A DNA stretch of 64,000 nucleotides, taken from NCBI GenBank assembly GCA_964505035.1, contig CAZDGK010000001.1:12270-76269 (forward strand), read 5' to 3'. The notes under the pieces were generated by a model. It did not search any database and was not told the origin of the DNA. It worked only from the letters and a program-made list of their open reading frames with translations. Positions 1-64,000 of this stretch are shown one piece after another (the first letter of the stretch is position 1; each line of letters opens with the position of its first letter). The position numbers and the translations under genes were made by a program. This stretch comes from an uncultured Candidatus Saccharimonadales bacterium (lineage in GTDB: Bacteria; Patescibacteriota; Saccharimonadia; UBA4664).

Positions 1-13
1 GGATGTAGACTTT

Positions 14-658
14 ATGGTTATAACCAGTCCGACCCACTGGATGGGCCACGAAGAACTTGGCCAACGTGCCGATGAAACTGGTCAAATCGTTTCGCAAACA
101 ATTTCTGAAGAACTTGCGGCACGCGGTGGAAACCCTACCCGCCTTATTAACACTAGCGACAACATTCACGGCGATCTTACCAGGCAGCATAGAGGCATTG
201 AAGAAGCCCGCCTATTCAATGATCGCCAATTTACGGCGTTCATGCGCGAGCGCTACGGTGGCCAAGGTCGCGAATTTTGGGATGCGGTTAATGCAGACAC
301 CCACCGTGAACTGCGCGAAAGCCTGGGAGCAGAAGGGCCAGAAGATGTTGCCGCTAGGGTCCAGAGAACAATCGACCTCATTGCGCGTTTTGGCGAATAC
401 TACGAGCATCGCAACCCTGGTCGCAGGCTAGCGACGTTTATTATTACTCACCAAGAAGATCTTGAACCTTACGCGCAGCGTCGGCTAGGTGTTGCACCTG
501 CCGATTTCCAGCCTGGTTACAACGACGGCCTAGAAATCGCCATAGGCGCCGATGGGACAGCGACTGCCACGGTAAATGGACGAGAGTATGAAGCACCGGT
601 AACAACCAATCGGCCCCTTCCAGAGCGACAGCCAGGCGAGGCCGAACCAGGTGAGTAA
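14..658 (+). CDS. Hypothetical protein, probably 5'-truncated by the window edge. It lies in the low-GC island and overlaps the start of the next gene.
   Basis: The reading frame is open back to nt 2. The stop overlaps the start of the 651..3125 ORF. Local GC is about 45-55%. No motif I recognise. Confidence 0.4.
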   Translation: MVITSPTHWMGHEELGQRADETGQIVSQTISEELAARGGNPTRLINTSDNIHGDLTRQHRGIEEARLFNDRQFTAFMRERYGGQGREFWDAVNADTHRELRESLGAEGPEDVAARVQRTIDLIARFGEYYEHRNPGRRLATFIITHQEDLEPYAQRRLGVAPADFQPGYNDGLEIAIGADGTATATVNGREYEAPVTTNRPLPERQPGEAEPGE

Positions 659-3125
659 AAAGCTGAATTTTATACCGATGTACGAGATCGGTATGATCTC
701 GCCGCTTTACCCATGTATCGAGAACGGAGCCACATTTACCGATTTAATGCCGAAACTCGGTTTTTATGGCGACAAACACTTTTTGCTGTATTCAAACTTC
801 AATCTGGCTACCGCATACTACGAAGCCGACGAAATGTTACTATCAGGCAGGTATACATTTAGGCACTTGTCGAAGCCAACGCAGTTCACCCATTTTGTAA
901 ACGGCGTACATGAATCTGTTGCTAGAATACGTCAGTTCCTAGATAGGCTCGATAAGTTGGATGTTTGGACTATGCCGCAGGCAGAGCTAATAGACTTGCT
1001 TATAGAAAACAGCGAGATCGAAGCTAACATCTTCGCCTACTATAACAACACCCAACCTCAGAATTTCGCCATATTTGAACAAAAAATTATGGCGGCTCTG
1101 CGCAAAAAAGGCTTAGCCGAAGACGAAGCAATAGCAGCCATGTCGACGCTAACAACGTCTGAAGTCCCCACCCGTCTTAGCGAAGACGAATCCGACTGGC
1201 TACGTTTGGTCTTGGCGGCCAAACAGCAGCTTCCTTCTGACTGGAAAGCAATACGGCTGGAAAAGACCCACCCTGGCATTTACTCAAAGCTGCAAAAGCA
1301 CTTTGACGTTTATAAAACCCTACTGCTCGGCGATGGAAACTGGCAGCCTGATGTCAGCCATTATGTAAGCCTTCTCCGCAATGACATTGTTCGCCCGGCT
1401 GTTGAGCTGAATGAACGCCTAAAAGAACTAACCCAGTTTGCGACCAAGACTAAAGTGGCTAAAGCCGCACTCATTAAGCGCCTGGCGCTAACTGACGACA
1501 TAGTATTTTATGCTCATGTTATTAGCGAAGTAGGACATGTAAGGCTAATGATGCGAATAGATGGATTTATGCCGCTCGCCTATGCCAACGACAAGCCAAT
1601 CGTCGAGGCCCTAGCCCGCACATACAAGCTAGGTTCCCCAGAATTCAGATACATCACCTATGATGAGCTACTTAGCCTGCGCTCAAAGAATCCGCAACTA
1701 AACGCAGCAGAACTGAAGCGCCGGTTCAAGGAAAAGCACTTCCTTCTGATAGTAAACAATGGCAAGTACGAAATGTTGTTTGGCAAAAGTGCAGATATGG
1801 CCTTCGCCAAACTTGTGCCAGAAGCAAATTACTATACCGTAGAAGAGTTGTCGGGTAGTACAGCAATGGGCGGTCGCGTCAAAGGTATGGCCGTTGTATT
1901 TAACTGGGGTGACAATCTGCAAGATGCGCTAGACAAACTGCCTAAAGATGCCATTTTGGTGGCCGGTCAGACTAGGCCGCAGCTAATGCCATTAATCCGC
2001 GCGAGTAAAGGAATTATTACCGACGAGGGTGGTGTTATGAGCCACGCTGCGATAGTTGCTCGCGAGTTAGAAATGCCATGCATCGTAGGAACAAAAGTAG
2101 CGACAAAAGTGCTAAGGACAGGCGACTTAATCGAGCTAGATGCTGACAACGGTGTAATTAAGGTTATAGAGCACACTAACAAGACCAAAGCCGCACTATC
2201 TTACAAACGTATGTCTGCAACACAAAAGACAAAGAAGCTTGCCGGTAAGCCGGCAAGCACAACGTTGGTCGTTCAGCCCATTCTGCAATTCGATGAAATT
2301 AAGCAAGGCGAAACGGGTCTGGTTGGCGGTAAGGGCGGATCACTAGCTGCACTTTCGCGGGCGGGGCTGCCAGTTCCACCAGGGTTTGTGGTTACTACAG
2401 AATGCTTTAGGGCGTTTTCGACAAGCAAGATACCCGGCGACGTTCAAAAGAAGATCCTCGCAGCCTTCGACAAACTAGGGATAGATTATGTTGCGGTTCG
2501 GTCTTCGGCGATTGCAGAAGATTCTAAAGACACGTCCTGGGCCGGCCAGTTCGATACCCTATTGAATGTTACTCGCGATGGTTTAATTGCAGCAATTCAG
2601 AGCTGCTGGTATTCTGCCGAATCTGACTTGGTGCAGGATTATGCCAAAGATAACAAAATCGGGCGCGAAGATTTGGCACTTGCAGTGGTGGTTCAGGCAA
2701 TGGTTTCTAGTGATGTGTCTGGCGTGGCGTTTACCCACAACCCAGTTACCGGCGCCGCAAACGAAATAATGATAGAGGCCTGCTTTGGACTTGGTGAGAT
2801 GTTAGTCCAGGGCATGGTGACGCCAGATAACTTCTTGGTTGATAAGCAAGATTTAAGCGTTATGTCGCACGCGGCCAATAAACAACAGGTCATGCTCAGT
2901 TATGTGAAGGGCCAAAACATTGAGCTGCCCGTGCCTAACCCTAAAGCCAGTAAGCTTACTAAAACCCAACTGTTGGTAGTCGCTGGCCTTGCAAAGCGCA
3001 TAGAAGACTTCTACGGCACACCTCAAGACATTGAATGGGCGATGTCTAAGGGCCGAGTATACATAGTCCAATCACGCCCCATCACAACGCTGAAATCTTC
3101 TCGTCGTAAGGCGTCAAAGACCTAG
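651..3125 (+). CDS. PEP-utilising-enzyme / rifampin-phosphotransferase-like protein with permuted domain order: an N-terminal domain of unknown function, then a swivel phosphohistidine domain, then a C-terminal PPDK_N-type ATP-grasp domain.
   Basis: Phosphohistidine domain motif: 'GIITDEGGVMSHAAIVARELEMPCIVG'. The C-terminal half carries 'GGKGGSLAAL...LPVPPGFVVT...VAVRSSAIAEDS....IVQSRPIT', typical of the PEP-synthase/PPDK N-terminal nucleotide-binding domain. 824 aa. GC about 45% versus about 63% elsewhere. Confidence 0.75.
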   Translation: MSKKLNFIPMYEIGMISPLYPCIENGATFTDLMPKLGFYGDKHFLLYSNFNLATAYYEADEMLLSGRYTFRHLSKPTQFTHFVNGVHESVARIRQFLDRLDKLDVWTMPQAELIDLLIENSEIEANIFAYYNNTQPQNFAIFEQKIMAALRKKGLAEDEAIAAMSTLTTSEVPTRLSEDESDWLRLVLAAKQQLPSDWKAIRLEKTHPGIYSKLQKHFDVYKTLLLGDGNWQPDVSHYVSLLRNDIVRPAVELNERLKELTQFATKTKVAKAALIKRLALTDDIVFYAHVISEVGHVRLMMRIDGFMPLAYANDKPIVEALARTYKLGSPEFRYITYDELLSLRSKNPQLNAAELKRRFKEKHFLLIVNNGKYEMLFGKSADMAFAKLVPEANYYTVEELSGSTAMGGRVKGMAVVFNWGDNLQDALDKLPKDAILVAGQTRPQLMPLIRASKGIITDEGGVMSHAAIVARELEMPCIVGTKVATKVLRTGDLIELDADNGVIKVIEHTNKTKAALSYKRMSATQKTKKLAGKPASTTLVVQPILQFDEIKQGETGLVGGKGGSLAALSRAGLPVPPGFVVTTECFRAFSTSKIPGDVQKKILAAFDKLGIDYVAVRSSAIAEDSKDTSWAGQFDTLLNVTRDGLIAAIQSCWYSAESDLVQDYAKDNKIGREDLALAVVVQAMVSSDVSGVAFTHNPVTGAANEIMIEACFGLGEMLVQGMVTPDNFLVDKQDLSVMSHAANKQQVMLSYVKGQNIELPVPNPKASKLTKTQLLVVAGLAKRIEDFYGTPQDIEWAMSKGRVYIVQSRPITTLKSSRRKASKT

Positions 3126-3534
3126 CAAATAACTTTGTGGCTTACTGCCGGCCGGCATTACAACGAGATTGCCTGCTCTACCCTCAAGGATGTAGTACAT
3201 GAAATCTGACTCATGTTCAACGAGTGTGGTTTCGTGTCCATTTTCCGCGTCGATCAGTACAAAACCGGCTTTGTCGCTTAGTTCCCGGCTGGGAAATATT
3301 TTGCCTTAATGCCGACTTTATCAAAAGAAATAGTCGAGGGTTCATGAATTACATACATGCTGAGTGTATAGCGAATCTATGTCATAGCTATGTGGACCTT
3401 GCAAAAGTTTGGACATCCTATCTCTCCTGCCAGTAATTATCTATTTATTGCCTCCACAAAGCCCTGGCTGGTATACTATGCCAGACCTCAATCAGTCTGT
3501 CCGGATTCGTCCGGCAGCTCAGAAGGGTGGCGAC

Positions 3535-4041
3535 ATGTCCGACATACAGCCAATAACGAGCGGACCATGGTATTACTGTGCCCTCGTGACCATCCTCGTT
3601 GGATGGCCCCTCACGCTCGACGCGCTTTTGCGCTGGCCCTCCAGCTATCGCAAAGCCGGCCTGCACAAGTGGAAGTGGGTCACAGCGGCCCTCCTCTCCA
3701 ATCTGCTGTTCTACCCGGGGCTCGTCTTCGCGATCGTCTATCTCTTCAGCGCACGCGCTAAAATCAGGGCGACCAAACCCCGCCCCATACGCGATGCGTT
3801 CCGGGAAGCGAGAGAAACCAGCAACTCCGGCGGCTCCGGCAGCACCAGCGGCTCCACCACTGGTAGCGGACGGGGATCGACCGGCAGCAAGCGGCAATCG
3901 TTTATGCCGGACCGGCCGGCACATGTGCCAACCAAGCGGACACCCGTGCCCTGCGGCGCATGCCGGGCGACCGGACGCAACCCAGACGGCACCGTCTGCA
4001 CCTCGTGCGGCGGAAGCCGCAATGTGATTGGCACCTTCTAA
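3535..4041 (+). CDS. Small membrane protein (2-3 TM helices) with a C-terminal double CxxCxGxG (DnaJ-type) zinc-finger motif.
   Basis: An AGAAGGG Shine-Dalgarno (SD) sequence precedes the ATG at 3535. Hydrophobic segments present. C-terminus reads 'CGACRATGRNPDGTVCTSCGGSR'. An upstream in-frame extension to 3409 is possible. Confidence 0.5.
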   Translation: MSDIQPITSGPWYYCALVTILVGWPLTLDALLRWPSSYRKAGLHKWKWVTAALLSNLLFYPGLVFAIVYLFSARAKIRATKPRPIRDAFREARETSNSGGSGSTSGSTTGSGRGSTGSKRQSFMPDRPAHVPTKRTPVPCGACRATGRNPDGTVCTSCGGSRNVIGTF

Positions 4042-4209
4042 CACTAGGCGCCACTTCAACAGTCCGGCCTCGTGCAGAGGCCGGACTGTTTCATTTCTTC
4101 CGCAAAGTCTCGGTTAACATCCTGCCACCCCTTCCATGAACTATAATTCTGCACAAGAAAGACCCGCCCAAGAGGCGGGCCTGTCTTGTCTAGGGTTTCG
4201 TGGCTGCTG

Positions 4210-4650
4210 TTAGAATATTTTGAAGGATGAGATTCTGTCGTTCAGCGCACTTCCTACCCAGGGCACGAAGCCACCTTGGGCGCTGGTTGTGATCCAGCCG
4301 GCACCGCCGCCGGTACAGTTGTTTGTGTCATAGAAGTACACAATGCTGCCATAGTTTAGGTTTGAAACCAGAGAGCTTGCCCGGTTGTCAAACGAGAAAG
4401 CGCCATTAACCATAGGGATGCAGGTATTGGCTGGCGGCACACTAAAACCTACCTGCGTGCCGCTATAGTTAATGTCTTGCCAGAAACAGATCGAATTCGA
4501 CCAACACGCGGCCTGGGCGGTTGCTGTCTGCACCATGGCTAGCGGCGAAACGAAAGCCAAGCTCATGCTGAGCAAGACCAGCGCATGGCGGGCAAGTTTA
4601 ATGTTACGGAGTCTTAGTGCGCCCGAGCGCACCGTCTGAAGAAACTTCAT
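4210..4650 (-). CDS. Secreted protein with a beta/gamma-crystallin (peptidase-inhibitor I36 / killer-toxin-like) fold.
   Basis: Signal peptide 'MKFLQTVRSGALRLRNIKLARHALVLLSMSLAFVSPLAMVQTATAQA'. A GGAGGG SD precedes the ATG at 4650. Paired Cys/Tyr/Trp motifs ('CWSNSICFWQDINYSG', 'FDNRASS', 'NDRISSFKI'). Confidence 0.5.
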   Translation of the reverse strand: MKFLQTVRSGALRLRNIKLARHALVLLSMSLAFVSPLAMVQTATAQAACWSNSICFWQDINYSGTQVGFSVPPANTCIPMVNGAFSFDNRASSLVSNLNYGSIVYFYDTNNCTGGGAGWITTSAQGGFVPWVGSALNDRISSFKIF

Positions 4651-4751
4651 ACGACCCTCCAGTGAATTTGTAAAATACACCCTAGTAATTTCATTATAAC
4701 GCTTATGTCTAGTCCGGTCGGTCAAGGGATTACTTCTGGTATACTCTGCTT

Positions 4752-5939
4752 ATGGTTAAGGCCGCTTCTACTCCCGCCACAGCCAGCGCAATCCAGCTCA
4801 GTGCCTGGGCAATAATTGTGCTTACGGTCATCGCCGGCGCTGCCACCCTGCTCATGCCGGCGCCGGCTGGCCAATCTGCCGGCACCTTCCACGGTGAGTT
4901 CGCCACCTCACTGATGGTCGTAGTACTCAATTTGGGCGCTGCCGCCTTATTCCTGGTCAGCCTGGGCGGCTTCAGCGCCAAGCTCAAATTAGCCTACGTA
5001 GCCATGTGTGCCGCCTTCGTGGCTCAGAGTATCGGCTTCGTCCAAATCCCGTTGCTCAGTATTGCAGGCGAGCTCGGTTCGGCTTGGGTCAAGCAAGGCT
5101 GGGTGGTGCTGCCGTTCCTGTCCAGCGCCCTACTGACCTATTTTGGCGTCCGCGGGTTTGCCCGGTTATTTGGGGTGCGCGGGTGGCTGACATCCATCAG
5201 CCTCACTCAAGCAATCGTGGTCGCGGTAGCGGTCCTGCTCACGTTTATGCCGCACGCACCCTGGCACGAGTCCGAATTTTCCTTCGATGCCACCATCGCG
5301 CTCGAAGTCATTTCAGGGCTGGAGTGCACCTTTGCCGCCATGCTGGCCTTTCAGGTCAGTCGCCAGTCTAGCCAGCTCTACAAGCTACCGATGCAGCTCC
5401 TTACTGCCGGGCTCATTAGCGAGATTGCTAGCGTCCTCATCCAGGTACCGGCAGCTTTCCTGCTCACCAACGGTCTCGACTTGACGGCCAATGGCACAGC
5501 CATCGCGCCCCAAGTTGTCGGTGGAGTTATCTTGGTCTGGGCGGCGGTAGCCTTCCATGGCGTGCCATCGCGAGAACAAGCCGCTCTGCCGAGCGCAGTC
5601 TCAGAAGCCGGCCGGACCGCCCTCGACGCCGTGATGAGCCTGGCCAGCCTTGTCTCCGCGCCCGCCGGTATCGAATCATCCAGTGAGACACTGCGAGTAA
5701 TTACCTCCAATCTCCAGCCCGGTCAGGCCATTTCGCCCGAGGACGAGGACCGTCTGGCGCAATGTTATCTCGCCATCGAGAGCTACCTGGACAAGCGCGA
5801 GTTGGTCAGGCCTCAGCCGGTCGCCGCCATGCGCAACCGCACCGAGCTGGTATATGGCGAGGCGCTCACCCAGTCTAAGTTTTGGCAGACCGTTCGCCAG
5901 ACTCCTCCAGGTGCCGGACCCGCCCTCTCCAGCGCGTAG
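4752..5939 (+). CDS. Polytopic integral membrane protein of unknown function.
   Basis: 395-aa ORF with at least 8 hydrophobic helices and GC3-biased codons. Confidence 0.6.
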   Translation: MVKAASTPATASAIQLSAWAIIVLTVIAGAATLLMPAPAGQSAGTFHGEFATSLMVVVLNLGAAALFLVSLGGFSAKLKLAYVAMCAAFVAQSIGFVQIPLLSIAGELGSAWVKQGWVVLPFLSSALLTYFGVRGFARLFGVRGWLTSISLTQAIVVAVAVLLTFMPHAPWHESEFSFDATIALEVISGLECTFAAMLAFQVSRQSSQLYKLPMQLLTAGLISEIASVLIQVPAAFLLTNGLDLTANGTAIAPQVVGGVILVWAAVAFHGVPSREQAALPSAVSEAGRTALDAVMSLASLVSAPAGIESSSETLRVITSNLQPGQAISPEDEDRLAQCYLAIESYLDKRELVRPQPVAAMRNRTELVYGEALTQSKFWQTVRQTPPGAGPALSSA

Positions 5940-6010
5940 TCGATTATTTACAAAGCCAGTAAAAAAGTTTAATATAGGCAAGTCCAGTCCCAACTCCATA
6001 GGAGTGGCCC

Positions 6011-6367
6011 ATGAATCTACACATGTTCAACACCGAGGACGGCTACGCGCTCTGGGGCGCGTTCCTGACCGGCACTCACAACGACGGCGATGGCGGCATT
6101 CACATCTACGAGTGGTGGTTCACCATCGCCCGCACCGAGGAAGAGGCCCGTAAGACCCTGGAGGGTCCGGCAGAGGCGCGCAAGGCGCGATTCAGCTGGC
6201 ACGCGCACGATCCCGGCACCATCGAGTACCGGACCATCGGCCCGTCAGAGCTGGTCGTCTGCTGGCGTCTCCCCGTCGGCGACCACTACCTCAAGCCGGT
6301 GAAGCTGACGCATCCCAGCGCCAGCGGTCTCAACGTGACGGCCGCGCTGATCGACATGCGCAGCTAG
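6011..6367 (+). CDS. Hypothetical cytoplasmic protein.
   Basis: GGAG sits 7 nt before the ATG. Strong GC3 codon bias. No recognisable motif. Confidence 0.5.
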   Translation: MNLHMFNTEDGYALWGAFLTGTHNDGDGGIHIYEWWFTIARTEEEARKTLEGPAEARKARFSWHAHDPGTIEYRTIGPSELVVCWRLPVGDHYLKPVKLTHPSASGLNVTAALIDMRS

Positions 6368-6434
6368 TCACCACAGTGGCGGTAGCTGAACATCTCAGCT
6401 GCCGCTATTTATTTTAGGTTTTAGTCAAACAAGG

Positions 6435-6462
6435 TTGACACACCCCAGCAGCTTGCTACACT
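6435..6462 (+). promoter_or_regulatory. Sigma70-like promoter: TTGACA, 16-nt spacer, TACACT.
   Basis: TTGACA at 6435-6440 and TACACT at 6457-6462, immediately before the GTG start at 6466. This would give a leaderless transcript. Confidence 0.4.
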
Positions 6463-6465
6463 GTC

Positions 6466-6918
6466 GTGGTGACAAAAATCACTGAGTTCTCGTTCGAGAT
6501 CCGTTACACCGGCAACCCTCAGATCGGCAGCGGCGTGTTCGCCACTCACTCCATCGAGGCGGGCGCCATCATCCCCGGCGGCATATTGCTGCCCAGGCGC
6601 TCAGACTGCCGCGTGCTCCACGAATCCGACTTCCCGTCGGGGCTCAAGCACTTCACCAAGTACTGCGTCGCCAAGGACGTCGACGAGTGGTACTGCCCAT
6701 GGGACTTTGCTCGCATGGAAAACGGCTGGCGACTCAACCACGCCGACGAGCATGCCCAGGATCCAGCCGCCCAGCCGAGCCTCCGAATTGGCCCAGACTG
6801 GGAGCTGGAAGTCGTGCGGTTCATCGCCGCCGACGACGAAGTGCGCTGCGACTACAACCAGTTCGGCGAACCAATCCGCCGGCGCAAGCCCTACTACTAC
6901 AAGGGCGTAGTAGACTAG
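6466..6918 (+). CDS. SET-domain protein, a putative protein-lysine methyltransferase.
   Basis: 'GSGVFATHSIEAGAII' matches the SET N-terminal GxG region. 'RLNHADEH' is NHxC-like. 'EVRCDYNQFG' is ELxFDY-like. 150 aa. Confidence 0.55.
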   Translation: MVTKITEFSFEIRYTGNPQIGSGVFATHSIEAGAIIPGGILLPRRSDCRVLHESDFPSGLKHFTKYCVAKDVDEWYCPWDFARMENGWRLNHADEHAQDPAAQPSLRIGPDWELEVVRFIAADDEVRCDYNQFGEPIRRRKPYYYKGVVD

Positions 6919-6937
6919 GCGCGCCGCCCCCAAACTT

Positions 6938-6976
6938 GCCCGTCCGGTATTCATCCGGGCGGGCCATTTCTTTTGC
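6938..6976 (+). terminator. Rho-independent terminator.
   Basis: GCCCGTCCGG-tattca-TCCGGGCGGGC stem, including one G.U pair, followed by CATTTCTTTTG. Confidence 0.5.
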
Positions 6977-6988
6977 TACAATACTCTT

Positions 6989-7822
6989 GTGCTTATTAAG
7001 CGATTATCAATCACCGCGCTCGCCTGCCTCGCATTCTTAGCTACCACTGGCTCCATCCAGGCCGCCACCAATGCCTTGGCTCAGATCTTTACCGCCAGCA
7101 GTGCTAAGGGCAAGATCGTAGCCGGTGCGCTTGTTAGCGCCCAGCCGGGTGCGTCTGGTAGTGTCGAGCTGGCCGATGCCGCCACCGCCGACCGGCTCGT
7201 AGGCATAGCAGCCCAGGATGCCGTACTGGTCATCACGGGCAACACCTCGGCCGCCTCAGCATCCGCCAGCCAAGTTCAGGTTGTCCTAAGCGGCTCGGCC
7301 AGCGTGCTCGTCAGCGACCTGAATGGCTCCATCAAAGCCGGCGACCGCATCACCGCCTCGCCAATCGCCGGCGTGGGCATGCGGGCAGGTGGCAGTAGCC
7401 AGATTGTCGGCATTGCCCAGACCGATCTCAAAACCGCCACCGCCGCTACCCGCAGCATCACCGATGTGCATGGCGCCAGCCACAGCGTGCACGTCGGCAA
7501 CGTCCAGCTGCAAGTCGGCATCGGCAGCTACCAGGCACCCGGCAGCAACTACCTGCCGCCAGCCCTGCAGAGCCTGGCAGACAGCATCGCCGGCCGGTCC
7601 GTCTCGCTAGCCCGCATTATCATCTGCAGCCTGCTGCTGCTAGTGGCGCTGGTTAGCGTAGGCGTCCTCATCTTCACCGCCACGCGCTTTGCCATGATCG
7701 CGCTAGGTCGCAACCCGCTGGCGGCTTCCGGCATCCGCAAGAGCCTCTACCAAGTCATCTTTGTATCGGTCGTCATCGTCGGTGGGGCCTTGCTCGCCAG
7801 CTACATTGTCCTGACGCTTTAG
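6989..7822 (+). CDS. Secreted or membrane-anchored Ala/Ser-rich protein with a signal peptide and C-terminal TM helices.
   Basis: Signal peptide 'MLIKRLSITALACLAFLATTGSIQAAT'. Two hydrophobic helices at the C-terminus. GTG start with TACAAT 7 nt upstream. Confidence 0.55.
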   Translation: MLIKRLSITALACLAFLATTGSIQAATNALAQIFTASSAKGKIVAGALVSAQPGASGSVELADAATADRLVGIAAQDAVLVITGNTSAASASASQVQVVLSGSASVLVSDLNGSIKAGDRITASPIAGVGMRAGGSSQIVGIAQTDLKTATAATRSITDVHGASHSVHVGNVQLQVGIGSYQAPGSNYLPPALQSLADSIAGRSVSLARIIICSLLLLVALVSVGVLIFTATRFAMIALGRNPLAASGIRKSLYQVIFVSVVIVGGALLASYIVLTL

Positions 7823-7903
7823 CAGTGCCCAAAGCGGTTGCCTCAGGCCACACCTTAAGGTTAAGCTTAAGAGGAAACGTGACGAGGAGTAGCCGCGCCA
7901 TCC

Positions 7904-9958
7904 ATGGCCAATGAACGCTTCATGGATATCACCCCGCCAACCAGCAGCCAGCCGCTGCCGGGCGCTCAGGTATTGCCCGACCAGCCACCCACCTGGCCAG
8001 GTCTCGCGACCGTCCCGACGCCGCCGCCGAGCTTGCCGCCCCGCCGAGGGCTGTCGCTCAAGACCATCGTGCTGATTGCCGGCGCGGTCGTGGTGGCTGG
8101 CGGCACCGTCGCCGCTATCCTGCTGCGCGCCAACCGGCCCACCTCCACACAGGCCGGCGACTTCAAGTCCGTCCAGCTGTCACTGGCCGATCTCGCCTCC
8201 AATCCCGGCGCGACCGGCCTGATTGGCGCTAGCCTGCAGGTCAATGGCCGGCTCAACCTGTCCGACTCAGTCGTCTTTAACCCCTCCACCCAGCCCACTT
8301 CTCCCGTCGCCGGTCAGCTCTACTACGACCAGACCGCCAACCAGCTGGCGTTTTACAATGGCCAGGGCTACCTCAACCTGGGCGCCACCACCAACAACAC
8401 CACCAACGTCACCAATGTGCTGACCGGCGGCGGCGCTGGCGTCAAACTGCAGGCTACCACCCCCGGCACGCCTCAAACCGGCCACCTGGCCATCACCGGC
8501 ACTGCCATCGTCGGCACGCTTAGCACCAATATCATCGACGGGGGAACCGCCAAGCCGCTCTTCCTGAACCCCGTCTCCGTCAGCACTGCGCCCACCCCCG
8601 CTGGCATCCCGGTGCACATCGGCCTGGATGTACCCGGCGCCACCACCGAGGCCAGCCCCGGTTGGCAAGACGGTATGAATGCCCAGAAAGTCACCATGGG
8701 CGCCGACGGCGGCAAACTCCAGTCCATGAGCGTTATGTACGTGGGCGGCGCGCCCACCGACCACGTCCAGTTTGCCGTCTACGATGACGACGGCGACGTC
8801 CCCAGCAAACCCGGCAGCCGCCTCGCCGCCAGCGCCATCGTTAGTCTGGTGCCCGACGGCTGGGCCACCGCCACACTGCCGTCCATCACCCTCAGCCCCA
8901 ACACCACCTACTGGCTAGCCGTCAACACCGACTCCACCACCGCCCGTCGCACCGTCAACGGCGGCGCCCAGAATTATTGCTACGTCTTCAAGCCCTTTGG
9001 CGCCATGCCCGACCCGTTTAGTGCACCTGGCTGCTTTGGCGGCGACCTGACCTACCCGCTCTACGCCACCTACACCACCCTCGGCGGCACAGCCGGCGCT
9101 ATCAACCAGGCCCAAATGACCCTCGACCCGGCCAGCGGCGTGCTTATCCGCAACCCCATCGACAACGACACCGCTTTCCAAATCCAGAACTCGCTCGGCT
9201 CCAGCACCATCTTTAACGTCGATGTCGCCAATGGCCGCGTCGCCATTGGCAAGCTCAATGCCAGCTACAAACTCGACATCTCCGGCGGCGATGCCAACCT
9301 ATCGCTCAGCCGCTCCCTGCGCTTTGGCGGCCAGCAAACCCTCACCGTCACCAATACCGGCATTACCGCCCTCACCAACCTCAGCGGGGGCGGCACCGTG
9401 CGCGTTCAGGGCGACAGCTTCTCCGTCCAGGACCGCAGCGCCACCCACGCCAACCTCACCATCAATAACCTGACCGGCGCCACCACCTTCTCCAACGTCA
9501 GTGATTCCACCGGCGCCTTCCAGGTTCAAAACGCCGGCAGCACCACCGTCTTTAACGTCGACACCACCAATGCCGTCGTCACGGTCACCACCCTCGTCAC
9601 CGGCAACATCACGGTAAACGGCCATCTCATCACCGGTGGCACAGCGCCCGGCATTGCCGCCGGCGCCGCCGCCTGCACCACCCCCACCGTCAGCCTCATC
9701 GGCACCGATACCGCCGGCAGCATCACCATCACCACCGGCACTGGTTGTGCGGCCAGTGGCACGCTAGCCACCATCACCTTTGCCGCCGCCTTTGGGGCTG
9801 CCCCGCACATCGTGACCACTCCCGGCAATGCTGCCGCCCTGGCTCTCGGCGCCTACATCGACAACGCTACCGTCTCGACCACCAGCTTCAAGATCGCCAC
9901 CGGGACCACGCCTTCCAGCACCACGAGTTACCAATGGAATTACCTCGTCGCCCAGTAA
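7904..9958 (+). CDS. Large surface protein with a Pro-rich N-terminus, a single TM anchor, a Thr/Asn-rich body and tail-fibre-like beta repeats. It is a paralogue of 28986..30635.
   Basis: TM helix 'LKTIVLIAGAVVVAGGTVAAILL'. Repeats 'AFQIQNSLGSSTIFNVDVANGRVAIG' and 'AFQVQNAGSTTVFNVDTTNAVVTV'. A domain 'TYWLAVNTDSTT' is shared with the 28986 protein. Confidence 0.6.
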   Translation: MANERFMDITPPTSSQPLPGAQVLPDQPPTWPGLATVPTPPPSLPPRRGLSLKTIVLIAGAVVVAGGTVAAILLRANRPTSTQAGDFKSVQLSLADLASNPGATGLIGASLQVNGRLNLSDSVVFNPSTQPTSPVAGQLYYDQTANQLAFYNGQGYLNLGATTNNTTNVTNVLTGGGAGVKLQATTPGTPQTGHLAITGTAIVGTLSTNIIDGGTAKPLFLNPVSVSTAPTPAGIPVHIGLDVPGATTEASPGWQDGMNAQKVTMGADGGKLQSMSVMYVGGAPTDHVQFAVYDDDGDVPSKPGSRLAASAIVSLVPDGWATATLPSITLSPNTTYWLAVNTDSTTARRTVNGGAQNYCYVFKPFGAMPDPFSAPGCFGGDLTYPLYATYTTLGGTAGAINQAQMTLDPASGVLIRNPIDNDTAFQIQNSLGSSTIFNVDVANGRVAIGKLNASYKLDISGGDANLSLSRSLRFGGQQTLTVTNTGITALTNLSGGGTVRVQGDSFSVQDRSATHANLTINNLTGATTFSNVSDSTGAFQVQNAGSTTVFNVDTTNAVVTVTTLVTGNITVNGHLITGGTAPGIAAGAAACTTPTVSLIGTDTAGSITITTGTGCAASGTLATITFAAAFGAAPHIVTTPGNAAALALGAYIDNATVSTTSFKIATGTTPSSTTSYQWNYLVAQ

Positions 9959-10018
9959 TCTGATACGATGGTCCAGACAATAATAATTGTCACAGCCTAG
10001 ACCGAAAGGCGTGTATCC

Positions 10019-10519
10019 GTGTTGCCAACATCAGAACCAACACTCGTATCTGTTGCCAGAATCCCTAATGTGGCAATTGTCACCAAGGATCTGCTAACAG
10101 CCCATCAGCGACTCATGGCCACTTACGACCCAAGCAACCCGCCCAAGGTAGTCAATCTAAGGCAGATGATCCGCGATCCCAACACTGTCATGTTGGTGGC
10201 TATCGCCGGACCACAACCCAAAGGACGAGCCGCCTGGGTTACCCTAAAAGGAGCCGACATTGTCGGCAGCCTGACGCTTATCATCAACCGGACGCTCACC
10301 CAAACCGTGGGCTTCATACCGCACGTAGTGGTCGATCCAGCTCGCCAAAACGAGGGGATTGGCACCATGCTGGTTCGGGAAGCCCTCAGGGAGAGCAGGG
10401 GACGCGGCGTCACCAGAGTTGAGCTAACCTCGGGCCGAGATAAGCCAGCCGCCAATCACGTCTACGCCAAACTGGGGTTTCAGTTGCACGAAACCAACAA
10501 CTGGCGCTACATCCTGTAG
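10019..10519 (+). CDS. GNAT-family N-acetyltransferase.
   Basis: 'VVVDPARQNEGIGTMLVREAL...AKLGF' matches the acetyl-CoA-binding motif A. Confidence 0.7.
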   Translation: MLPTSEPTLVSVARIPNVAIVTKDLLTAHQRLMATYDPSNPPKVVNLRQMIRDPNTVMLVAIAGPQPKGRAAWVTLKGADIVGSLTLIINRTLTQTVGFIPHVVVDPARQNEGIGTMLVREALRESRGRGVTRVELTSGRDKPAANHVYAKLGFQLHETNNWRYIL

Positions 10520-10589
10520 CCCATCAGCTCAACATTACCGGCCGGGCACCCTTGCGTGCTCGGCCGCTACCTTTAAGGCCTCAAGGCCG

Positions 10590-11126
10590 TCAGATCTCCA
10601 GCTCGGTGCAGCTACCAGGCTCCACCTCGAGCTTCCAAGTCTCCTCGTTGGACATCCCGCGCACCACAGCCAGTATCGAGTACACCACCCACTGCGATGT
10701 CACCACCAGCACAGCGTCATAGGACCGGGTACGCAATTCATCAATAAAACTACCCGCACGTACCTTGATGTCCTCAATCGACTCACCGCCGTTGAAGCGG
10801 GCCGTCCAGCGATTCGGCGCCGCCTCGAGCGCGTCCTTGAGCTCCTTGAATGGCCGGCCCTCAAACCCAGAGCGATGCTCATCCAGCCGCCGGTCAATCT
10901 CAATGGGCAGGTGATGAAACTGGTTAATAATCTCGGCCGTCTGCCGCGTTCGCTTCAGTTCTGACGCCATGATCCTGTCCAGCTGCACATCCTTTAGCCG
11001 CCTAGCCACAGCTTCAGCCTGCTCAATACCCACTGCCGTCAGGTGTACATCCACCGCCGGGTCGTAGTTGCATATATGCAGGTCGTTATAATTGGTGCGG
11101 CCGTGCCGGACCAGATAGAGTTTCAT
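10590..11126 (-). CDS. Histidine phosphatase (phosphoglycerate-mutase-like) family protein.
   Basis: 'MKLYLVRHGRTNYN' RHG motif. ATG at 11124-11126. Confidence 0.75.
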   Translation of the reverse strand: MKLYLVRHGRTNYNDLHICNYDPAVDVHLTAVGIEQAEAVARRLKDVQLDRIMASELKRTRQTAEIINQFHHLPIEIDRRLDEHRSGFEGRPFKELKDALEAAPNRWTARFNGGESIEDIKVRAGSFIDELRTRSYDAVLVVTSQWVVYSILAVVRGMSNEETWKLEVEPGSCTELEI

Positions 11127-11187
11127 AGCTTCATCATAGCGGCTCCCACTGCACAGCACCACCTAGGCAAACTGCTACAATAGCTCT

Positions 11188-11679
11188 ATGAGCAATTGGT
11201 ACCGTCCAACTACCGGCATCGACAAGCTGTTTGAAGGCGGCCTCATCATCAAAGGTTTCACTGGTCTGCTGGAGTTCTCCGCTGGCTTGGCGCTCGTGTT
11301 TGTGCGGCCCGACACCATTAGTCGGTTCGTCGCCACGCTCACTCAGCCCGAGCTAGCCGAGGACCCTCGCGATCGTCTCGTGCACTACCTCATGCAGTCG
11401 GTGCGCGAGCTAGGCGGCACCAGCCGGGCGTTTCTCATCGCCTACCTCTGGGTACATGCTGCCGTCAAGCTCATTGCCGTCATTGGCCTGCTCCGCAACC
11501 ACCTCTGGGCCTATCCGTTTTCGCTCATTACGCTCGGCCTGCTGATGCTCTACCAGGTCTATAGCATCATCTTCGTTAGCCCGTCCTTACTGATGATTGG
11601 CCTCACCTTGTTTGACGTCGTCGTGCTCTGGCTCATCTGGCATGAGTACGGCATTATGCGTCTCCGCCTCAAGCCATAA
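11188..11679 (+). CDS. Small integral membrane protein with four predicted TM helices.
   Basis: Hydrophobic profile. 163 aa. Confidence 0.5.
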   Translation: MSNWYRPTTGIDKLFEGGLIIKGFTGLLEFSAGLALVFVRPDTISRFVATLTQPELAEDPRDRLVHYLMQSVRELGGTSRAFLIAYLWVHAAVKLIAVIGLLRNHLWAYPFSLITLGLLMLYQVYSIIFVSPSLLMIGLTLFDVVVLWLIWHEYGIMRLRLKP

Positions 11680-11719
11680 CTCTTGTGCTTACACCAATCC
11701 GCCAGCTATCATTGAGCTA

Positions 11720-12484
11720 ATGCTCAAGACATTACTCCGCATCCGCATCAGCCTCATCAGCGCGCTGCTGCTCTGCCTGTTTGGCGCAGTCGTGCTCTTC
11801 TTGCCTCAGATGAAGCTCACCGCCGGCCAATTGGCCCTCTTCTCCGTCAACTCATTCCTCTTCGGCTACTATTTCGCACCACTCCTCTCGGCGCAGAAGT
11901 CACGAGTCGCCGCCCTCATTACCACCATCCGCCAGGAGCAAATGGTCATCCTCGACGTCCTCACCCAGTCACACTTGCTCAGTGATCGCATCCGCCATCA
12001 GCTCAAGATCCGGCTGCGCGTCTATCTCGAGAGCATTCTGGCCAACGACAAAGTCAGTGCCGACAACCGCTTCTACGACGAGCTGCTCTATTTCATCAAG
12101 CAGGTCAAGGGCGAGGACGCTGGGGTAGCAGGCACCATCTATGACCGCATCTGCAAAACCCAGGCCAACCGTGACGCCATGAACAACCTCTTCGCCGCCA
12201 AGGTTTACAGCCACGAATGGCTAGTCGCCACGGTACTATGGGGCATCACCTTATTTTTTGCCCTCCAGACCGATTATGGCCACAATCCGTTCTTCGGATT
12301 AATGCTTGTGATTCTCGCTACCGGCCTCACTCTGCTCATGGTAATCATGGTCAAGTTTGCCACGCTCACACACAAGGAGGCCAAGCGCATGTGGCAGCCA
12401 CTGCGTGACCTGCTCAAAAATCATTTCGAGGATGTCACAGCCGACGAAGTCCAGGCCATGCGTCATCGCATCAACCAAGCTTAG
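11720..12484 (+). CDS. Membrane protein of unknown function.
   Basis: Internal ATG at 11720, chosen to avoid overlap with the preceding gene. TM helices near the N-terminus and C-terminus. Confidence 0.5.
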   Translation: MLKTLLRIRISLISALLLCLFGAVVLFLPQMKLTAGQLALFSVNSFLFGYYFAPLLSAQKSRVAALITTIRQEQMVILDVLTQSHLLSDRIRHQLKIRLRVYLESILANDKVSADNRFYDELLYFIKQVKGEDAGVAGTIYDRICKTQANRDAMNNLFAAKVYSHEWLVATVLWGITLFFALQTDYGHNPFFGLMLVILATGLTLLMVIMVKFATLTHKEAKRMWQPLRDLLKNHFEDVTADEVQAMRHRINQA

Positions 12485-12534
12485 TTAGCCCACAACCGGC
12501 CAGCGCGGCGCTTTAAGTTGCTATAATAGCTGGT

Positions 12535-12660
12535 ATGAATGTTGTGCATAGCCTGCTTACGCTAATCGTCAGCTTTTTCGACACCCTCATTACCTTGCTC
12601 AAGGCTTTTCTGGATGCGCTACAGAGCTTGTTGCACGGCTTAGTCAACTTGGTGCCGTAG
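12535..12660 (+). CDS. Candidate 41-aa hydrophobic or amphipathic small protein (leaderless). It was not in the ORF track because of its size.
   Basis: Extended -10 TGCTATAAT at 12520-12528 and ATG at 12535. Peptide 'MNVVHSLLTLIVSFFDTLITLLKAFLDALQSLLHGLVNLVP'. GC is lower than surrounding genes. Confidence 0.25.
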   Translation: MNVVHSLLTLIVSFFDTLITLLKAFLDALQSLLHGLVNLVP

Positions 12661-12677
12661 CCAGGCAGGCGACAGAC

Positions 12678-14485
<1,808 letters not shown>

Positions 14486-15343
14486 CTAGGCTCCTGCTTG
14501 GTTAATGGCTTCCGCGCCGCCGGTAATCTCGGCCAGCGACTGCGTAATCGCGGCCTGTCGCGCATCGTTGAGCGTCAATGTCAGGTCAGCCACCAGCTCC
14601 TTGGCGTTGTCGGTCGCGCTCATCATCGCCAGCATGCGGGCCGCCTGCTCACTAGCCCGGGCGTCCAGCACAGACTGCAGCAGTAGCGCCTCGAGCATCC
14701 GCCGGGTCGCAAAGTCCACCAGACGCGTCGGCCCCGGCTCCATTGTCTGCTCGTAGGGAGCCGCCGGCGTCGGCACGACCGGCAGGAGCTGCTGCACTTG
14801 CACATCCTGCCGCACCGTGTTCACAAACTGTGTCGACACCAGCTGTACACTATCAGCCGAGCCGTTCAGAAACAATTCCACAGCCTCATTGAGGATCGGC
14901 TGAGCCAGACCCGTCACGGCATCATGACCATCGATGTCGTAGGCCGCTACCTCTTCCACATCAGTCAGCCGGGCCACATGCAGCGCCGCCCGCCGCCCCA
15001 CGCAAATAGCCGACGCCACTACGCGCATCCCGGCTAGCCGCTGCGACAGCGCCCGCAGCACTTTGCTGTTGTATGCTCCAGCCAGACCTCGGTCGCCCGA
15101 CACGACGATCATCAATGCCCGGCGCACTGGCCGCACCTGGTACAGCTTTTGCTCAGCTAGGCCGTCCGTGCTCTGGAGGCTACTGAGCAGGGCCTTCATG
15201 CCCGCCGTATAGTCCCGCGCGGTCACAGCCGCGGCTTGTGCCCGGCGCAGCTTACTGGCCGCCACCAGCTGCATGGCCTTCGTGATCTGCCGGGTGCTAT
15301 TGACCGACCGAATCCGGTGCTTGATGGCCTGAAGCGTCGCCAC
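14486..15343 (-). CDS. atpG: F1 ATP synthase gamma subunit.
   Basis: N-terminus 'MATLQAIKHRIRSVNSTRQITKAMQLVAASKLRRAQ' is typical of gamma. Confidence 0.85.
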   Translation of the reverse strand: MATLQAIKHRIRSVNSTRQITKAMQLVAASKLRRAQAAAVTARDYTAGMKALLSSLQSTDGLAEQKLYQVRPVRRALMIVVSGDRGLAGAYNSKVLRALSQRLAGMRVVASAICVGRRAALHVARLTDVEEVAAYDIDGHDAVTGLAQPILNEAVELFLNGSADSVQLVSTQFVNTVRQDVQVQQLLPVVPTPAAPYEQTMEPGPTRLVDFATRRMLEALLLQSVLDARASEQAARMLAMMSATDNAKELVADLTLTLNDARQAAITQSLAEITGGAEAINQAGA

Positions 15344-16884
15344 TACTGTGCCTCCTCCTCAGTAGCAAAAGTCTTGGCGATACCTTTGGCCGCCTCGACC
15401 ACCGCCTCAATCTGCTCAGGCGTCGCCTTAGTACCACTCTGCAGGCTCTCAACCAGCTTGGCATGATGCTTACGCACGGTAGCAATCAGCTCCTGCATAG
15501 CCGGTGCCACCTGCTCGTGGGGTAGATTATCAAACGTCCCGCCAGTAGCAGCCAGCAGCACAATGATCTGATCTACCGTCCCGACCGGCTCAAACTGCTT
15601 CTGCTTCAATACCTCGGTCAGTAGCCGGCCGCGCGTAATCCGAGCCTTTGTATCATCATCCAGGTCGCTGCCAAACTGGGCAAACGCCGCCAGTTCGCGA
15701 AATTGCGCCAAATCCAGCCGCAATGTCCCCGCCACCGCCTTGAGCGCCTTGCTCTGAGCCTCGCCGCCCACCCGGCTAACACTCGCACCCACCGAAATCG
15801 CCGGCCGGATGCCTTGGTGAAACAGATTTGACTCGAGGAAAATCTGGCCGTCCGTAATCGAGATGACGTTGGTCGGAATGTACGCGCTAATGTCCCCGGC
15901 TTGCGTCTCGATGATTGGCAGGGCAGTCAGCGAGCCGGCACCCAGCTCGTCGCTGAGCTTGGCCGATCGCTCCAGCAATCGCGAGTGGAGGTAGAACACA
16001 TCACCCGGGTAGGCCTCACGGCCCGGCGGCCGGCGCAGCAGCAATGACAGCTGACGGTAGGCCACCGCATGCTTACTCAGATCATCATACACAATCAACG
16101 CGTGCTGCTTGTTGTCCCGGAACCACTCGCCAATAGCCGTCCCAGCATACGGCGCCAGATAGAGTAGGGAAGCCGGATCAGCCGGGCTGGTCGCCACCAC
16201 AATCGTCTGGTCCATTACACCCTCAGCCTTCAGCCGGTCCACCAACGCTGCTACCTTGCTCAGTCTCTGTCCGACCGCTACGTAGATATTAATGACACCG
16301 GTCTTCTCGCGCAGCTGGTTGATCATGGTGTCCACGGCCAAGGCTGTCTTGCCCGTCTGCCGGTCGCCAATAATCAGCTCGCGCTGGCCACGGCCAATCG
16401 GCGTCAGGGCATCAACCGCCGTAATGCCCGTCGGCAACGGCTCGTGCACACTGCGGCGCTCAATCACACCAGGCGCCCGGCGCTCCATCGGACCAAACGC
16501 ACTGGTCTTGGCCGGCCCCAGACCATCCAGCGGCCGCCCCAATGGGTCTACCACCCGCCCCACTAGCTCCGGGCCCACCGGCACCTGCAGCGCCCGACCG
16601 GTGAGCTTCACTTGGTCGCCAGCCCGCACCTGGTCTTCGCCAGCGAGCAGCACCGCGCCAATCTCATCCTCGCCCAGATTCAGCACAAACGCCTGCACCA
16701 CACCACCGGCCGTCTGCAGCTCGACAATTTCGCCAAAGCCACAATTGGCCAGACCGTACACCCACGCCACGCCGTCCCCAATCCGGGTCACGACGCCCGT
16801 CTGCTCCAGACCCTCTGTCTGCCGCAGACCAGCAATGGCTTCCTGCAGCTCCTGCGTCAGTTCGTTCACGTTCAGATTAGCCAT
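15343..16884 (-). CDS. atpA: F1 ATP synthase alpha subunit.
   Basis: P-loop 'GDRQTGKT'. ATG at 16882-16884. The ORF track extends to 16935 from an upstream alternative start. Confidence 0.95.
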   Translation of the reverse strand: MANLNVNELTQELQEAIAGLRQTEGLEQTGVVTRIGDGVAWVYGLANCGFGEIVELQTAGGVVQAFVLNLGEDEIGAVLLAGEDQVRAGDQVKLTGRALQVPVGPELVGRVVDPLGRPLDGLGPAKTSAFGPMERRAPGVIERRSVHEPLPTGITAVDALTPIGRGQRELIIGDRQTGKTALAVDTMINQLREKTGVINIYVAVGQRLSKVAALVDRLKAEGVMDQTIVVATSPADPASLLYLAPYAGTAIGEWFRDNKQHALIVYDDLSKHAVAYRQLSLLLRRPPGREAYPGDVFYLHSRLLERSAKLSDELGAGSLTALPIIETQAGDISAYIPTNVISITDGQIFLESNLFHQGIRPAISVGASVSRVGGEAQSKALKAVAGTLRLDLAQFRELAAFAQFGSDLDDDTKARITRGRLLTEVLKQKQFEPVGTVDQIIVLLAATGGTFDNLPHEQVAPAMQELIATVRKHHAKLVESLQSGTKATPEQIEAVVEAAKGIAKTFATEEEAQ

Positions 16885-17269
16885 GCCGCACTCCTTCCAC
16901 CATCCGCGCCAAGCGGTGGCGCACCGTCGCGTCAAGCCCGGCCGTGGCCGTCTGGATGCTCACGCCGCCAATCACTTCCGGCGCCACTTGCTCGGCTAAT
17001 TCCAATTCGTTAGCACCCGTATCCCGCCGCAGCAGCACCTCAACCGCCTGGCGACCGGCAGCACTCAGCGGCTGTGCGCTCGTTACCCGAGCCGCCACAT
17101 AACCCCTCGCTGCCAGCTCGGCCGCCACATCCTGTGCCAGGTACACGGCCTGCCGGGCCCGCCGGCGCTCAGCCAGCCACCCGGCCGCCGCCTTTATCGC
17201 GGCATCGCGGTCTGGCGTGCCCAAACGATCAGCCAAAAACGTTGCCACGCGTGCCCGGGCCGACATCAC
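16877..17269 (-). CDS. atpH: ATP synthase delta (OSCP) subunit, unusually short at 130 aa.
   Basis: Position between atpF and atpA. C-terminal 'VIGGVSIQ' region is delta-like. 8-nt overlap with atpA. Confidence 0.55.
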   Translation of the reverse strand: MMSARARVATFLADRLGTPDRDAAIKAAAGWLAERRRARQAVYLAQDVAAELAARGYVAARVTSAQPLSAAGRQAVEVLLRRDTGANELELAEQVAPEVIGGVSIQTATAGLDATVRHRLARMVEGVRHG

Positions 17270-17760
17270 CGGCCCTCCAGGCTACGAATCAGCAGCGCCT
17301 CATCGTGCTGCTTGTCCAATTTCTCATCGAGCACCACCCCAGCCGCCTCAGCCACCAGCTGCGCAGTCTGGACCTTGAGAGCCTGCTGCGCATTAGCCAC
17401 GTCGCGGTCCAGCTGCTGCCGTGCGTCGCTAATAATGCGGTCGGCCCGGCTCGAGGCCTTGGCTTCCGCGTCCTTTACCAGCTTGGCCGCATCCGCCCGG
17501 GCCGCGTCGAGCAACTCACCAGCCGTGGCCCGCGCCTTCGTAATCGCCCCCGCCGCCGAAGCCTGGGCTTGGCGCATAGCCTTTTCGGCTTCGCGCTTGT
17601 ACCGCTCCGCCGCTTCCAGATCAGCCTGCTTGGTATCAAGCGCCCGCACCAGCGTCGGGTACACAAACCGCGCCATAATCCACACGATAGCCAAAAACGC
17701 CGCGGCGTTGACCGCCAAATTGCGCCAATCTAAACCTAGGGCTGTAAACAGCTGCTCCAA
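17266..17760 (-). CDS. atpF: ATP synthase F0 b subunit.
   Basis: N-terminal TM helix followed by a long charged, Ala-rich helix. Position in the operon. Confidence 0.7.
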   Translation of the reverse strand: MEQLFTALGLDWRNLAVNAAAFLAIVWIMARFVYPTLVRALDTKQADLEAAERYKREAEKAMRQAQASAAGAITKARATAGELLDAARADAAKLVKDAEAKASSRADRIISDARQQLDRDVANAQQALKVQTAQLVAEAAGVVLDEKLDKQHDEALLIRSLEGR

Positions 17761-17767
17761 GAACCCT

Positions 17768-17983
17768 CTACTTCAGGAACTTAATGATTAGTGCCACCAC
17801 CAAGCCAATAATGGCCAGGGCGTCCACAAACGACATGGCCAAAATCATCATCGTGCGGACCTTGCCAAGCGCGTCGGGGTTCCGCCCCACCGCACTCACC
17901 GCCGCCCCGCCGACGATACCCAAACCCACCGCCGCCAAACCGCCAGCGATCGAATACGTCAGACCAAATGCCAATGAATCCAT
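17768..17983 (-). CDS. atpE: ATP synthase F0 c subunit (71 aa).
   Basis: 'GLGIVGGAAVSAVGRNPDA...AMSFVDALAIIGLVVALII' forms the c-subunit hairpin. ATG at 17981-17983 is preceded by a GAGAGGAAAGGA ribosome-binding site (RBS). Confidence 0.85.
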   Translation of the reverse strand: MDSLAFGLTYSIAGGLAAVGLGIVGGAAVSAVGRNPDALGKVRTMMILAMSFVDALAIIGLVVALIIKFLK

Positions 17984-18018
17984 ACGGTTATTCCTTTCCT
18001 CTCTTAGAATACACAATT

Positions 18019-18822
18019 CTAAGCATTAGCGCTTCCTGCCATGACCTCACGCGCTGGCGCCGGCTTAGGCTCAGTCGCCTGATGCGCCGAGCCGAGCGCG
18101 ATGAACACCGTCGTGAGCATAAAGAATACGTAGGCTTGAATGGTGCCGACAAACAGCTCCAGAGCCATAAACGGCACCAGCGTCAGCGGCGCCGCCCAAG
18201 CCGAGATGAAACTCATCACTGCCAGCAGCACCTCGCCACCAAAGATGTTGCCAAACAGCCGCATCGCCAGCGCAATCAGTCGCGAAAACTCCGCCACGAT
18301 ATCCAGCAGACCCTCCATCGCCTTACCGGGGTCATGGAACGGATTGGCAAAGTACCGCCCCAGGTTGCCTCGGAAGCCCAGGCTCCGTATCGCCCAAATC
18401 TGCGCCGTCACCATCGTGATAATGGCTAGCGCAAGGGTAAAGTTAAGATCCGCCGCCAGCCCCCGAAACAACGGCAGCCCGTTCCAAGTCACCGGCCCCA
18501 CAAACGGCAGTAGCTCGATCCAGTTATTAATCAGAATAAAGAAAAACATCGTGATGGCCAGCGGCGCCACCCGCCGAGCCTCTTCCTGCGAGCCCATCGC
18601 CTCCTCCACCGTGCCGAGAAGCAGCTCGAACACCCACAGTACCGCTACCGAAAACCGGTTGTAGCGCTTGGCCGCCACACGCTTGACGGTGTAGGCAAAG
18701 ATGCCAAACACCAGCACAGTCCCTAGCGCCCCCAGCACCATCGAGTTGCGCACCGCCAGCGGCCCGAGGTGAAACACCGGCTCGGCCACCAGCGTGACAT
18801 GCGGCTCAGCCGCCAGCCACAT
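18019..18822 (-). CDS. atpB: ATP synthase F0 a subunit.
   Basis: 'LAMRLFGNIFGGEVLL' carries the conserved Arg. The start is uncertain; the ORF runs to 18903. Confidence 0.8.
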   Translation of the reverse strand: MWLAAEPHVTLVAEPVFHLGPLAVRNSMVLGALGTVLVFGIFAYTVKRVAAKRYNRFSVAVLWVFELLLGTVEEAMGSQEEARRVAPLAITMFFFILINNWIELLPFVGPVTWNGLPLFRGLAADLNFTLALAIITMVTAQIWAIRSLGFRGNLGRYFANPFHDPGKAMEGLLDIVAEFSRLIALAMRLFGNIFGGEVLLAVMSFISAWAAPLTLVPFMALELFVGTIQAYVFFMLTTVFIALGSAHQATEPKPAPAREVMAGSANA

Positions 18823-19073
18823 CACTGCACCCGCCTCAGCTGACGCCGCACCAGCCAAACCGACACGCCCAGTCCCAGCGGCACACTCAAGACCGTCAGC
18901 CACGGCTTCGTCTGCCAGTGCAGGTCAGCCCACAAACCACCCGCGGCTAGCAGAGCCGTCGGCAAAAGCATCCGCCAGCTGGTGTCGCCAAGCGTCCGCA
19001 GCAGCGTAAATACATTATCCAGATTGTCCACGGGGTCAACGCCGGGGCGGCTCGTCTCGGTTGGTTGGCTCAT
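18822..19073 (-). CDS. Small 2-TM protein at the AtpI/AtpZ position of the operon.
   Basis: 83 aa with two hydrophobic helices, directly upstream of atpB on the same strand. Confidence 0.4.
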   Translation of the reverse strand: MSQPTETSRPGVDPVDNLDNVFTLLRTLGDTSWRMLLPTALLAAGGLWADLHWQTKPWLTVLSVPLGLGVSVWLVRRQLRRVQ

Positions 19074-19121
19074 ACGCTCACAGTCTTTCTTACCTCAACC
19101 ATAACAGAAACTAGCCTAGGC

Positions 19122-19130
19122 TGGTATAGT
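19122..19130 (+). promoter_or_regulatory. Extended -10 box (TGGTATAGT) for a leaderless trxB transcript.
   Basis: TGGTATAGT ends 7 nt before the ATG at 19138. Confidence 0.4.
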
Positions 19131-19137
19131 TAATAGT

Positions 19138-20076
19138 ATGAAACAGCCGGACCAACCGCTTGATCTGGTGATTATTGGCGCGGGCCCAGCCGGTCTGGCC
19201 GCTGCTGTCTACGCCACTCGCGAGGGGCTTCGGGTGGCAGTACTCGAAAGAGCTGTCGTCGGCGGACTCGCCGCCATCACCGCCACCATCGACAACTATC
19301 CCGGCTTCGACCAAGGGGTCGGCGGCCTGGAGCTAGCCGATCACCTCGCTGCCCATGCCCACCGCTTCGGCGCCGATCTTCGCACCGGTATCGAGGTCAC
19401 CAAGCTCGAGGCCGGCGACGGGGGAGTGCAGCTCACCACCAACCAGGGGCCACTCCACACCCGCAGCGCACTGGTGGCCACCGGCTCGAGCTATCGCCGG
19501 CTCGATGTGCCCGGCGAAGACCGGCTAGTGGGCCGGGGTGTGCACTACTGCGCCACCTGCGATGGTCCGCTCTACCGCGGCAAGGAACTCGTAGTGGTAG
19601 GCGGCGGCAATTCTGCCATGCAGGAGGGGCTATTCCTGGCCCGGTTCGCCAGCCATCTCACTATCTTGGTACGTGGCCACTCACTTGGCGGCACTACCAT
19701 CCTGCGCAATCAGCTTGCCGCCCTGCCCAACGTCTCGGTCGTCTACGACACCCCAGTCACCAGCCTGTCCAAAACTGGCGGCCGGGTGCAGGTCAACCAC
19801 TTGGGCCCAGCGGGGAAGGCCGGCCACCTCACTACCGATGGCGTGTTCGTCTTTGTTGGCCAGCAGGCAAATACCAAAGCCTTCGCCAGCACCCTCAAGC
19901 TCGACCCCCAGGGCTACATCATCACGACACCCGACTTTCGCACCAACCTACCCGGGGTCTACGCCGCCGGTGATGTGCGCTCCGGCAGCACGTGGCAAAT
20001 CGCCAGCGCCGTGGGTGACGGCGTCACAGCCGCCCTGGCCATCCGGGCCGCGCTCTCTGGATCTAGCCGCTCCTAA
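19138..20076 (+). CDS. trxB: Thioredoxin-disulfide reductase.
   Basis: FAD motif 'IIGAGPAGLAAA', redox-active 'CATCDG' and NADPH motif 'VVGGGNSA'. Confidence 0.9.
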   Translation: MKQPDQPLDLVIIGAGPAGLAAAVYATREGLRVAVLERAVVGGLAAITATIDNYPGFDQGVGGLELADHLAAHAHRFGADLRTGIEVTKLEAGDGGVQLTTNQGPLHTRSALVATGSSYRRLDVPGEDRLVGRGVHYCATCDGPLYRGKELVVVGGGNSAMQEGLFLARFASHLTILVRGHSLGGTTILRNQLAALPNVSVVYDTPVTSLSKTGGRVQVNHLGPAGKAGHLTTDGVFVFVGQQANTKAFASTLKLDPQGYIITTPDFRTNLPGVYAAGDVRSGSTWQIASAVGDGVTAALAIRAALSGSSRS

Positions 20077-21392
20077 GGCGCTAGCCGCTTAGTGTCACGC
20101 GGGAATAGCGTGGCCTCCTTCACGTTGCCAAGTCCAATCAGCTCCTGCGTCACGCGCTCCAGCCCCATGCCAAACCCACCGTGCGGCGGCATACCATACT
20201 TGAAGGCCATCAGGAAGTTGCGGAAGCCCTCGCTGTCTGGGTCGCCCTTGGCCATTTTCTTTAGCTGAGCCACCAGCTTGTCGTAGTGGTGCTCACGCAT
20301 GCTAGTGGTCACCACCTCCACGCCCCGAAATAGCAAGTCAGCCCGCACTGCAATCTCTGGCCGCTCATCATCAATCTTGTGATAAAACTTCGCGTCCCGA
20401 GCCGGCCAGTCCGTCACAAACACCGCCTCGCTGCCCAGCTCTTTGGCGGCGTACTCGCAAACCCAGCGCTCTTCGGCTGGCAAAAGGTCCAGTTCGTCGC
20501 GAGTGTTCTCGCCGGTCGCCTTGGAATACAAGTCGTGGATCTCCGCCATCGTCAGTCGAGGCAGCTCCTCCTTGAGCTTTGGCTTAACCGCGCCCAGCAG
20601 TTCCAACTCGTCCTTGGCATGCTCCCAAGCATAGTCCACCATACAGCCGAGCAGCTCGCTGACCATCGTCAGCAGTTGGTCAAAGTCAATGAAACCGACC
20701 TCGGCATCGAGCGAAATATACTCGCTCATATGGCGCGTAGTCACACTGGGCTCAGCCCGGTACACCGGACCCATCTCATACACCCGCTCAAACACCCCCA
20801 CCATCATCTGCTTGTAGAATTGCGGTGATTGCGCCAGTGTGGCCACCTGGCCAAAGTAATCGGTCTTAAACACCTCGGCCCCGCCCTCCGTCGCACCAGG
20901 CAGCAGCTTGGGCGTGTGCACTTCGGTAAACCCACGCTCGTCAAAGTACTCCCGGAACGCCCGGCCCAGCGCTGCTTGTACACGAAAGATGGCCCGCTCG
21001 TTCAAGTTGCGCAAGCCGACTACGCGGTTGTCAAACAACGTGTCGAAGTTCTCGCTTTTGTGATCCAGCGGCTTGTCAATCTCGATCGGCATCACGTCGC
21101 TCACCGGGCTAATCACCGTCAGCTCCGGCTCATGCAGCTCCACGCCACCAGCTGCCCGCGGCTCATCGACCACCTTGCCTTTGATTCGTAGCACCGTGCC
21201 GGCATACAACCCCTCGAGCTTCGCCACCTGCTTTTCGTCCTTCACTACCGCCTGCACAATGCCACTACGGTCGCGCAACACCACAAAGCAGATACCGCCC
21301 AAGTCACGGCGCTTATGCAGCCAGCCACGTACCTCGACTACCTTGCCAATGTGTTTCTTCAATTCACCAATCACTAAATCGTGCATCATCAT
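20073..21392 (-). CDS. aspS: Aspartate--tRNA ligase, archaeal-type class IIb, probably non-discriminating.
   Basis: 439 aa. N-terminal OB fold. 'LAQSPQFYKQMM' is the AspRS QSPQ signature. Class-II motifs 2 and 3 are present. Confidence 0.8.
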   Translation of the reverse strand: MMMHDLVIGELKKHIGKVVEVRGWLHKRRDLGGICFVVLRDRSGIVQAVVKDEKQVAKLEGLYAGTVLRIKGKVVDEPRAAGGVELHEPELTVISPVSDVMPIEIDKPLDHKSENFDTLFDNRVVGLRNLNERAIFRVQAALGRAFREYFDERGFTEVHTPKLLPGATEGGAEVFKTDYFGQVATLAQSPQFYKQMMVGVFERVYEMGPVYRAEPSVTTRHMSEYISLDAEVGFIDFDQLLTMVSELLGCMVDYAWEHAKDELELLGAVKPKLKEELPRLTMAEIHDLYSKATGENTRDELDLLPAEERWVCEYAAKELGSEAVFVTDWPARDAKFYHKIDDERPEIAVRADLLFRGVEVVTTSMREHHYDKLVAQLKKMAKGDPDSEGFRNFLMAFKYGMPPHGGFGMGLERVTQELIGLGNVKEATLFPRDTKRLAP

Positions 21393-21646
21393 CTCCTAAT
21401 AAATACCAAAAACGCCCCGCAACTGCCGGCGATGTACCGGTCAAGCTGCAAGGACGAGTCGTGTCGTGGTGCCACCTTGCTTTACCGCCTATTTATAAGC
21501 GGTCTTATTTGCAGCTATGACGGGCATACCCGGGGAGTTCTAGTGATGGCGCCAAGGCGGCCACGTTCTTCTCCCAGCTCAGCGGTGTCAGCCGCGTCGT
21601 AGCTTGTGACCTCTTTGTAGCACAAACTGGTCACACCAGCAACTCC
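21393..21646 (-). promoter_or_regulatory. Candidate T-box-like leader of aspS.
   Basis: Minus strand reads ...GCAAGGTGGCACCACG.... This resembles the T-box AGGGUGGNACCGCG, with UGGC able to pair the tRNA's GCCA end. A downstream hairpin plus 'GCGUUUUUGG' follows, then an AGGAG RBS and the AUG. Leader is about 250 nt. Confidence 0.3.
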
Positions 21647-21691
21647 ATGCGTTACGTTGTCCTGACCCGCCCCATTCCGTACAATGCGATT

Positions 21692-22123
21692 ATGTTCAAA
21701 CGCCTCGCCGCCATTCTCGTCCTCACGTTGGCTCCGCTGACCGCCTCAGCCGATACCGCCAGTGAGCTCGGGCCCACCACGAGCGGAGGCACAGGTAGTC
21801 CGACCGGCGCCTCATCGTCTCTGCAGCCAGCCGGCACCTCACCAGTTCAGTCGAGCACAGGCGCCGGATCCCAGCTGTCTGCTCCCACCACCGGCGAGAC
21901 CCTGCAGGGACAGGACGCGTCACCGCAACTGCAACTCCTACTTCAGCAAGACGCCGACGGCACGCCGCAAAATGTCGCCGACCAGTCCGGCGGCGATCTG
22001 GTCTGGCTCGATGCCCTCGTTGCCTTTGTCACCCTGGCGGCCGTCTTTACCCTCCTAGCCACCGTCGTCCGCCGGCGCTTGGCCCGGCGCCTCACACCGC
22101 ATCAATCCCGCCCCAACCAGTAG
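21692..22123 (+). CDS. Secreted low-complexity (Ser/Thr/Gly/Gln-rich) protein with a C-terminal TM anchor.
   Basis: Signal peptide 'MFKRLAAILVLTLAPLTASA'. TACAAT 8 nt upstream of the ATG. The C-terminal hydrophobic helix is followed by RRRLARR. Confidence 0.45.
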   Translation: MFKRLAAILVLTLAPLTASADTASELGPTTSGGTGSPTGASSSLQPAGTSPVQSSTGAGSQLSAPTTGETLQGQDASPQLQLLLQQDADGTPQNVADQSGGDLVWLDALVAFVTLAAVFTLLATVVRRRLARRLTPHQSRPNQ

Positions 22124-22144
22124 CCGGCCGCATCAAAAACGGTT

Positions 22145-23806
22145 ATGCTGAGAGCCATGAAGGCCCGCTTAGCGCGACCCGTATTCGACCGGGACGAGCA
22201 CTATGAATCCGCCTCCCGGCAAATCCGGTGGGTCTGTTTTTCGCTCATTCTGATCACCTACCCAAGCAACCAACCCTTCAGCCTAGTCGTCCTCACCATC
22301 ATGATCGCGGTCGGCGTCTACAACCTCCTGCGCTATCACCCCAGCCTGATGGCCCGGCCGGCCTTTGCGTCACGCATCAATTCACTCACCGTCGACCACG
22401 TTTTTGTGCTGGCCATCGTCCTGCTATCGGGCGGTCTATCCAGCCCGTACTATCCGATGATTTTCCTGCTCATCATTGGCGTCATTGCCTCCTTTGGCGT
22501 GGCCGGATTCGCTCTGGCCCTCGCCGGCCAGCTCATCGTCACGCTCGTCATGCTGGCTTACCGCACCCCCACGCTGCCAGACTCGCCAGAGTTTGACTTC
22601 ATCATCCGGCTGGTACTGCTCGTCATCTTCAGCCTCGTCGCGGTCCAGTCGGTCCGCAGTCGCAACGAGGAGTACCTGCTCGAAACCCGTTTCAGCCACC
22701 GAGTCGAAAACGAGCGTCAGCGCCTGCTCAGCCTCATCAACTCGCTGTCCGACGCCGTCATCGCCATCGCGGCCGACGGCAAAGTCTACCTCTACAATGC
22801 TGCCGCGCTCGCCATCCTCAATACCAACCGCAACATCAATGGCTCACTCATCAGCGACCTCCTACCAATGCACGACTCCAAGTACGCCTCAGTCGACCTC
22901 ATGTCGCTCATCTCCAGCCTCACTCGCCAAACCAACCGCCAAGACCTCACCTACATCGCCAGCGACGGCTCCGAAATGGTACTCGACCTCACCATCTCAC
23001 CCGTCCACGTCATGGGCGGCAGCGGCCGCGGCGGCGGCTACATGCTAGTGTTTCGCGACATCACCAAGCAAAAATCGCTCGACGAAGAGCGCGACGAGTT
23101 TATCTCAGTCACTTCCCACGAGCTACGCACACCGCTGGCTATTGCCGAAGCCAATCTGTCCACCGCACTGCTGCCTGGATTCGCCAAAATTGACCCGAAA
23201 GCTCTCAATCTCCTCAACCAGGCTCATGACAATGTGGTATTCCTGAGCAAACTCATTCAGGATCTATCCACCCTGTCGCGAGCCGAGCGCGGCGACCTCA
23301 AGATCGAAAAAAGCGTGGTTGACCTCAAGGAGCTAGTCACCAACCTAGCCCGCGACTATCGCTCCCAGGCCGAGACCAAAGGCCTCAAGCTCGAGCTCGA
23401 GGTAGACGACGAGACGCGCAATGTCATCACCAGCGAGCCGGAGTTGCGCGAAATTCTCCAAAACTTCCTCACCAATGCCATCAAGTACACCACCAAAGGC
23501 TCGGTCACGCTCGCACTAACCCACCACCAGCACAGCGCCGACGTAACCGTTCATGACACCGGCATCGGCATCTCCGCCAGCGACAAGGCCAAGATATTCG
23601 CCAAATTCTATCGCTCCGAGGATTATCGCACCCGGGCCACCGGCGGCACCGGACTGGGGCTCTACATCACAAAAAAGCTAGCTGAGCGACTCGGTTTCGA
23701 GATCGAGTTCACCTCCAAGCTCAACCACGGCTCGACCTTCACTCTCCACTTGCCTTACCGTGTCAGCGACGAGCCGAAGCCTGCCACCCCCACACCTGTA
23801 CGGTAG
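22145..23806 (+). CDS. Sensor histidine kinase with an N-terminal multi-TM domain, PAS, HisKA and HATPase_c domains.
   Basis: H-box 'VTSHELRTPLAIAEAN'. G-boxes 'GGTGLGLYITKKLAERLGF'. Confidence 0.85.
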   Translation: MLRAMKARLARPVFDRDEHYESASRQIRWVCFSLILITYPSNQPFSLVVLTIMIAVGVYNLLRYHPSLMARPAFASRINSLTVDHVFVLAIVLLSGGLSSPYYPMIFLLIIGVIASFGVAGFALALAGQLIVTLVMLAYRTPTLPDSPEFDFIIRLVLLVIFSLVAVQSVRSRNEEYLLETRFSHRVENERQRLLSLINSLSDAVIAIAADGKVYLYNAAALAILNTNRNINGSLISDLLPMHDSKYASVDLMSLISSLTRQTNRQDLTYIASDGSEMVLDLTISPVHVMGGSGRGGGYMLVFRDITKQKSLDEERDEFISVTSHELRTPLAIAEANLSTALLPGFAKIDPKALNLLNQAHDNVVFLSKLIQDLSTLSRAERGDLKIEKSVVDLKELVTNLARDYRSQAETKGLKLELEVDDETRNVITSEPELREILQNFLTNAIKYTTKGSVTLALTHHQHSADVTVHDTGIGISASDKAKIFAKFYRSEDYRTRATGGTGLGLYITKKLAERLGFEIEFTSKLNHGSTFTLHLPYRVSDEPKPATPTPVR

Positions 23807-23914
23807 TCAGCGTTTTGTCAAAGTCACAGACAGGGCGCACACATTCCTGTAACCCTGCACAATAAAACTGGGGACGACCTCGGTATAACTCGTCCGCGCT
23901 CAGGCACAAGCACG

Positions 23915-25534
23915 TTGGAAAAAACCACCGGGAATGATTTAATAAAGCTAATGGTTTGTCCCAACTGTAAGTCGACCGACATCATTAGTGTGCAAGATGA
24001 GTTTTTCTGCATTGCCTGCGGTCAGACAGTGCCGAAGCCACCGGGCGCTAAAGCCGGTCCGGTAGCCGCCACCGTGACTCCAGACGATCTCAAGGCCGCT
24101 ATCGCCCGCGACCAACCACTGCCAGTCAAGTCTGATATGGCCGCCACTCCAGTTCCAACTCCAACTCCAGCTCCAGCACCGCCCACCCCGCCACCGCCGC
24201 CGGAAGCCGAGCCACCAAAACCTGAGCCTCCCACCGAGCTGGCCAAGTCCGAGCCGCCGCCTACCGTGCCCGCATCCGATCCCGAACCCGAGCCAGCACC
24301 AGCTGTCGCGGCAGGATCGCCTCTCATCATCAAGCGCCGCAAGCCCGGGCGCCCGAAGGCCGGCCGCTTGGATGTGCCGCTCGCCACTCCAGTAGCACCC
24401 GCACCCGTCGCCAGCGTCACGCCCGCCAAACCAGCCGCGCCAGCCATTCGCCCATCCAGCGTCCCGCGCCGCATCCTCACCGACATCGCCCCGCCAGTCC
24501 CGATCATCGGCAGTCCCGGGCAGCCTACTCCGGCCGCCGACCAGCCGCCAGTGCCCAGCCCCGTCAGGCCTGGCTCGTCACTTCACCTCACCCTGCTCGC
24601 CGGCGCCAGCCTGCACGAGCGGATCCGGCCGGCCGTTTTTGGCTGGTCGCTGCTGCCGGCCGCCTTTCTAGCCGTAATCATCAGCGCCGGCATCACCGTG
24701 CTGGTACGCGGCCACGTCAGCGACGTTTGGCAAGCCACTCAGCAAGCCGGCTGGGTGGTCTGGGGCGAACTCCTGCTCATCCTTGGACTCTACTATCTCA
24801 GCCACAGTCTAGTCAGCGCCGCCCTCACCTATGGCGCCGCTCGTCGTACCGACCACCGGCCAGTACCACCAGCCAGGCAATTCGCGGCTGCAGTCAATAG
24901 CTTTGGCCCCCGCCTCGGCCTGGACACCATCCTGACTATCACCCAGGCCGGGGTAATCGCCCTGGGCGCCCTCCTGCTGCTCAGTGGCCACCAAGCTTGG
25001 CCTCTCCCCGAGCTAGGACGCTATGCCGCGGTCTTCGTAGCCTTTGCCGCCCTCACCTACGTCATGGTCGGCCTCATTCTCATCCAGAATCTTGGCCGGG
25101 TTGGCCTCGGCCTAGCCGAGATCCGGGTCGTGCAGCAGCTAGCCATTAGCTGGCGGCTATTTCGCCGGCACTTTGAGCTAGTTGGCTTCCGGGCTCTTTG
25201 CCTCTTGCTCGAACTCATGCTGCTCGTGCCGTTCATAGCGGCCGCCGCCACCTTGCTGATTATGACGCCGCCCAGTCTCACCTGGGTCGTGGCCCTCGGC
25301 CTGATGGTCCTAGCCACCACCGCCGGCGCGTTGCTCGGCGGGGGGACTGCCGCCTGGTGGGAAACTGCTTACCGCCACCTCATTCAGTCAGACTATCCCA
25401 GCGACACCGGCAGCCTACTGTCCGGCCGCGCCGCCGGCAAACCGCAGCCGTTTGCCCTCGCCGTCACGGCTGGCCTCGCCGGTATGCTAATTGTGGCCGC
25501 CGTCGCCTGGCCCTGGCTGTCACTCTATATATAA
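23915..25534 (+). CDS. Membrane protein with an N-terminal zinc ribbon, a Pro-rich linker and a C-terminal polytopic domain.
   Basis: 'CPNCKS...CIACGQ'. PTPAPAPPTPPPPPEAEPPKPEPP linker. More than 6 TM helices at the C-terminus. Confidence 0.55.
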   Translation: MEKTTGNDLIKLMVCPNCKSTDIISVQDEFFCIACGQTVPKPPGAKAGPVAATVTPDDLKAAIARDQPLPVKSDMAATPVPTPTPAPAPPTPPPPPEAEPPKPEPPTELAKSEPPPTVPASDPEPEPAPAVAAGSPLIIKRRKPGRPKAGRLDVPLATPVAPAPVASVTPAKPAAPAIRPSSVPRRILTDIAPPVPIIGSPGQPTPAADQPPVPSPVRPGSSLHLTLLAGASLHERIRPAVFGWSLLPAAFLAVIISAGITVLVRGHVSDVWQATQQAGWVVWGELLLILGLYYLSHSLVSAALTYGAARRTDHRPVPPARQFAAAVNSFGPRLGLDTILTITQAGVIALGALLLLSGHQAWPLPELGRYAAVFVAFAALTYVMVGLILIQNLGRVGLGLAEIRVVQQLAISWRLFRRHFELVGFRALCLLLELMLLVPFIAAAATLLIMTPPSLTWVVALGLMVLATTAGALLGGGTAAWWETAYRHLIQSDYPSDTGSLLSGRAAGKPQPFALAVTAGLAGMLIVAAVAWPWLSLYI

Positions 25535-25541
25535 AGAAGAA

Positions 25542-25569
25542 GCCCCAGGCGCTGATACGCGCCCGGGGC
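25542..25569. terminator. GC-rich hairpin between convergent genes.
   Basis: GCCCCAGGCGC-tgatac-GCGCCCGGGGC, with one mismatch. Confidence 0.4.
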
Positions 25570-25577
25570 CCTGTGGC

Positions 25578-27173
25578 CTATCGCTTGATGGCCGGTCGGA
25601 TCTTATAGATCCGGATCGTTTCCTTGAAGCCGGTGAATTCGGCTACCACCGTACCGTACCCGAGCAGGCGAGTGAGCGCCTGACTAGTGGGTAGTTTCTC
25701 CGTGGTGGTTTCGTAGGTGATGATGAAATCGGGCCGGCCGGCTGCTTGCTCACACTCTTGTGCGTGTGTGATCTTGCAGTACGGCTGTCCGATCTGATTA
25801 CCGATAAATTCCTCGGTAATCACCTTGGCATCAGGCGGCGCGTTCTGCGCGTCTGCCATCCAGGCCAGTGTCTGCCCAACGGCGTTGTCCGGGTGGACCA
25901 CGATCCGTTCGGCGTATGACACCAACCCGCCGGCTATGACGAGCAGAGTTAGCGCCGTTACCATCACCTTTCTGAGCTTGCCCCAGGAGCGTTGCCGCAG
26001 CCACAGCTGCAGTTCCGCCGCCAGGTAGCAAGCCGCCGGCACGAGTATCAGTATCAGGTAATGCGGGAGCCACAAGTGCCCCAGCCCAAATACTGCGTAG
26101 CTCGCGAGAGCCCAGGCGAACAGCAGAGAGTTCGCGCGGCGTACCGGTTCGAAGCCTTCATTGCGCAGCGATCGCCACGCCAGAGGCACGTAACCAAACC
26201 ACGACTGCGGTTTACTGCTCAGGCGAACCGTGCGGACAGTTTCAATGAGAACCTGCCAACACCGCCAGAGCAGCAGCCCGCCCACCAGTGCCAGCAACCC
26301 TACCGATGCCAGGTAGATGCTGTACTGATGAACCAGCGGACCAACGGCACTCGAAGTGCCCTGAACCGCACCGCGCGACTTGACGATGCCAGTCGCGCGT
26401 AGCAATTGGTGGTAATTGTCAGATATGAACTGCTTGCCAGCCCACACCGACATGCCAAGTACGAACGCCACACCCATGGTCGCGGCGCCGGCCAGCACCG
26501 TCAGGAACTGACGGAGCCGGTAGCGCTCGAGCCACAGGTAGAGCAATCCGCCCAGCAGGAACGTCACCCCGACCAGCTTGTACACCGTGATGGCGCCAAG
26601 CACGAGCCCGGCTGCGTACAGCCGCGCCCAAGTCGGTCGTGTGCTGAGCCGCCAGAAGCCCCACAGAGCTATCAGCCCCAGTGGCACCTGGACGTTTTCT
26701 GCCCAGCCCACGCGGTTCGTAAATACCAACCAGCCGTCAAAGGCCACAAAAGCTGCTGCCAGCAAACCTGCCCCCTGTCCGACGAGTCGGCGCAGGAGCC
26801 AGGCGACCACGATGACCGTGGCCACGCCGGCGACAGCGCTCAGGAGGCGAGCCTGGGTCATCCCCGAGCCCACCAGCCTGAACCACCCCGCTTCCACCAG
26901 GAACAAAAATGGCGGGTGCGAAGTGTACGGTACAGCCTGGCCGATGTATTCGGCCTTGGCGCTCAGCTGGCCAGATGAGGCCAGCCGCGCCGCGATCGCC
27001 TCATACAGCGACTCGTCTACGTCGTAGCCGGGCCACGCATTTCGCCCGAACCGCAGAGCGGCTCCGGCAGCAGCGATCAGAACCACGGCCAGGCCGTACC
27101 AGTGGCGGAACAATGCGCCCCGCCACCTGTGCCTGTTGGGCACCAAGTTGGTCACCTGGCGTCCTCCCTCCAT
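25578..27173 (-). CDS. GT39 / PMT-ArnT-family (GT-C) membrane glycosyltransferase.
   Basis: 'YDVDESLYEAIAARL' DE motif in the first periplasmic loop. About 12 TM helices. The start is taken at M33 of the ORF; the ORF extends to 27269. Confidence 0.7.
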   Translation of the reverse strand: MEGGRQVTNLVPNRHRWRGALFRHWYGLAVVLIAAAGAALRFGRNAWPGYDVDESLYEAIAARLASSGQLSAKAEYIGQAVPYTSHPPFLFLVEAGWFRLVGSGMTQARLLSAVAGVATVIVVAWLLRRLVGQGAGLLAAAFVAFDGWLVFTNRVGWAENVQVPLGLIALWGFWRLSTRPTWARLYAAGLVLGAITVYKLVGVTFLLGGLLYLWLERYRLRQFLTVLAGAATMGVAFVLGMSVWAGKQFISDNYHQLLRATGIVKSRGAVQGTSSAVGPLVHQYSIYLASVGLLALVGGLLLWRCWQVLIETVRTVRLSSKPQSWFGYVPLAWRSLRNEGFEPVRRANSLLFAWALASYAVFGLGHLWLPHYLILILVPAACYLAAELQLWLRQRSWGKLRKVMVTALTLLVIAGGLVSYAERIVVHPDNAVGQTLAWMADAQNAPPDAKVITEEFIGNQIGQPYCKITHAQECEQAAGRPDFIITYETTTEKLPTSQALTRLLGYGTVVAEFTGFKETIRIYKIRPAIKR

Positions 27174-28837
27174 TCCGATGGACGGTTGTTGACGATCAGG
27201 CGCGACCGCACCCGACCGACCCGCGGCATCACTGGCGGCGCAAATCCGCGCCGGGTGAACCGCTGGCAATTACCGTACACGAATGTCGAGCTAAATACCG
27301 CACCGATGAACGGATACAAGACCCCTTCAACGTGCTGAGCCGACAAAACGTTGGTCAAAATGAGCGACAGCGTCGCCGCCGCCATCAAGTCCAACGCCAC
27401 TACGGGTTGATACATCACACCAAGCACAGCCGCCGCGACACCAATCGGTATCGCTATCAGCTGCGCCAGCCGGAAGACCGAGAACGGGGAATAGGGGTAG
27501 GCCACAATGAAGTCGCCGCACCCTCGCCCCGATCGCATGTACTCCCGGAGAAGCGCCCTAAACCCCTCCCGGTGCGATCGGCGAGCCGACAGCAGGGGAG
27601 TGGTGTAGATGGTGAATCCCGCCCGCAGAGCCCGCCACGCATACTCGTAGTCTTCGTACGAGTTCGTGAAATCGGGCCTGGGCTCGTGAATGGCATTCCA
27701 AACTTCGCGCCGTACTGCCAGATTGGCCGTCACCGGTGGTTTGAATTCACCGATGTTGTCCGCCGTGAGGCGGAACGGCCTAACTACACGAGGGGTCTTC
27801 GACCCACTGGTGGTCCGGTCAATAAACCGGCCCCAGAAGCTGTGCGCCACACCCGTCACCGGGCCGGCCACAAACTTCTCGCCGCCGGTCGTCAGCAGGT
27901 CCACAATATTGGCGAGCCAATATTTGCCTGGCATCAGATCGGCATCCGCATAGACAATGATCTCGCTGTCTTGGGAGACATAGAGCATGCCTTGCTGCCG
28001 CTTGGCGTTCGCATCCCGCCCTGGCGAAACGACCTTGACTTCGACGTTGTTGATCGCGGCGCCGGCCATAAATTGACCGATGCCGCTCCACGTCTGGTCG
28101 TAGGGGTCGCCTACCAGGACGAGCTGAACGTTGCGCGGATAGCTGCGAACGTAGGTCTGGCGGTTGAGAGCTCCCAGCAAGCGGCCAATTGAATCGCCGT
28201 TGTTCTTGCAGGGAACCACAATGCTTACCTTGGGATATCGGGTCACGATAGTGCCGTGGTCCGCTGGGTCCGGCTGTTCGCCTGGCGCGAACGTGTACGT
28301 GTCGTTGGCCGTGTAGTTAAACGCAGCTCCGACAATCGCACCCGCCACGTAGGCGAGCCAGGCCGGTAGTCCCAGCCCCGGGATTCCATACCCCGACACC
28401 CACAGACCATTTGTCTGCAGGTTGTACAGGATTTGGTTGAGCCCAAAGGTAAACAAACGGGCGTAGTGGAAGTACAGCCACGAGCGCCGGAACCCAACGG
28501 CCCGGCGGTCGCTCCACGTGATGTACCGGCTGCCGAGGAAGTTTAGTTCCACGGATACCGCACCTTCCAGAAGATAGCTCCAGAAGTTCGGCCAGCCCAG
28601 GACATTGCGCAGGAAGTACAGCAACCCGGCTCCGATTATGAAGACCGAGATGCCGACACCTGCGAACTTAACGACCCGTAGTGCGTAGCGCACGAGATAC
28701 ACGATCTCGCGCCACCGGAATACGTACAGAGTTCGCCTTAGCAGGTAGAAATAACCTACCAGCAGGGTCCACACCACCGAGAACGGTGGCGGAACCCGGG
28801 TGAACCTGTCTGGTACCCCCGCCCGATGAGTTCTCAA
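27152..28837 (-). CDS. GtrA-like membrane domain fused to a GT2 glycosyltransferase, a polyprenyl-phosphate sugar synthase type.
   Basis: GtrA motif 'VKFAGVGISVFIIGAGLLYFL...NFLGSRYITW'. GT2 'VSIVVPCKNNGDSIG' and a DxD-like 'YADAD'. Probable TTG start at 28837 after GAGAGGAG; the ORF runs to 28939. Confidence 0.7.
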   Translation of the reverse strand: MRTHRAGVPDRFTRVPPPFSVVWTLLVGYFYLLRRTLYVFRWREIVYLVRYALRVVKFAGVGISVFIIGAGLLYFLRNVLGWPNFWSYLLEGAVSVELNFLGSRYITWSDRRAVGFRRSWLYFHYARLFTFGLNQILYNLQTNGLWVSGYGIPGLGLPAWLAYVAGAIVGAAFNYTANDTYTFAPGEQPDPADHGTIVTRYPKVSIVVPCKNNGDSIGRLLGALNRQTYVRSYPRNVQLVLVGDPYDQTWSGIGQFMAGAAINNVEVKVVSPGRDANAKRQQGMLYVSQDSEIIVYADADLMPGKYWLANIVDLLTTGGEKFVAGPVTGVAHSFWGRFIDRTTSGSKTPRVVRPFRLTADNIGEFKPPVTANLAVRREVWNAIHEPRPDFTNSYEDYEYAWRALRAGFTIYTTPLLSARRSHREGFRALLREYMRSGRGCGDFIVAYPYSPFSVFRLAQLIAIPIGVAAAVLGVMYQPVVALDLMAAATLSLILTNVLSAQHVEGVLYPFIGAVFSSTFVYGNCQRFTRRGFAPPVMPRVGRVRSRLIVNNRPSEWREDAR

Positions 28838-28985
28838 CCCATCTCCTCTCTCTAGGCTTGTGAAAGGGCATGCCGGCCACGCGGTCGACACTGGCGGATA
28901 CAGCAGCAATCTGCCACAGTATGCAGACCACTTTAACACAAAATGGTCAATATGTGAAGCAGATTAGCTTGGCCAAGCGCCTAGC

Positions 28986-30635
28986 TTACGGCACCAGTTC
29001 GATCCATACTGTATTGCCAGTCGCGCTGCTGCCCAGGCCAGGCAAACTGCCGCCCGCGTAGGCCGTCGTTTTGGCCAGTACCGGTGAGAGCCCGGCTACG
29101 CCGCCAGCCAATGTAGCACCCTTCACCGACAACGTCGTGCCCGTCCAAGCAATCGCCAGATATAGCTGCTGACTGACTGAGGTGTTTATAGTGCTGTCGA
29201 GCGCCAGGTTGTCGTAGAGCGTGGAGGCCGTCGTCACCGTGGTATGAATATCCGCCGTCGATGCGAGCAGCACGTTACTCGAGTTATAGACACCCAACCG
29301 CACCTCGGTCAGTCCGGCCGGCGTCGTCGTCCCCGTGGCAAAGCGGATCTTCGTAAAGCTCGAGGCCACCTTGGCGTAGGCCAGGATGCCATACACCGTG
29401 CCGGTAGTCAGGTTGAGATTGCCCGAGGCGATCAGCCGGCTCATCGTCGACACATTGCTACTACGCCGCAGCTCAAACTCATCAAAGAAGTTATTGGCCG
29501 ATACCGATCCTGTCACATTCAGGTTGCCAGTCACGGTCACGTCACCAGTCCCGGCATTGACCACGAAACTGTCGGTATTAGTGCCGTCGCCCTTCAGGAT
29601 GCGGAATGTGCGCGTTTGGGTAGTGTTGGTGTTGCGAAAAATCCGGTAAGTCGCATTGTGGGCGTTGTCTTGCGTCAGCACATCATTGTCGATAATCGTG
29701 TGGCCATTCACATCCAGAGTCGGCGTTTGATTGCCCAACACGGTGCCCGCCGCCGTCTTAAACTGCAGCCGCCCTGCCATCGTGATGTTGCCAGTCTTGG
29801 CGTCCATAAATATCACCTGCGTGGCGGTGCCGTCGGCCGCATACAGTGCCCAGGTAGCCGTGCTCGTATTGGTGTCGCGGAATACCCGCACCGCCGCCCC
29901 CGTAGTATTGTCCAGACCCACCCCAATATCGAGCGTCGCCACACCGCCGGCGTCCACGTTGTAGGTCAGCTTGCCCACGGTGTAGTTAGTGCCGCTCGAT
30001 GTCCCAGCCGCCACCGAGCCACTGGTTGGGGTATTAAAGGTGATGCCAAACTGCGTGTTCGGACTATTGATGCCATTCTCGATATAGAGCATCGAGCACG
30101 AATAAAACGCCGCCTGCGTCTGATCAGCGTCACTCTTGAGCCTAAACCGGGTCACCAATACCGACGAGTTGGGCCCGGTAGGGTCGGCCGCCGTCTTGAC
30201 CTCCAAGCCGTGGTGACTCGAACCGCTCGGGATCAGGTCGTGCCAGCCCAGCCAGGCCTGTACCCGCCCGTTCACATCAATCCACACCGGACCGCCCCGG
30301 CTTAGCGTACCCTCGTCCTGGAACACGATGTTCTTCTGCACGAACCCACCCGGATCATTGACCGAGTTCATCACAATCTGCCCGGTCCGGGCCGCTTGTT
30401 CCGGAAATGCCAGATTACCACTAAACGTCTTCGTACCCGACGCCGTCTCGTTGCCCGACAGGTGCATCACAGTGCTATCGGTCGCCTTGGCCGCCAGGTC
30501 GCTCACAAGATTGGTGATTTGGGCTTGAGAAAGGCTTTTAATGGTGCCGTCCGCATTGTGCGTCACCATTAGGAAATCATTCAGAATATCGCCCCAGACG
30601 CCGTCATCGCCTCCGGGCTGTGGCAGCCGCGACAC
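28986..30635 (-). CDS. Large Thr/Asn-rich surface protein, a paralogue of 7904..9958. It has a conserved 'LPQPGGDDGVWGDILNDFL' N-terminus and tail-fibre-like repeats.
   Basis: Repeats 'VRVFRDTNTSTATWALYAADGTATQVIF' and 'YRIFRNTNTTQTRTFRILKGDGT'. C-terminal 'LYLAIAWTGTT' domain is shared with the 7904 protein. Confidence 0.6.
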   Translation of the reverse strand: MSRLPQPGGDDGVWGDILNDFLMVTHNADGTIKSLSQAQITNLVSDLAAKATDSTVMHLSGNETASGTKTFSGNLAFPEQAARTGQIVMNSVNDPGGFVQKNIVFQDEGTLSRGGPVWIDVNGRVQAWLGWHDLIPSGSSHHGLEVKTAADPTGPNSSVLVTRFRLKSDADQTQAAFYSCSMLYIENGINSPNTQFGITFNTPTSGSVAAGTSSGTNYTVGKLTYNVDAGGVATLDIGVGLDNTTGAAVRVFRDTNTSTATWALYAADGTATQVIFMDAKTGNITMAGRLQFKTAAGTVLGNQTPTLDVNGHTIIDNDVLTQDNAHNATYRIFRNTNTTQTRTFRILKGDGTNTDSFVVNAGTGDVTVTGNLNVTGSVSANNFFDEFELRRSSNVSTMSRLIASGNLNLTTGTVYGILAYAKVASSFTKIRFATGTTTPAGLTEVRLGVYNSSNVLLASTADIHTTVTTASTLYDNLALDSTINTSVSQQLYLAIAWTGTTLSVKGATLAGGVAGLSPVLAKTTAYAGGSLPGLGSSATGNTVWIELVP

Positions 30636-30793
30636 TAGACTATTTGCCCTCCTGACTCCAAACCAGTTATGCCTCTAGCCTAGCATTGATATCCGGTCAT
30701 CTCAAGCCTCGTCATCTTGCAAATCACCCAGTCGATGATATACTAGGCGCCATGCCCAACCCTGGGCACACCTTCGACCAGAAGGAGTAGGGG

Positions 30794-31408
30794 ATGACTC
30801 AATCCCGTACTGATCCACGCAAAGCGCGGCTCAAGAAGTACTTTGGCAACGCCGCCGGCATCCTCGTGCTACTGGTAACAGCTAGCATGGTCATCGGCCT
30901 CATCTGGCTGGTCGTCACCGGCGTCCAGCACGACAACCAGTTAGCCAACCAGGCCCGCGGCGACAGCCGTGCCTGCCACGAGGCCTTCTACCGGGAGCAC
31001 CATGTCGCCCTCACCCAGAGCGTCATGGTCGACTCGCTGGCTGACGGCCAAGGCGGCTGGCTCGATAATTACTTCAGCCCCGTGGTCGGCGACGTCGGCT
31101 TGGCGCCGTCCGAGCTCAAGGCCGGCCAGGCTACCGATGGTAAGGTGTTCGTAGAATCCGGCACACTCAACGCCACAGACTATGCACTGGACAACAACCA
31201 GCTGCGTCTGTTCATTGAGCGCCACGACGGCCAGCTCTCGGTCACGCTGCTGTGGGACGAGGGCGACCCGCTGGAGATCCCGCACACGCCACTCGAGAGC
31301 ATCCAAAGCCGCCTCGGTGACCCCACCGCGGCGGTAACGGTCAGGGCCGAGCAGGTCTCAGACAAGTGCTTCATTACGGCTGCCGAGAGGGGCGCCGTCA
31401 ACACCTAG
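30794..31408 (+). CDS. Membrane-anchored hypothetical protein with one TM helix and an extracytoplasmic domain.
   Basis: TM helix 'AAGILVLLVTASMVIGLIWLVVTGV'. GGAG lies immediately upstream of the ATG. Confidence 0.5.
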   Translation: MTQSRTDPRKARLKKYFGNAAGILVLLVTASMVIGLIWLVVTGVQHDNQLANQARGDSRACHEAFYREHHVALTQSVMVDSLADGQGGWLDNYFSPVVGDVGLAPSELKAGQATDGKVFVESGTLNATDYALDNNQLRLFIERHDGQLSVTLLWDEGDPLEIPHTPLESIQSRLGDPTAAVTVRAEQVSDKCFITAAERGAVNT

Positions 31409-31495
31409 ACGAACCCTCCGACCCCGCCACCGCGTATTAGCTGTGGCGGGATTTTTCGTGATATGATGCAGGCATAAGTGCTGTGAGGGATTATT

Positions 31496-31693
31496 ATGTT
31501 TGGCAAATTTGAAACGCTGCTGGTGGTGCTCGTCATCATCTTGATCCTGTTCGGTGCCAAGAAGCTCCCCGAGCTCAGCCGCGGCATCTCCGAGAGCGTC
31601 CGCGAAATCCGCAAGGGCTTCCGCGACGAGCCAACGGCCGACAAACCGGCCGCCGATGGCGACGCGGCCAAAGCCAAAGATTCGCAAAGCTAG
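31496..31693 (+). CDS. tatA: Twin-arginine translocase subunit TatA/E.
   Basis: 'LLVVLVIILILFGAKKLPELSRGI...RKGF' has the TM helix, hinge FG and amphipathic helix. Confidence 0.85.
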   Translation: MFGKFETLLVVLVIILILFGAKKLPELSRGISESVREIRKGFRDEPTADKPAADGDAAKAKDSQS

Positions 31694-31701
31694 GAACCAC
31701 C

Positions 31702-32547
31702 GTGGCTGCCCAGGTTGATGTTTCGGCCTCGTCACCGCAGATGCTCCCGGTCAGTCAGCATCTGCGCGAGCTCCGGCGGCGGCTCAGCTATCCGGCCGGC
31801 GTGGTGCTGCTGGGCGCAGGCCTCGCCTACATCTGGCGGCAACCGCTCATCGAGCTAATGCGCCGGCCGCTTGGCCAGCCGTTGTTTTATACCTCGCCCA
31901 CCGCCGGCTTCAATTTCGTCATGGAGCTCTGCCTGCTCGCCGGCTTTCTGCTGGCTCTGCCGGTGCTCTGCTACCAGCTGGTGCGTTTCATCGAGCCAGT
32001 GTTTACGCAGCGTCTACGTGGCCGCGATATCGTACGGCTCATCAGTACCTCATCTGTCCTCGTCCTAGCCGGTGTCGCCTTTGGCTACTATCTCAGCCTG
32101 CCAGCCGCCCTGCGCTTCTTCACGCTCGTCGGCAGCAACGACCTGCGGCCGCTCATCTCGGCCGATCAGTATCTGCGCTTCCTCCTCAGCCACCTCGCCA
32201 TCTTTGCTGCCGCCTTCCAGCTACCCCTGCTACTGCTCGTAATCAATCGCTTCACGCCCCTCGACCCGCGCCGCCTCGGCCGGGCCCGCCGCTACGTCAT
32301 CGTCGGTGCCTTCGCTCTGGCTCTCATCGTGCCCTGGGCGCCCGACCCTTTGAGCCAGCTCATCCTAGCCCTGCCGATCATCGCGCTCTACGAGCTGTCG
32401 ATACTGCTGGTGCGGCTATCCAACCGCCACCGCCTGACCGATCTGCCACCGCCACCAGTCATCCCGCGGCTCAAACCCGCCGTCCCCAAACCGCCACAAC
32501 CGCCGGCCAAACGCCGGACAGGTCCCGTCAACCTGCGCGACCGTTAG
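31702..32547 (+). CDS. tatC: Twin-arginine translocase subunit TatC.
   Basis: 'HLRELRRRL' N-terminus and six TM helices. Sits directly after tatA. Confidence 0.9.
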   Translation: MAAQVDVSASSPQMLPVSQHLRELRRRLSYPAGVVLLGAGLAYIWRQPLIELMRRPLGQPLFYTSPTAGFNFVMELCLLAGFLLALPVLCYQLVRFIEPVFTQRLRGRDIVRLISTSSVLVLAGVAFGYYLSLPAALRFFTLVGSNDLRPLISADQYLRFLLSHLAIFAAAFQLPLLLLVINRFTPLDPRRLGRARRYVIVGAFALALIVPWAPDPLSQLILALPIIALYELSILLVRLSNRHRLTDLPPPPVIPRLKPAVPKPPQPPAKRRTGPVNLRDR

Positions 32548-34439
32548 CTAATAGGGAAGGTCAGCGTTACCGTCGACCCCTGCCCAAGCTGCGAAGCAAT
32601 CGCAATCTCGCCGCCCACATAGTGCATAATCAGCCGGTCAATATAGAGGCTCAGCCCCGCCCCTTCGTGATTAAACGTCAACGCCCCTTCAGCCTTATAA
32701 AACGGCTGGAAAAGCTGTGATAGCTGGTCTGGCGCGATCCCTTTGCCATGGTCACGCACCGTGATGCTAGCCGGCTGTCGCAGATCGCCGGCATTAGCCG
32801 CAATTTCTACCCGGCTCGGTCCCGTGCTATACGCCACCGCGTTGTCGAGCACCGATGCCACCACCTGCGACACCCAGTCGGCGTGCCGGCAGCGCAAGCT
32901 CAGCTCCGGCGGACCATCCAGCGTCACATTGCGGGCATCCGCCGCCGGCTGCAAGGCAGCCTTGGCCGGCCCCACCAGCGCAGACACCGCCACCGTCTGC
33001 AGAGGCGCCTCACTCTGACCAGCCTGCAGCCGGCCAGCTACCTCACAGCACGCCACCAGCCGCCGGTAGCGGTCATAGCCGTCATGGATCGCTTTGCCAC
33101 CGGGTTGATCGGCCGCTAGGTGCGGCAGCAGCTTAGCCAAGCCCTCTAGGCTATGGCCCATCTGCACAGCCACTTCCGCAATCAACTCCGAGCGAGCCTT
33201 GTCGACCACCCGCTGGTGCTCCGTGACCTGCCCACGCATCTGCCGCTGCCACCCCCGCAAGCGCCGGCCTCGCAGCAGCACATACAGCCCCACGGCCAAA
33301 CCGGCCAGCACCGCCCACTGCACCAGCATGTTGACCGTGCCCACGTCCACCTGGCCGACTGCCATCACCAGGAAGTTAAATGACGACGTCGCCACCACCA
33401 GCAGTCCAATTGGCAACCAAAAGCCCCACTGGGTCCAGACTCGCGCCGGCGGCATGATGGCATCCGGTGGCGGCACCGCAGCCAGCAGCGGGCTGGCATC
33501 TAGTCGTTTGAGCAGGCCAGTCGCCGCCAGATTGACCGTCTCGACCGCCACCGCCAGTCGGCTAGTGGCATCAGGCGGCAGCTCCGGCTTAAACTTGAGG
33601 CTATCCACTCCTGCCTGCAGCAGCGTCAACGGCGTGCGCAAATAGTGCGATACCAGCTGCAGCAAGGTGGTTTTCTCGTCGGTAATCACCCGCTCATGCT
33701 CCAGCAACCGCTGTTGCTCCAGATTGCGTGCCGCCTCCTGCTGCGCCTGCCACACCAGCACCAGCAATATGCCACCCAGCAGCGCAAAAAGCAGATAGGG
33801 GAAGCCGCGCACTACTGGCAGCGGCACTTGGGCAATGATGCGCTGCAGCTGAGCCGCCACCGCTGGCGTCAGCAGCCCAAACAGCGTCCCGGCTGTCGCC
33901 GCGGCCGCCTGCACCGACACCGTAAAGTCAGTCGTAGTCACATCGGCGCCTTGCCGCACCAACACCCGCACGTGCTTACCTGGCCGCTGATCGGTCGGCC
34001 AGTCCCACCGGGCCGTGCCATCGGCATCAGGCTTCACTGAAGCCACCAATTGGCCGTCTATATAGAAGTCCACACTATCAAAGCTCTGTCCTTGGCCATT
34101 GAGCGGCGTGACGGTCACCACATAGTGCGGCCGCGGCAACACCTGCCCGTTATGCAGATTAATGGCGTACTGCAGGCCGCTCGGCGCCGTCACCACGGTC
34201 GACTCGACCGGCGTCGAAGTCGGCGACGTCGCGGGACTCACGCTCGGCGACACACACGCCGTATCGCAGCCATTGTATGGCCCGTCGCCATACGGCCCCA
34301 CACCATAGGCCGTCGCCGCAGCAACCACCGGGGCCAATAGCCACAGCAACCCCAGCCCCAAACCCACTGCCTGCCATACCCGCCTCACGTACCGACTCTC
34401 GCCCTGCTTATGCTTCTCATCATACCGCACCTTGTCCAA
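32544..34439 (-). CDS. Sensor histidine kinase with a large extracytoplasmic N-terminal domain.
   Basis: H-box 'LVSHYLRTPLTLL'. HATPase 'DHGKGIAPDQ...GAGLSLYI...GQGSTVTLTFP'. 4-nt overlap with tatC on the opposite strand. Confidence 0.8.
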   Translation of the reverse strand: MDKVRYDEKHKQGESRYVRRVWQAVGLGLGLLWLLAPVVAAATAYGVGPYGDGPYNGCDTACVSPSVSPATSPTSTPVESTVVTAPSGLQYAINLHNGQVLPRPHYVVTVTPLNGQGQSFDSVDFYIDGQLVASVKPDADGTARWDWPTDQRPGKHVRVLVRQGADVTTTDFTVSVQAAAATAGTLFGLLTPAVAAQLQRIIAQVPLPVVRGFPYLLFALLGGILLVLVWQAQQEAARNLEQQRLLEHERVITDEKTTLLQLVSHYLRTPLTLLQAGVDSLKFKPELPPDATSRLAVAVETVNLAATGLLKRLDASPLLAAVPPPDAIMPPARVWTQWGFWLPIGLLVVATSSFNFLVMAVGQVDVGTVNMLVQWAVLAGLAVGLYVLLRGRRLRGWQRQMRGQVTEHQRVVDKARSELIAEVAVQMGHSLEGLAKLLPHLAADQPGGKAIHDGYDRYRRLVACCEVAGRLQAGQSEAPLQTVAVSALVGPAKAALQPAADARNVTLDGPPELSLRCRHADWVSQVVASVLDNAVAYSTGPSRVEIAANAGDLRQPASITVRDHGKGIAPDQLSQLFQPFYKAEGALTFNHEGAGLSLYIDRLIMHYVGGEIAIASQLGQGSTVTLTFPIS

Positions 34440-34483
34440 ACATAACTGGTTTGATACACTGACCCCAACAGCCAGGAGTGGAT

Positions 34484-34681
34484 ATGGTCAAACAACGCGT
34501 CGAGCAAGTGCTCGCCCAAGAAGTCACCCGCCGCCAGTTCCTGGTACACGCCGGTCTAGCGCTCCTGGCCGTCGTGGGCCTACCGGCCCTGCTGCGCGCC
34601 CTGGAGGTCGGCGGGCGGCACCCTGATGGCGCCGGGGGATATGGCGGCTCATCCTATGGCGGCCAGGCCAACAAGCCATAA
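34484..34681 (+). CDS. Candidate small (65-aa) Tat-signal-peptide precursor with a Gly/Tyr-rich mature peptide of about 27 aa.
   Basis: AGGAG lies 5 nt before the ATG. 'TRRQFLVHAGLALLAVVGLPALLRA' has a twin-arginine motif, an h-region and an AxA-like cleavage site. Codons are GC3-biased. Confidence 0.35.
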   Translation: MVKQRVEQVLAQEVTRRQFLVHAGLALLAVVGLPALLRALEVGGRHPDGAGGYGGSSYGGQANKP

Positions 34682-34756
34682 TGGTTCTATTATTGACTTA
34701 CACCTGGTTTTCAGGCATATTATTGACAAAGCCGACGGCTTTTTAAATTTGTCGCT

Positions 34757-34945
34757 ATGAAACCACTCATCGAATACCTCACCGCCAGCCGGGCCGAGTT
34801 AGCCAAAGTAGCCTGGCCCAGCCGCCGCCAAACCGCCCGGCTAACGTTCCTCGTGATCGGGTTCTCGCTCGTATTCGCCGCCGCCCTCGGTTTACTCGAC
34901 TTCGCTTTCTCAGAGTTGCTCCGCCGCGTAATTATTAAGGGATAA
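34757..34945 (+). CDS. secE: Preprotein translocase SecE.
   Basis: 62 aa with a C-terminal TM helix. Directly upstream of nusG. Confidence 0.85.
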   Translation: MKPLIEYLTASRAELAKVAWPSRRQTARLTFLVIGFSLVFAAALGLLDFAFSELLRRVIIKG

Positions 34946-34947
34946 CT

Positions 34948-35490
34948 ATGTCCGAATCTGCCAAGACTAAGCACCACTGGTACGTCATTCACACCTACTC
35001 CGGCTACGAAGACCGCGTCGCCGAAAACCTGCGTCAGCGCATCGAGACCATGCACATGCAGGACAAAATCTTTGACGTCATCGTGCCCAAAGAAAACCAG
35101 ATCGAGATCAAAAACGGCCGCCGGCGCATCGTCGAGCGCCGCATCTTCCCCGGCTACGTCCTGGTGCAGATGGATGTTACCGAAGACTCTTGGTATGTCG
35201 TGCGTAACACTCCCAATGTCACCGGCTTCGTCGGATCCGGCACGACACCTACCGCCGTCAGCGAGGATGAGGTCCGCCACATCCAGAAGCGCATGGGCGT
35301 CGAAGAGCCCAAGTTTAAGATCGACTTTAGCGTTGGCGAAGCCGTCAACATCACCGACGGTCCCTTCAAGGGCTTCGACGGCATGGTCAATGAGATTGAC
35401 GAGAACAAGGGCAAGATCAAGGTCCTCGTCAACATGTTTGGCCGCGAAACGCCAGTCGAGCTCGACAGCCTCCAGGTCAAGAAGATCTAA
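34948..35490 (+). CDS. nusG: Transcription termination/antitermination factor NusG.
   Basis: 'HWYVIHTYSGYE' NGN domain and a C-terminal KOW domain. Confidence 0.95.
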   Translation: MSESAKTKHHWYVIHTYSGYEDRVAENLRQRIETMHMQDKIFDVIVPKENQIEIKNGRRRIVERRIFPGYVLVQMDVTEDSWYVVRNTPNVTGFVGSGTTPTAVSEDEVRHIQKRMGVEEPKFKIDFSVGEAVNITDGPFKGFDGMVNEIDENKGKIKVLVNMFGRETPVELDSLQVKKI

Positions 35491-35600
35491 CCGTTCCCGA
35501 TACTGGACTTCACAAACATCACCAAATCTGCTACTATACCGCAGATATTCGTTATAAGTGGGAGCCGCGAACCGGCGCTCGTACCACAAAGGAGTAACTC

Positions 35601-36032
35601 ATGGCAGTCGCCAAACCAGTCAAAGCCAACGTCAAATTCCGCCTCCAGGGCGGCAAAGCCACCCCGGCCCCGCCGGTCGGTTCGATTTTGGGCGCCCAGG
35701 GCGTCAACATGATGGACTTCGTCAACACCTTTAACGACCAAACCAAGGACCTGGGCGACCAGCTACTCAACGTCCGCGTGCGCATCTTTGAAGACCGCAC
35801 GTTCACCTTTACCTACACTGGCGAGACCATGGTCAGCCGCATTCGCAAGGCCTCGGGCCAAGACAAAGGCTCTGGCACTCCCAACAAGACCAAGGTCGGT
35901 AAGCTGACCAAGGCCCAGGTGCAAGAGCTAGCCGAAGCCAAAATGAAGGACATGAACGCTCACGAGCTCGCCGCCGCCATGAAGACCGTGGCCGGCACTG
36001 CCCGCTCCATGGGCATTGAGGTAGTTGATTAA
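35601..36032 (+). CDS. rplK: 50S ribosomal protein L11.
   Basis: 'KFRLQGGKATPAPPVG'. Confidence 0.95.
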   Translation: MAVAKPVKANVKFRLQGGKATPAPPVGSILGAQGVNMMDFVNTFNDQTKDLGDQLLNVRVRIFEDRTFTFTYTGETMVSRIRKASGQDKGSGTPNKTKVGKLTKAQVQELAEAKMKDMNAHELAAAMKTVAGTARSMGIEVVD

Positions 36033-36090
36033 CTAACCGTGGGAGGCTCTGCCCAAGCGCAAGCCGCACGCACCACAGGAGATTATTTAC

Positions 36091-37143
36091 ATGGCAACCA
36101 AGAAAAAAGTTGAAGACACCGTCGAAGAGGTCGTTGAAACCCCCGAAGCGACCGAAGCGGTAGAGGTTCTGGACACACCCGTCGAGCTCGTCACCGAAGC
36201 GCCGTCGGCCGACACGAGCAGCGACACCGGCGAGACTAGCGCAGACGAAACTGACGCAGACGAGACCGAAGAGGCCAAGATCGCCAAGGCCGGCAAGCGT
36301 AGCGCCAAGGCTGTCCGCGAGGCCGAAGCCGAAGAGGCCCGCCAGGAGGCCAAGGAGCACCGCGCCGAGACCGAGGCAGCCACCGACGCCGCCCCCAAAG
36401 CAGCCAAGCGCTCCACGCCCAACCCACTTCACCAGCACGGCAAGAAGTACCGCGAGGCCGCCAAGCTTGTCGACCGCACCAAGCAGTACGAGCTAGCCGA
36501 GGCCCTGGAACTTGCCCAGAAGACGAGCACCACCAAGTTTGACAGCTCCGTCGAGCTGCACATCAGCCTCGGTGTTGACCCTCGCCAAGCCGACCAAATG
36601 GTGCGCGCCAGCGTCGTGCTACCGCACGGTACCGGCCGCAGCCTGCGCGTCGCCGTCTTCGCCGATGGCAAGGCCGCCGATGACGCCAAGACCGCCGGCG
36701 CCGATATCGTGGGTACCGACAAACTGCTAGCCGACATCGAGGCCGGCAAGCTAGACTTTGACGTCCTGATCGCCACTCCCGACAAGATGGCCGGTCTCGG
36801 CAAAGTCGCCAAGGTTCTCGGTCCGCGCGGCCTCATGCCTAACCCCAAGTCCGGCACCGTCACCCCCGACGTCGCCAAGGCCGTCACCGAAACCAAGACC
36901 GGCAAGGTTGAGTTCCGTATCGACAAGCAAGCCATTGTGCACATCGCCGTCGGCAAAGTCAGCTTCAAGGCCGCCGATCTGCTCGACAATGCCACCACCC
37001 TCATCAAGGCCGTCCTAAAGGCCAAGCCGGCCGCTGCCAAGGGCACCTACGTGAAAACCATTGCCGTCACCACCTCCATGGGTCCCGGCATCAAAATCGA
37101 CGCTCCCACCACCACCAGCGCTCTGTCTACCAGCAAAAAGTAG
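36091..37143 (+). CDS. rplA: 50S ribosomal protein L1 with an acidic N-terminal extension of about 115 aa.
   Basis: The L1 core starts at '[21 protein letters not shown]'. A preceding Glu/Asp/Thr/Ala-rich segment is absent from typical 230-aa L1 proteins. Confidence 0.9.
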
Positions 37144-37187
37144 CCATTTAGCGCGCCATCTCATACAATCTGGGAAAGGGGAATGAG

Positions 37188-37787
37188 ATGGCAATTTCGA
37201 GTGGGATCTTTGGTGATGGCTCCAATTTTGAGCAACGCAACCTCGCCAACTATGAGGTCGTAGCCGAGAGCGTTCAGTTACTGAAGGCTCTCGGGCTCAA
37301 GATTGTCCTCACCGCCGGCTCGTTTGACCTCATTCACGAAGGCCACGCCCAGTATCTGGAGCGCGCCCGTCAGTTTGGCGACCTCCTCATCACTGGCGTC
37401 GACTCCGACGACAAGATCCGCCACCGCAAAGGCCCAGACCGGCCCATCGTGCCGCAGGCCGAGCGTTTGCGCATGTTGACGCATCTGCGCCACGTCGACT
37501 TAGTCGTGCTCAAGCCACTCGAGGCCGAGAAATGGGCGCTCATCAAAGCCGTCCGCCCCGACGTGCTAGTGGCCACCGAGGAGACCTACACCCAAGACCA
37601 GATCACCGAGCTCGAGCGGCTCTATTGTGGCCGCGTCGAAGTCCTTCCGCGCATGGCCACCACGACCACCTCGGCCAGGCTGCGCCTTCTCCAGCTCAAT
37701 CTCGCCGATCGCATGACCAGCCGCCTCGCCAATCAGCTGCCCGACATTGTCCGCCAAGTCATCCGCGACCAAATCGAAGGCCGCTAG
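37188..37787 (+). CDS. Cytidylyltransferase-like (HxGH) nucleotidyltransferase family protein.
   Basis: 'LTAGSFDLIHEGHAQYL' HxGH motif and 'ITGVDSDD'. Confidence 0.7.
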   Translation: MAISSGIFGDGSNFEQRNLANYEVVAESVQLLKALGLKIVLTAGSFDLIHEGHAQYLERARQFGDLLITGVDSDDKIRHRKGPDRPIVPQAERLRMLTHLRHVDLVVLKPLEAEKWALIKAVRPDVLVATEETYTQDQITELERLYCGRVEVLPRMATTTTSARLRLLQLNLADRMTSRLANQLPDIVRQVIRDQIEGR

Positions 37788-37790
37788 CCC

Positions 37791-38627
37791 ATGTCCAAGC
37801 AGCTGCTTGTCTACATTCCGGTTGTGCACGCCGGCTATATCACCCTGTTCGACCGCCACCTCGATGCCGACGAAGTATTATTAATTGGCCCTGACTTTAC
37901 TCGCGATTGGCCTATACTAGCCAAGGAAATTCGTGCCCTCGAGCCCAAACTTGCCCTCAGTAGTCTCCAGGCCATCTACCCGAGACTGCGGCTGCGCATC
38001 ATCGGACCGGCCGATCTGCCCAGTGCCGTCACCGCCACCACCCTGATCGCGCCAGCGGAGGACCTATTGCGGCATCTCATCAGTCATTATCACCTCGACC
38101 AGGGCCGGGATGTCCAATATGACCCAACCTTCCTACGCTGGGATCGCGACTCCAGCCGTGACGCACGTCCCGTCCAGCTCACCCCAGCCACGCCGCTGTC
38201 CGAACTCGACCAGTCCATGCTCGGTCTGGCCACGGATGCCGCGCGCCGCAGCTCCGACTGGTGGCGCCAAGTCGGCGCCGTCGCCGCCACGCCCACTGGC
38301 CCTCTCGTCGCCCACAATCACCACCTGCCCACGCCGTACGCACCCTACATCAGCGGCGATCCGCGCAACAACTTCCGCCGCGGCGAGTATCTGCAGCTAT
38401 CGACGGCCATTCATGCCGAGGCCGCCATCATCGCCCAGGCCGCCCGCCGGGGCATCAGCCTCCAGCGCACTACCATGTTCGTGACCACCTTTCCGTGCCC
38501 AGCGTGTGCCCGGCTCATCGCCGAGACCGGCATTGCCAAGCTGTATGTAGCCGACGCCTACAGCCTGCTCGACGGCGCCGATATCCTCGCCACCGCCGGT
38601 GTCGAAATCATTTGGGTCAAGACGTAG
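37791..38627 (+). CDS. Deoxycytidylate/cytidine deaminase-family protein with an extra N-terminal domain of about 140 aa.
   Basis: Zinc ligands 'HAEAAII' and 'PCPACARLI' at the C-terminus. Adjacent to thyA and folA. Confidence 0.75.
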   Translation: MSKQLLVYIPVVHAGYITLFDRHLDADEVLLIGPDFTRDWPILAKEIRALEPKLALSSLQAIYPRLRLRIIGPADLPSAVTATTLIAPAEDLLRHLISHYHLDQGRDVQYDPTFLRWDRDSSRDARPVQLTPATPLSELDQSMLGLATDAARRSSDWWRQVGAVAATPTGPLVAHNHHLPTPYAPYISGDPRNNFRRGEYLQLSTAIHAEAAIIAQAARRGISLQRTTMFVTTFPCPACARLIAETGIAKLYVADAYSLLDGADILATAGVEIIWVKT

Positions 38628-38669
38628 AAAGCCCCTTGTTCTCTGATCGCAAGAACAAGGGGCTTCGGC

Positions 38670-39125
38670 TCAAGCGGCCGGTCGCCCGGTTAGCTTGACC
38701 TTGATCGGCTCGTGAGCGGGATCATTGGTGTCGCCCACGACCACATGAGCGTGGACGTGGAAGATGGTGCCGGCAGTGTGGGCCGGGTGACCATTGCGAA
38801 CGAAGAAGCCGTAGTGCTCAAACTCAAATCTGAGCCTCAGCACCCTCAGCAGCCACCCCAGCTCCATCCAAGCCTCGGGGCTCAGATCGGCCACATCGGT
38901 GATGTGTTGCTTGGGTAGTAGCAAGAAGTGCAGTCTGGAGCCAGCATAAGGAAATTGGTTGAACGTCACCGCCCAATAATCCGCCTCCTCAATGATTGGC
39001 CCCTCCTGCTCGGCGGCGAGATGCTCCGGGCAAAACATGCAAATACCCGATTCCTCCAGCCGCACCATCTTGGCCCGCTGCTCGTCAGTGCGCGCATTGG
39101 GCAGATAGTAGAGTGGCCTATTCAT
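38670..39125 (-). CDS. HIT (histidine-triad) family hydrolase.
   Basis: 'HVHAHVV' HxHxHxx motif. The start is taken at the internal Met so as not to overlap folA. Confidence 0.8.
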   Translation of the reverse strand: MNRPLYYLPNARTDEQRAKMVRLEESGICMFCPEHLAAEQEGPIIEEADYWAVTFNQFPYAGSRLHFLLLPKQHITDVADLSPEAWMELGWLLRVLRLRFEFEHYGFFVRNGHPAHTAGTIFHVHAHVVVGDTNDPAHEPIKVKLTGRPAA

Positions 39126-39672
39126 CCTGCCACGTCCTCGCTCGGTACGACATTCGTTCCCAGTACCGAACTCCGGTCGGAAACTGGTCTCGCTCGTCGT
39201 ACTGCTTGCACGACTCGATGCGCACCAGCCGGAAGCTGCCAAGCCAATCGAGTGGCATAAACGCATCCGCGCCGGCCACCCTTGTCTCAACCACCGTCTG
39301 GTAGATCCGGTCTGTCCGGCCCAGACATTGGCTATAGACCGCCGCGCCGCCGATGACAAATACCTCGTCATCGCCGTTTTCCTGGGCCAGACACTCTGCC
39401 CGGTCCAGAGCCGCTCCAACACTCCCTGCCCACTCGACGCCCTCCAGGGGCGGCCGGTCGGGCTGATGTGTCGCCACCACGCAGGTGCGGCCAGGCAATG
39501 ATTTGCCCAACCGCGCCACGATCGAGGCGTGAGTCCGCGAGCCAACCACCAGCACGTGGCCGGTGGTCAGCTCGCGAAACCGCTTGAGGTCGCTGGGGAT
39601 GTGCCAGGGCAAATCATTGCCCCGGCCAATCGCTCCAGCGCGGTCCGTTGCTACCACCATCGAGATGGTCAT
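39118..39672 (-). CDS. folA: Dihydrofolate reductase.
   Basis: 'ISMVVATDRAGAIGRGNDLPWHIPSDLKRF'. 4-nt overlap with thyA. Confidence 0.85.
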   Translation of the reverse strand: MTISMVVATDRAGAIGRGNDLPWHIPSDLKRFRELTTGHVLVVGSRTHASIVARLGKSLPGRTCVVATHQPDRPPLEGVEWAGSVGAALDRAECLAQENGDDEVFVIGGAAVYSQCLGRTDRIYQTVVETRVAGADAFMPLDWLGSFRLVRIESCKQYDERDQFPTGVRYWERMSYRARTWQDE

Positions 39673-40562
39673 GGTAGCACCGGCATGCGCAGACCCGGAT
39701 GCGGGTCGTAGTCGAACAGCTCAAAGTGCTCGGCCCGGAAGTCATGGATGTCCGTGATCTTCTGGCCGGCCACCGTCAGAGCCACCGTCGGCAATCGCCG
39801 CGGCTCGCGATACAGCATGGTACGAACGTACTGCAGCTGGCCGGAGTAGATGTGTGCATCCGAGATGGTGTGATAGTACACGCCCGCCGGAATCCCGGTG
39901 AGCTGCTCCAGCATCAGCAGGAGCGCCGCGTACTGCACCATGTTGGACGGCACGCCGCCCGGCACATCGCCACTGCGCTGGAACATGTGCAAATGCAGCC
40001 GCCCGTTTAGGACGCGCACGTGCACCCAGCCGTGACAGGGCGCGATGGTGGTTTTGGGCGTCTTACCCTTGCCACGCACCTGGTACTGCGGGATCCACGG
40101 ACTCACGAAGTGCGTCCGGTCGTCCGGCAGCTCGCGGATCTGCTCCACCAGGTGCTGGTACTGGTCGAAGGGCGGACCCTCAGCAGTGGGAAAGTATCGA
40201 AACGCCCCACCGTAGAATCCAGGACCCATCGTGCCCGGCGGCAGGCCACGCTTGGCGGTCTTCTCGGGCGTCGCCCAAGGATCCCACCAGTCGCAGCCAA
40301 ATGCCTCCATCTCGTCCAGGCTAGTCGCGCCGTTGATAAACGCGCACAGTTCGCCGATTGGCTTACGCCAGAAGCCGTTGAGGCTCCGATCGGTGATCAT
40401 CGGGAAACCATTGGCCAGCTCGAACTTCATTACCTGCTGCATCAGCGTCAATGCCACTTCACCCTGACGGGTGGGCACCTCTTCGCCAGCGGTCACAATA
40501 TTGTGCAACAGCTGGCGGTATTGGCTGTCCGGCTCGCGCCTTTCGTATGCAAGGTACTTCAC
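39669..40562 (-). CDS. thyA: Thymidylate synthase (ThyA family) with a divergent N-terminal region.
   Basis: Catalytic 'APCHGW'. 'MFQRSGDVPGGVPSNMVQYAALLLMLEQLTGIPAGVYYHTISDAHIY'. Probable GTG start after AAAGGGGGG; the ORF runs to 40616. Confidence 0.75.
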   Translation of the reverse strand: MKYLAYERREPDSQYRQLLHNIVTAGEEVPTRQGEVALTLMQQVMKFELANGFPMITDRSLNGFWRKPIGELCAFINGATSLDEMEAFGCDWWDPWATPEKTAKRGLPPGTMGPGFYGGAFRYFPTAEGPPFDQYQHLVEQIRELPDDRTHFVSPWIPQYQVRGKGKTPKTTIAPCHGWVHVRVLNGRLHLHMFQRSGDVPGGVPSNMVQYAALLLMLEQLTGIPAGVYYHTISDAHIYSGQLQYVRTMLYREPRRLPTVALTVAGQKITDIHDFRAEHFELFDYDPHPGLRMPVLP

Positions 40563-40682
40563 TGGACCCCCCTTTCTATCGGTATAAGGGCCAGCCGCCA
40601 CACTGTACCATAGCACCCACAGATCTGCTATACTCCTTGGCAGTCTGCCGCAAGGGCAGCCAGTTCCTAGAAGGGAAGTCCC

Positions 40683-41105
40683 ATGACAAAGGGGCCAACG
40701 CCCCGGGCTGTTGGCGCGCTGGTCATAAGCCGCGATCTGATCCTGCTCATGCGGCGCGGCCGGGCCGTGCTCTGGTCCGCACCGTGCGGCGAGCTCTCCG
40801 GAGCAGACCAGGCTGCAGCTGCCACTGAATTGGCCAAGAAACAGGCCTATGCCATCGTGCAGCCGCAGCGGTTAGTCGGCATCACCACCGATTTTGGTGA
40901 CGTTCTCGGCCCAATCGCCTGGTGGAGCTGCACTCTGCTGCAGCCACTGCCGGGTAGCGATGATCCCAGCTATCAATTGCTGGGAGCCGACTACCGGCAC
41001 CTGGAGTGGGTCAAACTCCAGGACGTCAGCCACTACCCGCTAGTCCCGGCGTTGCACCAACTCTTCGCCGGGCACTACGCCAACCTGGAGCTGTTCTTCA
41101 GCTAG
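40683..41105 (+). CDS. Hypothetical protein, possibly a degenerate NUDIX fold.
   Basis: 'GALVISRDLILLMRRGRA' resembles a NUDIX N-terminal strand, but no canonical Nudix box is present. Confidence 0.35.
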   Translation: MTKGPTPRAVGALVISRDLILLMRRGRAVLWSAPCGELSGADQAAAATELAKKQAYAIVQPQRLVGITTDFGDVLGPIAWWSCTLLQPLPGSDDPSYQLLGADYRHLEWVKLQDVSHYPLVPALHQLFAGHYANLELFFS

Positions 41106-41162
41106 ACTAAGCCGGGGGGTCGCCACATTTGGCACCTCCGGCTTCTCCATATTCAGACTATA

Positions 41163-42419
41163 ATGACAATTATGAATCAACTTGTCCGCCTCACTCGCCA
41201 CGAAGCCGCTCGCCAACGAGACACCCTCAATCTCATCGCCTCCGAGAATTATCCCTCGCCAAGCACGCTGGCACTCCTTGGTAGTGTCTGGTCAAACAAA
41301 TACGCCGAGGGGCAGCCCGGCAAGCGCTATTATGCCGGCAATGTCTATGCCGACGAGCTGGAGAGTTTCGTCCAAGCCAAAGCCCTAGCCATCTTCGACT
41401 CCACCGGCGAGTATGGCGCAAATGTCCAGGTATTGTCCGGCTCGCCCGCCAATGCCACCGTATTCCTCGCTGCCCTCGCCGCCGGCGACACCGTCATGAG
41501 CCTCAATCTCGCCAATGGCGGCCACCTCAGCCACCTGCACGCCACCTCCAACTACCTCAAGTTCTTCCGGCTCATCAATTATGACGTCGTGGCCACCGCC
41601 CACGGCTACGAGATCGACCAGGCCGACTACCAAGCCAAATTGACCGAGCACCAGCCCAAGCTCGTCATCATCGGCTTCTCGGCCTACCCTCGCGCCTACC
41701 AGTTTGAGCCTCTCATCAAGCTTGCCCACCGGCATGGCGCGCTGGTGCTGGCCGATATCGCTCACATTGCCGGCCTAGTGGCCGCTGGTCTGCACGACAG
41801 CCCATTCAAACCGGGCGCAGCCGGCGCCGATTACGTTTCCATGACCACCCACAAAACCCTACGGGGGCCCCGCGGCGCCCTACTCTTTGCCAAGCACCAG
41901 CACCTCGCCGAACTCAACCGCACCGTCTTCCCGGGCACCTCGGGCGGTCCGCACCTGCACCAAATCGCCGCCACCGGCCAGGCCTTGCTCGAGGTGCTCG
42001 GCGAGGACCAATACCCCGACCGCCGGCCGTTCCCAGAGTATGCCAAGGCCATTATCAGCACCTGCCGCGCCCTTGAAGCCGGGCTAAACGATGGGGGACT
42101 CGCCGCCATTTCGCCCACCCAGACCCACCTCACTCTCACCCAGCTCCCACCCGAGCTCGATAGTCTCGACGTCCAGCGGCGCCTCGAGTCGCTCGGCCTC
42201 ATCCTCAATCGCAATCTCATTCCCTTTGACGCCAAGACCGCCTGGCGCCCCAGTGGTTTGCGCCTCGGCACCGCCGCGCTGGCCAGCCGTGGCCTCACAC
42301 CAGAGTCAGCCCGCACTCTAGGCCAGCTCATTGCCGATATCGTCCTGCGCCGCCTACCGGACGCAGCGGCTCAGCGGCGCGTCAAAGACCTGGTCGCCCA
42401 GCTCGCCTGGTGGTATTAA
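41163..42419 (+). CDS. glyA: Serine hydroxymethyltransferase.
   Basis: 'LIASENYPSP...' and the PLP-lysine region 'TTHKTLRGPRG'. Confidence 0.95.
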   Translation: MTIMNQLVRLTRHEAARQRDTLNLIASENYPSPSTLALLGSVWSNKYAEGQPGKRYYAGNVYADELESFVQAKALAIFDSTGEYGANVQVLSGSPANATVFLAALAAGDTVMSLNLANGGHLSHLHATSNYLKFFRLINYDVVATAHGYEIDQADYQAKLTEHQPKLVIIGFSAYPRAYQFEPLIKLAHRHGALVLADIAHIAGLVAAGLHDSPFKPGAAGADYVSMTTHKTLRGPRGALLFAKHQHLAELNRTVFPGTSGGPHLHQIAATGQALLEVLGEDQYPDRRPFPEYAKAIISTCRALEAGLNDGGLAAISPTQTHLTLTQLPPELDSLDVQRRLESLGLILNRNLIPFDAKTAWRPSGLRLGTAALASRGLTPESARTLGQLIADIVLRRLPDAAAQRRVKDLVAQLAWWY

Positions 42420-42472
42420 CTTTAAAACCGGCTGCCGAGTAATCCTCGGGCAGCCGGTCAGTGGGGTAGCGT

Positions 42473-43681
42473 TCATATGCTAACCCGCAGCCTGACAGGA
42501 GCATTTACCACTTCCGCGTATAGTTCCGTCATAGCTTCTGCCGTGTGGTTCCAGCCGTAGCGGGCATGCACCCGCCGCGCCGCCGCCTTGCCGTACTTGC
42601 GACGCAGCGCCGCATCACCAAGCAGCTCGCTGATAGCGCTAGTCAGCCCAGCGCGATCGCCCGGCATAACCTGCCGGCCGGTACTGCCATCTACCACACT
42701 GTCAATCAGACCTCCCACAGCATAGGTTACCACCGGCACACCACAGGCCATCGCCTCTAGCGGCGTCAAGCCAAACGGTTCATACCAGGGTGTGCACGTC
42801 ACGAGGTCGGCCGAGCGGTACCAGCTCGCCATCTCCGATGCCGGAACCGCACCCACCAACTGCACCTGATCGGTCACACCGAGCGCGTCAGCCAGCTGGT
42901 ACAGTCGCCTAAACTCCGGGTCACGATCAGCCCCATGTTCGGGCCCGCCCACCACCACCAGCTCGACGCCGGGCAGGTTAGGCAGGATCCGAATCACCTC
43001 CTCGAACCCCTTGCGCGGAACGGGTCGGCCAACTGCCAGTAGCCGGGGCCCGGTCTTATTGACCGTCGGCCCGCGCGGCTGAAACTGGTTCAGATCAATG
43101 CCGGAAGGAATGAGCCGGATTTGGGTAGCGGGGACGCCAAGAGCCATTAGTTCGGCCACCTCATCGCTACATTGAGCCACGACTCGCTGCACCACCAGGG
43201 CCAGCTGCCGTTCAATCGACATCCGCCCCGCCGGACTAGTATCGTCCTGGCGCTGGAAACGTCGCTTGACGTTGCCGTGAGCATGATAGGTCAGCACAAC
43301 CGGAATCTGCCGCGGCATCGCCCCCCGCAACGCCGCGATTCCGCTCATCCAGAAGTGGGCATGAACCACATCCGGCCGCCTCTTCGACTCCGCAAACCGA
43401 CTGCTCAGCCAGCTGCCAAATGGCACCATATAGGGCATGAGCTCGTCCTTGGGCACGCCTTCGGGAGGACCCACGGGCACATGCACCACCTCATACCCCC
43501 CTGGAGCGCTGATGCGCCCGGCCCTGACCATGCTGTCGCGCCGGGTGTAGACCGTCACTTCGTGACCCACCGCCACCAGCGCCGCAGCCAGACCGGCCAC
43601 GTGTCGATTTTGCCCACCGGCGTCAATTCCGCTAATCGTTGCCAGCGGGCTGGCATGCTCTGACACAAGTGCAATCCTCAT
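42473..43681 (-). CDS. GT4 glycosyltransferase (MshA/BshA-like retaining family).
   Basis: 'MRIALVSEHASPLA...GGQNRHV' N-terminus and a C-terminal EX7E-type region. ATG at 43679-43681. Confidence 0.8.
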   Translation of the reverse strand: MRIALVSEHASPLATISGIDAGGQNRHVAGLAAALVAVGHEVTVYTRRDSMVRAGRISAPGGYEVVHVPVGPPEGVPKDELMPYMVPFGSWLSSRFAESKRRPDVVHAHFWMSGIAALRGAMPRQIPVVLTYHAHGNVKRRFQRQDDTSPAGRMSIERQLALVVQRVVAQCSDEVAELMALGVPATQIRLIPSGIDLNQFQPRGPTVNKTGPRLLAVGRPVPRKGFEEVIRILPNLPGVELVVVGGPEHGADRDPEFRRLYQLADALGVTDQVQLVGAVPASEMASWYRSADLVTCTPWYEPFGLTPLEAMACGVPVVTYAVGGLIDSVVDGSTGRQVMPGDRAGLTSAISELLGDAALRRKYGKAAARRVHARYGWNHTAEAMTELYAEVVNAPVRLRVSI

Positions 43682-43819
43682 GCCGCACCCCCCGTTGGGT
43701 TGCAACATCGGGGATCAAGGTACTTCACCGGACACTCCCTTCTATTTGTGAGAATTAGCGCCAGCCGGGGCACTCTACCACAACCTTTGCCAACACGCAC
43801 CGTTAGTACTTACAAAAGC

Positions 43820-43848
43820 TTGACGCTCACGCTCAAATCCGCTAATAT
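43820..43848 (+). promoter_or_regulatory. Sigma70-type promoter (TTGACG, 17-nt spacer, TAATAT) for rplJL.
   Basis: TTGACG at 43820-43825 and TAATAT at 43843-43848. Confidence 0.45.
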
Positions 43849-43854
43849 TACTCT

Positions 43855-43997
43855 CGTTCACCGTAGACAGTGGCCGTGCTGGTAACCACCAGTGCTTAAT
43901 CCGCCACCGAGGTAATCCACAACCGGATAACTTCAAACTGTCTCTTTGGTGTTCGCCCAAGAGATTTTTTAAATGCTTAAAGCAAAAGGGAAGTGAC
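43855..43997 (+). promoter_or_regulatory. Probable rplJ (L10) autoregulatory leader.
   Basis: A structured 5'-UTR of about 140 nt sits between the promoter and the rplJ AUG, in the position of the conserved L10 leader. Confidence 0.3.
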
Positions 43998-44528
43998 ATG
44001 GCCATTTCTCGTGAGGCCAAGGAGTCGGCGGTAGCTCAGCTAACGCAGGACCTCAGCCACATCAAATTGGCCGTCATGACCGACTACCGCGGTCTCACCG
44101 TCGGTGAAGTAGAGGAGTTGCGCAATCTGCTCCGTGCTCAGGGTATGACCTACCGGGTCACCAAGAACACGCTGCTGCGCATCGCCACCAAAGCCAATGC
44201 GGCCCTGGCCGACATTGACCCACAGAGCTTCACCGGCCCCATGGCCCTGGCGATGGGCTTTGATGATGAAGTGGCTCCGGCCCGCGTCATCTTCCAGTAC
44301 GCCAAGGCGCATGACGCGCTTGAGGTGGTAGGCGCCATCACCGGCGACGGACAGCTATTATCTGCCGCCGACGTGAAGGCCCTGGCCACGCTACCCACTC
44401 GCGAGCAACTCATTGCTCAGGTGGTCGGCACCATCGCGGCACCCCTCACCGGGTTTGTCGGTGTCATGGCGGGCAACGTCCGCTCCATCATTAATGTTCT
44501 AAACGCTCTGAGCGAAGCTCGGGCCTAA
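43998..44528 (+). CDS. rplJ: 50S ribosomal protein L10.
   Basis: Size, conserved N-terminal region and position next to rplL. Confidence 0.9.
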   Translation: MAISREAKESAVAQLTQDLSHIKLAVMTDYRGLTVGEVEELRNLLRAQGMTYRVTKNTLLRIATKANAALADIDPQSFTGPMALAMGFDDEVAPARVIFQYAKAHDALEVVGAITGDGQLLSAADVKALATLPTREQLIAQVVGTIAAPLTGFVGVMAGNVRSIINVLNALSEARA

Positions 44529-44550
44529 GCAATAGCAAAGGAACCTATCA

Positions 44551-44994
44551 ATGGCAGAAGACAAGGTCGAAACGACCGAAACCACCGAGACCGAAACGGT
44601 TGAGATCCCCAAGAAGTTTAAGGAGCTAGTCGAGGCTATCGACAAGCTCAGCGTGCTGGAGCTCAGCGAGCTCGTCAAGGTGCTCGAGAAGCACTACGGC
44701 GTGTCCGCTGCCGCCCCCATGGCTGTAGCCGCTGCTCCGGCCGCTGCTGGTGACGGCGAAGGTGCCGCTGCCGCCGAGGAGAAGACCACCTTCACCGTGG
44801 TACTAGCCGACGCTGGTGCCAACAAGATCAATGTCATCAAGGCCGTTCGTGAGATCACCGGCCTGGGCCTGGCCGAGTCCAAGGCTCTGGTCGACGGCGC
44901 CCCCAAGCCGGTCAAGGAAAATGTCTCCAAGACCGACGCCGAAGACGCCAAGGCCAAGCTGACCGAGGCCGGCGCCACCGTCGAGCTCCAGTAA
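44551..44994 (+). CDS. rplL: 50S ribosomal protein L7/L12.
   Basis: Ala-rich hinge and '[24 protein letters not shown]'. Confidence 0.95.
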
Positions 44995-45018
44995 GCCAGT
45001 CCTGTCCATACCAAAAAT

Positions 45019-45040
45019 GAGCCCACCCGGGCTCTTTTTT
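45019..45040 (+). terminator. Rho-independent terminator after rplL.
   Basis: GAGCCC-accc-GGGCTC followed by TTTTTT. Confidence 0.6.
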
Positions 45041-45054
45041 GATATGATCGGCGT

Positions 45055-45834
45055 ATGACACCCGAGAATGGACCCAACCAAGCCCACGAGTTTACCGCCA
45101 AGGACCAAGCCGAGCTGCTATCCCTGCTCGGCCACCACGATGCCGAATCGAGCACCGAAGGCGTCGAGCACCTCGAGCCAGCCACCGGCAGCGACATGTT
45201 CCGCGACTTCCAAGCCACCTTCATGCTCGGCAATGGCGGCGCCACTGGCCAAGAGGCCGCCATGCGGCTGATGGCCGGCGCCTACCGTCGCAACACTACC
45301 GGACCAGAGCTCCAAGCCGCCACCGCCGAAGCCAACCAGCGTATCGCCGACCTACGCATACCCAATAAGCACGCGCCCATACCGGTTGCCCAGTACGGCG
45401 CTTATGCCATCAACTCAGCCGACAATCTTCTCAAGGGCAGCTCCTTTGTCGATCGCTGGGCCGTTTTTCAGGGCCTCATTCTTGGTCAGCTGACACCACC
45501 CAGAGCGGCCACCCAGCAACAGCTCAGACAAGACATCATTACCAGCGCACTCCAAATGGATGTCCGCTACATTACTGAAGGCCGGAAAGGACGCGAGAAG
45601 AGTGGCGACCCTCACGAGAGCATCTATCGCGAATATATCCTCGGCGACAGTCTGCGTGGCAGTGATTACGTCATCGCACTCCGGGATGCTCTGCGCGAAA
45701 CCGCCCTCGAAATGGTCCAGTCCGGCCACATGCCGCCCCAGCTAGCCGAAGTTGTGCAGCTATGGGAGGCCCATCATCCCGGCCAGCGTTTCTTTGATCT
45801 GCCCGCTCCGCGCCAGCGCCCTAAATCAAATTGA
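45055..45834 (+). CDS. Hypothetical protein, occupying the position where rpoB normally follows rplL.
   Basis: TATGAT lies 7 nt upstream of the ATG. 259 aa. No motif I recognise. Confidence 0.5.
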   Translation: MTPENGPNQAHEFTAKDQAELLSLLGHHDAESSTEGVEHLEPATGSDMFRDFQATFMLGNGGATGQEAAMRLMAGAYRRNTTGPELQAATAEANQRIADLRIPNKHAPIPVAQYGAYAINSADNLLKGSSFVDRWAVFQGLILGQLTPPRAATQQQLRQDIITSALQMDVRYITEGRKGREKSGDPHESIYREYILGDSLRGSDYVIALRDALRETALEMVQSGHMPPQLAEVVQLWEAHHPGQRFFDLPAPRQRPKSN

Positions 45835-45872
45835 AGCCCCCCGACCATGCGTCAGGGGGCAAAAGGGCAGGC

Positions 45873-46181
45873 TCATTCCGCCAGCAGGATCCGCACTGAC
45901 GGACAATCCGCCAGGCTGCTCAGCAGCACGTCGACACCCAGTCGCTCGTCTTCGATCCGGGCCTGTCCCAAGTCCATATGACTGGGCAAATCCTTGATCT
46001 TGTCCGTGCACCTAGGGTCGATAACCAAATGTGGCTCCACCTGAAATGACAGAATTGCCGGCCCGAGCACCAGCCATTTAGCTGGCTGCAGGTCGCCAAT
46101 GTCAACCAGGCAGTCGATCACACTGAGTTCGCCGGGGTTGAGCGGGTGGCTGTCTGCGTCGATCGCAAACCGGACCCACAT
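45873..46181 (-). CDS. Hypothetical small protein, possibly a degenerate ferredoxin-like fold.
   Basis: 'IDAD...' N-terminus and 'CPSVRILLAE' C-terminus recall single-cluster ferredoxins, but only 3 Cys are present. GC3-biased. Confidence 0.3.
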   Translation of the reverse strand: MWVRFAIDADSHPLNPGELSVIDCLVDIGDLQPAKWLVLGPAILSFQVEPHLVIDPRCTDKIKDLPSHMDLGQARIEDERLGVDVLLSSLADCPSVRILLAE

Positions 46182-46256
46182 ATACTCAAGACCTCCTCGG
46201 GTCTAAGACGCGCCTCAGGTTTGTTATATACTAAGTCTGACATTGGAGGCAATATT

Positions 46257-46667
46257 ATGGACCACACCACGTTAAACCCGTACCTCAACTTTGGTGGCAA
46301 CGCCCGCGAAGCCATGGAATTCTACCACGGCATCTTTGGTGGCAAGCTCGACATCCAGACCTTTGGCCAGACCCCCGGCATGGACGTGCCAGCCGGCTAC
46401 GAGGACAAGGTGCTGCATGCCCATCTGAAATTTGGCCAGGTCATCATCATGGCCTCCGAAACCCAGCCCGGCACCCAGCCCGTAGTTGGCAACAACGTCC
46501 ACCTCAGTCTCAACGGCCAGGACAAAGAGGTAATCACCCAGTGGTTCAATGCCCTAGCCGAGGGCGGCAAAGTCGACATGCCTCTAGCCGAGCAATTCTG
46601 GGGCGACACATTTGGTATGCTCACGGACAAGTTTGGTATCCATTGGATGGCCAATATCGAAAAGTAG
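46257..46667 (+). CDS. VOC-family / PhnB-like (glyoxalase-fold) protein.
   Basis: 'YLNFGGNAREAMEFYHGIFGG'. GGAGG lies 9 nt upstream of the ATG. Confidence 0.7.
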   Translation: MDHTTLNPYLNFGGNAREAMEFYHGIFGGKLDIQTFGQTPGMDVPAGYEDKVLHAHLKFGQVIIMASETQPGTQPVVGNNVHLSLNGQDKEVITQWFNALAEGGKVDMPLAEQFWGDTFGMLTDKFGIHWMANIEK

Positions 46668-46707
46668 TTTTGACTTTGTTCGTGGGCTGTAGTATTAATA
46701 AGGCCAG

Positions 46708-47271
46708 TTGGAGTTATACCTAAAACAAAGGGATGGTGGAGTGGCCGAATTTACCGACAAGCAGTTAAAGACTCTCAAAAAATTAATCGAAACCGCCGAG
46801 ACCAATCTGGCGGGGGCCAAGGAATTATTAACGAGTCTAGTCGGCTCAGACGATACTGTCGCGCCGGCCTCTGCCGTGAACGCCGCCAAAGCCGGCGATA
46901 TGAGCAGTGGCAAAGTCATCGAGGGTGCCTTCGACGGCCAACACATGATCGGCCCCGACGGCAAGAATTATCCTGTGCCCGCCAACTACGCATCCAAGAG
47001 CAAGCTGGTCCAGGGCGACCTGCTCAAGCTAATCATTGGCGATGACGGTAGTTTCATCTACAAGCAAATCGGCCCAGTCGAGCGCAAAAAGCTCATCGGC
47101 ACGCTCAACCTCAAGGACGGTGCCTACTTCGTGGAGGCCCGCGGCAAGGAATATCACGTTCTATTCGCCAGCGTCACCTATTTCAAGGCTCAGCCAGGCG
47201 ACCAAGTCACCATGGTGATCCCCGACGAGGGCGACGCCGACTGGGCAGCCATTGAAGCCGTCATCGGCTAA
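46708..47271 (+). CDS. Hypothetical protein.
   Basis: 187-aa ORF. The start is uncertain: TTG at 46708, or GTG at 46741 after AAGGGA. Confidence 0.45.
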   Translation: MELYLKQRDGGVAEFTDKQLKTLKKLIETAETNLAGAKELLTSLVGSDDTVAPASAVNAAKAGDMSSGKVIEGAFDGQHMIGPDGKNYPVPANYASKSKLVQGDLLKLIIGDDGSFIYKQIGPVERKKLIGTLNLKDGAYFVEARGKEYHVLFASVTYFKAQPGDQVTMVIPDEGDADWAAIEAVIG

Positions 47272-47326
47272 TGTTATAACACGTAGACACCAGCCAGCTC
47301 TTTGACCGCACGAATCGAGGTGAGCT

Positions 47327-47668
47327 ATGACTGGCACCGCCGAGCAGACATTGCTCGTCACGGACGGCCCCAAGCAAGGCGCCCTGCTGCGGCTAGGCCT
47401 GTTCTGGATCGTCTCCAGTTCTGGGCCTCCCCGCGCTCTGCTGCTGCGGGCGTGGCTGGATGGGCGCAATACCCACCAGCTCTTCACGCTCATGGCAGAG
47501 CATTGGCAGGAAAATACACCCGGACAATGGGTACTGCACGGCCAGGTGTTCGACACCCTGCCCGGAGGAGATCCCAGCGAGTCGCTGGGCCTCTACGTAG
47601 TGCGCTACAACGCCTGGTCGGGCCAAGGCTTCGGCCGTCCAACCTCACCGGCGCCCCATCTCGTGTGA
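47327..47668 (+). CDS. Hypothetical protein.
   Basis: GAGGTGAG lies 5 nt upstream of the ATG. 113 aa. Confidence 0.5.
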   Translation: MTGTAEQTLLVTDGPKQGALLRLGLFWIVSSSGPPRALLLRAWLDGRNTHQLFTLMAEHWQENTPGQWVLHGQVFDTLPGGDPSESLGLYVVRYNAWSGQGFGRPTSPAPHLV

Positions 47669-47686
47669 TGGGGCGCCGCCCCTTTT
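47650..47686 (+). terminator. Rho-independent terminator overlapping the stop codon.
   Basis: GGCGCCCCATC-tcgtgt-GATGGGGCGCC (11-bp stem), followed by a T-rich run (CCTTTTC). Confidence 0.55.
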
Positions 47687-47796
47687 CGGCGCTAGCCGAT
47701 AACCTCATGATATACACAGCTCAGTCTACCAATATTGGGATATACTAGAACCAGATGCGATTTCGTATTTAAGCAAATTCGCAAAAGAAGTGGAGA

Positions 47797-49299
47797 GTGG
47801 AAGGGGTGGCTGATCTGGCACTGTACCGGAAGTACCGGAGTGCGCACTTTGACGACGTCATTGGACAAGACCACGTCGTTAAAACCATCACAACTGCCAT
47901 CAAAAATGGCCGGTTGTCTCATGCGTACCTGTTTACCGGCCCAAGAGGGGTGGGGAAGACGAGTGTCGCTAGGCTATTAGCCCGCGCTCTCAACTGCACG
48001 GATCAGCAGTCTAGACCATGCAATGAGTGTGCCAATTGCAAGGCCAGCCTAAACGCCTCTCTCGACATCATTGAAATCGACGCCGCCAGCAACCGGTCGA
48101 TTGACTCAGTGCGAGAGCTTCGCGACAAGATCAATCTGGCGCCGGCCATCGGCAGCTACAAAGTCTACATCATCGACGAGGTCCATATGCTAACCAGTGA
48201 GGCTTTTAATGCGCTGCTGAAAACGCTTGAGGAGCCACCCGCCCATGCTGTATTCATCCTGGCGACTACCGAAGCCCACAAGGTGCCCGAAACGATCATC
48301 TCCAGAACCCAGAGATTCAACTTTAAGCCCATCACCCCGGCCGACATCATCAAACACCTAGAAATGATCGCCAAGAGCGAAAAAATCGCCATCGAGCCCG
48401 CCGGCCTCGAAGTCATCGCTGGCGTAGCGCGCGGCAGCTTCCGTGATGCCATCAGCATTCTCGACCAAATGAGCTCCAGTGGCGAGCAGCCCATTACCGC
48501 CAGCGGCGTGCGGCTGCTCCTAGGACTTAGCGATAGCGAAGCCGTCGCCACCGTCAGCCGCGCCATGGCAGCCGGCGACGCCAAGGCCGCTGTCGAAGCG
48601 CTCACCACCGTGCTAGCAGGCGGCGCGCAGCCCGGCCAGATCGCCGCTCAGCTGGCCAGCCAATGGCGCGAAGCGCTGCTGGTCACCGTCGGCGCCGCCA
48701 CGGCCACCGACGACACGACCCGCGACCTTGCCGCCCAGCTCTCACCCTCAGCCATCGGCACCATCATCGAGGAATTGCTGGCTGTCACTCGGTCACACTG
48801 GCCACGCGAGAGCCTTGAAGTAGCCGTGATTCGCCTGGCCGCGCCAGCCGCCGAGCCACCGCGCCCGGCCGCCCCGGCGCGCGCTCAGGCCACCACCGCC
48901 GCGGGCGCCACCACTGCTCCTGCAGCCACCGCGCCCACTCCAGCCGCTCCGACTAGTGAGCCGTCAGCCGACGTCGAGCTCTGGCCCAAGGTCCTCGTCA
49001 TGCTCAAGACCAAGAATAACTCGCTCTGCGCTCTGCTCCAGATGTACCCTGTCGAGTTCAAAGACGGCAAAATCGTCATCAAGTCCCGCTTCAATTTCCA
49101 CCGGGACCTGTTCCTGAAGGTCCAAAACCGCTCCGTCATTGAGGATGCCGTCCAGAAGGTCTACGGCCGCCCCATCCCAGTCACCGCCATCACCGACGAG
49201 GCCGCCGCTGGCCGCCCCGCCAAAAAACTCGCCGACCCCAGTGCCGAGCTCATTTCCTCGGCCCTGGAGATCCTGGGTGGGGAAGTAGTGGAGGAATAG
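47797..49299 (+). CDS. dnaX: DNA polymerase III gamma/tau subunit.
   Basis: 'LYRKYRSAHFDDVIGQDHV...LFTGPRGVGKTS' Walker A. 'IDEVHML'. Ala/Pro-rich linker. Confidence 0.9.
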   Translation: MEGVADLALYRKYRSAHFDDVIGQDHVVKTITTAIKNGRLSHAYLFTGPRGVGKTSVARLLARALNCTDQQSRPCNECANCKASLNASLDIIEIDAASNRSIDSVRELRDKINLAPAIGSYKVYIIDEVHMLTSEAFNALLKTLEEPPAHAVFILATTEAHKVPETIISRTQRFNFKPITPADIIKHLEMIAKSEKIAIEPAGLEVIAGVARGSFRDAISILDQMSSSGEQPITASGVRLLLGLSDSEAVATVSRAMAAGDAKAAVEALTTVLAGGAQPGQIAAQLASQWREALLVTVGAATATDDTTRDLAAQLSPSAIGTIIEELLAVTRSHWPRESLEVAVIRLAAPAAEPPRPAAPARAQATTAAGATTAPAATAPTPAAPTSEPSADVELWPKVLVMLKTKNNSLCALLQMYPVEFKDGKIVIKSRFNFHRDLFLKVQNRSVIEDAVQKVYGRPIPVTAITDEAAAGRPAKKLADPSAELISSALEILGGEVVEE

Positions 49300-49300
49300 T

Positions 49301-50710
49301 ATGGCAGACCGTCGCGACCAGAGCCGCCAAAGTCAGTTTGAACGCCTCGGCCAAGGCCTCGAGGTGGAGCTGGCGGCCGGCGTGGCCGGCAAGGTCCCGC
49401 CCCAAAACACCGAGGCCGAGACAAGCCTGCTCGGCAGCCTGCTTATCGACAAGGACGCCATCATCAAGATTGCCGACATTGTCACCCCAGAGGACTTCTA
49501 CGACAACCGCCACGCCATCATCTTCAGCGCGATGCTCGACCTCTACGAAAAGCGCCAACCCATCGACCTACTCACCCTCGCCAACAAGCTCCGCGAAGCC
49601 GGTGAGCTCGACCGCGTCGGCGGCTCCGCCCAGCTAGCCGAGCTCACGTCCATGGTGCCCACTGCCGCTCACGTCGCCGAGTACGCCAGCATCGTGGCCC
49701 ACAAGGCCACCCTCCGCCGCCTCATCTCGGCCGCCGGTCATATCACCAATCTGGGCTACGACGAAAACACCGCCCTCGACCAGCTCCTCGACAAGGCCGA
49801 GCAAACCATCTTCGAAGTCAGTCAGAAAAACCTCAAACAAAACTTCATCCCCGTCCGCACCGTCCTCGACGAGTCGTTTGAGCGCCTCAACGAGCTCCAC
49901 TCCAACGCCGGCAAGCTCCGGGGTATCCCCACCGGTTTCCGCGACCTCGATTCCACTCTAGCTGGCCTCCAGAACTCCGATCTGCTCATCCTGGCCGCGC
50001 GTCCGTCCATGGGCAAGACCACCTTCGTCATGAACCTGGCCCATCACGTGGCCGCCAAAGAAGGCATCCCCGTCGGCTTCTTCAGCCTGGAGGTGTCCAA
50101 GGAGCAACTCATCGACCAGCTGCTAGCCATCGAGTCCGGCGTCGACTCCTGGAAGCTGCGCACCGGCGCCCTCGACGACGACGATTTCCCGCGCATCGCC
50201 GACGCCATGGCCCAGCTCTCGGAAGCCCCGCTCTACATCGACGACTCCGCCACCACCAACGTCATGGAAATGCGCACCAAAGCCCGCCGTCTGCAAGCCG
50301 AGCACGGGCTGGGCCTAGTTATCGTCGACTATCTGCAGCTTATCTCCGGCGGCGCTCGCAGCCAGGAAGGCCGCACCCAGGAAGTGAGCGAAATCTCCCG
50401 CCAGCTCAAGGGTCTAGCTCGTGAGCTCGGAGTGCCAGTGGTTGCCCTGTCGCAGCTGTCCCGCGCGGTCGAGTCGCGCAACCCACCCATTCCACAGCTG
50501 TCCGACCTGCGCGACTCCGGCTCCATCGAGCAAGATGCCGACGTCGTGATGTTCCTCTACCGTCCGTGGTACTACGACAAGGAGGCCGACGAAAACCTCA
50601 CCGAAGTCCTTGTCCGCAAGCACCGCAACGGCCCCATTCGCGACATCGAGCTGGAGTTCCACCCCGAGCAGCGCAGCTTCCTCGACCGCGCCGAGCGCTT
50701 CCACGGCTAG
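49301..50710 (+). CDS. dnaB: Replicative DNA helicase DnaB.
   Basis: 'ARPSMGKTTF' Walker A. 'IVDYLQLI'. Confidence 0.95.
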   Translation: MADRRDQSRQSQFERLGQGLEVELAAGVAGKVPPQNTEAETSLLGSLLIDKDAIIKIADIVTPEDFYDNRHAIIFSAMLDLYEKRQPIDLLTLANKLREAGELDRVGGSAQLAELTSMVPTAAHVAEYASIVAHKATLRRLISAAGHITNLGYDENTALDQLLDKAEQTIFEVSQKNLKQNFIPVRTVLDESFERLNELHSNAGKLRGIPTGFRDLDSTLAGLQNSDLLILAARPSMGKTTFVMNLAHHVAAKEGIPVGFFSLEVSKEQLIDQLLAIESGVDSWKLRTGALDDDDFPRIADAMAQLSEAPLYIDDSATTNVMEMRTKARRLQAEHGLGLVIVDYLQLISGGARSQEGRTQEVSEISRQLKGLARELGVPVVALSQLSRAVESRNPPIPQLSDLRDSGSIEQDADVVMFLYRPWYYDKEADENLTEVLVRKHRNGPIRDIELEFHPEQRSFLDRAERFHG

Positions 50711-50754
50711 CGGCATTGCCCCCGTCCGAGCTATCACCTATACTCAAGACAGTT

Positions 50755-51255
50755 ATGCTTACTCAAGACATCGAGGCGGTTATACCCCGGCACCGGCGCC
50801 TGACCAAAGCCAACTTTAAACAGGCCGGTAAGTTTGGGTTGGTCGGCATCATCAATACCGCCGTTGATTTCCTCATCTACAACCTGCTCCATTTCGGCGC
50901 CGGGCTGGCCCTCGTACCGGCCAACGTCGTCTCCACGACCATCGCCATGACCTTTAGCTTTATCGCCAATAAGCGTCTGGTCTTCCGCCACGAATCGGCC
51001 ACCCAGGCTCGCCACATCGCGCTGTTCCTGCTGGTCACGGCGTTCGGACTCTATGTCCTTCAAAATGGTGCTATCGTATTGCTGACCGAAATCTGGACGC
51101 AGCCCCTGCACCTCCTCATCCAGGCCTGTCATACCGCCGGCCTCAACCGCTTCATGACTGATACCTTTATCTTTAATAACGGCGCCAAGGCCGCCGCTAC
51201 CGCTGTCAGCTTGACATGGAACTATATTCTTTATAGAAAGGTAGTATTTAGGTAA
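50755..51255 (+). CDS. GtrA-family membrane protein of a polysaccharide-glycosylation system.
   Basis: 'GKFGLVGIINTAVDFLIYNLL' and 'FIANKRLVFR'. TATACT lies 10 nt upstream of the ATG. The ORF track's upstream extension overlaps dnaB and was rejected. Confidence 0.75.
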   Translation: MLTQDIEAVIPRHRRLTKANFKQAGKFGLVGIINTAVDFLIYNLLHFGAGLALVPANVVSTTIAMTFSFIANKRLVFRHESATQARHIALFLLVTAFGLYVLQNGAIVLLTEIWTQPLHLLIQACHTAGLNRFMTDTFIFNNGAKAAATAVSLTWNYILYRKVVFR

Positions 51256-52787
51256 TGAAGCAATCAACCCCACCTTTTGCCTGGCTCGGCCGCTACTTTG
51301 AATGGGTAGTGCTGGCGGGTTTGCTCGGCCTGGCCGCCTTCTTCCGCTTCATCGACCTAACCAGCCTGCCACCCGGCCTCTACACTGGTGAGGCCCGCAT
51401 CGGCCTCCAGGCCCTCGATCTGCTACACCACGGCACACTTCCCGGACTCGATTCCTACAATCAATACGCCCCCCTCTGGGTCTGGTTGCAGGCGCTGGCC
51501 GTGGCCGTGTTTGGGCACAATGACTGGAGCCTCCGCGTCTGGCCGGCCGTCCTCGGCGTGCTAGCCACTGGCGCCACCTGGCTCTGGGCCAAGCAGTGGT
51601 TTACCGGCCGCATCGCCTGGATAGCCGCGCTCCTCGTAGCTGTCACACCGTGGTCGGTCACGCTCAGCCGCAGCGCCATGCCCACCGAGCTCATCATCCT
51701 GCTCGTGCCGCTAACGCTCTGGACGGTCACCGAAATCTACCGCCGCGGCACGCTCGGCCTCTGGCTAGCCGGCGCCGGCCTCCTCACTCTCAGCCTGCTC
51801 TCTGGGCCGCTCGGTTGGCTGCTGGTCGCCAGCGTCACCGTCCTGGGCGTCTTCCAACTAGTCCGCCGCCACGAGCTGCTACGGGGAGGCAAAGCCCGCT
51901 GGGCCGGCCTGGTGGCCGCTGCCCTAGGTTTCGGACTGTTTGGCTACTTGGCGGGCACCTCGGCCGCCAGCCTGTCCGCGCTACCAGTCGCCCTGGGCCT
52001 GACCGCTCCGCCGGCCATCATTCTCGAAAATATCGCCCGCACCCTGTTGATGTTTAACCTCCGCGGCGACGAAAACTTCCGCCACAACTTCGCCGCCGAA
52101 CCCATGCTCAATGCGTTCGTCGGGCTGATGTTCATCTTTGGCATCCTGGTCTCGATCTCCCGCCTGCACCTACGCCGCTACCGCATCCTGCTCCTGCTGT
52201 TCGTCATCCTGCTCGCCCCAGCTGCTCTCAGCAATACCGGCGTGCCCAATGCCGCTCACGCCGCTGCCGCCCTGCCCATTGTCGCCGTCTTGGCCGCCGT
52301 TGGTATCAGCTATATGCTCGAGCTCTGGTACTCCACCTTCCCAATCAATTCGGCCGCCCGTAGCGTCGGCCAGTCCGTCATTGTCCTGCTTCTGGCCCTC
52401 ACCATCTTCCAGGGCTACACCCAATACTTCCGCGCCTGGGCTGCGTCCGGCGAAACCTACAGCACCGCCAATGAAGCCGCCACCAACGCCGCCCGGTTCC
52501 TCAAGACCACCAGTTTCAGCGGCACGCGGCTAGTTGTTGCCACACCCGACGAGCTCGCCACCGTCCACTTCCTGGCCTACAACCAGCCAGCTCACCAAGA
52601 GCTCGACCCAGCCGGTCTGGTGGGTCTGCCCGTCACCCCCGGCGCCCGGCAGTTCATCATCACCGCCGCCGCCCGCGATGCCGCCGCCAAGAACCTGGCT
52701 CTCAAGTTCCCCGGCAGCAAACTACGTGCTCATCTGTCACCCTTTAGCTACAATGAGATCTATTACGTCTATGAGGTAACCCAATGA
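51255..52787 (+). CDS. GT39 / ArnT-PMT-family (GT-C) membrane glycosyltransferase.
   Basis: About 12 TM helices. 'YTGEARIGLQALDLLHHG' in periplasmic loop 1. Lies between GtrA and the GT2. Confidence 0.8.
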   Translation: MKQSTPPFAWLGRYFEWVVLAGLLGLAAFFRFIDLTSLPPGLYTGEARIGLQALDLLHHGTLPGLDSYNQYAPLWVWLQALAVAVFGHNDWSLRVWPAVLGVLATGATWLWAKQWFTGRIAWIAALLVAVTPWSVTLSRSAMPTELIILLVPLTLWTVTEIYRRGTLGLWLAGAGLLTLSLLSGPLGWLLVASVTVLGVFQLVRRHELLRGGKARWAGLVAAALGFGLFGYLAGTSAASLSALPVALGLTAPPAIILENIARTLLMFNLRGDENFRHNFAAEPMLNAFVGLMFIFGILVSISRLHLRRYRILLLLFVILLAPAALSNTGVPNAAHAAAALPIVAVLAAVGISYMLELWYSTFPINSAARSVGQSVIVLLLALTIFQGYTQYFRAWAASGETYSTANEAATNAARFLKTTSFSGTRLVVATPDELATVHFLAYNQPAHQELDPAGLVGLPVTPGARQFIITAAARDAAAKNLALKFPGSKLRAHLSPFSYNEIYYVYEVTQ

Positions 52788-53557
52788 ACCAAATCGACCT
52801 CAGCATCATCCTGCCCTCATACATGGAAGCCAAGAATATTGGCTCGTCCCTGGACCAGCTCTCAGAGTGGCTAAGGACTCATGACTACGGCCATGTTGAA
52901 GTAATTGTGGTAGTCGCCGACAGCCCAGACGGCACAGCGGCCATCGCCGAGAGCAAGGCCGGACAGTTTGACAGCCTCATCGTCACCCATGCCGGCCCCC
53001 GGGCAGGGAAGGGCCGCGACGTCCGGCTGGGTATGTTCGAGGCCACCGGCCGCTACCGTATGTTCATGGACGCCGACCTAGCCACACCGCTCTCGCACCT
53101 CGACGACGTGAAAGCCCTGATGGACCACGGCGGCAAAGTCGGCATCGCCGTGCGTGACCTCGTCAAAATCCACAAAGGCCTCATCCGCAAAACCATCACC
53201 GGCTTCGGCAACTTACTGGCCCAGATTATCCTGCTACCCGGGCTCAAGGACACTCAGTGTGGCTTCAAAGTCTTCGAGGCTGAAGCCGCCGAAGCCGTCT
53301 TCAGCCGCCTGACCATCCTGGGCTGGGGCTTCGACCTCGAGATCCTGGCCGTCGCCCGCAAGCTCGGCTACCACATCGAGACCTTCGAGGCTCCCGACTG
53401 GAAAGACCCCAAGGCCGAGGGCGCCGGACTAGTAGGGGATTCGCCGCTCAAAGCCTCCATCCAGGTTTTCCGCGACCTGCTAACCGTCCGCTGGAACCTC
53501 ATCCGCGGCCTCTACCGCCAGCCCAGCTACCACCACACTCCCGGCGCCATCGACTAG
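52784..53557 (+). CDS. GT2 polyprenyl-phosphate glycosyltransferase (DPM1 / ArnC / GtrB-like).
   Basis: 'LSIILPSYMEAKNI' and 'MFMDADL' DxD motif. Confidence 0.85.
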   Translation: MNQIDLSIILPSYMEAKNIGSSLDQLSEWLRTHDYGHVEVIVVVADSPDGTAAIAESKAGQFDSLIVTHAGPRAGKGRDVRLGMFEATGRYRMFMDADLATPLSHLDDVKALMDHGGKVGIAVRDLVKIHKGLIRKTITGFGNLLAQIILLPGLKDTQCGFKVFEAEAAEAVFSRLTILGWGFDLEILAVARKLGYHIETFEAPDWKDPKAEGAGLVGDSPLKASIQVFRDLLTVRWNLIRGLYRQPSYHHTPGAID

Positions 53558-53566
53558 CATCGCAGC

Positions 53567-53971
53567 ATGAATAGGCTCCTCATCATCGTTGGCAGTCAGT
53601 CCGACATCCCACTGCTCAAAGACCTCGAGCAGCAGCTGACCAAGGCCAAGATCACCTACGATATCGAAATTGCCTCCTGTCACCGCGACCTCGACACGCT
53701 CTACCAACTGCTCACCACCATCAAGGACGGCCGCTACCGGGCCGTAGTTGCGGTAGCCAATGCCGTCTCCAACATGCCGGCCATCGTGGCCAGCTATCTC
53801 AAAGATACCGCCACAGTGGTAGTCGGCGTCGGCCTCAGCGACAAGGGCATGAATGGCATCGACTCGCTTCTAGCCATCAATACCATCCCCAAGGGCGTGC
53901 CCCTTGTCACCACCGGGCTCGGCGCCACCGGCCTGCACAACGCCGGCCTGTTCGTCGCTAAGCTGTTCTAG
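53567..53971 (+). CDS. PurE-like (AIR carboxylase / N5-CAIR mutase fold) protein with substituted active-site loops.
   Basis: 'LIIVGSQSD', 'IASCHRD' (compare SAHRTP) and 'GIDSLLAINTIPKGVPLVT'. The 70s loop 'AGGAAHLPG' is replaced by 'ANAVSNMPA'. Confidence 0.65.
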   Translation: MNRLLIIVGSQSDIPLLKDLEQQLTKAKITYDIEIASCHRDLDTLYQLLTTIKDGRYRAVVAVANAVSNMPAIVASYLKDTATVVVGVGLSDKGMNGIDSLLAINTIPKGVPLVTTGLGATGLHNAGLFVAKLF

Positions 53972-55830
53972 TACAGCTTGTACAGGTAGATAGAGTAGCC
54001 AATCTTAGCCACCGGCTGCATTGCCCGCAGGTAGCGGTAGCCCGGCAAGCCGTCGCGGTTGGAATAGTAGCGGTCATTCTCCAGGAATGTCTCCGACACC
54101 GCTATATACTGACCCGTGTACGGCCCATACTCACTATGCCAATCCTCATAGACCGCCGCACTGCAGTCATATCCCCCAGCCGTCGCCACTAGCCGGCCCT
54201 GCTTGTCGTATTGGCGCTTGCAGAAGTAATATTTGGGATCACCGCCGCCAAAGTAGTCTAGTGCCAAATGATCAATCTCCGGGTGCTCCGCCAGATAGGT
54301 CTTTAGCCGCTTCAGGTCCTGTCCCCAGTCCACGCTCGAGTCGCTAAAGTACTCGCCAGAATACGCCGCCCCGCCAATCAGTTCATTAAAGTACGCCGTA
54401 AACGCCGGGTACACCAGCACCGTGCTTGCTGTGTACCAGCCAAGCAGCAATGTCAGCAGCACAGCCGAGTGCGTCTGCCAGGGCGTCTTGGCCATCCGCC
54501 GGGCAATTTGCACCACTCCAATCGCCACCAGCACAAAGATCGGCACATAGATCGGCAAAATGTGCCGGATACCGAGATTGAGATTACCGGCCACCGAAAT
54601 ACCAAAGTAAAACACCGCGAACCCACCAAGCACCCACTCAGTAGTATGCTTGCGCGTCGACTCAAGCACCGGCTTCAGTAGCCGGAATGGCCGGCGACTC
54701 AGATACACCGCCAAGCCCGCACCCACCACCAATATCAGCAAAATCAGCAGCGCCACTTGCGTCTTCACCAGGAATAATTCCGGGAAATAGCCATGGAAGC
54801 TTTGATTGGTGACTTGGCCATTAAAGTACGTCGTGTTGCCGCCGCTCACCCGGCCAAACACCATCGTCAGACCCAGCAGATATTGCGCCAGCGACTTCAT
54901 CAGCGGCAGGCCGTTAATCGCGGTCAGGATATGCGCCATAGTCTGGCCCACCGAGCTGCCCATGAGCGAAGTGTTGATGAGCTTGTCCTGCACGCTTTCT
55001 GGCATATTCCAGGTGTGCGGGATGTAAAACAACCAAATCCAACCCAGACTAGCAACACTGGCCGCAATAAAGCCACCCACCCAATGCTTAAGCCTCGTCA
55101 CCCAGCTAGCTGGATCGCGCCACAGCACCACCATGCCAATCGTTAGCACACCTAGGAACGGGTAGAGCAGGAAGCCGCTAAACTTAGCCAGGTTGGCTCC
55201 GGCTAGCGCCAGCGATAGCCACAACACATTGCGGCCCGTCGGGCGCTTCACAAACTTCGCAAACGTCACGAGCGCCACAAAGGCGAATACACTCTCACCC
55301 AGGTCGGTCGTCACATAATGCGCGTGGGCAATGATATTGGGGCTCATCGTGTAAAACAGCAGCGTCAGCAGCGCCACTCCCAGGCCCCACTCCTTGCGCA
55401 CATACCAGAACAACCACGCACCAAACCCGATCGCCAGCAGCAGGATCGGCAGTCTGGCCCAGAACAAGATGGCGTCAGCGTTGTTGCCGATGTGATAAAT
55501 AAAGTTCCACCCCGACTCCCATTGGCCATTGGCATCTGTCGTCCAGGCCGGCTCATAGTCAGGGAACCTCAGGTGCATAAACTGCAATGGTAGCCCGGCC
55601 AGATCCTTGATCAGCGGCGGGTGCTCAGGGTTGAGCCGGTAGTCGCCGTAGTGCAGATACGAATAGCCAGCCGGAATATGGGCAATCTCATCCACGATCG
55701 CCGAATCACCCATCATCGCGCCCAGACCCAGGCCAAACATCGCGGCTAGCATCGCCGCCGCTAGCCACCACGCCCACCGGCGGCTCCACTCAGAAACGGG
55801 CGTTATGATACGATGGTACAAAGACTTCAC
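53968..55830 (-). CDS. GT39 / PMT-family (GT-C) membrane glycosyltransferase with a C-terminal extracytoplasmic domain.
   Basis: 'DEIAHIPAGYSYL' DE motif. Many TM helices. 620 aa. Confidence 0.75.
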   Translation of the reverse strand: MKSLYHRIITPVSEWSRRWAWWLAAAMLAAMFGLGLGAMMGDSAIVDEIAHIPAGYSYLHYGDYRLNPEHPPLIKDLAGLPLQFMHLRFPDYEPAWTTDANGQWESGWNFIYHIGNNADAILFWARLPILLLAIGFGAWLFWYVRKEWGLGVALLTLLFYTMSPNIIAHAHYVTTDLGESVFAFVALVTFAKFVKRPTGRNVLWLSLALAGANLAKFSGFLLYPFLGVLTIGMVVLWRDPASWVTRLKHWVGGFIAASVASLGWIWLFYIPHTWNMPESVQDKLINTSLMGSSVGQTMAHILTAINGLPLMKSLAQYLLGLTMVFGRVSGGNTTYFNGQVTNQSFHGYFPELFLVKTQVALLILLILVVGAGLAVYLSRRPFRLLKPVLESTRKHTTEWVLGGFAVFYFGISVAGNLNLGIRHILPIYVPIFVLVAIGVVQIARRMAKTPWQTHSAVLLTLLLGWYTASTVLVYPAFTAYFNELIGGAAYSGEYFSDSSVDWGQDLKRLKTYLAEHPEIDHLALDYFGGGDPKYYFCKRQYDKQGRLVATAGGYDCSAAVYEDWHSEYGPYTGQYIAVSETFLENDRYYSNRDGLPGYRYLRAMQPVAKIGYSIYLYKLY

Positions 55831-55881
55831 GCTAAGAGATTCCCTTTGAAGTTGCCCCTATTTTAGCATAAGGAGAATGAC

Positions 55882-56169
55882 ATGTTTGAGAAAGCCAAAA
55901 TGATGATGGAACTCAAGAAGATCCAGAGCGCTCTGGCCAAGGAGATTGTCGAGACCGAAGCCGGCAACGGCGCCGTCAAGGTGCGGATCAATGGCGAGCA
56001 AAAGATTCAGAAAATCACCCTCGATCCCGATCTCGTCGCCGACGCCGACCTGCCCAAGCTCGAGAAGTGGATCGAGTCGGCTGTAACCCAGGCCATCACC
56101 CGCAGCCAGCAAGCCGCCGCCGAGAAGATGAAGAGTGTTGCTGGCGGACTGGGTTTGCCCGGGCTGTAA
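55882..56169 (+). CDS. ybaB: Nucleoid-associated protein YbaB/EbfC.
   Basis: AAGGAGA RBS. 'MMMELKKIQSAL...AGNGAVKV'. Confidence 0.85.
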   Translation: MFEKAKMMMELKKIQSALAKEIVETEAGNGAVKVRINGEQKIQKITLDPDLVADADLPKLEKWIESAVTQAITRSQQAAAEKMKSVAGGLGLPGL

Positions 56170-56181
56170 CTCACAACCCCT

Positions 56182-56781
56182 ATGCGCATCGTCCCCACGG
56201 CCGTCGAACGGCTCATCGAAGAATTGGGCAAGCTGCCCGGTGTCGGCCCTCGCACCGCCGAACGCCTAGCCTTTCATTTGCTCAAAGCCGACGCCCACAA
56301 GGCCCAGAGTCTCGGCCTGGCGCTCGATAGCCTGCATGCTGCCGTCCGCTCCTGCCGCGTCTGCCACAACTTCGCTGAGGCCGATATCTGCGCCGTCTGC
56401 GACGACAGCGGCCGCGACCGCCGCACCATCGCGGTCGTGGAGGAGCCCTTCGACGTGGTCGCGATCGAGAAAACCGGCCTCTACCAAGGCCTCTACCACG
56501 TGCTCGGCGGCGTCATCTCACCCATGGACGGCGTCAGCCCAGCCGCCCTCGAGATTGCCAGCCTTATCCACCGGATCGAAAACGGCGAGATCGACGAAGT
56601 CATCCTGGCCACCAATCCATCCCTCGAGGGCGAGTCCACCGCCATGTACATCCGGGCCCAGCTCGAGCCACACGGCACCAAGCTCACCCGGCTGGCCCGC
56701 GGCCTACCGGTCGGTGGCGACCTCGAATACGCCGACCAAGTCACGCTTGGCCGCGCCCTCCAAGGTAGACAAGCCTTCTAA
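56182..56781 (+). CDS. recR: Recombination protein RecR.
   Basis: 'LPGVGPRTAERLAF' helix-hairpin-helix, 'CRVCHNF...CAVC' zinc finger and a Toprim domain. Confidence 0.95.
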   Translation: MRIVPTAVERLIEELGKLPGVGPRTAERLAFHLLKADAHKAQSLGLALDSLHAAVRSCRVCHNFAEADICAVCDDSGRDRRTIAVVEEPFDVVAIEKTGLYQGLYHVLGGVISPMDGVSPAALEIASLIHRIENGEIDEVILATNPSLEGESTAMYIRAQLEPHGTKLTRLARGLPVGGDLEYADQVTLGRALQGRQAF

Positions 56782-56836
56782 ACCGCTGATATTATAGGGC
56801 CTCATCCCATTCCTGCAAGCAAAGGATGAGCACCAA

Positions 56837-57331
56837 ATGTCAGACACCACCCGCACTGTTGTCCGCCAGAGTCAGGGCACAGTGTATCAGGAGATCCAAG
56901 ACGCCCTGGACGCCGTCTATCAAATGCGCACCCGGATTGACCTGCAAGGTCTCCACAGCACACTTGAGCAAACCGGCCGCCCCATCGAACAACTACTCGG
57001 TACCCATCCCTACAACATCGGTTCCGAGTACCGCCGGCGGCGCAACCGGCTGGCGAACTTGCTAGCCCAGCGCATGGCCCAGGGCTACATCGGCATCGCC
57101 AGCGAAGCCAACGGCGGCGCCTACAGCTACTTCAACCGCGGCCCCGCCCAAGAGCCCCGGCACCTCCTGGTGTACTTCAATCCCATCAGCGACGTCGCCT
57201 TCTGGCACCTGGGCGGACTCCTGCCCCAGCGGCCCCGGCTCAGCCCCGGCAATATCGGCCGCTTCGCCGAGGAACGGGATTGGGAGCGGTTGTTTCGGCA
57301 GCTGCCCAACATCCGCTTCCTGCCTCACTAG
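56837..57331 (+). CDS. Hypothetical protein.
   Basis: 164-aa ORF followed by a strong terminator. Confidence 0.5.
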   Translation: MSDTTRTVVRQSQGTVYQEIQDALDAVYQMRTRIDLQGLHSTLEQTGRPIEQLLGTHPYNIGSEYRRRRNRLANLLAQRMAQGYIGIASEANGGAYSYFNRGPAQEPRHLLVYFNPISDVAFWHLGGLLPQRPRLSPGNIGRFAEERDWERLFRQLPNIRFLPH

Positions 57332-57338
57332 CCGCCGC

Positions 57339-57380
57339 AGACCCACATTGGCCCATCGCCAATGTGGGTCTCTTTCGTTC
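57339..57380 (+). terminator. Rho-independent terminator.
   Basis: Perfect 13-bp inverted repeat AGACCCACATTGG-cccatcg-CCAATGTGGGTCT, followed by a T-rich run (CTTTCGTTC). Confidence 0.6.
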
Positions 57381-57407
57381 GCCGTCCAAAGCCGCTATCA
57401 TACCGGC

Positions 57408-58415
57408 ATGACCAACTCCGATACCAAAGCCATCGATCAACTCGGCAAACTCCTAGCCGATGCCAAAACCGTCCTTATTCTCCAGCCCGAGAAACCAGAC
57501 ACCGACTCACTCTGCAGTGCCCTGGCCCTCGAGCATCTCCTCGGTGACCTGGGCAAAACCGTGCACATGTACTGCCAGGACGAGATGCCACCGTACATCA
57601 ACTACTTCGAGGGCATCGATCGTATCACTGACGAGCTACCCAAGCAGTTTGACCTGACCATCCTGGTCGACACCGGCGGCGTTCAGCAGATCCAGCGCAC
57701 CCTCGAAAAGCACCAGGGCCGCCTAGCCTCCAAGCCGTTTGTGATCATCGACCACCACGCCGAGCGCACACCACTACCCTTTGCCACAGTCGACGTTATT
57801 GATTCCAAGGCAGCTGCCACCGGCGAGCTGCTCGTCAAACTAGCCAAGCAGCTAGGCTGGTCCATCAACGCCGAAGCCGCTGGCCTGATCGTCGCCGCTA
57901 TCATGTCCGACACGCTTGGTCTCACCACTCCCAGCACCCAAGCCGCCACCGTCCACACGGTCGCCGACATGGTTGATGCCGGCGCCAATCTCTATGCCAT
58001 CAACACCGCCCGCCTCGAAGCCGGAGCGCTCGAGCAAGACGTCTTCGCGCTCAAAGGCCGCCTACTCCAGCAAGTTGAGTTCCTGCTCGACGGCCGGCTG
58101 GCCCTGCTCACGGTCGACCCCGCCACGCTCAAAGAGTTTGCCAAGCGCTATGATCCATCAGCCCTCGTCGTCTACGACATGCAGCATGTGCGCGGTGTTG
58201 AGCTAGCCGTCGTCATCCGCGACTACCACCCCAAGATCAAGCTGTCATTGCGCGCCAATTCGCCGATCGCCGCCCCCGTCGCCGCCATCTTCGGCGGTGG
58301 TGGCCACCCCCAGGCCTCGGGCGCCACCATCGAGTCTGGTGACGCCGCCGACGTCCGCGCCAAGCTCATCGAAGCTACCAAAGCCCAGCTTGACGCCAAG
58401 GCCGCCGGTCAATAA
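57408..58415 (+). CDS. DHH-family phosphoesterase (NrnA-like nanoRNase / pAp phosphatase).
   Basis: 'TVLILQPEKPDTDSLCSALAL', 'ILVDTGG' and 'IIDHHAE'. Confidence 0.8.
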   Translation: MTNSDTKAIDQLGKLLADAKTVLILQPEKPDTDSLCSALALEHLLGDLGKTVHMYCQDEMPPYINYFEGIDRITDELPKQFDLTILVDTGGVQQIQRTLEKHQGRLASKPFVIIDHHAERTPLPFATVDVIDSKAAATGELLVKLAKQLGWSINAEAAGLIVAAIMSDTLGLTTPSTQAATVHTVADMVDAGANLYAINTARLEAGALEQDVFALKGRLLQQVEFLLDGRLALLTVDPATLKEFAKRYDPSALVVYDMQHVRGVELAVVIRDYHPKIKLSLRANSPIAAPVAAIFGGGGHPQASGATIESGDAADVRAKLIEATKAQLDAKAAGQ

Positions 58416-58488
58416 ACTCGTAGCCATGACCACTCGCACTCCCCACACCCTCTGCTGCCGCACCTGTACCTAGGTGAGGCTGGTTTTT

Positions 58489-58511
58489 GCATTCCAAATC
58501 TGGCCTCACCG
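58489..58511 (+). terminator. Rho-independent terminator, part of an overlapping two-hairpin arrangement.
   Basis: CTGGCC-tcac-CGGCCAG followed by TTTTTTG. An alternative upstream hairpin, GGTGAGGC...GCCTCACC, overlaps its 5' arm. Confidence 0.5.
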
Positions 58512-58555
58512 GCCAGTTTTTTGTTTGCACCAACCAACCCACAAGGACCCTCACC

Positions 58556-59149
58556 ATGAACATCGCTTTCTTCACCGCCCATCCCGACGACCACGAGATG
58601 ATGCTGGCCTACCAAACCCTGGAGCTCCAGTCCCGGCCCGACACCACCCTCTACGCCTACATCGCGACCAATGGCGAAGCCAGCACCCTAGGCCACCCCG
58701 CCTTCGTGCGTTCCGGCCAGCGCCGCCACGAATCAGCCGCCGGCCTAGCTGCCCTTGGCATTAGATCAGGCCACATCCACCACGCCGGCCTGCCAGACGG
58801 TCGTTTGACCGACGAAGCCACCTTTACCCAGCTCGGCGGCAGCATCAGGCATTTCATCGAACACCACCAAATCACTCAGGCCGTCACACTCGGAGCCAAT
58901 GGGGGAGATTACCACCCAGACCATATCGCGGTCCACCAAGCCGTCGCCGGCCAAAAGCTCCCCATTCTGGCCCTCAACGCCGCTCATACTGGCCAGCTTG
59001 CGATTACCCCGACTATCAGCCAGCGCCTAGCCAAGCTCACCGCCCTGTCGCATCACCGCAGCCAATTCCCCGAGCCGTCTCGCATTGGCCCGCCGTGGGA
59101 ACGCTTTTTAGCTGCCGAAACCTACGACCATATTCTAAATGCGCTATAG
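58556..59149 (+). CDS. LmbE / PIG-L family N-acetylglucosaminyl deacetylase.
   Basis: 'IAFFTAHPDDHEMM' is an AHPDDE-type zinc-binding motif. Confidence 0.8.
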   Translation: MNIAFFTAHPDDHEMMLAYQTLELQSRPDTTLYAYIATNGEASTLGHPAFVRSGQRRHESAAGLAALGIRSGHIHHAGLPDGRLTDEATFTQLGGSIRHFIEHHQITQAVTLGANGGDYHPDHIAVHQAVAGQKLPILALNAAHTGQLAITPTISQRLAKLTALSHHRSQFPEPSRIGPPWERFLAAETYDHILNAL

Positions 59150-59157
59150 TTAGTCAC

Positions 59158-59529
59158 ATGAAGCCGTCGCGCCGCCAGATTGTGATAGCCATTTGCGCTT
59201 CTCTAGTATTGCTAGTGTGCGGGTCGGTGGCCGCTTGGTACTGGCACGAGCAAAGCCTCGGCCCCGACACCTCCTTTTCTGGCCAAGGCTGCCAGTCCAA
59301 GCTCGTGCCCAGCGTCATTGTCGTCACCTACAAACCAGGCACCAGCGCCGCCCAGATAGAACCCATCCTCAAATCCGTCGGTACCATTACCGACAACCTG
59401 TCCGACATCCACACCTACGTCATCAAAGTCAAAACCGGCCAGGAAGACACCGCCATCGCCACGCTCAAGACCCATCCCGAAATTTCCACCGCTACTCGTG
59501 ACCAAACCGCCTGCCCTTTAAGCAAATAA
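59158..59529 (+). CDS. Small membrane-anchored or secreted protein with a peptidase-inhibitor-I9 (subtilisin-propeptide)-like domain.
   Basis: N-terminal hydrophobic anchor. 'VIVVTYKPGTSAAQIEPILKSVG...IHTYVIKV' resembles the I9 alpha/beta fold. Confidence 0.35.
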   Translation: MKPSRRQIVIAICASLVLLVCGSVAAWYWHEQSLGPDTSFSGQGCQSKLVPSVIVVTYKPGTSAAQIEPILKSVGTITDNLSDIHTYVIKVKTGQEDTAIATLKTHPEISTATRDQTACPLSK

Positions 59530-59547
59530 CCCGGATATACCTGCACC

Positions 59548-60948
59548 ATGCGTCTCCATAACACCCTCACCCGTCAAACCGAAGAGCTCAAACCCATTAA
59601 ACCAGGAGAGGTTAGCCTCTACACCTGTGGCTTTACCGTCTACGACTATGCCCATATTGGCAATGCCTTTGCCTATCTAGCCTGGGACAACTTGCGCCGT
59701 GCGCTGGAGCTAAGTGGCTACAAGGTTCGCCATGTCATGAACATTACCGACGTCGGCCACCTGGTATCTGATGCCGACGAGGGCGAGGACAAACTCGAAA
59801 AAGGCGCCAAGCGGGCCGGCAAAACCGTTTGGGACATCGCCGAGCATTACACCGAAGCCTTCAAACAAGACATGCTGGCACTCAACATCTTGCCGCCCAA
59901 CGCCTACACCGACCCCAAACGCCACGATCACTACGCCCGTGCCACCGACTTCATCCCCCAGCAAATCGAGCTCGTCCAGCGCCTATTTGACCATGGCTTT
60001 GTCTACCAAACTGAGCAAGCCATCTACTTTGACGTCACCAAGCTGCCCAGTTACGGCGAGCTGAGTGGCCAAAAATTGACCGACAAAGAAGTGGCGGTCC
60101 GCGACGAAGTAGTGTCCGACCCCAGCAAGCACCACCCGTACGACTTTGCCGTCTGGTTCTTCACCGTTGGCCACTACGCCGACCACACCATGCACTGGCC
60201 GTCGCCTTGGGGCGAAGGCTTCCCAGGCTGGCATCTGGAGTGCTCAGCCATTATCCATGCCACTCTAAACGACCCCATCGACATCCACACCGGCGGCATT
60301 GACCATATTGGCACCCACCACACCAATGAAATGGCCCAAACCGAAGCCGCTTTTGGCCACCGGCTGGCCAATAACTGGCTGCACAACAACTTCATGCTAG
60401 TCGACGGCGGCAAAATGAGTAAATCCAAGCAAAACTTTTACACGCTACGAGACCTCACCGACAAGGGCTTCAGCCCCTTGGCTTACCGGTTGCTACTCCT
60501 GCAATCGCACTACCGCACACCGCTCAACTTTACCTGGGAATCGCTCGAAGCCGCGCAAAACACCCTGCTCAATCTGCATGCCTGGGCCGACCAAACTCAC
60601 CAAGGCGAGTCCGGCGGCCTCCCGGCCGGATGGGACCAGCCAGTCATTACCGCCCTGGCCAACGATCTTGACACCGCCACCGGACTAGCCCATGTGTTCG
60701 AGCTAAGTAGCCAGCACACGCCTACCCAAGCCGACCTCAAGCAGCTCGATAATATCTTTGGTCTCAGCCTAGCCAACCGGTCCGATATCACCGCCGCCCA
60801 AAAGCGGCTGATCGCCGACCGTGAGGCCGCCCGGGTCGCCAAAGATTGGGCCAAATCCGACGCCCTCCGTGACACCCTCCGCCAGGAGCATCAGCTCGAC
60901 ATCGACGACACCCCGGCCGGCCCGCGCTGGCGCCGCACCGCCATCTAG
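59548..60948 (+). CDS. cysS: Cysteine--tRNA ligase.
   Basis: 'HIGN' and 'KMSKS' motifs. The C-terminal helical domain 'REAARVAKDWAKSDALRDTLRQEHQLDIDDTPAGPRWRR' is typical of CysRS and absent from MshC. Confidence 0.95.
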   Translation: MRLHNTLTRQTEELKPIKPGEVSLYTCGFTVYDYAHIGNAFAYLAWDNLRRALELSGYKVRHVMNITDVGHLVSDADEGEDKLEKGAKRAGKTVWDIAEHYTEAFKQDMLALNILPPNAYTDPKRHDHYARATDFIPQQIELVQRLFDHGFVYQTEQAIYFDVTKLPSYGELSGQKLTDKEVAVRDEVVSDPSKHHPYDFAVWFFTVGHYADHTMHWPSPWGEGFPGWHLECSAIIHATLNDPIDIHTGGIDHIGTHHTNEMAQTEAAFGHRLANNWLHNNFMLVDGGKMSKSKQNFYTLRDLTDKGFSPLAYRLLLLQSHYRTPLNFTWESLEAAQNTLLNLHAWADQTHQGESGGLPAGWDQPVITALANDLDTATGLAHVFELSSQHTPTQADLKQLDNIFGLSLANRSDITAAQKRLIADREAARVAKDWAKSDALRDTLRQEHQLDIDDTPAGPRWRRTAI

Positions 60949-60960
60949 CCGGACAGAAAG

Positions 60961-61003
60961 AGCCCTCAGCGCGACCATCACATGGTCACACTGAGGGCTT
61001 TTG
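60961..61003. terminator. Nested, bidirectional intrinsic terminator between convergent genes.
   Basis: AGCCCTCAG-cgc-GACCAT-cac-ATGGTC-aca-CTGAGGGCT followed by TTTTG. It overlaps the 3' end of the minus-strand gene. Confidence 0.6.
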
Positions 61004-61291
61004 CATCAACGGCTCGAGGAGCCGCTTCAGGTCGCGGACAGTCCGCAGCGGCCGATGACGGTACCAGGTAGACAACCACTGCACATAGTCCACGATGTCG
61101 CCAGTGGCGCCGCAGCCTAGGCACAGGTAGCGCCCGTCCGGCCACAGCCGGCACGACGGCGTTAGCTCATCGTGGACGGGGCACATGACGTACTTGCCAT
61201 GCCGGGATTGCACGCCCAGCGCCGCCAGCACATCCGCCCAAGCCACCGTCTGGCGAACTCGCGCGCAATATCGCTTGTTAACCTTTAGCAC
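60986..61291 (-). CDS. Stand-alone primase-type CHC2 zinc-finger protein (101 aa).
   Basis: 'CPVHDELTPSCRLWPDGRYLCLGCGATGDIVDYV' is a CxH...CxxC DnaG-type zinc finger, with no downstream primase domains. Confidence 0.6.
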   Translation of the reverse strand: MLKVNKRYCARVRQTVAWADVLAALGVQSRHGKYVMCPVHDELTPSCRLWPDGRYLCLGCGATGDIVDYVQWLSTWYRHRPLRTVRDLKRLLEPLMQKPSV

Positions 61292-61518
61292 GTTTCACCT
61301 CGCTTTGGTGAATCGTTGGCTGGTCCCGGTGCGGTCTTGCTGCCCGCGCCCGCACCGGATCGACTCAAGGCCTGCCTCGCGGATCGGTATTGACCTCGGT
61401 CCCACTGCAAGGCTCCAGTCACCGCCGTAGCGGCTCAGCGTCGCCTTGCCGAGCATTATGGCACACATTCAGATACAAATTCACCCCCGGACGCGAATAC
61501 GCATCCGGGGGCAGGGAA

Positions 61519-62715
61519 TTAGCCGACCAGCAACTGGTCCCACCGCAGGTATTCACCCGGCGGGATCGAAGCCTGCAGCAGCTCCGGGTTCAGCTCCATC
61601 AGCTGGTGCAAGAACTCCGTCGCCACCGCGGTGCTCAGGTCTTGGCCCGGACACCGCCGGCTGCCACGACCAAACGTGAACCACGGCTTGCCGGGCAATG
61701 GCCGGCGGCCGGGCCGGAACACGTCGGGGTCCTGGCCGATCCAGAGCGGATCGCGATTGGCACTGGTCCAGCAGGCGTACACGAACATGTACGGCAGCAG
61801 GGGCCGGCCGGCTAGCCACATCGGCCAGCGCACCCGGTGCGGTCTGCCCAGGCCCGATCCGTAGAACCGGCCGGACTCAGAGTAGATCGCAAAGCCCTCA
61901 CGAAACCAGTTGGGGCCCAGCAGTTTGACACGCCAGGCGTCGTACTCAGCCGGATCCAAATGGGTCCGCATCAGCGCATACGCCATCGCAATAGCAAACG
62001 ACGATGTCTGCGTACCGGACAGGAACAGGAAGAACAACATTCCGAGCTTCTGGATATCCACCAGACGCTCCGACCGCAGCAAGCGGTCGACCGGCATGTC
62101 CAGTGCCACACTCAACCGAGTCTCGATGTAGTCCCAGAAGAACTGGTTCATGTCGAACTGCGGCTTGAGCAGGAGCGGCGGAGTCAGACTAAATTCGTCC
62201 AGCCACCGGAAGAACATGCGCATGTGCTCATCGCTCAGGAGGTATGGATCCTCAATGCCAAGCAACGTGCACATCACGAGGTATGTCACCTTGTCGGTTA
62301 CCCGCGCCAGGTTGAACACACCTGATTGCTCAGCCAAGCACTGCCGCACAATGTCGGCGATCTTTGGCTTGAGCCCCGTCGTGTTGATGGCCTCCGGAGA
62401 GACCATCTCGACCGCCAGGCCGCGCAGGAGATCCAGCTCCTCGCCCGGCCCCTTGGCCGACGGTCCGCGCATTACCAGGTGATCCTTGTCGATATTCGGC
62501 TTCTTGAAGCCGGGGATCGCCTCGCGCGTGACAGGCCGCAGCACTCGGTGCTCCGACCAGTCCATTACCCAGGCCACCTTCTTGGCGCTGTAGACGCACT
62601 CCATGGCCGTGGGACCCATCTTGACGTAATGTGACTTACGTCTCGGATCGAGCTTGCCTTCGTACGGCGCTGCCAGCGCCGCCCGCAGCTCATCCAGTGA
62701 TGCAGCTTGGATCAT
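61519..62715 (-). CDS. Cytochrome P450.
   Basis: Heme-binding loop 'FGRGSRRCPGQDL'. ATG at 62715 preceded by an AAGGGA RBS. The ORF's GTG start at 62787 lies inside the promoter -10 box. Confidence 0.85.
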   Translation of the reverse strand: MIQAASLDELRAALAAPYEGKLDPRRKSHYVKMGPTAMECVYSAKKVAWVMDWSEHRVLRPVTREAIPGFKKPNIDKDHLVMRGPSAKGPGEELDLLRGLAVEMVSPEAINTTGLKPKIADIVRQCLAEQSGVFNLARVTDKVTYLVMCTLLGIEDPYLLSDEHMRMFFRWLDEFSLTPPLLLKPQFDMNQFFWDYIETRLSVALDMPVDRLLRSERLVDIQKLGMLFFLFLSGTQTSSFAIAMAYALMRTHLDPAEYDAWRVKLLGPNWFREGFAIYSESGRFYGSGLGRPHRVRWPMWLAGRPLLPYMFVYACWTSANRDPLWIGQDPDVFRPGRRPLPGKPWFTFGRGSRRCPGQDLSTAVATEFLHQLMELNPELLQASIPPGEYLRWDQLLVG

Positions 62716-62785
62716 TACCGATCCCTTCAGCGGTTCGATGGGGTATTGCTTCCTACCGCACCAGATGGTGCCGCAAGACGCCTGC

Positions 62786-62814
62786 ACTATACCAGACGTC
62801 TTAGTAATTAGCTA
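62786..62814 (-). promoter_or_regulatory. Extended -10 promoter (TGGTATAGT) with a weak -35 (TAGCTA) for the P450 gene.
   Basis: Minus strand TAGCTA, 17-nt spacer, TATAGT with TGG upstream. It lies inside the 3' end of the PRTase-like gene. Confidence 0.4.
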
Positions 62815-63374
62815 GCGCACACTGGGCACTGGCTCGGCGCATACGACAACATCGGCTCCTCCACCAAAAAATGTGGCGTCACCCCGGAGGCATACTCGGG
62901 CCGTAGCTCACCCCGCCGCCAAATCGCCAGGGCGTGGATGTCCTGCCGCTCCGGCTCAAGCAATCGCACCACCCCGGCTACCGAGCTCAGAGTAGTCACA
63001 ATGTCTTCATAAATCCGCGGGCTCTTGGCGTCCAGCGCCAGCTCGCGGTCGGCCTCGCTCGCAAACCGGAAATCTTGCTTCGCCCCGCCCGGCACCCGCT
63101 CCAGTTGCACCACCGGCAGTCCCAGCCATTCCGGGCCGCCCAGCCGGTCGGCCAGATATTGGCCGCCGCGGGGCACTCCCAGTAGCACATCAGCCGGCGG
63201 CAAACCGTCCGCCCGGGCCAACCCCGCCAACACTACCGCCAATGGCTCCGGATGCTCCCATAGGTAGTCGGCGTCAAGCTTGCGCACCGCATGGTCGCCA
63301 GCCGCAAACACAAAGTGCCCCTCCCGCAGCATCCCGCTCGCCAATACCGCCTGTCGTATTGCTTGGCTCATCAC
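62808..63374 (-). CDS. Phosphoribosyltransferase (OPRTase-like, type I PRT fold) protein with a C-terminal CPVC motif.
   Basis: 'GHFVFAAGDHAVRKLD' and a degenerate PRPP-binding 'RIYEDIVTTLSSV'. Confidence 0.55.
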   Translation of the reverse strand: MMSQAIRQAVLASGMLREGHFVFAAGDHAVRKLDADYLWEHPEPLAVVLAGLARADGLPPADVLLGVPRGGQYLADRLGGPEWLGLPVVQLERVPGGAKQDFRFASEADRELALDAKSPRIYEDIVTTLSSVAGVVRLLEPERQDIHALAIWRRGELRPEYASGVTPHFLVEEPMLSYAPSQCPVCAS

Positions 63375-63398
63375 AGCCTATGCTACACTAGTCTGCGT

Positions 63399-64000
63399 AT
63401 GAATGACATTCTCAAGATTATTCGCTACTCCTGGAGCCTCAAGCGCTACTACATCATCACGATCATCTTCGTGGTGGTCGTCTCGCTGCTCAACCAAGCC
63501 ACGCCCTTCTTCCTGAAGTTCATCGTGGACGCGCTGGTGCGGCTAAGCCACGGCCAGTCGGTTGCCATGAGCTATATCTGGTGGCTACTCATTGGCATTC
63601 TGCTCGTCAATGTCGCCCTGACCATCATTTCCAATATCCAAGGCTTCTACGGCGATATCCTCGGCGCCAAGCTCAACACCCTGCTCAGTCAGCGCTACTA
63701 CAATCACATCCTGCGCCTGCCCCTCGAGTACTACGACAATCAAGTCGCCGGCCGCATCAGCAGCCGCCTCGAGCGCAGCATCGTCACCATTAGCCAGCTC
63801 ATGAACAACTTCGCCAACAACTTCGTAGGCTTCTTCCTCACGAGCGCGGTCACACTCGTGATCCTAGCGTTTTATGCCTGGCCAGTCGCCCTACTGCTCG
63901 GCTTCCTCTTCCCGTTCTATATCTGGCTCACCACACTCTCCAGTGCCTCGTGGCAGAAGCGCCAGCAGCCCATCAATCAGGATACCGACGTCAACCAAGG
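63399..64000 (+). CDS. ABC exporter (MsbA-like, fused TMD-NBD). Only the N-terminal transmembrane domain is in the window; the 3' end is truncated by the window edge.
   Basis: TACACT lies 9 nt upstream of the ATG at 63399. 'LKRYYIITIIFVVVVSLLNQATPFFLKFIVD' is the typical ABC_membrane TM1. The frame is open to the end of the window. Confidence 0.75.
   Translation, partial: MNDILKIIRYSWSLKRYYIITIIFVVVVSLLNQATPFFLKFIVDALVRLSHGQSVAMSYIWWLLIGILLVNVALTIISNIQGFYGDILGAKLNTLLSQRYYNHILRLPLEYYDNQVAGRISSRLERSIVTISQLMNNFANNFVGFFLTSAVTLVILAFYAWPVALLLGFLFPFYIWLTTLSSASWQKRQQPINQDTDVNQ

Follow-up and report, generated by a model that had tools for sequence, protein, structure and literature searches.

Class-I cytochromes P450 of the CYP107/CYP109 type, such as CYP109E1 (5l90), P450eryF (1jip), BioI (3ejb) and PikC (2cd8), as well as the archaeal CYP119 (1io8), are the closest described relatives of one of the proteins reported here. 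CYP107/CYP109-type P450s are soluble proteins of ~400 aa with a FxxGxRxCxG ligand loop, an ExxR motif and an I-helix Thr within an AGxET sequence. The partner genes of class-I P450s are frequently unlinked. Zinc-binding domains of the CHC2 type (PF01807; 1d0q) are known from DnaG and phage primases, and short OPRTases of the Thermus/Aeropyrum/Helicobacter type (TIGR01367; 2yzk, 4paw) have a type-I phosphoribosyltransferase (PRTase) fold with a GxxxGG PPi loop, an acidic pair followed by TT, a basic flexible loop and a PRPP loop reading TTG(G/T)S. CPR bacteria, including Saccharibacteria, have very small genomes; the general view is that respiratory and oxygen-dependent tailoring chemistry is missing from them, as is the synthesis of haem. 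It has been reported that soil Saccharibacteria possess a haem-dependent cytochrome bo3 oxidase, yet the last step is all that they encode of the haem pathway, and they were proposed to be haem scavengers (PMC6031116). Our full-text search found no paper on a P450 in CPR bacteria (Saccharibacteria, Patescibacteria), and nothing relevant was found in the literature on OPRTase in CPR or on stand-alone CHC2 fingers.

Here we describe a locus from a 64-kb window (the whole stretch of DNA that was analysed) where homologues of these three kinds of protein were encoded side by side. The locus consisted of three ordinary unlinked genes; one of them represented a P450 lineage that is new, highly divergent and found in an unusual host.

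Gene arrangement and transcription signals

The window contained genes for DnaB, DnaX, RecR, the ribosomal proteins L1/L10/L11/L12, ATP synthase, ThyA and SHMT, which constitute a core-chromosome context. Probably, the stretch comprises three co-directional, functionally independent core-chromosome genes of a Saccharibacterium, with separate transcription units at least for the P450 and zinc-finger genes (Table 1). The original prediction described a convergent cluster; this held only for the zinc-finger gene and cysS, while the three genes themselves were co-directional. The same gene junctions were present at the locus in three assemblies. The CysRS of a sister strain differed from the window protein at four residues.

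Table 1. Features of the locus and its flank (positions within the window)
Feature	Position	Strand	Basis or remark
cysS (cysteinyl-tRNA synthetase)	59548..60948	+	Pfam tRNA-synt_1e, E=8.3e-87; convergent neighbour, outside any cluster
Bidirectional intrinsic-terminator hairpin, common to cysS and the zinc-finger gene	60958..61002	.	18-pair stem, 10 GC pairs; inverted repeat
zf-CHC2, orphan stand-alone DnaG-type CHC2 zinc-ribbon protein, 101 aa	60986..61291	-	PF01807
Extended -10-like element TGcCATAAT, upstream of the zinc-finger gene	61455..61463	-	Consensus match only
Intrinsic-terminator-like hairpin of the P450 gene	61482..61513	-	14-pair stem, 10 GC pairs
Soluble cytochrome P450, 398 aa	61519..62715	-	Ligand loop, ExxR, fold, profile
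Extended -10-like element TGgTATAGT, PRTase-P450 spacer	62786..62794	-	Consensus match only
OPRTase-like type-I PRTase, 187/188 aa	62808..63374	-	Profile, alignment, fold

A strong bidirectional terminator had been predicted at 60961-61003 as the boundary of the cluster, and folding confirmed it. The hairpin had a dG of -38.7 kcal/mol (z=-7.75 against shuffles), and none of the 200 shuffles folded equally well. Since one side of it was rich in A and the other in T, it can act in both directions. Its stem overlapped the final five codons of the zinc-finger gene together with the stop. The second hairpin started 5 nt past the P450 stop codon, was followed by AATTTGTATC and recurred when the intergenic RNA was folded to its MFE structure. 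It would divide the transcription units of the P450 and the zinc-finger gene. On the other side of the P450 gene, the 92-nt spacer to the PRTase gene contained no terminator; therefore, read-through co-transcription of these two genes is possible.

A scan requiring both promoter hexamers by consensus detected no promoter, including at the two -10-like elements. The P450 element had been described as embedded in the 3' end of the PRTase gene. The element was present, but it sat 14 nt past the PRTase stop codon (62808-62810), and a corresponding -35 element, if any, would overlap the 3' end of the PRTase gene. A 57-aa ORF (61295-61468) that was called as a gene in one public assembly was rejected since it had a stop codon in the sister strain; three of the four differences in this ORF were protein-changing, the stop being one of them. 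The Rfam search of the whole window returned no family at gathering scores, and the only match in the region was a chance one to RNase MRP (E=0.41).

A divergent cytochrome P450

The P450 ORF spanned 61519-62787 on the minus strand. We placed the true start at the ATG at 62715 because an AAGGGA Shine-Dalgarno sequence was located 6 nt upstream, the homologues began there and public gene calls concurred. A 422-aa version starting at GTG 62787 was discarded, as this codon lay inside the -10-like element and the homologues aligned from the ATG.

The translation contained FGRGSRRCPGQD. The ligand loop FGRGSRRCPG was fully canonical (F348, G351, R353, the Cys ligand C355 and G357), and F348, C355 and G357 were invariant across the alignment of the P450 clade. 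The K-helix ExxR motif (E280/R283) was nearly invariant in the same alignment and fell within a predicted helix (270-284). In the I-helix, Thr237 was invariant in the clade, and the sequence S-G-T-Q-T-S aligned with A-G-N-E-T-T of CYP109E1. Thus, the AGxET of the CYP107/CYP109-type enzymes was replaced with SGTQT: the acid position was occupied by Gln236, and D or E was found there in 0 of 11 clade members, which had Q, I, H, V, A, G and others instead. Many members of the clade also had Tyr at C-2 and a Cys loop extended by insertions of 7-17 residues.

The AF2 model (pLDDT 88, pTM 0.90) had the fold of the characterised class-I enzymes. The Foldseek search of the PDB gave 1654 matches at E<=1e-3, and the best 50 of these 1654 were all P450s or P450-like proteins with TM ~0.75. 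Although the single sequence scored only 17.4 bits with Pfam PF00067 (gathering score 22.8), the clade profile matched CYP109E1 with E=1.9e-37 and found 543 sequences of the PDB at E<1e-8. The P450 call of the original prediction was thus upheld by the ligand loop, ExxR, I-helix Thr, fold and clade profile, and the protein is predicted to be a genuine cytoplasmic haem-thiolate enzyme of the class-I fold. At the same time, its identity to any P450 of solved structure was only 15-22%, and, unlike the CYP107/CYP109-type enzymes, its clade had an N-terminal PYxGxLDPxR motif of its own. It also differed from them in its CPR host and in the absence of a linked ferredoxin or reductase and of a biosynthetic cluster.

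The word-index search of 5.8e9 proteins found only the P450 itself. An exhaustive phmmer search of 1.84e9 representative proteins produced 40 matches at E<1e-3; the best non-self match (P0081; 35% identity) was a protein of another Saccharibacteria MAG. A pattern-limited scan of JGI metagenomes for the clade added one weak fragment and nothing else, and there was no match to the P450 in PHROGs or PADLOC. Judging from these searches, the clade is very rare and deeply divergent, and the minority of its members with an assigned taxonomy are all Saccharibacteria. By convention, P450s share a CYP family at 40% identity. Since no protein among the representatives exceeded 35%, the P450 falls below this level, and its clade, far from all characterised P450s, is a candidate for a new CYP family.

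In comparison with the sister strain (second assembly, 99.33% identical), the P450 gene had 13 synonymous and no non-synonymous differences (P ~1e-8 under neutrality). Therefore, the gene is functional and under strong purifying selection. Its codon usage (z +0.30) and GC3 (0.81 versus the window mean of 0.735) were host-like, and the P450 is native to its lineage. The remark of the original prediction that a P450 is unusual for a streamlined genome was apt, as NCBI names the source of the protein as Candidatus Saccharimonas sp.

The OPRTase-like protein

The product of the PRTase gene had no Pfam match at E<=0.01, and its score with TIGR01367 (29.2 bits) was far under the equivalog cutoff of 150.25. 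Its structure was clearer: the AF2 model reached pLDDT 96, the best Foldseek matches were OPRTases (TM 0.65-0.77; type-I fold with an OPRTase-type hood), and the profile search of the PDB found the OPRTase 2yzk with E=1.2e-7. Accordingly, the earlier description as an OPRTase-like protein ending in CPVC was correct, the C-terminus being ...QCPVCAS.

The protein shared with the short OPRTases the type-I fold, the GxxxGG PPi loop, the acidic pair with TT and the basic flexible loop. The usual PRPP loop has Gly-Gly/Thr at the position where this protein had Leu-Ser: its loop IYEDIVTTLSS kept the E-D pair and T-T, so that TTG(G/T)S became TTLSS. An invariant WRRG motif and the C-terminal CxxC further distinguished it from the short-type enzymes. 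These motifs were invariant across 31 homologues, and the PRPP loop was likewise, except for a few with TTG. The family was conserved across CPR bacteria (79 homologues, 50-69% identity). The PRTase gene had no pyr neighbours in the window, nor did its homologues in five relatives, and neither PHROGs nor PADLOC gave a match. We suggest that it is a putative housekeeping-type enzyme of the OPRTase lineage that most likely would move phosphoribosyl from PRPP onto a scavenged base.

The stand-alone zinc-ribbon protein

The 101-aa protein matched PF01807 (E=1.4e-7; 31.6 bits, cutoff 24.9) over residues 6-73, and neither the Toprim/RNA-polymerase domain nor the helicase-binding domain was present. 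It was therefore a CHC2 zinc finger only, as originally predicted. Against the primase zinc-binding domain 1d0q (E=6e-5), all four Zn ligands (C37, H40, C57 and C60) aligned, and both the ligand spacing and the preceding N-terminal helix were alike. Unlike DnaG and phage primases, the protein was limited to 101 aa, was an orphan and was encoded on the chromosome between housekeeping genes. Its top PHROGs match was phrog_11992 (E=1.2e-12), and it shared 30-44% identity with the zinc-binding domains of phage primases. In PADLOC, the only matches were domain-level ones to the zinc finger of DRT-associated primase-like proteins. The search of 5.8e9 proteins returned only the protein itself, and IMG/VR contained no relative.

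The gene started with GTG preceded by an AGGTGA Shine-Dalgarno sequence, and its codon usage (z -0.04) and GC3 (0.78) were native. Compared with the sister strain it had no substitutions, whereas the neighbouring spacer had 5 differences in 50 nt. The zinc-ribbon protein most likely would bind ssDNA or affect the replicative primase in trans; alternatively, it may be a small regulator. This is the weakest part of our model.

Alternative interpretations of the locus

The original prediction considered the pairing of the P450 and PRTase genes suggestive of secondary-metabolite or nucleoside-analogue chemistry. Indeed, the two genes were adjacent on one strand, their spacer had no terminator, and each protein was atypical within its own superfamily. 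However, PRTase homologues in five relatives lay in unrelated neighbourhoods that contained neither the P450 (0 of 5) nor the zinc finger (0 of 5), and in five other, independent neighbourhoods of P450 relatives both the PRTase and the zinc finger were missing (0 of 5 each). Thus, the orthologues resided in unrelated loci. Moreover, the PRTase family was widespread in CPR and the P450 nearly unique, the P450 gene had its own promoter-like element and terminator, and no core biosynthetic enzyme was found among the scanned ORFs of the window. A small biosynthetic unit of the two genes, with or without the zinc finger, was largely refuted by this absence of linkage and is very unlikely. This negative result matters since adjacency alone would wrongly suggest a biosynthetic cluster. 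It was also conceivable that the zinc-finger gene and the P450 formed an islet that was acquired by horizontal transfer and left over from a phage, plasmid or other mobile element between cysS and the PRTase gene. Both lacked close homologues, the zinc finger was closest to a phage family, and the synteny around the PRTase gene differed among relatives. On the other hand, no integrase, transposase or recombinase was present among the scanned ORFs of the window, and no flanking direct repeats or tRNA genes were found. The comparison of GC and codon usage proposed earlier revealed no compositional anomaly: all three genes matched the host, and the zinc-finger and P450 genes did not stand out from the remainder of the window. 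In addition, the zinc finger had no relative among IMG/VR viruses, and the nearest relative of the P450 was in another Saccharibacterium rather than in a phage or an unrelated phylum. The view of the zinc finger as a mobile-element or phage module thus found no support, and we regard such an islet as quite improbable; an ancient and fully ameliorated acquisition of the two genes is possible. There was hardly any chance that the zinc-finger ORF was a pseudogene, a decaying N-terminal remnant of dnaG. It did consist solely of the DnaG N-terminal domain, but its Zn ligands, ribosome-binding site and codon usage were intact, it had not changed in the sister strain, and it was distant from the bacterial DnaG model (26.5 bits, cutoff 283.6). 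Since the intact ORF ended within the terminator abutting cysS, there was no space for Toprim remnants.

A further alternative concerned the chemistry of the P450. Instead of being a conventional monooxygenase dependent on redox partners, the P450-fold protein could act as a peroxygenase or peroxidase or catalyse coupling or isomerisation, or it could serve to bind or store haem, as would suit a haem scavenger. The acid of the I-helix acid-alcohol pair was missing in all 11 clade members, the C-2 Tyr and Cys-loop insertions were common in the clade, and no redox partner was encoded near its members, except for a NAD_binding_1 protein ~5.5 kb upstream in one locus (L015). In contrast, the P450 from the window itself had a fully canonical Cys loop and retained Thr237, and unlinked partner genes are common for class-I P450s. 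We therefore found this alternative unlikely.

Possible function of the P450 and its significance

As a haem-thiolate enzyme, the P450 would most likely oxidise an exogenous or host-derived small hydrophobic molecule and may serve as an accessory enzyme of detoxification or modification. It would run on scavenged haem and on electron donors encoded elsewhere: the 64-kb window contained no ferredoxin, flavodoxin, FNR-type reductase, haem-synthesis or haem-handling gene. The missing I-helix acid suggests that an atypical route of O2 or peroxide activation is possible. Scavenging of haem is plausible, given that soil Saccharibacteria combine the bo3 oxidase with only the last biosynthetic step (PMC6031116).

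The clade-wide loss of the I-helix acid, the many remodelled Cys loops and the lack of a linked redox partner also led us to a more speculative proposal, in which we place little confidence. Namely, the P450 might belong to a Saccharibacteria-restricted haem-thiolate lineage adapted to an episymbiotic, haem-scavenging life, where it would use peroxide or an unconventional donor and modify host-derived lipids, quinones or antibiotics. If this were true, the lineage would be a chemical-interaction enzyme of CPR bacteria.

With this intact, native P450, on which purifying selection acts, the CPR repertoire gains an enzyme dependent on O2 and haem, in support of the view of soil Saccharibacteria as oxic-adapted and reliant on scavenged haem (PMC6031116). 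The divergent P450 clade may also be a source of unusual activation chemistry. The sole flavoprotein found in the window, a TrxR-like protein (19138-20076), was considered as a YumC-type ferredoxin reductase and rejected because its redox-active CATC disulfide identified it as a true thioredoxin reductase.

Arrangement and transcription of the locus

The three genes of the locus encoded a zf-CHC2 zinc ribbon, a cytochrome P450 and an OPRTase-like PRTase, and their coordinates are collected in the table. They were co-directional, correcting the convergent cluster of the original prediction; only the zinc-finger gene converged, with the neighboring cysS. The P450 start codon was chosen because an AAGGGA Shine-Dalgarno sequence was located 6 nt upstream, the homologues started there, and the public gene calls were identical. 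In the NCBI record, the P450 sequence was named a hypothetical protein and assigned to a Candidatus Saccharimonas sp. MAG. The ORFs scanned in the window made up a core chromosome, with DnaB, DnaX, RecR, ribosomal proteins L1/L10/L11/L12, F-type ATP synthase, ThyA, SHMT, TatC, an AspRS/LysRS-type synthetase and glycosyltransferases. The PRTase and ABC-transporter genes were divergent with about 25 nt between their starts (63372-63398), which was too short for two promoters and thus placed one start or promoter inside the neighboring gene.

Features of the P450 locus, with synonymous/non-synonymous differences between the two assemblies
Feature	Position	Strand	Description	Differences
cysS	59548-60948	+	Pfam E=8.3e-87	
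Hairpin	60958-61002		18-pair stem, dG -38.7 kcal/mol, z -7.75	
zf-CHC2 protein	60986-61291	-	ORF, 101 aa	0/0
P450	61519-62787	-	ORF; start taken as ATG 62715, giving 398 aa	13/0
TGgTATAGT element	62786-62794		downstream of PRTase stop codon, outside PRTase gene	
PRTase-like protein	62808-63374	-	ORF, 187/188 aa	4/0
ABC-transporter membrane domain	starts 63399		Pfam; flanks locus on PRTase side	

The strong bidirectional hairpin was confirmed: an A-run and a T-run flanked it on opposite sides, and the final codons of the zinc-finger gene fell within its stem. Another terminator-like hairpin began 5 nt past the P450 stop codon (14 pairs, then AATTTGTATC), and a TGcCATAAT element was located between it and the zinc-finger gene. 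The P450 and zinc-finger genes were therefore candidates for separate transcription units. The P450 -10-like element, previously placed within the 3' end of the PRTase gene, was found past its stop codon. The spacer between the P450 and zinc-finger genes contained a 57-aa ORF (61295-61468, minus strand) that one public assembly annotated as a gene. It was rejected because the sister strain had a stop codon in it and three of the four differences changed the protein, the stop included.

A genuine and highly divergent P450

The predicted P450 identity was upheld by agreement of the Cys loop, the ExxR motif, the fold and the clade profile. Namely, the protein contained FGRGSRRCPG (F348, G351, R353, C355 and G357 in the Cys loop) and retained ExxR (E280, R283) and the I-helix Thr237. 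The position before this Thr was Gln rather than an acid, and the acid was missing in all 11 clade members. As a single sequence the P450 stayed below the Pfam threshold (17.4 vs 22.8 bits), and phmmer against PDB sequences returned only P450s, all weak matches (best 9e-6). The clade profile matched CYP109E1 in the PDB with E=1.9e-37 and 543 sequences below 1e-8. The AlphaFold2 model, built from the 11 clade sequences, was confident (pLDDT 88, pTM 0.90); it gave 1654 Foldseek matches in the PDB at E<=1e-3, and those listed were all P450s or P450-like, with TM about 0.75 and 15-22% identity. Thus, the P450 was genuine, yet remote from everything known.

When 5.8 billion proteins were searched by word index, the P450 matched nothing but itself. 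Exhaustive phmmer against 1.84 billion representatives gave 40 matches at E<1e-3, five of them below 1e-30 including the query, and the top non-self match had 35% identity. Pairwise identities inside the clade were 19-39%, the sole relative with a taxonomic label came from a contig with the title uncultured Candidatus Saccharibacteria, and a JGI metagenome pattern scan for the clade gave a single weak fragment. This P450 was a new, highly divergent lineage in an unusual host. In most of the other clade members, the residue two positions ahead of the Cys ligand was Tyr in place of Arg/His. Four members had insertions of 7-17 residues in the Cys-ligand loop, and one (P0088) lacked ExxR.

The sister assembly GCA_035479255.1 (contig DATIIW010000231.1) shared the 5-kb arrangement (99.33% identity, 34 differences in total), and the PRTase-P450 junction was reproduced exactly in a Logan contig. 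Since 24% of random single-base changes in the P450 gene would be synonymous, 13 synonymous differences out of 13 had a chance probability of about 1e-8. For all three genes, codon usage and GC3 were within the window distribution (z -0.04, +0.30 and -0.55), so that the suggested composition check gave a native result. The P450 of this Saccharibacterium was functional and native, with a complete haem-thiolate scaffold maintained by purifying selection.

Some differences from the sister assembly were clustered, with four transversions in 45 nt of cysS (60452-60496), all non-synonymous, and eight differences in 58 nt at the 3' end of PIG-L (59047-59104). They could reflect a recombination tract, a consensus of mixed strains or an error in the assembly.

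Functional cluster, mobile element or juxtaposition

The OPRTase-like gene ended in CPVC as predicted (...QCPVCAS). Its AF2 model (pLDDT 96) was structurally closest to OPRTases (human UMPS OPRT domain, A. pernix, H. pylori; TM 0.65-0.77). The family profile matched the OPRTase of A. pernix (1.2e-7), and the alignment covered the PPi, flexible and PRPP loops. The PyrE equivalog cutoff was missed widely (29 vs 150 bits). The PRPP loop TTLSS was invariant among 31 homologues apart from a few with TTG, and WRRG and the C-terminal CxxC were conserved. No Pfam match was found despite >50% identity across CPR bacteria, where 79 homologues had 50-69% identity (one named Candidatus Roizmanbacteria). 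By sequence and model, we treated the protein as a putative OPRTase-lineage salvage enzyme.

The suggested functional pairing of the P450 and the PRTase failed on linkage in relatives, the very outcome named as its refutation. Five PRTase neighborhoods had no conserved neighbors and nothing in common with our locus; they contained glucokinase and DsbB; PMSR and an acyltransferase; AAA/TrwB-like proteins; a CAP-domain protein, Gmad2 and HhH-GPD; and HTH, AHSA1 and NTP_transf_6 proteins. Likewise, no PRTase, zinc finger or ferredoxin was present in five neighborhoods of P450 relatives, one with NMT1, a PAS histidine kinase, MarR and SnoaL and the others with AHSA1, glyoxalase/Ble-like proteins, DUF1801 and an Inhibitor_I36 protein.

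The stand-alone CHC2 finger itself was verified: the protein matched the DnaG CHC2 zinc ribbon above the Pfam cutoff (E=1.4e-7), aligned with the solved primase zinc-binding domain 1d0q at all four ligands and contained nothing else. It was an orphan, with only itself found among 5.8 billion proteins. Its likeness to phage primase zinc-binding domains was at the domain level only (phrog_11992, E=1.2e-12; tblastn matches with 30-44% identity covering 51-78% of the query). An IMG/VR search gave no match, no tRNA genes were found in the window, no flanking repeats at the locus and no recombinase among the scanned ORFs; together with the native composition, this argued against the mobile-element reading. 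A dnaG remnant was rejected because the ORF was intact, ended in the terminator abutting cysS and was identical between strains, whereas the spacer just upstream had five differences. Speculatively, the protein might bind ssDNA, act in trans on primase or serve as a regulator. Thus, the original observations were confirmed and their interpretation only partly supported: the three genes had no conserved partners, and the locus was an ordinary juxtaposition of unrelated genes.

Proposed function of the P450

Reading of the P450 N-terminus gave no evident signal or TM segment, so the protein would be cytoplasmic; it might oxidize an exogenous or host-derived small molecule. Soil Saccharibacteria have a haem-dependent cytochrome bo3 oxidase, yet encode just the last step of haem biosynthesis, and haem scavenging was proposed for them (PMC6031116). 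By analogy, the P450 haem may be scavenged. Electrons would come from partners encoded outside the window; inside it, the sole flavoprotein carried CATC and was a true thioredoxin reductase. With the I-helix acid absent, O2 or peroxide might be activated in an atypical way.

Other features of the window

The first 4.7 kb or so of the window (14-4725) was an outlier in composition, with GC 0.48-0.54 (window mean 0.61), GC3 0.47-0.59 (mean 0.735) and codon-usage z of -1.4 to -2.2. It encoded an 824-aa PPDK/PEP-utilizing protein and a secreted Inhibitor_I36-domain protein, and may be foreign DNA. Two ORFs without a Pfam match also deviated: 47302-47748 (plus strand; z -3.64, GC3 0.54), which was probably not a real gene or was read in the wrong frame, and 34720-35589 (minus strand; z -1.94, GC3 0.58), which adjoined the L11/L1 genes. 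No Rfam family reached threshold in the 64 kb, though ribosomal-protein operons were present. For ribosomal protein L1, the longest ORF (36091-37143, plus strand) had 350 aa with a Pfam match at residues 143-332 only, so either the true start was internal or the protein had an N-terminal extension of about 140 aa.
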